From a virus: a DNA stretch of 37,249 bases. The position numbers and the translations under genes are program-made. The notes under the pieces were generated by a model, which saw only the letters and a list, made by a program, of their open reading frames with translations, had not been told where the DNA came from and searched no databases. The first letter of the stretch is position 1. Each line of letters starts with the position of its first letter. The DNA is taken from positions 1 to 37,249 of the IMG/VR virus record IMGVR_UViG_3300044984_000814, one strand, 5' to 3'. Shown here one piece after another: positions 1-37,249 of this stretch.

Positions 1-127
1 CGCAAAGCCCCGGGAATCCTATTAGGCATTGCCGCCACGCTTTCCGCCGCTTGGATTGTCGCCACAATTCTCACCGCCTGAAACAATTAGATTTTTAATC
101 TTGATTGTCGGCATCTTGTCGTCAATC
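1..127. repeat. Exact 127-bp terminal duplication, left copy (assembly circularisation overlap or short DTR)
   Basis: Bases 1-127 read identically to 37123-37249. The copy carries the 3' end (stop TGA 79-81) of the small CDS that starts at 37057. Confidence 0.95.
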
Positions 128-191
128 TCTCCACATAACGAAGCGCGGCCCGCGATGCAGGGCGAACTTCACACCTAAAACGAATCAAACT

Positions 192-554
192 ATGAAAACC
201 ACACTTAATACTTCAGATATCGCCCGCGCCCTAAAATCCGACGAAAATGCCAATTGGTCGTGGAACGGGGCAAAAGCCTTGGCCGAATACTTGGAGCAAC
301 TTGAGGAGGACACAGGCGAAGAAATGGAATTGGACGTAGTGGCTATTCGCTGCGACTTCTCCGAGTTCGCCAGCTTGCAAGAGTGGGTTTCCGAATATCA
401 CGGAGAGCCACAAGCGGACGCTATGTCGTCGTCGGGAATCGACTTGGACGGGGACGAAACAGAGGAGGAGATTGACGATTTGATCCGCTCATACATTCAA
501 GACCACGGCACCCTAATCGAATTCAGCGGCGGAATTATCGTTTCTTGCTTCTAA
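192..554 (+). CDS. Hypothetical, strongly acidic early protein (120 aa)
   Basis: ATG at 192 follows an A-rich leader (aatcaaactATG). The track start at 105 is a TTG inside the terminal repeat. The product is D/E-rich (LEQLEEDTGEEMELD, DLDGDETEEEIDD). Confidence 0.6.
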   Translation: MKTTLNTSDIARALKSDENANWSWNGAKALAEYLEQLEEDTGEEMELDVVAIRCDFSEFASLQEWVSEYHGEPQADAMSSSGIDLDGDETEEEIDDLIRSYIQDHGTLIEFSGGIIVSCF

Positions 555-600
555 ATACCAACCCTGCAAGGTTCGATCCCTTGCCAATACTTCAAAAATT

Positions 601-804
601 ATGAACCATTCCGTAGAGATCACAAAAGAAGCAGCCTTCGCGCTCATTGGAAACGACGAAGAGACTTGGAGCGATTATCAGGATCACCAGCAAACAGAGC
701 TTAACGAGACGTCATTTTACCTAGCTCATGGCGTGAGAATTGCAGCAATTCACAATTACATTTCCAACGTGACGCAGTATTACATTCAAGACGTAAACGC
801 ATAA
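601..804 (+). CDS. Hypothetical protein (67 aa)
   Basis: ORF co-oriented with the block, ATG after an A-rich leader. No family recognised. Confidence 0.5.
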   Translation: MNHSVEITKEAAFALIGNDEETWSDYQDHQQTELNETSFYLAHGVRIAAIHNYISNVTQYYIQDVNA

Positions 805-818
805 ACTAAACCAAAAAC

Positions 819-1109
819 ATGACAGACACATGCACACCCGGACCTTTCCCGCTTCATACAGAAACCAATGGCGAACAAATCGCAATTGTAACCAATCAAG
901 GCAATCTTTACGCGAAAACCTTTGATCCGAGCGCGGCGCGCCTGATCGCTGCAGCTCCTGATTTGCTCTTAGCACTTGGTGCAATCGTGAAGCAAGCGGG
1001 ATTTTCCGCGCTAGCTTTCCCAAATGCACCCGGACGCGGTGACTTGCTGGCAATCGTTCAAATGGCAAGTGCCGCAATCGCAAATGCAACGGGAAGGGGG
1101 GAAGGATGA
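819..1109 (+). CDS. Hypothetical protein (96 aa)
   Basis: ATG after aaccaaaaac. The stop overlaps the next start as ATGA at 1106-1109. Confidence 0.55.
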   Translation: MTDTCTPGPFPLHTETNGEQIAIVTNQGNLYAKTFDPSAARLIAAAPDLLLALGAIVKQAGFSALAFPNAPGRGDLLAIVQMASAAIANATGRGEG

Positions 1110-1483
1110 ACTTTGCCTGCACACGATGCGGGAGCCGTCAATGGCCCGATCCTGACAGTTCTTGCCCTTTATGCAATGATGGGAGCGATGAACCCAGCGA
1201 ACGCGAGGAAGGCACTATTGCGGCCCAAGAAAGAGCAATCAGGAGGTTTACAAGCGAAGGATGCGCCAAATCATCCGCCGCCTTATGGTGGAAACGGATT
1301 GACAAGCTCACCGACGAGGATTTGACGCCTGACATCATGGCGGAAAGCTTGGCAATCCTTCACGACGATGCCTGTGTTACCGCTTGGCAAGACTTGGAGG
1401 TCGCGCCTTCAAGCTCAGCATGGGCGGATGTTTGCGCTATTGCCGGATTTGATATCTGCAAAAACTACAATCAAAAACAATAA
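1106..1483 (+). CDS. Hypothetical protein with N-terminal CxxC...CxxC zinc-ribbon motif (125 aa)
   Basis: CTRCGS...CPLCND near the N-terminus. ATGA-coupled to the upstream gene. Confidence 0.55.
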   Translation: MNFACTRCGSRQWPDPDSSCPLCNDGSDEPSEREEGTIAAQERAIRRFTSEGCAKSSAALWWKRIDKLTDEDLTPDIMAESLAILHDDACVTAWQDLEVAPSSSAWADVCAIAGFDICKNYNQKQ

Positions 1484-1488
1484 ACGAA

Positions 1489-1704
1489 ATGGAAACACAC
1501 AAAACTGAAAACTGTAAGCAATACCGACTAGGGGGCATTGCGCTTTGCGTCACAACTGCAAAATGGCGAAAGAAACGGGTAATTGACATGAAAGAACCCG
1601 TCTTATTCATCGGGGGAGCATATGACGTGGTCTCCCCGAAATTTGCAGCTGCCATTTTGAAACAATTCCGCCGGGAATCACCAAGGCAAGGGGGGGCAAA
1701 ATGA
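1489..1704 (+). CDS. Hypothetical protein (71 aa)
   Basis: ATG directly after the aaacgaa leader motif. ATGA overlap with the next gene at 1701-1704. Confidence 0.5.
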   Translation: METHKTENCKQYRLGGIALCVTTAKWRKKRVIDMKEPVLFIGGAYDVVSPKFAAAILKQFRRESPRQGGAK

Positions 1705-2054
1705 TTGCCGATTTCAACCTCCTAGTCGAAGAAACATCTCTTGCTTTCATGGTAGATCCGGAAGACATTCTGGGGCCACGTAGAACAAAGCTTGCGGCAC
1801 TCGCACGCCATGTCGTGATGGCTCTATGGGCTGATTTCCACCCGTATCAGGATGCGTCAAGCAGATGCAACAGAGGATGTCATTCGACAGCAATGTGGGC
1901 GCGTCAAAGGGTGCTTAACATGGCGGAGATTGACGAGTCTTTCGCCGCAATCGTGAGGAGCATTTCCAAGCGGTGCCAGCATAACCCGGAGACCGGAAAA
2001 GAACCGGAAATCGAAGAGGAAAAAGAAGTGAAATATTTTTCAGTTTGTGCTTGA
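1701..2054 (+). CDS. DnaA C-terminal (domain IV)-like helix-turn-helix protein
   Basis: ILGPRRTKLAALARHVVMALWADF...RGCHSTAMWARQRV follows the pattern I recall for DnaA domain IV (RR..A.aRq.aMyl...DHSTV.ha). This rests on motif recall, not a search. Confidence 0.55.
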   Translation: MIADFNLLVEETSLAFMVDPEDILGPRRTKLAALARHVVMALWADFHPYQDASSRCNRGCHSTAMWARQRVLNMAEIDESFAAIVRSISKRCQHNPETGKEPEIEEEKEVKYFSVCA

Positions 2055-2095
2055 ACCCGGATGAAGCCCGTATAAAACAAACACGAAACGAAAAC

Positions 2096-2257
2096 ATGAG
2101 CTACGAAATCACGATTGCATTTAGTAAAAACCATGAAATGACTTGGCCGTGCGACGGCAAGACAAAAGAGGAAGCACAGGCACTAGCTGAAGCCATACGG
2201 ATCAAATACCCCGAGGCGCAAGTGACAGTAGAAGACAAGGAAAACATATTTGACTAA
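2096..2257 (+). CDS. Hypothetical small protein (53 aa)
   Basis: ATG 2096 follows acgaaacgaaaac. It is in frame with the longer track ORF 2045-2257, whose start is non-ATG. Confidence 0.45.
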   Translation: MSYEITIAFSKNHEMTWPCDGKTKEEAQALAEAIRIKYPEAQVTVEDKENIFD

Positions 2258-2275
2258 TCACCAGAAAACGAAAAC

Positions 2276-3067
2276 ATGACAGACACACCAAAAACAAACG
2301 AAGCGATTGTGGCGCATGAACCGCAAAACATGGCATTGGCACAAGTAAGCGCGGAAACTCAGGCGTTTGAACTAATCCAACGCCAAGCCAAGATGCTCGC
2401 ATCATCCACGCTAGTTCCAAAGGACTTTGCCGGGAACGTGGCGAACTGTGCGATTGCGCTAAACGTGGCAAAGCGGACGCGCCTTGACCCATTGATGGTC
2501 ACGCAAAATCTTGCAATCATTCACGGACGTCCAAGTTGGAGCGCAACGGCATTGATCGGCATGATTAACGCAAGCGGAAAGTTCTCGCCACTCCGATTTG
2601 TCATGGATGACGACGACGCGCCGACTTCCTGCTATGCTATGGCACGGGACCGGGAAAGCGGCGAGGAGCTTAAAGGCGAAAAGATCACGCTTGAAATGGC
2701 CAAGAAAGAAGGATGGTCAACCAAGAACGGGAGCAAGTGGCTAACGATGCCGGGGCAGATGCTGCGATACCGTGCCGCGAGCTTCTGGAGCCGTGCATAC
2801 GCTTCCGACATGAGCTTGGGGATGTATACGCAGGACGAGGTGCGGGACTTCGCAGAACCGCCTCGCAACGTCACTCCTGCCAAGTCAAATCCGTTTATGG
2901 AGGAGCCTGTTGAAGCACCCGCTGAAGTCCAAGAACAAGAACAAGAACCCGTGCAACAAATCGAGGTTGAAATAGTAGCGTCTGAAGAACCCGAAAAGAA
3001 ACAAAAACCCGGCATCGGCAAAATGGACGCGATGTTTGAGGAGATGGCCAAAAACGCATCAGCATAA
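2276..3067 (+). CDS. recT: RecT-family single-strand annealing protein
   Basis: Core LASSTLVPKDFAGNVANCAIALNVAKRTRLDPLMVTQNLAIIHGRPSW...GKFSP...MLRYRAASFWSRAY is typical of RecT. The acidic C-tail and the adjacent exonuclease gene fit a recombination module. Confidence 0.8.
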   Translation: MTDTPKTNEAIVAHEPQNMALAQVSAETQAFELIQRQAKMLASSTLVPKDFAGNVANCAIALNVAKRTRLDPLMVTQNLAIIHGRPSWSATALIGMINASGKFSPLRFVMDDDDAPTSCYAMARDRESGEELKGEKITLEMAKKEGWSTKNGSKWLTMPGQMLRYRAASFWSRAYASDMSLGMYTQDEVRDFAEPPRNVTPAKSNPFMEEPVEAPAEVQEQEQEPVQQIEVEIVASEEPEKKQKPGIGKMDAMFEEMAKNASA

Positions 3068-3088
3068 ACAACAAACAAGATAAACGAA

Positions 3089-3340
3089 ATGAGTATTTTT
3101 GATGACATCCCTTTAGAAGTTGGGACCACTTACTTTGATAAACGAGTTGAAGAGTTCAACCCGAAGGACCAAAAGTATTTAATCTCTTGTTCTGGGACTG
3201 CCCGGAAGCATTATCCAAGATGGCTTTCAAGAGAGCTTGTTGAAAGTCATCACGGACAGTCGCTTATGAGCGGAGTCGAAACACGAGCAGCGTCACCCGG
3301 AAACGCTTACAACACCAGATTTTTCAGGTCAAAAGCCTGA
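3089..3340 (+). CDS. Hypothetical protein (83 aa)
   Basis: ATG after gataaacgaa. No family recognised. Confidence 0.5.
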   Translation: MSIFDDIPLEVGTTYFDKRVEEFNPKDQKYLISCSGTARKHYPRWLSRELVESHHGQSLMSGVETRAASPGNAYNTRFFRSKA

Positions 3341-3364
3341 ACTCAAACAAACGAAACAAACGAA

Positions 3365-3523
3365 ATGAGAGTCACACACACACCATTTAAAACAAGAACC
3401 CGTGCAATCGGAAGCGATTTCGAATTGACAATCGCCCTAATCGGCGCGTTAAGAAACCCAAACAAAAGCGCATTCAGCAAACTAGGCAAGATCGCCGCAA
3501 CCATTACGAAGCTATTCAAATGA
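3365..3523 (+). CDS. Hypothetical small protein (52 aa), absent from the ORF track
   Basis: Hand translation gives MRVTHTPFKTRTRAIGSDFELTIALIGALRNPNKSAFSKLGKIAATITKLFK. The ATG follows aaacgaaacaaacgaa, and the stop forms an ATGA overlap with the 3520 start. I prefer it to the isolated minus-strand ORF 3343-3534. Confidence 0.5.
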   Translation: MRVTHTPFKTRTRAIGSDFELTIALIGALRNPNKSAFSKLGKIAATITKLFK

Positions 3524-4323
3524 AAATCAAACAAGGACTAGGCAAAACGTATTACGAACAAACGGCAACACCTTCAGATCCCAAGGCGGGACCAGTGTCA
3601 AAGTCGCTTCTGTGGGATTTCCACAAGTCCCCGTTTAAGTGGCGGCACGGAAGCCAAAGAGAATCATCGAAGGCGATGGAACTAGGGACGCTTATCCACG
3701 CCGCAACTCTGGAACCTGAAACATTCGAAGACCTTGTTGTCGTCTCCCCATATCCAGACTTCCGCACAAAAGAGGCAAGGGAGTGGAAGATTGACCAGAT
3801 GGGACTCGGCAAGATCATCACTTCGGAAGAGGAGTTCGGAAAGATTAAAGAGATTGCAACGGTTGTCCTCGATGACTACCACCTGAACTTCTTGGCGTTC
3901 TACAAAACCGAAATGGCGGTCTTCGGCAAGATTGGAGATACGGACATCAAAGGACTGATTGACCTTGTGCCTGATGGCTTGGATTGTCTGGTGGATCTCA
4001 AGACAACCTCCAGCTTCGACTCTCTAGATTCCATTCAGCGGACCATCGTGAACCGTGGCTACCACTGGCAGGCGGCACTTTATCTTGACCTGTGGAACGC
4101 AGCAAGCGGAGAGAAGCGGACACGGTTTGTCTTCTGCTTCGTGGAAGTGGACGCACCGCATGAAACGGCATGGGTAGAAATATCTGAGAATTTGCTCGAC
4201 ATCGGGAGGGCTGGATATATGAATGCCGTAGCGAAGTGGCAAACTTGCATTGCAACGAACCACTGGCCGAAACAAATTGAAGGAATAGCAATCATCGAAA
4301 CACCAAAATACATACAACAATGA
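3520..4323 (+). CDS. PD-(D/E)XK (RecB/Cas4/YqaJ-like) exonuclease, partner of RecT
   Basis: Motifs GTLIHA, IDLVPDG...LVDLKTT (D...D/ExK) and YHWQAALY (QxxxY-like). It sits immediately downstream of RecT. Confidence 0.7.
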   Translation: MKIKQGLGKTYYEQTATPSDPKAGPVSKSLLWDFHKSPFKWRHGSQRESSKAMELGTLIHAATLEPETFEDLVVVSPYPDFRTKEAREWKIDQMGLGKIITSEEEFGKIKEIATVVLDDYHLNFLAFYKTEMAVFGKIGDTDIKGLIDLVPDGLDCLVDLKTTSSFDSLDSIQRTIVNRGYHWQAALYLDLWNAASGEKRTRFVFCFVEVDAPHETAWVEISENLLDIGRAGYMNAVAKWQTCIATNHWPKQIEGIAIIETPKYIQQ

Positions 4324-4646
4324 AACAAACAATTGATATCAGCATCGACGTATCTAAGATCGACAAGACGGCTCTTTACGAGTCTCCGAAGACAGGTAAG
4401 AAATACCTCAGCATGTCCGTGCTTATTCGTGAGGATAAAGACCAATATGGGAATGATGGATTCATCGTTCAAAAAATCAGCAAGGATCGGAAGGATGCAG
4501 GCGAACGAGGTCCAATTTTAGGCAACTGCAAAATCATGGACTGGGATGCACCTAAGCGAAGTCAACACGGCGAAGCGAAGGCTAACGGGTATGCCCCACA
4601 AGCAAACGCTCAGGACGATGACGATTCGGACACCATTCCTTTTTGA
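4320..4646 (+). CDS. SSB-like single-stranded DNA-binding protein (108 aa)
   Basis: The C-terminus DDDDSDTIPF matches the hallmark acidic SSB tip (DDDIPF). The gene lies in the recombination module. I did not recognise the N-terminal part as a canonical OB-fold SSB. Confidence 0.6.
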   Translation: MKQTIDISIDVSKIDKTALYESPKTGKKYLSMSVLIREDKDQYGNDGFIVQKISKDRKDAGERGPILGNCKIMDWDAPKRSQHGEAKANGYAPQANAQDDDDSDTIPF

Positions 4647-4673
4647 GTTAGATAAACCAATAAGCTAAAACAA

Positions 4674-4886
4674 ATGCAATTTGAAATACTAACACCAAAA
4701 GAGGCGGGGATTAACGGCTATCTTTCACTAACCACTCCATATCGGCAGTCAAATGAACAAGAAGTCATTTGGATGAAGACCGTCCTGAGAGACATGAGCG
4801 GCTGCAATGCGATTCTCATTGACACTGGGAAGGGCTATGAGGTAGCTCGTCACAGGTCGGAACTCAAACTAGCAGGCCAGCAATGA
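4674..4886 (+). CDS. Hypothetical protein (70 aa)
   Basis: Co-oriented ORF with an ATGA overlap to the next gene. Confidence 0.5.
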   Translation: MQFEILTPKEAGINGYLSLTTPYRQSNEQEVIWMKTVLRDMSGCNAILIDTGKGYEVARHRSELKLAGQQ

Positions 4887-5089
4887 GCGAACTGTTTCCA
4901 GAGATGGGCGAGCAGCTTTCCCCAAGGCTAAAATGGCAAGAACAAAAACGAATCAAAACAATGCGAAAAGAAGATGGAAATTGGATTGCATACAAGTCAG
5001 AGACTCGTTTTAATCACTCCGACGACACAGAAACCAACGCTGTGATTGGACTCGCTAAGAAACTAAAACTACGTTTATGGAATCAATGA
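4883..5089 (+). CDS. Hypothetical protein (68 aa)
   Basis: Co-oriented ORF, coupled on both sides. Confidence 0.5.
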   Translation: MSELFPEMGEQLSPRLKWQEQKRIKTMRKEDGNWIAYKSETRFNHSDDTETNAVIGLAKKLKLRLWNQ

Positions 5090-5520
5090 GCACTATTATC
5101 GGGGTCGATCCGGGGGTCAACGGCGGTATCGCATGGATCACAGACGGAAGGTGGTGCGCTGAGAAGATGCCTGACACGTTGCAAGACCTGTGGGAATTGA
5201 TGGCAGATATAAGTTGCGGACACGGAGCTGCACATCAATGCAAAGCATACCTAGAGCAAGTTCACAGCAGTCCTCAAATGGGTGTGAAGTCTGCATTCAC
5301 GTTCGGAAACGGATTCGGACACCTTGAGATGGCACTCACGGCAGCAGGAATCCCCTTTGGACGCGTCAGGCCGCAAGTTTGGCAGAAAGCCATGGGATGC
5401 ATGACGAAGGGAGACAAGAACGTGAGTAAGAGACGCTCGCAAGAATTGTTCCCGCAAATCAAGGTGACGCACGCAATCGCAGACGCACTATTAATCGCCG
5501 CATACGGGGCAAACCAATAA
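5086..5520 (+). CDS. RuvC-like Holliday junction resolvase
   Basis: MSTIIGVDPGVNGGIAW (first catalytic Asp), then EQVHS, then HAIADALLIAAYG at the C-terminus. ATG 5086 makes an ATGA overlap with the upstream stop. ATG 5077 is an in-frame alternative start. Confidence 0.75.
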   Translation: MSTIIGVDPGVNGGIAWITDGRWCAEKMPDTLQDLWELMADISCGHGAAHQCKAYLEQVHSSPQMGVKSAFTFGNGFGHLEMALTAAGIPFGRVRPQVWQKAMGCMTKGDKNVSKRRSQELFPQIKVTHAIADALLIAAYGANQ

Positions 5521-5534
5521 ACGAAACAAACGAA

Positions 5535-5819
5535 ATGACACTAATCGAACGAAATCCAGATATTGACCTAGACACTGAAACCGTCCCAAAAGGGATGCAG
5601 CTAGTAGAGGGAAAGCACCTAATGCCAACAGCCAGAAGCGCAAAGGTTCCATTTGGAATTGCAACTAGCGTGAACCAAGCAAGCCGTCGTCCTAGACCTC
5701 AAACAGTTGGCCTTATCATCAAAAACTCTGACATCAAGAAGTTCAATGCAGCAGTCGCAAAAAAGATTGCAAAGAACGCAACATGCCCATCCACGGGCAA
5801 GAAAGGAAACGACCAATGA
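5535..5819 (+). CDS. Hypothetical basic protein (94 aa)
   Basis: ATG after acgaaacaaacgaa. No family recognised. Confidence 0.5.
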   Translation: MTLIERNPDIDLDTETVPKGMQLVEGKHLMPTARSAKVPFGIATSVNQASRRPRPQTVGLIIKNSDIKKFNAAVAKKIAKNATCPSTGKKGNDQ

Positions 5820-6154
5820 AATACTGTGATATGTGTTCAATCCCAAGCATCTGCTCTGATCTCCGAAAATGCCGATATGCGAAAGAACAAGCTGAACGCC
5901 CGTTGGATGCGGCGACTTGTTCGCGGTGTCATCGCCTTGCATTACGGGTGGCGCATCTATCAGAAGCCCTTGAAGCGGCGGACGAATGCCTTGCTCTGAT
6001 TGAGGACGTGGGCCACGGCGCACACATGGATAACGTGACCGTTGCACGCGGCATTATCACCAAGGCTATGTCTTTAGATCCCGCGAACGCTGGGGGTATG
6101 GCGCGGGAACTAGCCGCGCAGGACTCCGAATCACCAACCAATCAGAACGGCTAG
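5816..6154 (+). CDS. Hypothetical Cys-containing protein (112 aa)
   Basis: ATG 5816 forms an ATGA overlap with the upstream stop. The track start at 5783 would overlap by 37 nt. Confidence 0.5.
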   Translation: MKYCDMCSIPSICSDLRKCRYAKEQAERPLDAATCSRCHRLALRVAHLSEALEAADECLALIEDVGHGAHMDNVTVARGIITKAMSLDPANAGGMARELAAQDSESPTNQNG

Positions 6155-6188
6155 TTCCCGTTGCCATCACTCCCTTGTTCATCATCTT

Positions 6189-6482
6189 ATGAGCCCTTGC
6201 GATAAATGCACCAACCTCGTCTATCACGAAAAGAATGTGACCTGCCTTGCCGGTCATTCTCCGCGATTCCACATGCCGAAAAACGAACTGGATTCCGACT
6301 ACGGATGGAAGAAAAGAAACTGCCCCGACTACGCGATGAAGCCGGAAGATGGACGCGACGAAGCTCTGCGATGCCAATGCGGGAGCGTGAGCTTCCACCT
6401 GCTACGGAACGGCAACGCGGAATGCAAACGCTGTCAAGCCACCCACGAACGCCGAGAACTGGCGTGGATTTATATTGGATGA
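6189..6482 (+). CDS. Hypothetical Cys-rich (zinc-finger-like) protein (97 aa)
   Basis: CDKC...C..H and CQCG...CKRC pairs. The competing ORF 6206-6490 is Arg-rich and looks spurious. Confidence 0.45.
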   Translation: MSPCDKCTNLVYHEKNVTCLAGHSPRFHMPKNELDSDYGWKKRNCPDYAMKPEDGRDEALRCQCGSVSFHLLRNGNAECKRCQATHERRELAWIYIG

Positions 6483-6546
6483 ACGCCTAAGTGCTGGCAC
6501 GTGGCCGGGAGCGCCACTTCGAAGCTCCCACAACTCAATAACTACC

Positions 6547-6918
6547 ATGGAAAATCAAACTGACACCGGGGCCACGTTGCTCCAGACACGCCTTGTTCGG
6601 CAGGCGTTTGACGCGCTATCCGATGACATCTCCGACAGGCGCGGCCTGAAATGGGAATGGACGAAGGTCGATGATGACGTGATGCAAAATGAGATCCGCA
6701 CTGCATGGGAAGCGATCATCTCGGAATGCGTCCGCAAGCACCTTGAAAGCTTGGACGGCGAGTGCGTCGTGGATCACCGGGACGGCTATCAATACGCTGG
6801 ACCATTCAAGGACGATGGAGCCGCCCGCGAATGGATCGCGCTGCAACCAAACCGCGAGCAACTACGTCTGGTGATGAATGCGAAAATTCCTCTGCCGAAC
6901 GATAAAATCCACCCATGA
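6547..6918 (+). CDS. Hypothetical protein (123 aa)
   Basis: First ATG in the frame of track ORF 6475-6918, whose own start is TTG. Confidence 0.5.
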   Translation: MENQTDTGATLLQTRLVRQAFDALSDDISDRRGLKWEWTKVDDDVMQNEIRTAWEAIISECVRKHLESLDGECVVDHRDGYQYAGPFKDDGAAREWIALQPNREQLRLVMNAKIPLPNDKIHP

Positions 6919-7014
6919 ATCCCGCGCCTAAAAACTCCGATTACCTACCGACTCTCACGCTGGTATCTGTTGCGTCTCACGACTTGTTCATTCTCTTCCG
7001 AATTACTTACCGCT

Positions 7015-7167
7015 ATGAAAAAATCAAAGATCCGCCGAAAGGCAAAACGCCAAGCCGAGCGAGATGAAGCCGTCCGCCGCGAGAAATTCTTGCGCGAGAT
7101 CGACGCGCCGAAACGCAGGCTTGAAGCTGAGATTGCTGCCCGTGGAAAATATCGGATGAACAGTTAA
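7015..7167 (+). CDS. Hypothetical small basic coiled-coil protein (50 aa)
   Basis: First ATG of ORF 6970-7167. K/R/E-rich product. Weak call. Confidence 0.3.
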   Translation: MKKSKIRRKAKRQAERDEAVRREKFLREIDAPKRRLEAEIAARGKYRMNS

Positions 7168-7214
7168 TTATGGCCACCGCTGGGTGCCAATAACCACAAA
7201 AACAAAACAAGAAC

Positions 7215-7472
7215 ATGACCGAATACGAAACAATAACACTATCCCTAATCGTGAAACCTAAAGGCGAACCGATCTTCAGTGAACGCTCCACAATCATTGA
7301 AATGACTGACGAAGCATCCGGGCCTTTTGTTACTATACGCCAAACAAACGATGACATTCTAGCCGGGGAAATTCGGATCGACTTGTCTGACTGGAAACCA
7401 ATCCGAGAAGCTATCGAGACGATGATCAACATTTGCGAAACCCAAGACAAAAGCATTAATCCAGAACAATGA
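7215..7472 (+). CDS. Hypothetical protein (85 aa)
   Basis: ATG after aaaacaagaac. ATGA overlap with the next gene. Confidence 0.5.
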   Translation: MTEYETITLSLIVKPKGEPIFSERSTIIEMTDEASGPFVTIRQTNDDILAGEIRIDLSDWKPIREAIETMINICETQDKSINPEQ

Positions 7473-7810
7473 ACACACAATACAACGACCCAAAAGGCGC
7501 AGCGGGATCACTCAAAGCTCCGTTAGGCTTAATTCCACCTCACGCAATGGAGCAGACAGCATGGGTCCATCGGCTTGGCTCACAGAAATATGGTCCGTTC
7601 AATTGGCGCGACACTGGGGTTTGCGCTAGCACCTACGTAAACGCCATTATGCGCCATCTAAATGCTTGGCGGGATGGCGAAGATCTTGACCCGGAATCAG
7701 GAATCTCCCACTTAGCGCACATTGCTTGCAGTTGTAATATCATGCTGGATGCGGATTTTTGTGAAAAATTGCAGGATGACCGAAATAAAGTCTTGAACAG
7801 GAACCAATAA
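7469..7810 (+). CDS. DUF5664-type (dATP/dGTP diphosphohydrolase N-terminal-like, MazG-like all-alpha) nucleotide pyrophosphohydrolase
   Basis: LIPPHAMEQTAWVHRLGSQKYGPFNWRD...YVNAIMRHLNAWRDGEDLDPESGISHLAHIACSCNIM matches the family pattern as I recall it (KYg..NW...RH...w..Ge..D.ESG..HLaH). Confidence 0.6.
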   Translation: MNTQYNDPKGAAGSLKAPLGLIPPHAMEQTAWVHRLGSQKYGPFNWRDTGVCASTYVNAIMRHLNAWRDGEDLDPESGISHLAHIACSCNIMLDADFCEKLQDDRNKVLNRNQ

Positions 7811-7827
7811 ACAGAAAAAATACACGG

Positions 7828-8190
7828 ATGGACGAAGTAAACGTTTGGAAATCACGCGCACAAGCGCACGAGGAAAACTACAACCAAATGCTCAAGCGAG
7901 TTGACTCTTTGACCGAGCAGCTGAGAGAGTCACAAGCATACGCTGACAAGTTGGTTGAACACAAAGACATGATTTGTCTGCCAAAAGATCTTGAGGTCTT
8001 GCGCGAAGCAAACCTAGGACTAGCTAAAGAAAATGCATTGTGGCAGGAGGAAGCCAAACGCTGGCGCGATATGTATATTGAGTATGACGAAATGCTTGAG
8101 GGCGACCTTGAGAAAGCCAAGAAGCGCATCGTGAACGTCATCTCTAAAATCAAATCTCTGGAGAAACAAATGAACGACGAAAAATACTAA
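7828..8190 (+). CDS. Hypothetical coiled-coil protein (120 aa)
   Basis: Charged, heptad-like composition. No family recognised. Confidence 0.5.
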   Translation: MDEVNVWKSRAQAHEENYNQMLKRVDSLTEQLRESQAYADKLVEHKDMICLPKDLEVLREANLGLAKENALWQEEAKRWRDMYIEYDEMLEGDLEKAKKRIVNVISKIKSLEKQMNDEKY

Positions 8191-8193
8191 ATC

Positions 8194-8394
8194 ATGAAAG
8201 CTAATTATTATCAAATCATCAAGGAATGCGTTGAAACAGGAACCCGCCACGGAGTATCTAGAGCGCACAAGCACACGGACGATCCACCGTATGACGTTAT
8301 TGAAACGTGCGTTCAAGATGCAATCATGTGCGAGATCACAAGTAAATTCAACTTCTCGTCAGACGAAGAACAACTTAACTACAACGAATTATGA
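8194..8394 (+). CDS. Hypothetical protein (66 aa)
   Basis: Co-oriented ORF with an ATGA overlap to the next gene. Confidence 0.5.
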   Translation: MKANYYQIIKECVETGTRHGVSRAHKHTDDPPYDVIETCVQDAIMCEITSKFNFSSDEEQLNYNEL

Positions 8395-8591
8395 AAAACA
8401 GTATAATCAAGAATCTGGAATCATGGATGATGCGCGGATACGGAATCACCCAGCTACAAGCACTAGAAAAATGGGGATGCATGAGATTGTCAGCGAGGAT
8501 CAACGATCTAAGAAAGGCTGGACTCAATATCATCACGCACACCATTCACGCCAACGGCAAAAGCTTTGCCAGATACACCCTTGCCAAATAG
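8391..8591 (+). CDS. Small winged-helix/HTH DNA-binding protein
   Basis: GITQLQALEKWGCMRLSARINDLRKAGLNIIT...NGKSFARYTL resembles the small phage HTH family with R(L/I).aRI.dLr..G..I. Confidence 0.6.
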   Translation: MKNSIIKNLESWMMRGYGITQLQALEKWGCMRLSARINDLRKAGLNIITHTIHANGKSFARYTLAK

Positions 8592-8593
8592 CC

Positions 8594-8776
8594 ATGTCAG
8601 CAGGAAAAGGCAGCACTCAAAGACCCGTGGACGCAGCGACATACGGGAAAAACTACGACAATATATTTAGAAAAACGACATGTCAAACTACTCAAAAGAC
8701 AACGGATTCAGAATCATTACGGGACGCCCAAGACGAAAGCCTTGGGAACAACGAGTTACCGCATCATTTCGATTGA
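8594..8776 (+). CDS. Hypothetical small protein; its tail overlaps the next gene out of frame
   Basis: The N-terminus MSAGKGSTQRPVDAATYGKNYDNIF resembles a short motif I recall from small phage proteins (weak recollection). It is the C-terminal part of track ORF 8231-8776. Confidence 0.35.
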   Translation: MSAGKGSTQRPVDAATYGKNYDNIFRKTTCQTTQKTTDSESLRDAQDESLGNNELPHHFD

Positions 8777-8970
8777 CTTACGAAACGTATCAACGCATTC
8801 AACGGCTCGCAAAGAGAGAGGGAATCAACCCATCCAAAGCCCTTGAACTGCTGGTAAGAACCGAAGAGTCAGAGAAAATAGAACCAACCCAAATTGTCGA
8901 TTACGCCAAGATCAACCATCGAGGGACTGGCTACACCGTAACGCATATCCTAGATAAGCACTTCAAATGA
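8680..8970 (+). CDS. Hypothetical protein, possible ribbon-helix-helix DNA binder (96 aa)
   Basis: ATG after gaaaaacgac. RVTASFRLTYETYQRIQRLAKREGINPSKALELLV looks RHH-like. Confidence 0.5.
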   Translation: MSNYSKDNGFRIITGRPRRKPWEQRVTASFRLTYETYQRIQRLAKREGINPSKALELLVRTEESEKIEPTQIVDYAKINHRGTGYTVTHILDKHFK

Positions 8971-9839
8971 AATTATTCGATCCACCACCACCAACTCAAT
9001 GGAACGTACTGAATCTTGGGGCCGGAGTGCAGTCTTCATGCCTAGCTTTAATGGCCGCGAAAGGAGAGATAACACCAATGCCCGACTTCGCGGTCTTTGC
9101 TGATACTCAGGCAGAGCCTCAGAGCGTTTATGATTGGCTTGACTGGCTTGAAAAACAACTACCGTTTCCAGTTTTTAGAGTCACCAAGGGCAACTTGACT
9201 GAGGAACAGTTAAAACTAAGGACGATCAAGAAAGATTGCAAGCATCACAAGGCAGGAATGGACTACGTTCGCAAAATCATCCCCCTATTTGGAAGGCTGC
9301 CAAACGGAGAAATACAAGGTGCTGTTGGTCGATCATGCACTGCGGACTACAAAATAGCACCAATACTCGCGCATATTTCAAGACATTGCGGAATCACCCG
9401 TGGTCAAAAAGATATAAGCGTAACACAATGGATTGGTATCTCTTGGGATGAGTTGCAGCGCATGAAGGAGCCAACAAAGAAATGGACACACCATAGATGG
9501 CCGTTGATTGAAAATCGCATGACAAGGCAAATGTGCCTAAAATGGATGCGAGAAAACCATTATCCAGAACCTCCAAGGTCTGCTTGTGTTTATTGTCCGT
9601 TCCATAGCAATTCCGAGTGGAGGCGACTAAGAAATGATGAACCAGAAGAATTCCAAAAGGCCGTGGAATTTGATGTGGAAATACGCGCTCAATTCAAAAA
9701 AGACATTGTTCATCAAATGGACGTCTTTCTTCATAGATCGTGCAAGCCCCTTTCAGAAATTGACTTTGATTCAGACGAAGACAAGGGCCAGCAAGTTTGG
9801 GATTTCCAAGCCGAGTGCGAAGGAATGTGCGGAGTATAG
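8967..9839 (+). CDS. PAPS-reductase-family PP-loop protein (phage DndC-like type)
   Basis: N-terminal nucleotide-binding loop VLNLGAGVQSS, then FADTQAEP, GRSCTADYKI and a C-terminal CVYCPF cysteine pair. Confidence 0.65.
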   Translation: MKLFDPPPPTQWNVLNLGAGVQSSCLALMAAKGEITPMPDFAVFADTQAEPQSVYDWLDWLEKQLPFPVFRVTKGNLTEEQLKLRTIKKDCKHHKAGMDYVRKIIPLFGRLPNGEIQGAVGRSCTADYKIAPILAHISRHCGITRGQKDISVTQWIGISWDELQRMKEPTKKWTHHRWPLIENRMTRQMCLKWMRENHYPEPPRSACVYCPFHSNSEWRRLRNDEPEEFQKAVEFDVEIRAQFKKDIVHQMDVFLHRSCKPLSEIDFDSDEDKGQQVWDFQAECEGMCGV

Positions 9840-9856
9840 ATCAAACCTAACCTAAA

Positions 9857-10111
9857 ATGAAGACACCACATACCCACGCATGGGAAACCGTGCAACAATG
9901 TTTTGAGTGCGGACACATCAGGGAATATGCCGAAGACGAGCTTCTTTTTTCTGCTTGGCCATGCCCTGATGGCAAGAAGGAGGATAATATTGGATTACCA
10001 AACAACAACCGAGTCAAACCAATCGACACTGATACAGATCCAGATCCATTTGAGTCTGACGACCACGACAACGATTGCGACATTTACAACGAAACAATGA
10101 CATTCAAATGA
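9857..10111 (+). CDS. Hypothetical protein with CxxC motif and acidic tail (84 aa)
   Basis: CFECGH...CPDG. ATGA overlap with the next gene. Confidence 0.5.
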   Translation: MKTPHTHAWETVQQCFECGHIREYAEDELLFSAWPCPDGKKEDNIGLPNNNRVKPIDTDTDPDPFESDDHDNDCDIYNETMTFK

Positions 10112-10695
10112 AATCACTAAAGGGATTTCCTAAACGATACGACGATGCCCCAGAGGCCACTGGAGACGAGTGGATGGCACATTATGACAAAGCTCTTGCC
10201 ACGATCAATTCTGGAGGCATTGTGGTGATGTATGGCGGGCATGGCACAGGGAAAACTCGCATGTCATGGGAGCTAGCCAAGAACTGCCGCCCGAAGAACG
10301 TAATGACGAGCATAAACGGCATTGGATGGACTTCAGCACAGCGTGAACGTCCAGCCATTTACACGACGGCGGTTGGATTGTTCTTGGAAATTCGGGACAC
10401 GTTCTCGAAAGACTCAGAATCATCCGAGATGCAGGTAGTCAAGAAACACACCGACGCTGGATTGCTGGTTATTGACGAAATACAGGAACGTGGAGAGACT
10501 GAGTTTGAGGACAGGAAACTCACCTCAATCATTGATTCCCGCTATGCCAGCGACCGTCCGACGATACTGATTACGAACTACACGCGAGAGAAGCTTGCCG
10601 CATCATTGTCCCCAGCTATTCTGGATCGGATTCGTGAAAATGGATGCGGACTGCATTTCAGCTGGACAAGTTTCAGGAAACAGGGTAGTATTTGA
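10108..10695 (+). CDS. DnaC/IstB-like AAA+ ATPase (helicase-loader-like)
   Basis: Walker A GGHGTGKT, Walker B LLVIDEIQ, and a C-terminal RPTILITNY...LDRI. ATG 10108 makes an ATGA overlap with the upstream stop. Confidence 0.7.
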   Translation: MKSLKGFPKRYDDAPEATGDEWMAHYDKALATINSGGIVVMYGGHGTGKTRMSWELAKNCRPKNVMTSINGIGWTSAQRERPAIYTTAVGLFLEIRDTFSKDSESSEMQVVKKHTDAGLLVIDEIQERGETEFEDRKLTSIIDSRYASDRPTILITNYTREKLAASLSPAILDRIRENGCGLHFSWTSFRKQGSI

Positions 10696-11056
10696 ACGAC
10701 AACACCCCCGACGTTTCTCTACGAAGCGCACCACCGGGGGTTACTTAAATGCCATTGAGCTTAAAGCACCGGACTGATAAACCGGAGTGGGTGAGAATCC
10801 CACAATGGCTCCACTTTCAGCCACACAGGGAAGCCCCTGAACATGCTCGATAAAAACTACCTCATTATGCGACTTGGAAACAAAGCACACCAAAGATCAC
10901 GAATTGACGTGTGAATCCCTATGACGATAGGGTCTAGGGGACTTTTTCAGGCTGCTCTTGGCCCCACGCTTGGCCCGTCGTGGTGTGCTTCAGCCGAAAC
11001 GGATAAGATTCCAAATCCAATCCGAGTTAACGGGCCGCCACTCTTCCTTACGGTTC

Positions 11057-11293
11057 TTAATCTGCCTTCCGAAACAGGTTCGCCAGCTTGCCAGACATCA
11101 GTATTTTGCGCTTGGTCAACAGCTTCCGATCAACCATTCGTTTTAGTTGGCCTTGAGCTTGCGAAATCGTGAGGTTGCTGGCTTGGCAAAACTCGTCAAT
11201 TGTGAACTCGTCGGCCTGTCGCGGTTCTTTAATTGTTTGAGCGATGGCCCATTCCAATCCAGTCAGTGCTTTTTTTGTTTTTTCGTTTTTCAT
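11057..11293 (-). CDS. Small winged-helix DNA-binding protein (78 aa)
   Basis: The internal ATG at 11293 avoids overlap with the upstream gene. FTIDEFCQASNLTISQAQGQLKRMVDRKLL looks wHTH-like. This is the last gene of the minus block. Confidence 0.5.
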   Translation of the reverse strand: MKNEKTKKALTGLEWAIAQTIKEPRQADEFTIDEFCQASNLTISQAQGQLKRMVDRKLLTKRKILMSGKLANLFRKAD

Positions 11294-11363
11294 AAGATTC
11301 TTGTTAATGTGTGAAATTTCACACCAAATGGCATGATTTGTATCAAATAATGATACATTGACG

Positions 11364-12098
11364 TCACAGAATTCCCGTTGGAGATATCCAATCATTTCCT
11401 TCTTTGATGACGTGCCAAGCATGCCAAGATCCAGTCTTGTCGTTGATCATCCCGTAGATGAATCCTTGACGCCAACCCATCTTGGAAGAATAGCGGTCAG
11501 CGTAGTGCATTTGCTCGATGTCACCGAGGCACCCAGATGACATTGACATTCCTCCGTCAGCGTGAGTCGCTACGTAAGTGTCTGGCTTGTGGACATGTCC
11601 ATGGATGCAGCTTCCCCAGTCGGAATGGTGAATCTTCGCTGGACTCACCATGGAAGAGCGGAATCCGTGCATAAACTTTGGTCCGCCTTCTGGCAGCTTT
11701 AGGTATTTCCCGATGACGTATGGAATCCAAGTAATCTTGCGCTTTTTGAACTCAATCTCGGTCTGCTTGGCCAACTCAGCGCAATGCTCACGCAAGACGC
11801 CGTTGCTATTGTCTCGTCCAATTTGCCAGATCCGGTCATCGTGATTCCCAAGCGTCAACATGTTTGGCTTGTATTCATCCAAGAACTTGATGCCCGCATT
11901 GTAATCTTCCGAAATGCCTCCAGCCTTGTCTTCTGGACTAGCCCCACCGCGCAATGGGGAGAAATCCCAAAGGTCGCCACCGTGGATTCGATAGTGAGGC
12001 TTAAAGTCTTCAGCAAACTTTAGGAGCTTTCGGCGCGACTCGTCGTGAATAAGATCACCGTGAGAATCAGCGCAATACAGGAATTTTTTAAATGCCAT
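11364..12098 (-). CDS. Calcineurin-like metallophosphoesterase
   Basis: Ordered MPP motifs CADSHGD, GGDLWD, GNHDDR, MHG and HGHVH. Confidence 0.75.
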   Translation of the reverse strand: MAFKKFLYCADSHGDLIHDESRRKLLKFAEDFKPHYRIHGGDLWDFSPLRGGASPEDKAGGISEDYNAGIKFLDEYKPNMLTLGNHDDRIWQIGRDNSNGVLREHCAELAKQTEIEFKKRKITWIPYVIGKYLKLPEGGPKFMHGFRSSMVSPAKIHHSDWGSCIHGHVHKPDTYVATHADGGMSMSSGCLGDIEQMHYADRYSSKMGWRQGFIYGMINDKTGSWHAWHVIKEGNDWISPTGIL

Positions 12099-12151
12099 AT
12101 GGATTAAATTGTTCGCCAGTCGCTATGACTGTTTATACTGAGGCCGAATTG

Positions 12152-12628
12152 TCAACCACTAAATCTAATCCTTGATCGTATCTTGTCTCCGTGACGAACT
12201 TTTTTGTAAACGCCATCGCCTTCTCGGGAACCCATTCCATTGGTATTTCCTTCACAGGTGGATACGTTTCCATCTGCGTCAGGAGATCCAAGGGCAACCC
12301 CAATGTGGGAAAAAGTGAAGCAAATCACGTCCCCCCGCTTAATGTCGCCTTTGTGGGGCTTCTTGAGCATTACAGATCGGTCAACCGACTTGCACCAGTT
12401 CTCAAAGTCCCATGCACCTGCCGTCATTGGCCGTTTAAAGGTCACTGCGCGGCTTTGAATTGCCTTCTGGACAACCCAACAGACAAACGCGGCACACCAC
12501 GCCCACGGGCCAACAGGAAGCCAAGTAGCCTTCTGATACTCAGATATCTGAACTCCGCCGTTCTTCTTGGTTTCGCGGACACCGATTTGAGACTCGGCAA
12601 TACTGGCAATGGCTTCGGCTAGTGTCAT
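12152..12628 (-). CDS. CHAP-domain peptidoglycan hydrolase (endolysin)
   Basis: Catalytic-type Cys in WAWCAAFVCW, His in FSHIGVA, then EGNTN. ATG 12628 is the first ATG in the frame. Last gene of the lysis cluster. Confidence 0.75.
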   Translation of the reverse strand: MTLAEAIASIAESQIGVRETKKNGGVQISEYQKATWLPVGPWAWCAAFVCWVVQKAIQSRAVTFKRPMTAGAWDFENWCKSVDRSVMLKKPHKGDIKRGDVICFTFSHIGVALGSPDADGNVSTCEGNTNGMGSREGDGVYKKVRHGDKIRSRIRFSG

Positions 12629-12647
12629 GATCTTAAGATTGACGTAA

Positions 12648-12785
12648 TCACTTATCAGCGTGAAGGACGATTGCGGCTCGGGCGACCTGCTCGCCATTCA
12701 CGCTCCAGACTCGACTGCCATCAGGAGCAACGGTCAGAGTGCAAGAGCATGAAGCGAGGGTGATGACTGCGAGGATGGTTTTCAT
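12648..12785 (-). CDS. Small lipoprotein (45 aa), candidate outer-membrane spanin-type component
   Basis: MKTILAVITLASC is a signal peptide plus lipobox (L-A-S-C). ATGA overlap with the upstream gene at 12782-12785. Confidence 0.55.
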   Translation of the reverse strand: MKTILAVITLASCSCTLTVAPDGSRVWSVNGEQVARAAIVLHADK

Positions 12786-13165
12786 GTCAGGGCTGTTCCT
12801 TTGAAGAATCTCCATCCGGCACAGCGAACGGCGGAATAGATAAGAGTGCGGCGATGCCACGGAACTTTGCATTCTTTCATGGCTTCCAGAAAAACCTCGT
12901 CGGCTTCTGCGCGGGTGAACTCGTCGTTTTTATCCGAGTATAGGAAATCATGGACTAACGCGGCAGGGAAGTATGCGCCAAACGGAGAAAGGATAGACCA
13001 GAACACGCGGGGAATGGATGCCCCGTCAGTGACGAAGTTTTTCGGGACATAGACCAGCCCAAGACTGGAATAATACCGGAATGAACTGGTGAGTTTCAGC
13101 AGCATGGAGCCATGGGCAAATCCAGCCTCCTCGAAAACCAACTTGTCTGGAAATTTCGCGCTCAT
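12782..13165 (-). CDS. DUF1353-family protein
   Basis: FVTDGASIPRVFW...ALVHDFLY...RAEADEVFLEAM matches the DUF1353 signature as I recall it. ATG 13165 makes an ATGA overlap with the holin stop. Confidence 0.65.
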   Translation of the reverse strand: MSAKFPDKLVFEEAGFAHGSMLLKLTSSFRYYSSLGLVYVPKNFVTDGASIPRVFWSILSPFGAYFPAALVHDFLYSDKNDEFTRAEADEVFLEAMKECKVPWHRRTLIYSAVRCAGWRFFKGTALT

Positions 13166-13347
13166 TTTTGGTTGCGGATCATGGATGCAATCAAGCGATA
13201 CAGAGTAATAGCGGCAACGGCGATTCCAAGGAACCCGCCCGTGATGCGAACCCACCAGTCAAGCTCGACTTGGAACGTGGAAATGACTGCTAGGCTGGAT
13301 GATGCGACTCCCGCGATGCCGTTACCGATCGTTTGATGGATAGTCAT
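13162..13347 (-). CDS. Holin candidate (61 aa, two hydrophobic segments, basic C-terminus)
   Basis: IGNGIAGVASSSLAVISTF and ITGGFLGIAVAAITLYRLIASMI are followed by RNQK. It heads the lysis cluster. Confidence 0.5.
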   Translation of the reverse strand: MTIHQTIGNGIAGVASSSLAVISTFQVELDWWVRITGGFLGIAVAAITLYRLIASMIRNQK

Positions 13348-13351
13348 GAGG

Positions 13352-13711
13352 TTATGCCCAAAAAACACTTGGAACGTCAGGGTTGAACTCAGGGCGGGGG
13401 ACTTGGGTTTCGCTGCCAGCGTCGTCAATGAAGGACATGTCGGATGACCAGAAGATGAACTGCTCGCCGCCTGCGGGAACCGGGATGCCTACGAGGTCAC
13501 GGAAGAGAACCCAGTATTGCCCGTCGCCAACCGCTGGAGTGTCCTCATCGCCACCCACAAAGTGTTCACCGATTTGATGCAATGCGTAAGTGTGGGATGC
13601 CAGCGCGGTCTGGATGACTCCATCGTCGTCCAACTGTGCAAACCCATTGGCTAGACCGAATTGTTCAGCGACCTGCTTGGATTGAAATTTCAATAGATAG
13701 TCTACGGTCAT
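13352..13711 (-). CDS. Hypothetical protein downstream of the tail fibre (119 aa)
   Basis: ATGA-coupled to the fibre gene. No family recognised. Confidence 0.5.
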   Translation of the reverse strand: MTVDYLLKFQSKQVAEQFGLANGFAQLDDDGVIQTALASHTYALHQIGEHFVGGDEDTPAVGDGQYWVLFRDLVGIPVPAGGEQFIFWSSDMSFIDDAGSETQVPRPEFNPDVPSVFWA

Positions 13712-15051
13712 ACTGTTAAACTGGCTAATTTGGCGTTTGAAAGGCGTTTCTTGTAGTAGCGTATAGCAGAGATAGTTCCGTTTGTGTATTGTCTTGCAGA
13801 ACCAGCACTCGCGTCACCTATTGTCATTGTGGTGGGTGAAACAAGCAAAGCTCCAAGGTTGTCTGTTCCAATTTGAGCGTTGTTTACATAGAATACATAG
13901 TCATCCAACTTAAATCCAGCTGAATACTTTTGAGTTATCAATGGCTGAACTGCACCAGTTGAAGTCAACGAAACATTCAAAGAATTTCCAGATGTATTTG
14001 CAAAACCAGAAAGCCCAGTGGTCGCGTTTCTAAAATATCGCAACCTATTAGTTGTGGTCGTGTCGTTTATATCAACAAGAAGCTGCCCAGTCCCATACGT
14101 TACAGGAGCATTGAATATCTGAGAGGTCGCAAACGATCCCTCCAGCGGGTTATAAAAGCTCGTAAAGTTCGCGCCACTAATGCTGCACACATCGGCACTA
14201 CGGATTACACTTGAGGCGACTGTCGGGATGTAGGAGGTGGCGAAGGAGCCTGTTTCAAATTGGCACATTGCTGCCAATACTTTGTTGTTAGTGCTTCCTG
14301 CGTAAGATAGTTGGCGGGTTGTACCGTTTGTATTATTTAGAAACGCAATTGCTAAATTCGCTGAAGTAACTGTTGCCGTTGCAGTTATGGATAAGCTACA
14401 ACGATACCAACCGTTTCCGTAATTCTCGATGCGCGGCGATGTCCCACTTGCTAGACCAGTAGAGCTTCCAATTGTCCCACTCCCAATGTTGAAGTTTGCA
14501 TATTGACCAGTACCAAATGCAGTAGAAGCACCTGTCAATTGAATCCAATCAACGCTGCCAACTACCTTCTTAAGGAAAATTGACCCAGTGTAAGTTGTTC
14601 CATTTATTATTGATGTCCCAACGGCATTTCCAGCATTACCCCAATTTCCAAAAGCATGAGCAGAAGTTGCGGTTGTTTCTGTTGCTTGATAAGCGGTGTT
14701 GCCATCCGGCCCAGTTCCGCTGGTTGCTAATATTGTCTCAAAAGTAAACCATCCAACATTGTTTACCAACGCTCCAGATTGGAGCGCAAGGTTAGTCCTC
14801 GACTCCTCAATGAGCAACCCCTTGCAAGCCAGTGTGACTGGATCATGGTCGAACCTAGCAACATCATTACTAGCACTTTGGATCAACCCATTGCTCCCCA
14901 CGAACGTCCCACTAGATGCCCTTGTGAACACAGGAGTTGGCCCCCTGCGAGCCGTGAGCGTCTTGTCGGTGGCGAACTGGAGGTCAAGGGACAAGCCGTC
15001 TGCATTCAGACCGCCAGCACCATTAAGCATATTTCCAAGAGCGTATTTCAT
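13708..15051 (-). CDS. Tail fibre / receptor-binding protein with C-terminal LamG (concanavalin-like) type region
   Basis: The N-terminus LDLQFATDKT...FTRASSGTFVGSNGLIQSA..DVARFDHDP...LLIEESRTNL is common in phage fibre proteins. The C-terminal YTNGTISAIRYYKKRLSNAKL is LamG-like. Confidence 0.55.
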   Translation of the reverse strand: MKYALGNMLNGAGGLNADGLSLDLQFATDKTLTARRGPTPVFTRASSGTFVGSNGLIQSASNDVARFDHDPVTLACKGLLIEESRTNLALQSGALVNNVGWFTFETILATSGTGPDGNTAYQATETTATSAHAFGNWGNAGNAVGTSIINGTTYTGSIFLKKVVGSVDWIQLTGASTAFGTGQYANFNIGSGTIGSSTGLASGTSPRIENYGNGWYRCSLSITATATVTSANLAIAFLNNTNGTTRQLSYAGSTNNKVLAAMCQFETGSFATSYIPTVASSVIRSADVCSISGANFTSFYNPLEGSFATSQIFNAPVTYGTGQLLVDINDTTTTNRLRYFRNATTGLSGFANTSGNSLNVSLTSTGAVQPLITQKYSAGFKLDDYVFYVNNAQIGTDNLGALLVSPTTMTIGDASAGSARQYTNGTISAIRYYKKRLSNAKLASLTV

Positions 15052-15665
15052 TAGTAGCGCATTTGCATGTTGGCGTTAGTAAAGATGCGGTTTGAAACAA
15101 GCCCGCTTGTGTGATTCTCATCAAGACGTATCATTTCATCTTGAAGCAACATCTCAGCTTCTTGATCTGCAATCACGGCTTTCTCTTGTTGTCCTTCAGC
15201 CCGCAGATAATCGGAATACGTCCCATGAGCAATGTATTGATACCACTCAGCCGGAATAGTGGCGACTTCCCCGGTTCCGTCACCGTAAGTATCCACAAGT
15301 TGTGCCTTGTATGTCACAAACGCTTCCGTTGGGTTCAAGTCTCCGCAGACAAGCGTTGCACCGCTGGACGTCACCATGATGTCATACTCTTGAACGGATG
15401 AAGCAATATATGGAGCTTGCTTATAAACACGTAGAAACGTGTCAATTGGAGAAAGCCCAGACTCGGAATAAGGAACCACCGAACTTGCAACTACTCTGCC
15501 TTGGCCAATTACTAGGAACCGTGTCCAGTAGTTGCTTGAACGATACGCTCTTAACGCACGGCGGTTAATCAACGCCTTGATGCGAGGCGTTTCAATAGAT
15601 GCAAACACCACCCCGCAGAGAGCTTGGATAAGCGCAAACAATTCGGCGTATGTCTTAGTCTGCAT
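15051..15665 (-). CDS. Virion structural protein (possible head-tail adaptor), called by position
   Basis: 204 aa, between the capsid module and the fibre. No motif recognised. Confidence 0.35.
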   Translation of the reverse strand: MQTKTYAELFALIQALCGVVFASIETPRIKALINRRALRAYRSSNYWTRFLVIGQGRVVASSVVPYSESGLSPIDTFLRVYKQAPYIASSVQEYDIMVTSSGATLVCGDLNPTEAFVTYKAQLVDTYGDGTGEVATIPAEWYQYIAHGTYSDYLRAEGQQEKAVIADQEAEMLLQDEMIRLDENHTSGLVSNRIFTNANMQMRY

Positions 15666-15666
15666 A

Positions 15667-15945
15667 TTAAATGTTTCCAGCCTTCATGTGAGACTGTGAT
15701 TTAAAAAAGTCGCGGACAAACTCTCGGTCGTCCCAGCATTCTGCGCCATACTTGGTCGCAATATTCATGTATTCGTATTGAGGGATAGATCCAACGGCCG
15801 TGCCTAGAATGGATTTAGCGTCTCTCATTGATCTTGCTTCAGCCGCAGCTTCAATCTCCCTCTTGTTTTGAAGTGCTTCTTTGAACTTGCGTCCAGAGCA
15901 TAATTCTTTAACCAGAGCATCAGTAAGCGCGTCACTACAAATCAT
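15667..15945 (-). CDS. Hypothetical protein (92 aa)
   Basis: Co-oriented ORF in the structural block. Confidence 0.45.
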   Translation of the reverse strand: MICSDALTDALVKELCSGRKFKEALQNKREIEAAAEARSMRDAKSILGTAVGSIPQYEYMNIATKYGAECWDDREFVRDFFKSQSHMKAGNI

Positions 15946-15947
15946 TT

Positions 15948-15990
15948 GGAAAAGGAAAGGGAAGGGGCAACATTTTAAGCTACCCCTTCC
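15948..15990 (-). terminator. Hairpin plus pyrimidine/U-rich tract after the capsid/decoration genes (partial terminator or stabiliser)
   Basis: Minus-strand RNA: GGAAGGGGUA, an 11-nt loop, UGCCCCUUCC, then CUUUCCUUUUCC. It lies 10 nt after the stop at 16001-16003. Confidence 0.45.
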
Positions 15991-16000
15991 CGATTAGGAT

Positions 16001-16435
16001 TTAGACATTCGACGCCAACACGCCAAGATCAAGGATCGTAAGACCAATGAACCACTCTCCCGCCGTGACGGTTCCAGTGAAATTGGCTTCAATCAGGATT
16101 GGCACAGCGGAAGCCGTGTTGTTAACAGCATAACCAGCGGCGGTATTAATAAGGACATCGCCCGTATTAAATGCAGCCTTGGTCAAACCATCGAGGTCGA
16201 GGGCATCAATGTAGTCGTCAGGGTCAGCACCAGTGGTTCCGACATCCAAAGTGAGGTCGGTGGAGGTGCCAGCAGAAGTGACAAGTTCAAATACAGCAGC
16301 ACCAGTCACAACGCCACCGGGGGGGAGCAATGCGATGGTCTTTTGCACACCAGTGCCAAGAGAAGTGATCTCGGCAGCGGTGAGCTTGTAAATGTCGGTG
16401 AACCCGTTAAAACGCTCTTGTTGTGTAACTTTCAT
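16001..16435 (-). CDS. Capsid-associated protein (possible decoration or minor capsid protein)
   Basis: 144 aa, G/T/A-rich and beta-like. Immediately downstream of the major capsid gene. Confidence 0.4.
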   Translation of the reverse strand: MKVTQQERFNGFTDIYKLTAAEITSLGTGVQKTIALLPPGGVVTGAAVFELVTSAGTSTDLTLDVGTTGADPDDYIDALDLDGLTKAAFNTGDVLINTAAGYAVNNTASAVPILIEANFTGTVTAGEWFIGLTILDLGVLASNV

Positions 16436-16456
16436 ATATCTATTTTGTGATTAGGA

Positions 16457-17452
16457 TTAATAAGCAATCTTGCCGTGTGCTTGTGGGTGCTTGCAAACAA
16501 GCGTTCCAGCAACGTCAATGAAACCACGTTCGCCGCCACCTTGGTTCTCAAGACGGGTAGCACCCATTGGGATCAAGGTGTTGAAGCCAAGATACTTAGG
16601 ATTGATGACGTAACCAACATTGGTCGAGGCGGTTGGCATACAGCTTGGGTTGCCGTTGACGATCTTCACAAGGCCAAAGTCCGAATCATAAAGATTGACG
16701 GAAAGCGTGATGGCTTTGCTAGTAGCGTCTTGGTTGACGTGATAAGTAACGCCCGCAGAAGCAGGAGTCGCACGGGTGAAACCGCTGATAAGCTGGCGAA
16801 GCGCAACGTTAGCAACAAGCGTGAGGGAGTTCATCTCGCCGTTCTTGGCGAAAATGGAACCAATCAAGGTGTTGAAGCTGGTTTCGCTGATAGCCGAACT
16901 AATGATCGAGGTGGACGGAGTGCGATATGCAGCAGGAACAGGGTTCGTTGCTTGAGCGGCAGAATCAATCCACTTGCCAAAACCGCGCATGCCGTATGGA
17001 GTGCCTGCGCCGTTCTCGACGGACATTTCGTTGCTGGATGCGATGGTGGCTTCGATATCGCGCTTGAGTTCACGCATCGACTTAGCTTCGGCTTGCGCGA
17101 TATTGGCTGGGCCAATGCTCGTAACAGCTTGCTGCAAGTTCGACACCAGATAATCGCGGCGCATGACTTGGATGTAGTTGCCCAAACGAGCGCGGTCAGC
17201 AAACTTGTCACTGAATGAGGTCACATCGGAACCTTCGGAAATGCCAGTCGTAACTGGGGATGCGAGGGAGTCAACGGTCCATTCGGTGTAAGTTGCCGAC
17301 GCCTTGCCCTTAGAGCAAAGCGACAGGATTGGGGTTTCTTCTGGAGCAAGGATAGCAAGTTCATTGCTGAGGTCCTCACGGTTGGAAATCGCTGAACCTT
17401 GGCCAGTTTTGGCGGCGGGAGCGTTTGGTTGATAGGTAGCACTAATTGGCAT
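16457..17452 (-). CDS. Major capsid protein (SU10-type / DUF5309-like HK97-fold family)
   Basis: The N-terminal NREDLSNELAILAPEETPILSLCSKGKASATYTEWTVDSLA matches the family signature as I recall it. Size and position after the scaffold gene also fit. Confidence 0.8.
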   Translation of the reverse strand: MPISATYQPNAPAAKTGQGSAISNREDLSNELAILAPEETPILSLCSKGKASATYTEWTVDSLASPVTTGISEGSDVTSFSDKFADRARLGNYIQVMRRDYLVSNLQQAVTSIGPANIAQAEAKSMRELKRDIEATIASSNEMSVENGAGTPYGMRGFGKWIDSAAQATNPVPAAYRTPSTSIISSAISETSFNTLIGSIFAKNGEMNSLTLVANVALRQLISGFTRATPASAGVTYHVNQDATSKAITLSVNLYDSDFGLVKIVNGNPSCMPTASTNVGYVINPKYLGFNTLIPMGATRLENQGGGERGFIDVAGTLVCKHPQAHGKIAY

Positions 17453-17471
17453 AATATTTGATATTTAGAAG

Positions 17472-18506
17472 TTATTTGAATTTAGCGATTCTGGCAGCAA
17501 TCCATTCTTCTGGGCTTCCACTTTTCTCAAAGCGGTTGTATGCATCTGCGACCTTTGCTTTAACGGGTGAAGAAGATTTAGCCGCACCAGCACCAAATGG
17601 GGTTGAAGATGGATTGACCTTCAACTTACTTCCCATCGCTGATTGCGTTTTGACCTTCTTGTTCCCGTAAAGAGAGCGAGCGGCATGAGCCAAGATATAT
17701 TCAATTTGAAATCCGATTTCAGGAATTTGCGATTTGATTCGGTCGATCAACGGGTCAGACACCAGTGCTTTGTAGTTCTTCCCGATTTCAGAACTTTCAT
17801 CCTGAATATCTGGGACTTCACTCTTAGCTGCCTCTGAATACTGCTTGGACATCTCCGCATACTGAGCAATCTTAGCAAGATGCCGTTCTTGAGCGGGTAT
17901 ATACTTCGTCAGTGCTTCTCGGGCATTCCGGTTTGCTTTCCGAATTTGCTTTTTGCTGAACTCTTTATCGCCAACAACGATTATATCATCAGGACCATAA
18001 TCTTCATGTTCCTCTAGGATTTCATCAGTCGTCTCAAGCGTTCGCTCAAGTTCGGAATACTTTTCACGAAGCCCTTCAATCGAAGATACTTCACGAAATG
18101 GATTCTCATCTTGAGGAACAACTTTGGCTTGCGGCTGAGGTTGCGATTGAATCTTTTCCTCAAGGGCTTTTTTCTGCGCCGTCAATTCCCCAATTCGTTG
18201 GAGGAGGCGAGACTTGCCCTTTTTGGCTAAAGATTGAATCTGCTCAGTGGTAAGAGATAGCAGGTCAATTTCGGACTCTTCTTCGGCTTCTTCTTCGGAT
18301 TCGTCTTCAGATTGTTCGTCTGCTTCTGGGGATTCCTCGTCTTCTAGACTGGCAGGTTCTTCGTCAGTTTCAGCAGAATCATCGGACTCTTCTTCGGGTT
18401 CTTCCTCTGGAGAGGTTTGTCTGGCCATGCGTTGAGCTACAAGCTCCTCGAATGACATATTGGACACCGATTCAATAGCTTCGGCGGTAGCTTCTGGATT
18501 ACTCAT
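17472..18506 (-). CDS. Scaffolding protein
   Basis: Highly acidic low-complexity N-terminus and a long helical/coiled-coil body. It sits between portal and capsid genes. Confidence 0.55.
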   Translation of the reverse strand: MSNPEATAEAIESVSNMSFEELVAQRMARQTSPEEEPEEESDDSAETDEEPASLEDEESPEADEQSEDESEEEAEEESEIDLLSLTTEQIQSLAKKGKSRLLQRIGELTAQKKALEEKIQSQPQPQAKVVPQDENPFREVSSIEGLREKYSELERTLETTDEILEEHEDYGPDDIIVVGDKEFSKKQIRKANRNAREALTKYIPAQERHLAKIAQYAEMSKQYSEAAKSEVPDIQDESSEIGKNYKALVSDPLIDRIKSQIPEIGFQIEYILAHAARSLYGNKKVKTQSAMGSKLKVNPSSTPFGAGAAKSSSPVKAKVADAYNRFEKSGSPEEWIAARIAKFK

Positions 18507-18611
18507 AATGTTTGTTTAGAACGCCATTTACGCTCGGCGGTGCGTGTTCGTGAGTAACCAACACCATAATCCTTACTATGTCAAGCAATTTAGTAAGGTA
18601 TGGAAATCAAG

Positions 18612-18652
18612 CAAAAAAGAGGCCGTAGGGAAAACGAAAACCCTACGACCTC
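18612..18652 (-). terminator. Rho-independent terminator inside the late operon
   Basis: Minus-strand RNA: GAGGUCGUAGGG, loop UUUUCGUUUU, CCCUACGGCCUC, then UUUUUUG. The stem is 12 bp including one G-U pair. On the plus strand that pair becomes a C-A mismatch, so the hairpin favours the minus strand. Confidence 0.8.
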
Positions 18653-18743
18653 CAGCATGACACAAACCAATGAAACACGCGCTACCTACAATGGTCAGAT
18701 ATTCGCTAGCGCATTTCGACTAAGGCACACCCTTGATCGTTTG

Positions 18744-18959
18744 TCAAGCATTTTCGGGAGTAAACAATGACAGCAACTCGTCAAGAGTCGACACACTGCC
18801 CACAATCTTCATCACCTCGCTTGTTTCAGTGCATTGACGAAGATCGGCAAAGAACCGTTCACGCTCATCACGAACAAATTGGACGATTGCCTTAAACTCA
18901 TCGCGGTCAGAAAGTGATTCGACTGCTTGCTGGATTGTTGGTTTCGGTAGTGGTGTCAT
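18744..18959 (-). CDS. Hypothetical protein (71 aa)
   Basis: Co-oriented ORF. Confidence 0.45.
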   Translation of the reverse strand: MTPLPKPTIQQAVESLSDRDEFKAIVQFVRDERERFFADLRQCTETSEVMKIVGSVSTLDELLSLFTPENA

Positions 18960-18964
18960 GTGTT

Positions 18965-19096
18965 CTATTTGCGTTTGGCTTTCTTCTTCGGCATACGTCC
19001 CATCTTGATTTCGATCTCGACGTATCCTTTTCCTTTTTTGCCCTTGCCGTATTCTTTCTCTTCCTTGTGGCCGCAGCCATTTGATTTGCTTTTCAT
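18965..19096 (-). CDS. Hypothetical small Lys-rich protein (43 aa), absent from the ORF track
   Basis: Hand translation gives MKSKSNGCGHKEEKEYGKGKKGKGYVEIEIKMGRMPKKKAKRK. It fills the gap between flanking genes. Confidence 0.35.
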   Translation of the reverse strand: MKSKSNGCGHKEEKEYGKGKKGKGYVEIEIKMGRMPKKKAKRK

Positions 19097-19100
19097 AGAG

Positions 19101-19328
19101 TTATTTCATTGACTTGCTTCCGCTGCATTTCCATTTGCGGCGACTTAAATTATTAGGACTATTTGCGTCAGACTTCCAGTCACCTTTTATCTTGTTACTA
19201 CGGGCGCAATAGGCATCACCTTTGGCTGTGCCGGGAGAAATAGTAGCACCTTTCTGTCCATACTTGACGGTTTTCTTGCGCCCCGTTTCAGGGTTGGTGA
19301 CGACCTTCTTGAATCGCTTCTCGCTCAT
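19101..19328 (-). CDS. Hypothetical small basic protein (75 aa)
   Basis: ATGA-coupled to the portal stop. KKTVKYGQKG...AYCARSNKIKGDW...SPNNLSRRKW resembles a conserved small viral protein family that I cannot name with certainty. Confidence 0.5.
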   Translation of the reverse strand: MSEKRFKKVVTNPETGRKKTVKYGQKGATISPGTAKGDAYCARSNKIKGDWKSDANSPNNLSRRKWKCSGSKSMK

Positions 19329-21391
19329 TGTTGCATTCCTTGGGTTGTCACGCCGCCCATTTGAGCCGGATTTGTTCCAATTTTGCCAATTTCGGCGTTC
19401 TGAGCTTGCTGCATCATAAATTGATACTGCTCCATATATTTCTGAAGTCGTCCTGCGAATGCTTCATCAGACTGAGCGCGTTGAGCGATGTCAGGTTGCT
19501 GAACATAGGCTTGAACCATCTGCATAGCAATTTGTGCTCCGTTTGCTTGGGCTGGAACCTCGATACCAGCAAAGATCTTAGCAAGGTCATCAGTGACGTT
19601 CTTAGCGACCTTCTGTTGTGCTTCTTCAACTGGCTGCAGCACGTAGTCCGCAAAGATCGGGTTGATCGAGGATGCCGTAAACTCAAGGAGCTTATTGACA
19701 TCGAGGATTCCATTCCGATCAAGTTGGACAAGAGAAACCATGTTCTTGAGTTGCGTCTCGGATGTTTCTGGATCGGTGGACAATGAATCAAACGACACCG
19801 TAATGCTGAAGTTCTCATCAGGGCTACCCTTGGTCATCGTCTGCGGATTGGGATTCCCGGTGACTTGAAAGAATACCTCATCAGGCCCCATGCGTTGATA
19901 CAGCTTCCAAGCCATATTGAGCACGTCACGAACATGATCCAAAAATTTGCCAATGTAGAACTGTTGGCGGGCTGCAGTAAGCGGGTTGGTTAAATCAAGA
20001 CCAACGGCACGATCCGCTTGCGCTCGCATCGACATTTCAGCTTCAACCGATCCTTGATCCATTTGAGGAACCGGACCCCAAGCAATCTCACCAAGACGAC
20101 GGTAAGGGACACGACGCCCGGGACCCCAGTCAGACGGCGGACGTCCAGCAGGGTGCATTAGTGGGGGCAACGTAGCCAGTGAAGCTCGGTCAATCCGGCT
20201 ATCACGCTCAGTCTTGATCTGCATTTGTGCGCCACGGAGGACATCCGAGAATGTCTGGACCTCATACATGCGCTTCTGGTCATTTGCCAAGCGGGTCACT
20301 ACAAACGGGTAATCGTCGTATCCATTGAGGAGTTCATGCTTTGCGTAGCCTTCCGTTTGTGGGTGAAACACGGTGCAATAGATACCTTCGCTTCCATCTT
20401 CTTCGTCAATCAAACGCTGGTAGCCATAGACAACCATGACCAAGTCGTTGTCATCAGTAATTGGGAGGCGTGTGATTGTCTTTACCTTCTCGCCATCAAG
20501 ATACATGGAATCTTTCCCACGGAGGTTTGAGATTGCGTGATCAACCCACTTGCGGTCCCATCCTTCATTTGTCGCCTTTTTCTCAAGCTCCTGAGCAGTC
20601 AAGAACGTACGCCAGAAGATATACGGGGCGCGTTGAGGATCGGAAACATAAGGTGGAAAAACCACCTCGCCATCTGGAGCGCAAGAATAGACAATCGGGC
20701 AATCGACGGTTTGACGAGGAAGCGGGATCTCCGCCATTCCTGTTTTCCGCATATCTCTGATTGCTTTCTTCGCACGCTTGTTCGACAGGTCTGGAAAAGC
20801 TTGCTGGATCAAGCCAAGCAGCATTTCGTCATCATTCCCGTCAATAATAAGATTGGCTAGATCAGGGGATTGTTGGGCAATTTGTTCAATGGTTACTTGT
20901 TGTAAATATGTCCTTTTTTCTCGCTTCCATCCGACATATGATACCATAATCCCCTTCTCTAGCAAATAGTTCGCTCCCAACTCCATTTGGTTTTTGAAGT
21001 CAGGAATATAAGTCGAACGCATCCATTTAAGGAACGACGACACCATAGAGGCTCGCGGCATTGACGCCATAGACGTTGGGAACGCCTTAATATGGCTGCG
21101 TTGAAGTGCTTGGTCAAACAAAGACACATACATGTCAATCCGTTCGCCAACTACGTTTACTTCTTGATCTGAAGCTCCCTGCCATGGGAAAGCATTCGCG
21201 CCGTTCTTTCGAAGATCATCAGATTTTCCATCCCAGATATTGCGCCGATCATTGTAAGACCTAAGACAAGACTCAAAATAGTAGTCAAGATCAATCAAGC
21301 AGGTATCGTAAGCATCGGCTAACGCGCCAACATCCGGCTCTTTATCCGCATAGATAAGAGCGTCATCTTCTACTTCTTGTGATTCAATCAT
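19325..21391 (-). CDS. Portal protein
   Basis: 688 aa, located between the TerL-side genes and the scaffold/capsid genes. Called on size and synteny. Confidence 0.7.
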   Translation of the reverse strand: MIESQEVEDDALIYADKEPDVGALADAYDTCLIDLDYYFESCLRSYNDRRNIWDGKSDDLRKNGANAFPWQGASDQEVNVVGERIDMYVSLFDQALQRSHIKAFPTSMASMPRASMVSSFLKWMRSTYIPDFKNQMELGANYLLEKGIMVSYVGWKREKRTYLQQVTIEQIAQQSPDLANLIIDGNDDEMLLGLIQQAFPDLSNKRAKKAIRDMRKTGMAEIPLPRQTVDCPIVYSCAPDGEVVFPPYVSDPQRAPYIFWRTFLTAQELEKKATNEGWDRKWVDHAISNLRGKDSMYLDGEKVKTITRLPITDDNDLVMVVYGYQRLIDEEDGSEGIYCTVFHPQTEGYAKHELLNGYDDYPFVVTRLANDQKRMYEVQTFSDVLRGAQMQIKTERDSRIDRASLATLPPLMHPAGRPPSDWGPGRRVPYRRLGEIAWGPVPQMDQGSVEAEMSMRAQADRAVGLDLTNPLTAARQQFYIGKFLDHVRDVLNMAWKLYQRMGPDEVFFQVTGNPNPQTMTKGSPDENFSITVSFDSLSTDPETSETQLKNMVSLVQLDRNGILDVNKLLEFTASSINPIFADYVLQPVEEAQQKVAKNVTDDLAKIFAGIEVPAQANGAQIAMQMVQAYVQQPDIAQRAQSDEAFAGRLQKYMEQYQFMMQQAQNAEIGKIGTNPAQMGGVTTQGMQQ

Positions 21392-21675
21392 GATACGTAT
21401 TCGTAATAGTCTTCAGGGTCGGCAGATACTAAGCACACTTTGATGCGTTTGCCAAGGAGTTTCTGAGATATGCGTGATGGGCATTTGACAGGGACAGCTA
21501 GTCCATCCATGCGAACAATCACCCAGCTTGTGTTGCTACACATACGGATTACCGTGAATTGGTCTTCAATTTGCTGGTCAATAAGACTATTGAGACTGCA
21601 TGGAGAATCTTCAACAATTAGGAACTTCTTGGCCGGACGACCCCGTTTTGCTGCTTTTTTTGCTTGTGTTTTCAT
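21388..21675 (-). CDS. Hypothetical protein (95 aa)
   Basis: ATG 21675 lies one nt after the TerL stop. ATGA overlap with the portal start. Confidence 0.45.
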   Translation of the reverse strand: MKTQAKKAAKRGRPAKKFLIVEDSPCSLNSLIDQQIEDQFTVIRMCSNTSWVIVRMDGLAVPVKCPSRISQKLLGKRIKVCLVSADPEDYYEYVS

Positions 21676-21676
21676 A

Positions 21677-24217
21677 CTAATATCCACCAGACCCATGAGT
21701 TGTAACAAATGACTGGCTATTGTCAACATGATCGAGATTGGCTATCGCGGCATACCTGCAAACGTCAATTGGGTCTTTCCACGCTTCTTTAAGCCCGCCT
21801 TCGCCAGTGTATTCGGACAACGCCTGAATGATGTTCTCGCAGTCGGAACTGACGTAGAATTTGGGACGATTGACGGAATCCAGAGGCTTGCTGGTATCCC
21901 ACGACATCTTGCCGATAAGTGCCTGAAGTCCATCGTCAATATCAAGCCCCGGTGCTGGAATACAGACCATGCCTGACTCGTTTAAGTCCTCAATGATCGA
22001 GGAAGATCCATCTTGGACCTGATATTTGGCGGCCCCAAGGCGAGGGTCAATAAGACGTTCAAATATTTCCTCTTCGCCCTCCATCTCCTGAATAGCCTCA
22101 ATGTAGTCCCTAATGCCAAATCCTTGACCTTTAGACCCCGGTCCCGGCATCCATTTCCCACTTTTCCATTCAGCCCAGTCACCAACATCAACTCCCGGCC
22201 ATTCACGGTAAACCCAGAATGTTCCAGTCTCGTCAATGGCTATCCAGCACATAAACCAGTTTTTCGCACCCGCTGGATCAATTACATGGTATCGAGTGAT
22301 GTTCTTGGTTGGTATGGAGGAAGGAGGAACCACATTGACCACCTTATTGAACTTCGGGAACTTAGTTGCGTGAGACTTCATCGGCACACCGTATGCGCGG
22401 ATGAGGATCTCTTCCCTAGTCCTTCCTGACAGCGTTTCCTTAATGCGTTCGTATCCACCGAAAGCATTGTCCTGAGAGTGGAAGTAATGCACTGAGGCAT
22501 TTAGCTTCTTGGACTTCTGGACATACGGCACCAATTCTCCATTTAGCAATTCGGCTGGTCTTGATTCGATGGTTGTTGCACCATCAAGATACTCCTTGAT
22601 AACCTCCGTCCAACCATCAATGGGCGTGAACGTCACAAGCATCTTCGCGTTTCTTGTCGCAAGACGGAACCTAAGCGTGTTAATTAGCTCCGGTCCTAAA
22701 AGGTATTCATCCAGCCATACTCCAATGTTGTGCCAGACATGGTTCTTTGATCCAAGTTCTGCACCTTCAAGAATGGTTGGATTATTTTGATACTGAGAAT
22801 ACGTCTTGAAAATGATTTGAGAGCCATTAGGAAGGATCAAAGATGAATCAGTGAATCCTGTCTTCTTCTTGTAAGAGATATAGGTATTCGCGCTTGTCTG
22901 CTTGGTCTTGAGGTTCTCTGGTAGCCAGTCCCACACCGCGCTTTGTTGCTGGCGAATACTCACCTCTGATGTCTGAGCAAAGCAGAAGATTTCAGACTTA
23001 GGGTTCTCAATAGCAGCGCGGACAACGGAGAACGCTCCCCACTGAGTCTTTCCAGAATTGTGTGAAATCACTCCAGCGGCGACATAGTTGTTGTGAATCG
23101 GCACATGGAAATCCCAAACGATGTCGTCTCGGAGGTAATCGATACTTTTTATCTTTACTTCTGGGGGAAATAGTGTATTCTCCATGCATGGCAAGAAATA
23201 TAGAATACCCCGTTGAACAAATCCGACAATGGATTGAAGAAGGAAAAACCCAGCAATGGATTGCTGACGAGTTGGCGAAATCAGTTGACCCGAGGATTCA
23301 GGCGAAACTAATCTACAAGGTTTGCAAACGTCACAACATACAATGTCAAAGGAATGGCCCCCGATCTGGCTCAGGCCATCCTGAATGGAATAATGGGAAG
23401 ATTTTCTGCAAAAACGGCTATGTGAAGATTTACGTTCCAGACCATCCGTCTTGTCTGCGCGTGAACAAGAAAAGAGAGGAAAAAGCCAATGGCAGATATT
23501 TTCGAAAACTACATTATGTTTGGGAGCATCGTTATGTAATGGAGTCAATTCTTGGTCGTCCTTTAATAAAAGGCGAGGTCGTTCATCACATTGATGGCAA
23601 CACATCAAACAATCACGAATCCAATCTTGAGCTTTTCCAAAGCAACGCCGAACACCTTCGCCAAACCCTTGTAGGGAAAGTCCCCAAATGGACGGAGAAG
23701 GGACTTGCGAATATCGCGTTTGGGCGTTCACTAGAGGGGAGCCGGACAAGAGCGAACTTAAAGGCTTCCATCCGAAGGGCGTCAGGAGCAAGTGAGCCAT
23801 TGAGCAATGTAGAGATTCGCCGTTACTTAGCGTTACTTGGTAGATCCCTGAAACAGGTTTCTGAAATGGAGTCTCTGCTCGGGCTTCCACTATTCGATGA
23901 CCGTCCCAAGCATGAACGTGAAATGATCCTTTAATTTCACTAACTTTAGTCGATGTCTTGGATACCGGGTCATAAATTTCCTGCTCGCCTCCAAGGCATC
24001 GATTTCCACCTAGTGCAAGTATCTCGTTAACCTCAAACAGTTGCTCTTCAGCCTTGCTCCAGTGCGGAAGGCGGAACCCATAGTGGTATGGATCTTTCTC
24101 AGCATTCTCAATCGCCTCATGGTAAACGGAGTGAAGCCCGATTAGTTCATCTGGTTCCATTTGCACCATCTCCTCATCGGTAGGTGGCGTGAGAATTGCG
24201 TGTTTCCGCCAAATCAT
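21677..24217 (-). CDS. terL: Terminase large subunit precursor (846 aa) containing a 314-aa intein; spliced product predicted to be 532 aa
   Basis: Exteins join as LALGGNR + SGKTQWG, giving Walker A GxxxxGKT. Walker B is IGVWLDEY. A nuclease-domain-like RYHVIDPAGAKNWFMCWIAIDETGTFWVYREW follows. The ORF is uninterrupted across the whole span. Confidence 0.85.
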   Translation of the reverse strand: MIWRKHAILTPPTDEEMVQMEPDELIGLHSVYHEAIENAEKDPYHYGFRLPHWSKAEEQLFEVNEILALGGNRCLGGEQEIYDPVSKTSTKVSEIKGSFHVHAWDGHRIVEARAETPFQKPVSGIYQVTLSNGESLHCSMAHLLLTPFGWKPLSSLLSGSPLVNAQTRYSQVPSPSIWGLSLQGFGEGVRRCFGKAQDWIRDCLMCCHQCDERPRLLLKDDQELTPLHNDAPKHNVVFENICHWLFPLFSCSRADKTDGLERKSSHSRFCRKSSHYSIQDGLSQIGGHSFDIVCCDVCKPCRLVSPESSGQLISPTRQQSIAGFFLLQSIVGFVQRGILYFLPCMENTLFPPEVKIKSIDYLRDDIVWDFHVPIHNNYVAAGVISHNSGKTQWGAFSVVRAAIENPKSEIFCFAQTSEVSIRQQQSAVWDWLPENLKTKQTSANTYISYKKKTGFTDSSLILPNGSQIIFKTYSQYQNNPTILEGAELGSKNHVWHNIGVWLDEYLLGPELINTLRFRLATRNAKMLVTFTPIDGWTEVIKEYLDGATTIESRPAELLNGELVPYVQKSKKLNASVHYFHSQDNAFGGYERIKETLSGRTREEILIRAYGVPMKSHATKFPKFNKVVNVVPPSSIPTKNITRYHVIDPAGAKNWFMCWIAIDETGTFWVYREWPGVDVGDWAEWKSGKWMPGPGSKGQGFGIRDYIEAIQEMEGEEEIFERLIDPRLGAAKYQVQDGSSSIIEDLNESGMVCIPAPGLDIDDGLQALIGKMSWDTSKPLDSVNRPKFYVSSDCENIIQALSEYTGEGGLKEAWKDPIDVCRYAAIANLDHVDNSQSFVTTHGSGGY
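23057..23998 (-). mobile_element. Class-1 Hint intein in the TerL P-loop (Cys1 ... His-Asn / Ser+1)
   Basis: Block A CLGGEQEIYDP (Cys codon 23996-23998). Block B NGESLHCSMAHLLLT. Block F DDIVWDFHVPIHNNYVAAG. Block G VISHN (Asn codon 23057-23059), followed by Ser+1 at 23054-23056. Confidence 0.8.
23188..23934 (+). CDS. HNH homing endonuclease (HTH + HNH_3-type), encoded antisense inside the TerL intein
   Basis: N-terminal HTH-like EQIRQWIEEGKTQQWIADELAKS. Core GYVKIYVPDHP...HYVWEHRYVMESILGRPLIKGEVVHHIDGNTSNNHESNLELFQSNAEHL. I checked the codons 23581-23640 by hand. The first ATG in frame is 23188; the track ORF begins at GTG 23062. Confidence 0.75.
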   Translation: MARNIEYPVEQIRQWIEEGKTQQWIADELAKSVDPRIQAKLIYKVCKRHNIQCQRNGPRSGSGHPEWNNGKIFCKNGYVKIYVPDHPSCLRVNKKREEKANGRYFRKLHYVWEHRYVMESILGRPLIKGEVVHHIDGNTSNNHESNLELFQSNAEHLRQTLVGKVPKWTEKGLANIAFGRSLEGSRTRANLKASIRRASGASEPLSNVEIRRYLALLGRSLKQVSEMESLLGLPLFDDRPKHEREMIL

Positions 24218-24792
24218 AGGATCTCAGCTTCGATTGCGCCTTCCTTGATCTTGCTGGCAATACGCGCCTTAGCGTCAAAGATCATCTTGGCAGCGTCATC
24301 TAGACTTGCTCCCTTGCGATGCTCCACGATTGAGGATGCCATACCCGTGAGTTGCGCCGCCTTGTCGGTAAGGATGCCCACCGTCACCGCCAGCTTGTCA
24401 GGGCTGATCTTGGCAAGCTCGTCAGGATTATCAAACAGTTGTTGGGAACGCTCAAAAAGCAAATCCGTGTAATCCTGAGCCGCGATTGCATAGCGCATCG
24501 AGAACTCCTTGCGCTTCGTCTCCAGCGTGTCGTTGTGACGCCATTGCAGGCCCCTGATGGTCTCTCTGCCAAGCCCCGTCTTCTTCTGGATGTCTGTTAT
24601 CCTTGCACCTTGCGCCGCCAGCCACAGTGCCATTGCCGCCTTGTTTGGGGCATAATGTTCCACACACGTTCCCGGATTGAGCCGAGCACGTTCTTGAACC
24701 TCAAGAAACCAAGCAGTCTTGTCGGCGCGTTCGTCAACATACTCAGCTTTCAGCTTCTCGTTTGGGTCAATTGGTGCTGGTTCAGGTGTCAC
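24214..24792 (-). CDS. terS: Terminase small subunit candidate
   Basis: Immediately upstream of TerL and ATGA-coupled to it. HTH-like ITDIQKKTGLGRETIRGL. GTG start in a GTGA overlap with the upstream small ORF. Confidence 0.55.
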   Translation of the reverse strand: MTPEPAPIDPNEKLKAEYVDERADKTAWFLEVQERARLNPGTCVEHYAPNKAAMALWLAAQGARITDIQKKTGLGRETIRGLQWRHNDTLETKRKEFSMRYAIAAQDYTDLLFERSQQLFDNPDELAKISPDKLAVTVGILTDKAAQLTGMASSIVEHRKGASLDDAAKMIFDAKARIASKIKEGAIEAEIL

Positions 24793-24917
24793 TTGGTTTT
24801 TTTAACCTTTACTTTGCCAGTGTGCAACTCTTTTTTCAGCTTAGTTTGTTGCTTGTTGGTCAATGGCGATCCCCTGCTGAGCAAATATCCAACCTGCTTC
24901 TTACTTTTGGTTTTCAT
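24789..24917 (-). CDS. Hypothetical small basic protein (42 aa), absent from the ORF track
   Basis: Hand translation gives MKTKSKKQVGYLLSRGSPLTNKQQTKLKKELHTGKVKVKKTK. ATGA overlap with the upstream stop and GTGA overlap with the TerS start. Confidence 0.4.
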   Translation of the reverse strand: MKTKSKKQVGYLLSRGSPLTNKQQTKLKKELHTGKVKVKKTK

Positions 24918-27900
24918 TTTGAGTCAATTTCAGATTGGGCTTCAGCCTCGCTCTCTTTGATCCCATTGATCATTTTTGACATAGCTTCTGCAAAAGGTGG
25001 ATCATTACCCATTTGGTCGGTTATTTCTGCTAGCCCCGCCTTAGTCGTGAGCATTTTAGCAATCATACTTGAATACGCCTTTTCTGTGGCTGCCGACCCA
25101 ACATCACGGGCGATAACATCCAAGAATGGTTCAAGTGCTCCACGACCAAACGCAGCAGACATTATTCTGTTTTGAACAAATGACCCAAGCCCTTCGGCAA
25201 GATACGCTGAAACTCCTCCGGCTCCAACAACTGCTCTTACCTCGTTTGAGTTTGTTTTTTTGCCAGAAGCCTGTGATGCCTGAATCATTTTTTGCGCTGC
25301 GACAAATTTATTAGTAGTTCTGTCGCCAAGAACAAGTTTCATTTTTTTAATTAACTCCCGACCTTCTTGACTTGATGCTTGCCCGGGAAGTTGTCCAGTG
25401 TCTTTCAGGAATCTTCCGGCATCGGGCATGGCAATAAACGGTGCTTTCGCAAGTGGTTTCCCAGTTGCAGAGTAAGACCCTAAAAGCTCATACATGAAAT
25501 CTTTTGAAAATGCTTTGCGCTCCTCAACTGGCATTGAATACCAAATTTTTGAAACGTTGCCAGACGAAACGTTTTTAGATATTGCTGATGATGCAAGTTC
25601 TCCATTTGTGAGCTTGTCCCATCTTTTATTGATGGCCAACTCAATAATTTTATTGTCTGCGAATTTTTCTAATTCTTCCTCAGCCGCTTTTTTCTGGGCA
25701 ATGGTTGAAATAACCTTTTTTGTTTGATCTTCTCCAATGGCGGAAGACAACATTGATATGTCACCACTCGTCAAGTTGTCCACGTTCAACCTTTGAACTT
25801 GGAACGCTCTATTCAGATCGTCAAGTTTCTTCGACATTGTTTTTCCAGCAGAATCACCCCAAAGAGCATTAATCATCTCTGGATTATAGTCAATAGTTTT
25901 TGGCGCAACTCCGGCTTTAGATGTAAGGCCAATACTTGAAAAATAAGCCTGTTTTAATTGTTCTCTTATTGCTGGCTCAACTGAATTCCCTTCAGCATCT
26001 TTAGCTAGGCTGACTGCCCGCAAAACATCAGTAGTGTTTCTTGGGTCTGAAAGCGCATTATCAACAATTTGAGATGGAGATAATTTAGTGTCACCAAGTG
26101 CTTGTTTCAAGGCAGCTCCAGGAGATGTTCTCTCATAAAGCAAGCGGTCTGAGGAATGTGACGCATTCACTGCTTTCCACTTATCCAACATTCCTTTTCC
26201 TTCTGCTAAACCATCAACATATTTGTTGAATTTCGTCGAAATCAGAGATGCCAAGTTTTTGGAAGGATCTCCTTTTCCTGTTGTTCCACCAGCTGGAACG
26301 GCAGCAGCCAGTTCTTTTTGTAGTGAAGCAACATCTTGGAAAGTAAGTGAATTCCCAAATTTAGAAAGCTCATCAAGATTGGCCTGAACCTCTGGAGTAA
26401 GTTTGGTTTCCCCACTTTGAATCTTGCTTCTTAATTCTTTTGCCAATACTGAATTTTGCTTCAAGTCGTCAATTCGACCCATAAGTGAATAAATGCCACT
26501 GGCATCAGTTGTTTTAAACCCTTCGCGCCTTGTCTCGTTCAACAACGAACTAATTTTTTTCTTGGCGTCATCAAATGAAACATCTGCTCCAGCCCTGTCC
26601 ATTTCGTCATAGAAATTATCATAGTTTTTTTGGTTTATTTTGATTTCCGTGTCCTCGGCTTCACGAAGTAACTTGTTTAGTGCCTTACCTGCTGGCTCCT
26701 TGTTGAATTGCGGGACTTGAAGTTTTTCAAGTTTGCGATCAAAATGCTGAGTTAGCATATTTTTCGCTCGTTGGTCTTTTCCCGCTATTTCGTCAACAAG
26801 ACTCGCTTGCTGTTGTTTAAGCCTTGCTATTCCACTTTGAGCAATGCGTTCTGGATTACCTGCACCATTCCAAGATTGAACAATGTTTCCAAGTTGCTCC
26901 ATGTTCTTGTTTAGCCGTTGAGCGTTGCGACTACCGGGATACATTGAACTTAGGATTTTTTGAGATTCCAAGGCGGCCTCTCCAAATTTGGTACCAACTG
27001 GGACCTCGACATTATATCCAGATGATTCTAATATATTGCTTGCATTCTTTAAACTTCGCTCAAGCTCATTTACTACGGGACGACCCATTCTTCTAGATAT
27101 GAATTTAGATGTTCCCGCAGTAGCTACATCAATAGGAAACGATATCGCTCCAACAATACCTTGTCTTGTTATAACTTCCATTGGTTGCAAATCAACACCA
27201 AGAGCTTTTCTGATTGCTATGTCTTGCAGTCCAGATGTTGCCGCATAAAGTCCGGAACTTAACGCAGCAGAACCAAAAACACTTGGTGCGCCAGCAATCC
27301 CTCCACCAACTGCCGCTACTGTTGGCAACGCTTGAGTTGATGCCCCAGCCCCAAAAGCAGCAACATCTCCCCATGTTGTCCCGTAATCATTTGCCTTTAT
27401 AAATTTGTCACCCTTGCGGACGAACGCTTCATTTTTACCATCGACAACAACAGGAACAACCTCTTTGTATTTACCTTTGAGCCATGACACGCGATCTTCA
27501 TCTGTTGGCAATGCAGCAAGAGCAAATCGTTCTTTTCCGCTCAAACCGGAGTCAATATCAATATTTTCAGGATCAACATTAAACGCTCGGCTAGCAACAT
27601 CAATCAGATTTGACCTTGTTTGCTCTTGGTTGACTACCGGTGACTGAAAGTAAGGAGCATAAGAAGATGGATACTTTGGCATCGGCATAGTTGTTTGCCT
27701 AGATACGTAACTTCCTTCTTCCAGTTCTTTAAATGATTCTTTCTGTGACTCTTGAAGTTTGCTTTTTTCTGTTTCTTGTTGTTGGGCAAAAGATGACTCA
27801 AGATCCATTTTTGCATTGTTTAGCAAAATGAGATCATTTAGATAGTCTGCCTTTTGATCCGAGTTTTCTGCATTTTCCAATGCAAATCCAACTCCCCGAA

Positions 27901-27955
27901 TAGCTTCTGAGAGTTTCTTTGCTTGTCCCTTAAAGTCTGTGATTTCTTGTTCCAT
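24914..27955 (-). CDS. Large internal virion / ejection-type protein (1013 aa)
   Basis: Mostly helical composition with Gly/Ala-rich hydrophobic segments (AAFGAGASTQALPTVAAVGGGIAGAPSVFGSAAL). Called on position and size only. Confidence 0.4.
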   Translation of the reverse strand: MEQEITDFKGQAKKLSEAIRGVGFALENAENSDQKADYLNDLILLNNAKMDLESSFAQQQETEKSKLQESQKESFKELEEGSYVSRQTTMPMPKYPSSYAPYFQSPVVNQEQTRSNLIDVASRAFNVDPENIDIDSGLSGKERFALAALPTDEDRVSWLKGKYKEVVPVVVDGKNEAFVRKGDKFIKANDYGTTWGDVAAFGAGASTQALPTVAAVGGGIAGAPSVFGSAALSSGLYAATSGLQDIAIRKALGVDLQPMEVITRQGIVGAISFPIDVATAGTSKFISRRMGRPVVNELERSLKNASNILESSGYNVEVPVGTKFGEAALESQKILSSMYPGSRNAQRLNKNMEQLGNIVQSWNGAGNPERIAQSGIARLKQQQASLVDEIAGKDQRAKNMLTQHFDRKLEKLQVPQFNKEPAGKALNKLLREAEDTEIKINQKNYDNFYDEMDRAGADVSFDDAKKKISSLLNETRREGFKTTDASGIYSLMGRIDDLKQNSVLAKELRSKIQSGETKLTPEVQANLDELSKFGNSLTFQDVASLQKELAAAVPAGGTTGKGDPSKNLASLISTKFNKYVDGLAEGKGMLDKWKAVNASHSSDRLLYERTSPGAALKQALGDTKLSPSQIVDNALSDPRNTTDVLRAVSLAKDAEGNSVEPAIREQLKQAYFSSIGLTSKAGVAPKTIDYNPEMINALWGDSAGKTMSKKLDDLNRAFQVQRLNVDNLTSGDISMLSSAIGEDQTKKVISTIAQKKAAEEELEKFADNKIIELAINKRWDKLTNGELASSAISKNVSSGNVSKIWYSMPVEERKAFSKDFMYELLGSYSATGKPLAKAPFIAMPDAGRFLKDTGQLPGQASSQEGRELIKKMKLVLGDRTTNKFVAAQKMIQASQASGKKTNSNEVRAVVGAGGVSAYLAEGLGSFVQNRIMSAAFGRGALEPFLDVIARDVGSAATEKAYSSMIAKMLTTKAGLAEITDQMGNDPPFAEAMSKMINGIKESEAEAQSEIDSK

Positions 27956-29661
27956 TATTTGGATGGCTGTGTGTATTTGTCGATGACGGATTGAACATCA
28001 GGCGCAAACAACGTGGAATCTTTGCTTTTTGTGGAAAGCCCCGTATTAGAAAAACCTTCAATACCTGATTCTGGAATCTTCATTCTATTGCGAAGTTGCA
28101 AGTATGCCTCTTGGGTTTTAGCGTTTTGCTCCTTAGTTATTTTGCCTTCTTTTATAGCTTTTTCCCGCTCTTCAGGACTTCCGTTTGAAGCATTAAACAT
28201 TTTAATAGTCATGTTTTGAAGCCTATTCCTTAAGTCATCTTTATTTGTTGCTGCTGAAAGGTTTCCATATTGCTGCCAAAATAGAGGCCATTCTTTTTCC
28301 GTCATGTTTCCTGCTGCCGCTCCAGTTGGGGATTTGTCCCTCATGTCTTGCATGACATTAAATGCAATATTTGCATTTATTGAACCAAGCTTTTCTACAA
28401 CCTGTCCCGATGGTGTGCCGGGAACAATCTTGCCAAACCATTCGCCTACTTTTGCTCCGATTGGACTATCTGGCAAATTAGGAATCTCATTAAGTGTTTG
28501 CGCCGCCATGTCAAACATTTGATTTGTTGACGCTGCTTTTTGCCTTACTGCTTCGACTTTAGCTTCTTTTGCTGCTTCAGCTTTTGCTCCGCCTCCGCGA
28601 GTAATTTTTAATCCACCTTCAGGACTTAATTCAAATGTTTCTCCAGCCTGCCCGCCAATGTCTGTTCCACTAACCATAAAGCTGCCATCAGCAAGAGGTC
28701 TAGCATTAACTCGGAATCCTTGGGCAGCCAAACCTTGAACTTGTGCCGCAGTCATCTGGGTTTCCGCCTTTTTTTCTTTTTCAATTGGAGTTCCCCTTGG
28801 CGTCAATTTTGAATCATCTTGAGTTGCTGAAGGTGTAATATCAAGTCCAGCTTGAACAGCTTGAGATTGATCTTGTTCAATTGGTAATCCGACTGTTGGC
28901 GTTCCATCAATATAGCCTGCGCTAGCTATGTCGATAGCAGCTTGAGCTTCTTTAGACAATGTTGGAACATTTCCTTGCCTATCAGGTAGAACCATTCCAG
29001 TATCAACAGCTTGTGTTGATCCCATTGGCATAGCAGGCGCAACAAAAGCCCCGCCTTGCTCAAGAACCCTTTCAGCTGGAAGGCCTTTGGCATAACCCTG
29101 AAGATCAATGATTTTTAGTTTTGTGGAAGGATCATAATAATTGCCAAAGTCGTCCATAAGCGTTGACACTTCAAGGCCACCAACAATCGCTTTTTCAGAT
29201 TTTAGTTTTGTTGGCTTATTTGCCTCGGCTTGCAACTCAGCTATTTTTGAGGCAGTTGCTTGTTTGTATCGCTCTTTTTCAACACCCAGCTCATTAGCCT
29301 TCATTCCAAAACTTAGAACATTGGTGATTGCATTTGACGCCTGTTGAGCATAAGCGGCGGCTTCTATTGGAGACACATTTGGATCGTTGATCTTGTCCAA
29401 ATAAGGGGTCAAGCTTGATTTAACATCAATACCAAGGCTTTCGCCCATCTTGATTGCACTCTCGATGCCAGTTACCGCAGCTTTAGTCCCCGCTTCTAGT
29501 TTTTTACGCTCCGCCTTTGCCTCTCCGTATTTCTTAATACCACCAGCAATCTGGCTTCCAAGGTTAGCCATCCCTTCCGCTTGAATATCAGCAGCACGGG
29601 TAAATCCTGAGTAGTCCTGAACAAACAGGCGCGGGTCAATGGTTGATCCTAGTAATGCCAT
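27955..29661 (-). CDS. Virion-associated protein (568 aa), function unknown
   Basis: Long co-oriented ORF between two other large structural-type genes. Confidence 0.4.
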   Translation of the reverse strand: MALLGSTIDPRLFVQDYSGFTRAADIQAEGMANLGSQIAGGIKKYGEAKAERKKLEAGTKAAVTGIESAIKMGESLGIDVKSSLTPYLDKINDPNVSPIEAAAYAQQASNAITNVLSFGMKANELGVEKERYKQATASKIAELQAEANKPTKLKSEKAIVGGLEVSTLMDDFGNYYDPSTKLKIIDLQGYAKGLPAERVLEQGGAFVAPAMPMGSTQAVDTGMVLPDRQGNVPTLSKEAQAAIDIASAGYIDGTPTVGLPIEQDQSQAVQAGLDITPSATQDDSKLTPRGTPIEKEKKAETQMTAAQVQGLAAQGFRVNARPLADGSFMVSGTDIGGQAGETFELSPEGGLKITRGGGAKAEAAKEAKVEAVRQKAASTNQMFDMAAQTLNEIPNLPDSPIGAKVGEWFGKIVPGTPSGQVVEKLGSINANIAFNVMQDMRDKSPTGAAAGNMTEKEWPLFWQQYGNLSAATNKDDLRNRLQNMTIKMFNASNGSPEEREKAIKEGKITKEQNAKTQEAYLQLRNRMKIPESGIEGFSNTGLSTKSKDSTLFAPDVQSVIDKYTQPSK

Positions 29662-29662
29662 A

Positions 29663-30730
29663 TTATTTAATAAGTTTGTAATTCACTGCTTTGAAGCCGT
29701 CGATCACAGAAACTGCTTCCGGCGTGATCATCTCAACCTCGTCTGCCATCACACCATAATACAGTGTGCTAGGTTCTGACTTATAGCGGAAGGTGTAGGT
29801 ATTGTGGCCACCTGGAGTGCGACCCGTTGGGGTGACATCAAACTTTAAGCGTGGGTCAGAGTATTGTTTACCAATGGCACTGCCGACGGCGGCTCCAACA
29901 GGACCACCCAACACGGCCCCACCAATCGTGCCAATCATGCTCCCCATCCCCGCTCCATATGATGCCTGTGCTTGTGCGTTGGCCGCTTGAGCAGCAACTT
30001 GATTTTGTCTTTCGGCTGCACCAAGATTAAGACCAGTATCTGGATTAATCAAGCCCGGAGTGCCACGGCCAATTTGTCCCATTCCCATTCCGAGCATTTG
30101 TTGTCCAGATTGATACGACAGCGGTTGTTGACTCAGCAGAGCCAGTCCCGGTTGTGTGTAGAAGCCCTGAGCCGCTGAATACGATTGCTGTGCAGCTTGC
30201 GCTGCTTCAGCCCGTTTGCGCGCCATGACGTCTTCGCGTCCCATCGCCTCACCAACAATGCCAAGATTGCCCCCGAGTCTTCCTGACGCTTGAAAGCTTT
30301 CTCGTGCAAGTTGCTCGTATCCTCGACGTTCTTGTGGACTAACTCCTTGTGCAGACGCTCTGGCTCGTTCGGCTTCAGTAGCAAATCCCTGAACTGCCGC
30401 TGCCTGTTCTGGTGAAAGACCTTGCATAACACCACGGGCCAATCCCGCTTGTCCAGCCATTTGACCCAGTTCGCCCTCACGCGCCGCTCCCAGTTGTTGT
30501 CCAGCTTCTTGTGACGCCATTCGACTCAGGCCGAACAATCCTTCTTGTCCGCCGACACCACCCAAGAAGCTGGAAATGTCTCCAAGATTAAGCTTTTGGA
30601 ACTCTGGACGGAATTCCTTTTCAAAACCAAGAACTGAAGGAAGTGCTTGTCCATAAGCTGCAACATATTTGCTTATGTCCTTAGCGTAATTTGCTTTTGG
30701 TGCTTTCACCTCATCTGGCTTTGATCCCAT
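29663..30730 (-). CDS. Q/A/G-rich virion protein with glycine-zipper segment and C-terminal Peptidase_S74-type intramolecular chaperone domain
   Basis: The C-terminal YSDPRLKFDV...YTFRYK...YYGVMADEVEMITPEAV...VNYKLI matches the auto-cleaving chaperone domain of tailspikes and fibres. It is preceded by GSMIGTIGGAVLGGPVGAAVGSAIG. Confidence 0.6.
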   Translation of the reverse strand: MGSKPDEVKAPKANYAKDISKYVAAYGQALPSVLGFEKEFRPEFQKLNLGDISSFLGGVGGQEGLFGLSRMASQEAGQQLGAAREGELGQMAGQAGLARGVMQGLSPEQAAAVQGFATEAERARASAQGVSPQERRGYEQLARESFQASGRLGGNLGIVGEAMGREDVMARKRAEAAQAAQQSYSAAQGFYTQPGLALLSQQPLSYQSGQQMLGMGMGQIGRGTPGLINPDTGLNLGAAERQNQVAAQAANAQAQASYGAGMGSMIGTIGGAVLGGPVGAAVGSAIGKQYSDPRLKFDVTPTGRTPGGHNTYTFRYKSEPSTLYYGVMADEVEMITPEAVSVIDGFKAVNYKLIK

Positions 30731-30737
30731 ATTTTTA

Positions 30738-31061
30738 TTATTTGAGTTTTGAGTAAAATTTTTGCATGTCGTGCATTCTTATCCGAGTAGAATTCTTAAA
30801 TTCACGCTGGTATGCGATGTATTTAAAGTCATCTCGGAATTTTCTAAGAGATTTCTGCATGTCTCCGACGCACATGGTAACGAAGAGCGTGTTGGAATGG
30901 TAAAGCTCACAGGCTTGCTTTGGATTTTCATTTTGAGCGTAGAAGCATAAGGCGAAACATTCAGAATCAGAAATAACAACGCCAAAGCATAGATGCCAAT
31001 AAAGCAATTTATGAAAGTCTTCTCCATATATCTTTAGTGCTTCTGTAACATGCTGATTCAT
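30738..31061 (-). CDS. Hypothetical Cys/His/Phe/Tyr-rich protein (107 aa), AT-rich gene
   Basis: ATG 31061 lies just after the fibre stop. The track start at 31124 would overlap the fibre gene. No family recognised. Confidence 0.45.
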   Translation of the reverse strand: MNQHVTEALKIYGEDFHKLLYWHLCFGVVISDSECFALCFYAQNENPKQACELYHSNTLFVTMCVGDMQKSLRKFRDDFKYIAYQREFKNSTRIRMHDMQKFYSKLK

Positions 31062-31062
31062 T

Positions 31063-31800
31063 TCAACCAAACACCAACAATGAATTATTGGAAAGATTTG
31101 CTGGAGAACCACCCGTGGCTTCAATTAACAGATTGAATTGCGTTGTTGTGTGAGAGCTTGGATTTGACGCGAAACCATTAATAGTAGTTCCTGAATCATA
31201 AACACCCCCAACGACAACATAAGCAGTAGATGGCAAAGCTGTTGTCATCGTGACAGTGAATAATCCAGTTCCGGTTTTAAGAACAGATGCGATATTTCCA
31301 CTCGCATAAAGATATCTATTGGTATTTGCAAAATCAAGTCCACCTGTGGAATTTCGACCAGCGTCAAATGCACACCATGCTCTTGCTCCATAAATAGGAG
31401 CGGTTCCTGTTTGCGCTCCGTTAAGTTTTGGAGCCGTGATTGACGCATCAACAATATTGGATGTCGTTACGGTTGCTCCAGCAGGAAAAGCCCCACTCCC
31501 TAATTTTGATGGATCGATAGCAGCAGCCGCATTGATGTCGGCATTAAGAATAGTGCCATCAAGAATATTACTTGAAGTAACTGCCCCAGCAGAAATTGAA
31601 TTTGCCGTAACAGCCCCGGTAGCAAGCTCATTTGCAGTAATCCCCTGAGAACGGACTTTTAGCTGACCAGAAGCGACCTCAAGGGTAGTTCCCAAAATGG
31701 CGTCTGAAGTCATCGTCGTTTGATCGATGATATTGTTCATTTTCGAGCTAGTGATCGTGTCAGTGGCTGTAAATGTATAAGTTGTATTGACTGCGCCCAT
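31063..31800 (-). CDS. Tail fibre protein
   Basis: Reiterated fibre-type N-terminal motifs ITANELATGAVTANSISAGAVTSSNILDGTILNADI ... ITAPKLNG. Confidence 0.65.
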   Translation of the reverse strand: MGAVNTTYTFTATDTITSSKMNNIIDQTTMTSDAILGTTLEVASGQLKVRSQGITANELATGAVTANSISAGAVTSSNILDGTILNADINAAAAIDPSKLGSGAFPAGATVTTSNIVDASITAPKLNGAQTGTAPIYGARAWCAFDAGRNSTGGLDFANTNRYLYASGNIASVLKTGTGLFTVTMTTALPSTAYVVVGGVYDSGTTINGFASNPSSHTTTQFNLLIEATGGSPANLSNNSLLVFG

Positions 31801-31803
31801 GTT

Positions 31804-34497
31804 TTATTTCTGTGAAACGATTTGCCTATTTGTTACTGAACCCGCGACTTTGATTGAATTGATCTTGGGTGATCCGATGGTTCTTGTCAAGATCATAGTT
31901 CCAGTGTATCCCCTGATTCCTGCCAGCCTGCATCGAATGCTTGCTGTCTCTGCTTCATTTGCAGTGCTTGGAGCTAATACAACACCACCTAAGAACTGAG
32001 TAGTTGTCCCAATCTCGGAAGCATTGTCTGGATCTTCTGCTGCAAAGGCTATTGAATACTCTCCCGTATCACCAGCAAGGTTCTGCATGATGATTTGAGC
32101 ATCCGTGAACCTTTTCCGCTCCATCGTCTTCAAATCATAGCCCCGAGTGGTCAATGATGCGTTGATTGGGGCGGTAACAAGCCCTACGCCAACATTTACT
32201 ACGTTAAGACGGTCAACTGAATTCTCAACAGCATCAATTTGATGCAATCCACCATTCCCCGTGACTGCATACAGTTCATTTCTGACTCCAGCTCCTCCCG
32301 TAATAAGGTTTTTAATCAAAAACCGCGAATCACCATATGTGTCTAAAGACTCCCAACCTTTGTTTTTGAAGTTATACACCAAAACCGAGTTGTTTCCATA
32401 AGCGTCATCAGCTCCAACTACGGAGTCAAGTGCAACAGCAAGGTAGTATCGGTTGTCAAACAAGATCCCGACAGCTTCTGATGCGTAATCTTTGTTGATT
32501 CGGTCAATATATGGCTGGATATTTTTTGACACTGGCTCATCAGACCCACGAAGGTTGTAATCATTTAGGAACTCTAGTGAATAAACACCATCATCAGACA
32601 GAAACATCATAGTGTTTCCTCTCATAACCACCGATTTTCGAGCTAGACATCCAATTTCAGACGTAAGTTCTTTTACAGTGCAGTCTAAAAGGCTTCCAAG
32701 TGTCCCTTTTACGATATGTAGGCTGTTCCTGTTGAGAACCACCAGCGCGTCATCATAATATCCGTGCATTCCAACAACGTAGTCGGCTGTCCCACCACTA
32801 ATTCGGAATTGATTCTGAATTTGGTCAAAAGTGGTAGTATCTAGAATGTCGGAAACCGAGATTTCATCAGTAATCTTCCGATTCGTAAAGGAAACCGCAT
32901 TAAATGCTCCAGATTGCTCGTAGTAATAAGGCACCCAAAGTCTTCGCTGGAAGTGAACTCCCCAAGGTGCTCCCGGTTGGTGCATAAAGCCACCACCAAC
33001 GCTAAATCGTCCACCAAATTCAAAAACATCTGTGCTTGACGTATTATAATTCCCAACAGGGGCATACCACTTAATGGTTGTGGTCGTGGCCTCAGTAACT
33101 TGATATTCCTTCCCAAGCATTTCAGCAAAGTCGGGAGTAATGGTTTGCCTTACAACAATAATGTCTCCTATTTTTATAGACACGTTACCAGCAACCGTTG
33201 CTGTCACAAGACCATCAACAATATCAACATCTTTTGCTGTAATGTTAAATGTCTGTGGTTGAGTGTAAGTTCCACCTGGAGACAATGTAAATCCATCTGT
33301 CGCCGTAGCCGCATTAGTATTAAACGTGACTGTCTGGCTGGTAGTGAAAACGTAAGTAAAAGAATCTTGGGTTGGGACCGTAGCAACGACAAACGACCCA
33401 TTCGCGGGCGTTCCACCCGTTAATCCAGCAATAGTAATGGCCGTTCCCACAACCAACCCATGTTCCAGCAAATTCACTAAAACTGATGTGGTTCCAGCTT
33501 GAGAAGCAGAAATAATTGGTCTTCCGTTGGGGAACCATTCAAGAGCCTGTTGACTATCACGGAATAACATTACCTTATCAAATAACTGAATCATATCGGT
33601 GTCTCCACCTAGTGATTGTCCAGAAGGATATGGAATATTCGTTACTGCAAAAGTAGCCAAGTCGATCTTCTTTGCCACAGTATCCATCGCAACAATGGCG
33701 TATTCCTTGTTGTTGGTATTTGGATCACTAAATATACAAGATGCCCTAACGTTGGCGTTGGCTACGTCATTGATCACCATCTGAGACAGCGTTCCAACCT
33801 TGTCCGTTGGTGGGGTGGTCACTCCTATAATCGTGTAGTCAAGTGAGTTTGCATCAAAGTAAGTAAGCTTGTAGTTTCCATTGAACGACGTATCCAAGCC
33901 CGCAATTGTTGCCCAACCTGAAGTGCCAGCATCAAACCCATGGGCCGTAACGGTAATGCGCACGGTATCTGTTGCAGGAATCGTGACATTGGAAATAGTC
34001 TTGGAAGTGGATGTAATTACTTCTGAAACTGGTGAGACAGCAGAAACCGTATATGGGCCAACACCGCCAACCAGCGAATAGGTAATGCTTGATCCGCTTG
34101 CAGTAGTTGCTGTGAAAACACCATTTGGATCAGTGCCAGCAGTGTATCCAATTCCAGCGATATTCAACGTGGAACCATTGGTCAGACCGTGAGCTGATGC
34201 GGTAGTAAGCGTCACAACACCAGCAGTGACAGAGGCAGCAGTAATCAATACGCTTGATCCAATTAAATAGAATGGCAACTGCAAAGGTGTCTCTCCAGTG
34301 GTTAACGCCGTGGTTTTCTCTACAACACCCTTGCGAGGCTTCCAATATCCCTCCATGCGCCCATTCAACGACTCCCGAACCTCGCCCTCTTGGAGCTGGT
34401 TCAACTGAAGTCTTTGGTTCACGCTAAAGAAGCCACGATCAACGTCTTCGCCAATCGCATCATCCCCCGCGCTACCACTCTGGGCGAATTGGGACAT
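31804..34497 (-). CDS. Large beta-rich tail/nozzle-type structural protein (897 aa) with a reiterated ~47-aa insert domain
   Basis: Three clear copies and one weak copy of AHG(L/F)xxGxxxxIAG...NGxF...(S)xxY in the N-terminal half. The C-terminal half looks propeller-like. Called on position. Confidence 0.45.
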   Translation of the reverse strand: MSQFAQSGSAGDDAIGEDVDRGFFSVNQRLQLNQLQEGEVRESLNGRMEGYWKPRKGVVEKTTALTTGETPLQLPFYLIGSSVLITAASVTAGVVTLTTASAHGLTNGSTLNIAGIGYTAGTDPNGVFTATTASGSSITYSLVGGVGPYTVSAVSPVSEVITSTSKTISNVTIPATDTVRITVTAHGFDAGTSGWATIAGLDTSFNGNYKLTYFDANSLDYTIIGVTTPPTDKVGTLSQMVINDVANANVRASCIFSDPNTNNKEYAIVAMDTVAKKIDLATFAVTNIPYPSGQSLGGDTDMIQLFDKVMLFRDSQQALEWFPNGRPIISASQAGTTSVLVNLLEHGLVVGTAITIAGLTGGTPANGSFVVATVPTQDSFTYVFTTSQTVTFNTNAATATDGFTLSPGGTYTQPQTFNITAKDVDIVDGLVTATVAGNVSIKIGDIIVVRQTITPDFAEMLGKEYQVTEATTTTIKWYAPVGNYNTSSTDVFEFGGRFSVGGGFMHQPGAPWGVHFQRRLWVPYYYEQSGAFNAVSFTNRKITDEISVSDILDTTTFDQIQNQFRISGGTADYVVGMHGYYDDALVVLNRNSLHIVKGTLGSLLDCTVKELTSEIGCLARKSVVMRGNTMMFLSDDGVYSLEFLNDYNLRGSDEPVSKNIQPYIDRINKDYASEAVGILFDNRYYLAVALDSVVGADDAYGNNSVLVYNFKNKGWESLDTYGDSRFLIKNLITGGAGVRNELYAVTGNGGLHQIDAVENSVDRLNVVNVGVGLVTAPINASLTTRGYDLKTMERKRFTDAQIIMQNLAGDTGEYSIAFAAEDPDNASEIGTTTQFLGGVVLAPSTANEAETASIRCRLAGIRGYTGTMILTRTIGSPKINSIKVAGSVTNRQIVSQK

Positions 34498-34757
34498 TAC
34501 GCGTAGTAAACGATAACCACACCGGATGTCAGGACCACAGAGCTGAAATCACCACCAATACCCAAGCCAGCCGGAAGGGTAATGGTCTGCAGCCGCGATG
34601 CACCAGTAATGCTGCCGGATGCACTCGCAACAGTCGCCAATACAGCGTCATTCACAACCTGAATCCATCGGATCTTGCCTGTGTAAGTAGTTGCAGCAGC
34701 AGAAAGCACAATGCCTCCACCTTGACCTTGTAAATCCCAACTAATTGCGCTTGCCAT
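34497..34757 (-). CDS. Hypothetical virion-module protein (86 aa), first gene of the late block
   Basis: First ATG (34757) in track ORF 34497-34790. The stop overlaps the next start (TAATG). Confidence 0.45.
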   Translation of the reverse strand: MASAISWDLQGQGGGIVLSAAATTYTGKIRWIQVVNDAVLATVASASGSITGASRLQTITLPAGLGIGGDFSSVVLTSGVVIVYYA

Positions 34758-34802
34758 AAATAAGTAAAGTGTCACCAATGCAATATACAATGGTTCAGCC
34801 GG

Positions 34803-34830
34803 AAACTACCAGATATCTTACCGTTGTCAA
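34803..34830 (-). promoter_or_regulatory. Candidate sigma70-like promoter for the late block (TTGACA-N16-TAGTTT)
   Basis: The minus strand reads TTGACA (34830-34825), a 16-nt spacer, then TAGTTT (34808-34803), about 45 nt upstream of ATG 34757. The host promoter type is unknown, so this is weak. Confidence 0.3.
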
Positions 34831-34979
34831 CTACATTCTGCAATAGGCCCCCTTTAGCCATTTTTAAAAAATTGATGCCGTCACTATATTCAAAGGCCCC
34901 GTTGAGAAATAATTCCTTTGGCGACTAGACCGCTTGAGGTGTTCGCCCGACCACCGGATGCGATCCCCCCCGCCCCCTA

Positions 34980-35209
34980 TTGCACATGACTTGCAATTGC
35001 ACGTGACTTGCGAATGAACCGCTTGTTGCGAATGAGTCTCAATATCGAATGAAACGCTTGTTTGAAACGCCCGCTTGTTGAGTAAGATGATCAACTTGGT
35101 AAGGTAACGCGTGCGCCTATTTAAACGATCGTTTGAAACGCGTGATTGGATACGTGGTGCGGTCCGGTGCGACATGCCAACACTTGTTTGAATCGCCTGC
35201 TTGAATCGG
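34980..35209. repeat. Cluster of iteron-like direct repeats in the ORF-poor control region
   Basis: TTGCACATGACTTGC (34980-34994) and TTGCACGTGACTTGC (34997-35011). GAATGAACCGCTTGTTGC (35012-35029) and GAATGAAACGCTTGTTTG (35047-35064). CGCTTGTTG again at 35072-35080. GTTTGAAACGC at 35060-35070 and 35131-35141. CTTGTTTGAATCGC at 35183-35196 and CTTGAATCGG at 35200-35209. Confidence 0.7.
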
Positions 35210-36068
35210 ATGTTTGCCGTGGTGTCGTCGCTTGCTTACAGATGCACATTTGTTGCGTTTGTGCATTGCCGTGCCAAGTGACAAGTTAGAGATGCGTTAG
35301 ATGAAAATCGCTTTGAATTGTCGCCCGGTAGGTGAGTGCCATATCAGTGTCCGACGCGCAGAATAGGCATCCTAGAGCTATACTCGGATTATCGACAAAC
35401 TACGGTGCTTGACATGGTTAGCCAATACGTGGTTAAAATCCTGCGGAGCAAAGAAGGAGACAAGGTTCGTAATCGTTCGGCGTAACGGAGTGAAGCCGGT
35501 ACAGGGTTTCCCCCCGACATTATATATCGTAAGTCGGAGCGGAGCGGAGACGGTACAGGTACACAAGCCGAAGATGATCACTGTCATAAGTATTAGTACG
35601 TACGCGTTAGTAATATTGTACGGGGCGGGGCAATGGATTCTGAGGTGATTCTGACGCAATCCAATACAATCCAACCAATCAAAACAAACAAACTGCGGAG
35701 GTTGACGGCATGGTCCTCTGGTTATTTGTACGCTTTGTACGGGGTTTTGGCGTGCGAAGGGCGTACGGTGGGATTCTGTCCATGCTCTGGGATTGGCTTG
35801 TTTACTAGGTTTCTTGTCTCTTGTTAGGGTATTTTCAGTTTTGCATCAGAAAGTTGTCGACAATCTCCGGGCATGTTTTATTGTCTCCCCAGTTGAGCGT
35901 CCTACCCGCCAATTGATCAATCAGGTCCAACCCCTGATTTCCGTAATGCGCGAATTGACTCGGAACGCGCCGTCCCACCGATCTGGGGATTAATGCAGCA
36001 GGATTACACCCTTCCGTCACAAGCCGGGGAAAATGCAGAGTGATCAAAAAACAAAACAAATTGAAACT

Positions 36069-36266
36069 ATGAACGAAAACTATAAAGCCATGCAATCCGC
36101 CGTTTCAACACACCGCCGCGCCTACTCCATCCTTGAAAACGGAACCGCCGTCTCCGGACTCTTCGCTATTGGCACCGTATTCAATACCCAATGGGGGCCG
36201 CGAAAAGTCGTATCCACTCACGTCGAGATTCTGGACATCACGCCAGACTGTCCTCATGGATGCTAG
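36069..36266 (+). CDS. Hypothetical early protein (65 aa)
   Basis: ATG 36069 follows aaaaaacaaaacaaattgaaact, the genome-typical A/C-rich leader. In-frame ATG 36033 is an alternative start. Confidence 0.45.
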   Translation: MNENYKAMQSAVSTHRRAYSILENGTAVSGLFAIGTVFNTQWGPRKVVSTHVEILDITPDCPHGC

Positions 36267-36302
36267 GCCCACGGCCAACCAACCAATCAACCAACCACAA
36301 CG

Positions 36303-36452
36303 ATGAAAACAAAAACGCTCGCCAAACTCCATGCCCTATTTTCGGAACTCGATTGTGATCTCGAGATCGGCCTTGCATATGCAATTGCCGAAACATTTCG
36401 CACCTCTCCCGCTGTAATCTTTGCTGCGTATGAAGATTGGCAAATCGCCTAA
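36303..36452 (+). CDS. Hypothetical small protein (49 aa), absent from the ORF track
   Basis: Hand translation gives MKTKTLAKLHALFSELDCDLEIGLAYAIAETFRTSPAVIFAAYEDWQIA. The ATG follows caaccacaacg. Confidence 0.45.
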   Translation: MKTKTLAKLHALFSELDCDLEIGLAYAIAETFRTSPAVIFAAYEDWQIA

Positions 36453-36508
36453 AACAATCCAAGCGGTTCCATCCCGCTTAACCCACAAAACAACGAAACA
36501 AAACAACG

Positions 36509-36733
36509 ATGAAAACAGAAAACGAAAAAATTGAGTCAATCTTGAATCACAGAAACTGGACGGGGCTCTCGCTCGCAGAACTGGTTGACTCCGGGAGAAT
36601 CTCCCCAAGTGAACCTAAGGTGATCTGGTCATTTACAACAGCTGTTCTCGGTGACCCTGCAAACATGGACGAATGGCGGGAAATGAGGAAGATTGACAAG
36701 ATTGTCTCTGAAAAACTCGCTAAACTCGCCTAG
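36509..36733 (+). CDS. Hypothetical protein (74 aa)
   Basis: ATG follows aacaacgaaacaaaacaacg. Confidence 0.5.
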   Translation: MKTENEKIESILNHRNWTGLSLAELVDSGRISPSEPKVIWSFTTAVLGDPANMDEWREMRKIDKIVSEKLAKLA

Positions 36734-36735
36734 TC

Positions 36736-36752
36736 CACACACACACACACAC
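36736..36752. repeat. (CA)8C dinucleotide repeat filling the intergenic spacer
   Basis: cacacacacacacacac lies between the stop at 36733 and ATG 36754. Confidence 0.9.
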
Positions 36753-36753
36753 T

Positions 36754-37050
36754 ATGAAAACACACGTTACCATTGCATTCTGCGGCAATTTCCGCCCGCT
36801 TCACATCGAATCTGAAACGATAGCAGAGGCCGTCAAGGAAGCCGTAAGGCGCGTTTCCTGCCCGGCCATTAGCAAGACGCTTCAAACGCTGCACAGTGAC
36901 TTCACAAGGCAAAGGAAGGCCGGGATTGGACTTGTTTCTGCATGCTCGGAACATGGGACGGTATCCGTGAGAATCGCAGAATATCCACGCGATACATGGC
37001 TTGATCAAATCACCGAATCCATGCCGGAAAATCCACTAATTACATACTAA
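36754..37050 (+). CDS. Hypothetical protein (98 aa)
   Basis: Co-oriented ORF. No family recognised. Confidence 0.5.
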   Translation: MKTHVTIAFCGNFRPLHIESETIAEAVKEAVRRVSCPAISKTLQTLHSDFTRQRKAGIGLVSACSEHGTVSVRIAEYPRDTWLDQITESMPENPLITY

Positions 37051-37056
37051 ACCATC

Positions 37057-37203
37057 ATGCAATCCTCCATTTTCATCATCGCCGCCGTGGCATTCCTTGG
37101 CCTGTCTGCTATATTCGGCATCCGCAAAGCCCCGGGAATCCTATTAGGCATTGCCGCCACGCTTTCCGCCGCTTGGATTGTCGCCACAATTCTCACCGCC
37201 TGA
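37057..37203 (+). CDS. Small two-segment hydrophobic membrane protein (48 aa) running into the terminal repeat
   Basis: Hand translation gives MQSSIFIIAAVAFLGLSAIFGIRKAPGILLGIAATLSAAWIVATILTA. The last 81 nt are duplicated at 1-81. Confidence 0.45.
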   Translation: MQSSIFIIAAVAFLGLSAIFGIRKAPGILLGIAATLSAAWIVATILTA

Positions 37204-37249
37204 AACAATTAGATTTTTAATCTTGATTGTCGGCATCTTGTCGTCAATC
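37123..37249. repeat. Exact 127-bp terminal duplication, right copy
   Basis: Identical to bases 1-127. Confidence 0.95.

Follow-up and report, generated by a model that had tools for sequence, protein, structure and literature searches.

The large terminase (TerL) gene of this virus very likely carries a mobile class-1 intein within its Walker A codons, with the homing endonuclease encoded by a separate antisense gene and not by an in-frame domain. We analysed a stretch of 37,249 nt, here called the window (IMG/VR record IMGVR_UViG_3300044984_000814, positions 1-37,249). The layout, together with the frame relation between the two strands, is conserved across a large and old family of phage inteins. 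An intein architecture that was known but deemed rare is here large and widespread in environmental phages.

The terminase gene and its insert

An earlier note on this DNA described a TerL reading frame that stays open through a 314-codon intein, and this was confirmed. The features on the terminase strand are:

21677..24217, minus strand: unbroken TerL precursor ORF, 846 aa (ORF list; Pfam Terminase_6N on residues 385-621)
23999..24217, minus strand: N-extein, residues 1-73, ending ...LALGGNR, the first half of Walker A (alignment with 532-aa intein-less alleles; sequence reading)
23057..23998, minus strand: intein, residues 74-387, 314 aa, Cys1...His-Asn followed by Ser+1 (gap boundaries, junction codons, Hint profile)
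21677..23056, minus strand: C-extein, residues 388-846 plus stop, beginning SGKTQWG, the second half of Walker A (alignment with intein-less alleles; junction codons)
23720..23998, minus strand: Hint N-terminal lobe, residues 74-166, blocks A and B with CS-x-x-H (AF2, codon-position substitutions, dN/dS)
23165..23719, minus strand: TerL-frame linker, residues 167-351, a stop-free antisense read-through of the HNH gene (pLDDT, Pfam, substitutions)
23057..23164, minus strand: Hint C-terminal lobe, residues 352-387, blocks F and G, ending ...VISHN (pLDDT, dN/dS, Pfam Intein_splicing profile positions 121-155)

TerL homologues share 96-99% extein identity with the window. Among them, intein-less alleles (97-99% extein identity) are exactly 532 aa long, that is 846-314, and in the alignment their GGNR is joined to SGKT. 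The gap boundaries against these alleles set the exact edges of the intein at residues 74-387 and place the insertion in the Walker A P-loop, at GGNR|SGKT, which settles the insertion point proposed earlier. We found 121 empty TerL sites in IMG/VR; in one such allele, L088, the site reads GGTGGCAACCGG|AGCGGCAAGACG. Empty, mini-intein and full-intein alleles occur side by side in one terminase clade.

The splicing blocks named in the earlier note are all present. The position-1 nucleophile is Cys74 (codon TGC at 23996-23998), which is invariant in 13 relatives. The T/S-x-x-H motif of block B reads C-S-M-A-H in the window and C-T-A-N-H or C-S-K-A-H in relatives, its Cys and His being invariant in those compared. 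The C-terminal junction is ...VISHN|S, and all junctions located in related loci show (H/K/R/A)N with S, T or C as the next residue. The window intein scored 31.8-35.7 bits against Pfam Intein_splicing, marginally below the gathering cut-off of 35.8. A Hint profile built from the window's Hint lobes and natural mini-intein alleles matched solved inteins (DnaB, 8e-12; Mtu RecA mini-intein over its full length, 3e-9; gp41-1, 6e-8). AF2 modelled a beta-rich N-lobe (pLDDT 70-83) and a C-lobe with a pLDDT of about 75. By these sequence criteria the insert is a class-1 intein predicted to splice; since the essential Walker A is interrupted and the open frame is conserved, we infer that protein splicing takes place.

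As had been claimed, the TerL frame holds no recognisable endonuclease between the lobes. A Pfam search with residues 167-351 at E<=10 returned zero matches, and AF2 yielded no fold for the linker (pLDDT 20-37) despite 28 alignment rows spanning it. The linker is missing from natural mini-intein alleles and is thus dispensable there.

The antisense endonuclease gene and the frame opposite it

The complementary strand carries the following features:

23188..23934, plus strand: HNH endonuclease ORF with ATG start, 248 aa, antisense to the intein (ORF list, Pfam, PHROG, homologues, AF2, AT skew)
23527..23655, plus strand: HNH_3 catalytic core HRYVMES...EVVHHIDGN...NLELF.SNAEH, aa 114-156 (Pfam match to aa 114-150)
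23212..23331, plus strand: putative N-terminal three-helix (HTH-like) DNA-binding module, aa 9-48 (AF2 helices 9-17, 22-32 and 39-48)
23188..23767, plus strand: part of the HNH ORF under own-frame purifying selection, about aa 1-193 (codon-position profile, dN/dS)
23768..23934, plus strand: last part of the HNH ORF, overprinting the Hint N-lobe and without own-frame selection (codon-position profile, dN/dS)
23154..23181, plus strand: weak sigma-70-like promoter candidate, TTTACT-16 nt-TATTCT, ending 6 nt before the HNH ATG (score 8/12)

The HNH_3 core reported on the plus strand was borne out. The product matches Pfam HNH_3 (PF13392) at 32.1 bits, above the gathering cut-off of 24.8, and PHROG HNH families at an E-value of about 1e-21. 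It has more than 100 homologues. Among 20 relatives, 19 match PF13392, and H133, H134, N142 and N153 are invariant throughout, with H156 nearly so. The AF2 model has a pLDDT of 81, and its best PDB match in Foldseek was I-HmuI (1U3E), with a probability of 0.96 but weak otherwise (E 0.08, TM 0.23-0.32). The sign of the AT skew flips over 23000-23900. An alternative, longer reading of the ORF would begin with GTG at 23062. The N-terminal HTH of the earlier note is weakly supported, as a putative HTH-like DNA-binding module: the model of aa 9-48 contains a three-helix bundle, and HTH Pfam matches are weak and present in a few relatives.

The promoter at 23154..23181 is a candidate that might give a leaderless HNH mRNA. 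At the homologous position, locus L007 scores 10/12, and pairs scoring at least 9 were found in 36% of 69 relatives versus 6% in shuffles, with the -35 box fixed at -37 or -34. This signal may partly reflect coding constraint, because the -35 box overlaps Val-Lys codons of the Hint C-lobe. The promoter scan of the window did not flag the candidate, and no Shine-Dalgarno sequence precedes the window's HNH ORF.

Codon position 1 of the HNH gene lies opposite codon position 1 of TerL, as the arithmetic confirms ((24217-23188)%3=0). Over the HNH ORF the three antisense frames contain 14, 13 and 0 stops, the TerL frame being the one with none. Chance does not account for this, in agreement with the earlier suggestion: synonymous codon permutation of the HNH ORF gave 9.2 stops on average and never fewer than 1, with no stop-free sequence among 20,000. 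In 18 other gene segments of the window, the same antisense frame is the stop-richest of the three (5.6 stops per 100 codons; longest stop-free run, 100 codons). The genome-wide rate predicts about 14 stops over the HNH gene, and the Poisson probability of finding none in 249 codons is about 9e-7. The internal control offered with the original claim also held, in that the antisense ORFs of the capsid and TerS genes are codon-aligned and the capsid, TerS and CHAP genes are stop-poor in that frame.

Both frames are likewise open in related viruses. The antisense layout recurs in the same register in 84 of 85 related viral contigs, at HNH identities of 33-99%, and in these 84 an open antisense frame of 500-1255 aa covers the HNH gene. 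We confirmed more than 500 stretches of the antisense-HNH intein family in IMG/VR, and the family comprises about 1000 clusters of 50% identity at E<=1e-10. The HNH cassette also occurs inside the intein of an SNF2-family helicase.

When 85 related ORFs were pooled, 0 stops were observed versus 554 expected; these loci share phylogeny, so that the number of independent events is overstated, a problem lessened by the use of 144 cluster representatives. Stops are avoided by purine-ending synonymous codons wherever the following HNH codon begins with A. NTN codons in this position never end in C or T (0/683, versus 60% elsewhere), and NCN codons never end in T (0/863, versus 39% elsewhere). Phe is absent before A-starting codons (0/206, with 56 expected). 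The signature extends to the protein level: in the 144 independent 50%-identity clusters, F-[IMTNK] dipeptides account for 2 among 393 Phe where 86 were expected, compared with 306 versus 229 expected in terminase controls, and 143 of the 144 clusters show it.

Selection along the overlap was resolved by codon position. Substitutions shift from TerL codon position 3 to position 2 precisely over 23183-23767. The dN/dS values computed on each strand, as the earlier note had proposed, separate the two frames: HNH-frame dN/dS is 0.06-0.11, versus an apparent 2-3 for the linker in the TerL frame. In the Hint lobes the TerL frame is conserved (dN/dS 0.08-0.21 in the N-lobe, with substitutions concentrated at TerL codon position 3, and 0.04-0.09 in the C-lobe). 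The last 55 or so HNH codons (23768-23934) overprint the Hint N-lobe; selection there acts on the TerL frame, and this tail is variable or absent in relatives of 171-230 aa. Most of the overlap is under purifying selection for the HNH frame only, and the TerL frame across the HNH gene is constrained solely to avoid stops. Of the dual coding suggested before, the part that stands is that both frames are open; along most of the overlap, one frame alone encodes a selected protein.

Probable mobility of the intein and rival explanations

By sequence divergence, the intein is far younger than its host terminase alleles. Nucleotide divergence is 2-4% in the intein versus 13-14% in the exteins, and between the window and locus L004 it is 12% versus 29%. 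Synonymous divergence behaves in the same way (dS 1-3 in exteins, 0.07-0.6 in the intein). In the L004 comparison the break lies no more than about 10-30 nt from the N boundary of the intein: the final difference on the extein side is at -9, and on the intein side differences begin at +33. The intein being far less diverged than the exteins, with a break at its boundary, indicates horizontal movement. Taken with the stop avoidance, the selection on the HNH frame, the foldless linker and the mini-inteins, the young age of the intein upholds the central proposal of the earlier note, that an antisense HNH gene fills the endonuclease slot while the terminase frame is kept readable.

We propose the following mechanism. 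The TerL frame reads without a stop through the reverse complement of the HNH gene, and this puts some 185 aa of linker, for which no structure is predicted, between the Hint lobes. The lobes would fold around the linker and splice, restoring GGNR-SGKT and releasing a working 532-aa terminase. The HNH protein, predicted to combine an HTH-like module with an I-HmuI-like His-Me finger, would be translated from a separate antisense transcript, which in many relatives probably starts at a sigma-70-type promoter and has a short leader or none. Where a co-infecting phage has a terminase allele without the intein, the HNH protein may then nick or cut that allele close to its P-loop codons. Recombinational repair would copy the intein with its HNH gene into the vacant site, and the RecT and PD-(D/E)XK nuclease genes that the phage itself carries could take part in this repair. 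Loss of the cassette would give the observed mini-intein alleles.

The mobile unit might instead be the HNH cassette, a free-standing endonuclease gene that targets the loop of a mini-intein while the Hint lobes hitch-hike by co-conversion. Such a loop would be a safe harbour, because in-frame inserts there get spliced out. Mini-intein alleles without the cassette are common in the same terminase clade, and the literature proposes such an origin for non-canonical inteins. In one pair of alleles (L086, mini; L087, full) the DNA of the Hint lobes is about 99% identical, and what separates the two alleles is a clean in-frame indel of 549 nt, in which the HNH gene lies together with its start codon. 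This pair shows that the cassette can be gained or lost alone, so that some mobility could belong to the cassette and not to the intein. However, divergence between the window and L004 drops at the intein N boundary, with no break at the cassette edges. HNH and Hint identities are coupled in all pairs (zero pairs with HNH at least 80% and Hint below 60%, or the reverse), and empty sites offer abundant targets. We consider the cassette as the mobile unit unlikely. Mobility of the cassette and mobility of the whole intein are mutually compatible.

The other alternatives are weaker still. The earlier note had raised the possibility that the HNH protein is an accessory nuclease for packaging, like HK97 gp74, and not a homing enzyme. 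The gene is embedded in a terminase gene, and HNH proteins beside cos sites or terminase genes are described as a known class (PMC3592412), but terminases whose proteins are 97-99% identical have neither intein nor HNH gene. No HNH homologue was found in 1.05 Mb from 120 empty-site contigs, which are stretches of 3-15 kb containing the TerL site and not whole genomes. The same cassette sits in the helicase intein, the protein matches HNH_3 and homing enzymes of the I-HmuI type, and the intein bears signatures of horizontal transfer. We regard a packaging role of the gp74 type as highly improbable. Equally improbable is that the TerL-frame insert (residues 167-351) is a functional domain, with both strands selected over the whole overlap. 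The frame is open in every relative, and hydrophilicity of the linker is slightly above that of synonymous-permutation controls (z<0 in 71 of 79 loci, z<-2 in 33); this shift is confounded, because stop avoidance creates Ser and Leu codons. Against a functional domain stand the substitutions at TerL codon position 2 with an apparent dN/dS above one, the lack of Pfam matches and of a modelled fold, and the dispensability of the region in mini-intein alleles. Finally, the terminase gene could be fractured, giving two polypeptides that a split intein then joins, or the layout could be an assembly inversion or chimera. Gene callers do split the host gene in some related contigs, and fractured terminase genes with free-standing endonucleases exist (PMC2677866). 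The split calls are annotation artefacts, however, as the host frame is open across the HNH gene there, with 0 stops in register; without translation across it, an open frame would not be kept. The arrangement is present in more than 85 contigs assembled independently from different samples, and a naturally split intein was rejected on the continuous host frame. Both explanations are negligible next to a mobile intein with an antisense homing endonuclease.

Relation to known systems

In the fractured genes described by Dassa et al. 2009 (PMC2677866), a GIY-YIG or Vsr-like endonuclease gene lies between the halves of a split intein, one host being a terminase, and the authors offer a model for endonuclease acquisition by inteins. 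The window shares with them a separate endonuclease gene in the endonuclease slot of a phage intein. Their host is divided into two ORFs and needs trans-splicing, whereas the present host frame is unbroken, in the window as in 84 of 85 loci, and the HNH gene lies on the opposite strand. An out-of-frame HNH gene is also hidden in an insertion of the DNA methylase of mycobacteriophage ShiLan (Arsenault et al. 2025, PMC11855218). In both cases the HNH gene overlaps a stop-free insertion in the host frame and lacks a recognisable RBS, leaderless translation having been proposed for ShiLan. The ShiLan insertion has no Hint domain, and its HNH gene lies, by its authors' description, in another frame of the same strand; here canonical Hint lobes flank an antisense gene. 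The dCTP deaminase intein of cyanophage CL131, whose splicing was shown experimentally, contains an in-frame HNH_3 domain (PMC6293099). It resembles the present intein in combining Hint and HNH_3 within a phage gene, but here HNH_3 is a separate antisense gene.

Kelley et al. 2016 (PMC5050341) describe mycobacteriophage TerL P-loop inteins that splice and whose endonucleases cut partners without the intein; for the two that were assayed for cleavage, they identify the endonuclease as a domain of the intein itself. The insertion into TerL Walker A is common to those inteins and ours. Some relatives of the window use the 'classic' GK|T site, and the window site GGNR|SGKT lies three residues upstream of it. 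The best structural match of the endonuclease, the group I intron HNH enzyme I-HmuI of Bacillus phage SPO1, is weak (22% identity over 110 columns). I-HmuI is a nicking enzyme that combines a His-Me finger with separate DNA-binding modules. Unlike in I-HmuI, the putative DNA-binding module here is N-terminal, and the host element is an intein, not an intron.

The closest parallels are the non-canonical inteins, and the view in the earlier note that no antisense endonuclease nested in an intein was known is outdated. Antisense LAGLIDADG genes were described in the Synechocystis DnaX and Chloroflexus SpoVR-like inteins (Gorbalenya 1998 and Gogarten 2002, as cited in bioRxiv 10.1101/2025.01.02.630785). 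Actinobacteriophage inteins, including TerL inteins, contain antisense LAGLIDADG and VSR-like genes and a frame-3 EndoVII-like gene (bioRxiv 10.1101/2025.01.02.630785), and the cyanobacterial dnaX intein is a further non-canonical case (bioRxiv 10.64898/2026.09.14.751524). These Gogarten-lab preprints call the architecture rare and report HNH in frame only; our literature search found no report of an antisense HNH_3 version, nor of a family this large. As in the non-canonical inteins, the splicing blocks enclose an endonuclease ORF that is not in the intein frame; the host frame is open, the endonuclease frame is under purifying selection, apparent dN/dS in the host frame is raised, and evidence points to ongoing transfer. 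The origin proposed, a mini-intein invaded by a free-standing endonuclease gene, is common to both. The family represented by the window differs in its single fixed register and in a measurable amino-acid-level constraint on the endonuclease. Its nuclease is an antisense I-HmuI-like His-Me finger, and HNH_3 joins the LAGLIDADG and VSR-like enzymes previously found in the antisense intein layout.

Open frames on both strands at the terminase intein

According to the earlier note, a plus-strand HNH gene occupies, in reverse orientation, the endonuclease slot of an intein in the large terminase (TerL), while the terminase frame is kept readable. The ORFs concerned and their neighbours are these:

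21677-24217, minus strand: terminase ORF with its intein, 846 aa
23188-23934, plus strand: HNH ORF, 248 aa from an ATG start (an upstream GTG at 23062 gives 290 aa)
24214-24217: ATGA overlap of the TerL start with a presumed small terminase gene without family match
21388-21729: 113-aa ORF, overlapping the 3' end of TerL by 53 nt (21677-21729)

Coordinate arithmetic on both ORFs placed plus codon position 1 opposite minus codon position 1. The three antisense frames over the plus ORF contained 14, 13 and 0 stops, the terminase frame being the one without any. When synonymous codons were shuffled inside the plus ORF, with protein and codon usage preserved, the terminase frame carried 9.2 stops on average and never fewer than 1 (0 of 20,000 trials stop-free), so that both strands are indeed open and such openness is not common by chance. 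A genomic null gave an analogous result. In 18 further gene segments, taken from elsewhere in the window, the equivalent register contained 5.6 stops per 100 codons, was the most stop-rich of the three antisense frames and had a longest open run of 100 codons; at this rate, the Poisson probability of 249 codons without a stop is ~9e-7. The internal control held as well: the antisense ORFs in the capsid and TerS genes lie in the codon-aligned register (coordinate arithmetic), where stops are few for the capsid, TerS and CHAP genes alike. Moreover, the plus-strand AT skew of the window switches sign over ~23000-23900, as expected from a plus-strand gene within a minus-strand block.

The intein itself was delimited by a database search with the precursor as query. 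Homologues of 532 aa have no intein, those of 643-689 aa carry a mini-intein of 129-157 aa without nuclease, and those of 823-858 aa contain the full element. The exteins of the intein-less terminase P0134 are 99% identical to those of the window, and the lengths agree exactly (846 - 314 = 532). Alignment to the 532-aa alleles gave the exact insertion point: the intein comprises residues 74-387 between GGNR and SGKT and thus lies inside the Walker A motif. Cys1, an S/T-x-x-H block and a terminal HN followed by Ser are present, and the Pfam match to Terminase_6N starts at precursor residue 385. For the Hint splicing blocks, the single-sequence Pfam match to Intein_splicing (residues 115-387) fell slightly under the cut-off, whereas a profile of the window's two lobes joined with natural mini-intein alleles matched solved inteins (DnaB, 8e-12; Mtu RecA mini-intein over its full length, 3e-9; gp41-1, 6e-8). 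PHROG yielded only a marginal terminase match for the precursor and none for most genes neighbouring TerL. With blastn, the terminase region had no match among 50,697 deposited phage genomes, hence no cultured relative is to hand. Elsewhere in the window, a phosphoadenosine phosphosulfate reductase-like gene (8967-9839, plus strand; phrog_424, 2e-49) lies on the strand opposite to the structural module.

The nuclease, its expression and the linker

The plus-strand product matched Pfam HNH_3 with 32.1 bits (cut-off 24.8) and several PHROG HNH families (E ~1e-21). Among 20 aligned relatives, H133, H134, N142 and N153 were invariant and H156 nearly so. The AlphaFold model reached a mean pLDDT of 81, and its best PDB match, I-HmuI, was weak (probability 0.96, E 0.08). 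The HNH core described in the earlier note is thereby confirmed. Its N-terminal HTH fared less well: three helices of the model and weak HTH matches in few relatives point to a putative domain.

Five close relatives with 90-99% identical HNH proteins kept the layout without gaps. In exteins and both Hint lobes, their substitutions fell mostly on terminase codon position 3, but over 23183-23767 mostly on terminase position 2, corresponding to the third position of HNH codons. For 23183-23767, dN/dS (Nei-Gojobori) was 0.06-0.11 when computed for HNH and 2-3 when computed for the terminase frame, versus 0.01-0.26 for the terminase frame in exteins and Hint lobes. Purifying selection on the nuclease is thus strong, and the only constraint on the terminase-frame linker is to remain open. 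The last ~55 HNH codons (23768-23934) overlie the Hint N-lobe, where selection follows the terminase frame; many relatives have a shorter HNH ORF of 171-230 aa.

The linker (residues 167-351) had no Pfam match at E<=10. In the whole-precursor AlphaFold model, computed from an alignment of 66 rows, it reached a pLDDT of 20-37, compared to 70-83 for the Hint N-lobe, ~75 for the C-lobe and 75-94 for most extein blocks. Thus, no in-frame endonuclease fold is recognisable. Compared with synonymous permutations, linkers were shifted a little towards hydrophilic residues, with 71 of 79 loci under the mean of the null; this small shift is confounded by stop avoidance. In the linkers across the HNH family, Asp, Lys, Gln, Ser and Glu were increased and Tyr, Val and Pro decreased. 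Stop avoidance may explain part of these shifts in hydropathy and composition.

Ahead of the HNH ATG in the window there is no Shine-Dalgarno sequence, and a scan for consensus promoters and terminators returned no site at the HNH start. The following candidate is weak:

23154-23159 and 23176-23181, plus strand: TTTACT, 16 nt, TATTCT, ending 6 nt before the ATG

Nevertheless, among 69 distinct upstream regions 36% contained -35/-10 pairs with at least 9 of 12 matching positions, versus 6% in shuffles, and a TTGACA-like box was position-locked at -37 or -34. In one class of upstream regions the -10 box ends 6-9 nt from the ATG, implying a leaderless mRNA; in another it lies ~30 nt upstream and is followed by a Shine-Dalgarno sequence. 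Because the -35 box shares bases with Val-Lys codons in the Hint C-lobe, we treat the promoter as putative: coding constraint may account for part of the signal. On this upstream pattern, the HNH gene would be expressed from its own embedded promoter. An early leaderless antisense transcript from such a promoter could split the timing of the endonuclease from late terminase expression.

Spread of the antisense cassette and stop avoidance

An IMG/VR search with the HNH alignment revealed at least 508 stretches confirmed by tblastn, 85 of which were examined as loci. In 84 of the 85 loci, an HNH gene (33-99% identical) lies under a stop-free antisense frame of 500-1255 aa, with a single register throughout. 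Pooled over the 85 ORFs, we observed 0 stops versus 554 expected from synonymous permutation. Arrangement and open frame are therefore kept among related contigs, and together with the stop nulls and dN/dS values this supports the interpretation of the earlier note.

Codon usage illustrates how stops are avoided. NTN codons before a codon starting with A ended in C or T in 0 of 683 cases (60% elsewhere), and NCN codons in this position ended in T in 0 of 863 cases (39% elsewhere). Phe preceded an A-starting codon in 0 cases out of 206, with 56 expected. Since TTY/A has no synonymous fix, the Phe rule constrains the nuclease protein itself and shows up in protein sequences without the DNA. With an exhaustive HMMER search we obtained 1002 clusters at 50% identity (E<=1e-10); of the 393 Phe in the best 144 of the 1002 cluster representatives, only 2 formed an F-[IMTNK] dipeptide, versus 86 expected, whereas intein-less terminases as control contained 306 versus 229 expected. 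In the conserved register, the wobble bases of the nuclease face the middle bases of linker codons. This register may have been retained because almost all stops can be removed synonymously and the linker evolves free of the nuclease.

The hosts tested were terminases of different families, with two Walker A registers, GGNR/SGK[TS] and ...GK/T. The latter is the 'classic' P-loop site of mycobacteriophage terminases (PMC5050341). In a minority of loci, Lys, Arg or Ala replaces the penultimate His (…KN/S, …RN/S, …AN/S). Three distant homologues chosen as free-standing negative controls turned out to be embedded, with open host frames; gene callers had placed them beside a 'short' terminase or helicase. 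One of these three sits in a host other than a terminase:

L212, 1161-3507: antisense HNH cassette in a SNF2-family helicase P-loop intein (…SHN/CGLGKT), 0 stops in the host register

This case suggests switching among P-loop hosts. The only truly free-standing related HNH (L006, 3794-4393) has 17 stops in register per 200 codons and is possibly a relative of the cassette's free-living ancestor. When bacterial and archaeal species were scanned, each through one genome, we obtained only three matches, all on short MAG contigs, and hence neither a host assignment nor a sign of a cellular reservoir.

Gene callers made two types of error. Either the terminase start was put inside the Hint C-lobe, leaving N-extein and N-lobe uncalled, or the full precursor was called and the HNH gene omitted. 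Such inteins and nucleases are therefore under-counted in databases. Loci with these errors are:

L209, 945-3930
L211, 936-3656
L087, 1501-3987

Mobility and comparison with known inteins

Between the window and its relatives L001-L003, 2-4% of bases differed in the intein and 13-14% in the exteins; for the relative L004 these values were 12% and 29%. Likewise, dS was 1-3 in exteins and 0.07-0.6 in the intein. Against L004, N-extein differences are dense up to -9 and the first intein difference occurs at +33, which places a divergence break at the intein boundary. This pattern fits a transfer in which diverged terminase alleles received the intein as a whole. Identities of HNH, Hint and exteins correlated moderately (rho ~0.5), fitting co-divergence and transfer alike. 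The cassette can also be won or lost independently: a mini allele (L086, 1501-3495) and the full allele L087, with Hint lobes of ~99% DNA identity in closely related terminases, are set apart by a clean indel of 549 nt that keeps the frame and contains the antisense HNH gene, indicating a recent event. The window encodes a RecT-family annealing protein (2276-3067, plus strand) and a PD-(D/E)XK (DUF3799) nuclease (3520-4323, plus strand); this pair could mend endonuclease-made breaks during homing.

Empty sites were found on 121 contigs. They bear on the alternative, raised in the earlier note, that HNH serves packaging: the 1.05 Mb from 120 of these contigs (partial genomes of 3-15 kb each) contained no HNH homologue in any of the 120 stretches, which argues against that role. 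The junction codons of occupied and empty alleles (L088-L208) are synonymous but different; the window reads GGTGGAAATCGA / TCTGGAAAGACT (23045-23068, 23987-24010) and the empty allele L088 GGTGGCAACCGG / AGCGGCAAGACG. In a small, non-independent sample, the junction Arg was CGA/CGT in 8 of 8 occupied versus 12 of 73 empty haplotypes, and the junction Ser was TCN in 6 of 8 versus 24 of 73. Such a difference could reflect co-conversion or target-site resistance or escape. We infer that the TerL intein splices and that HNH is expressed and cleaves.

Whether the antisense layout has an old origin, has been stable in evolution and ranks as a major intein type at the terminase P-loops of environmental phages, we regard as evenly balanced. 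On this reading, a single lineage of Hint and antisense HNH would have retained one register down to ~33% nuclease identity while spreading over terminase families, both Walker A registers and one helicase or more. The usual description of an intein is a single polypeptide that includes its endonuclease as an in-frame domain. Antisense HNH_3 represents a fifth non-canonical type, and it shows that uncultured phages can carry this layout commonly and over long times. The overlap provides a natural example of one protein-coding strand opposite a strand under selection for openness only, with an explicit codon-level mechanism and a protein-level trace, the lack of Phe before Ile, Met, Thr, Asn and Lys. 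As empty, mini and full alleles coexist, they form a tractable system for testing 'splicing-first' models of endonuclease acquisition. Furthermore, the Hint scaffold naturally accepts an insert of ~185 aa that is predicted not to fold, which is relevant to intein engineering.

The earlier note was not aware of an antisense endonuclease within an intein, yet the literature contains antisense LAGLIDADG and VSR-like cases. For the Synechocystis DnaX and Chloroflexus SpoVR-like inteins, antisense LAGLIDADG ORFs go back to Gorbalenya 1998 and Gogarten 2002, as cited in bioRxiv 10.1101/2025.01.02.630785. That survey, on inteins of actinobacteriophages, describes endonucleases that are antisense LAGLIDADG, antisense VSR-like or frame-3 EndoVII-like, terminases included, and lists HNH in frame only. 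For the dnaX intein, an equal pattern of frame-specific selection was described (bioRxiv 10.64898/2026.09.14.751524). Related layouts are fractured genes with split inteins (PMC2677866), the out-of-frame ShiLan HNH, which lacks a Hint domain (PMC11855218), and in-frame HNH_3 inteins (PMC6293099). We found no report of an antisense HNH within an intein, in a literature coverage that is incomplete and proves no absence. Surveys treat the antisense layout as a rare, short-lived accident. The principle of an antisense endonuclease in an intein is thus already known and reputedly rare; what the present family adds is the nuclease type, the family's own size and age, the fixed frame register and a quantified mechanism of stop avoidance.
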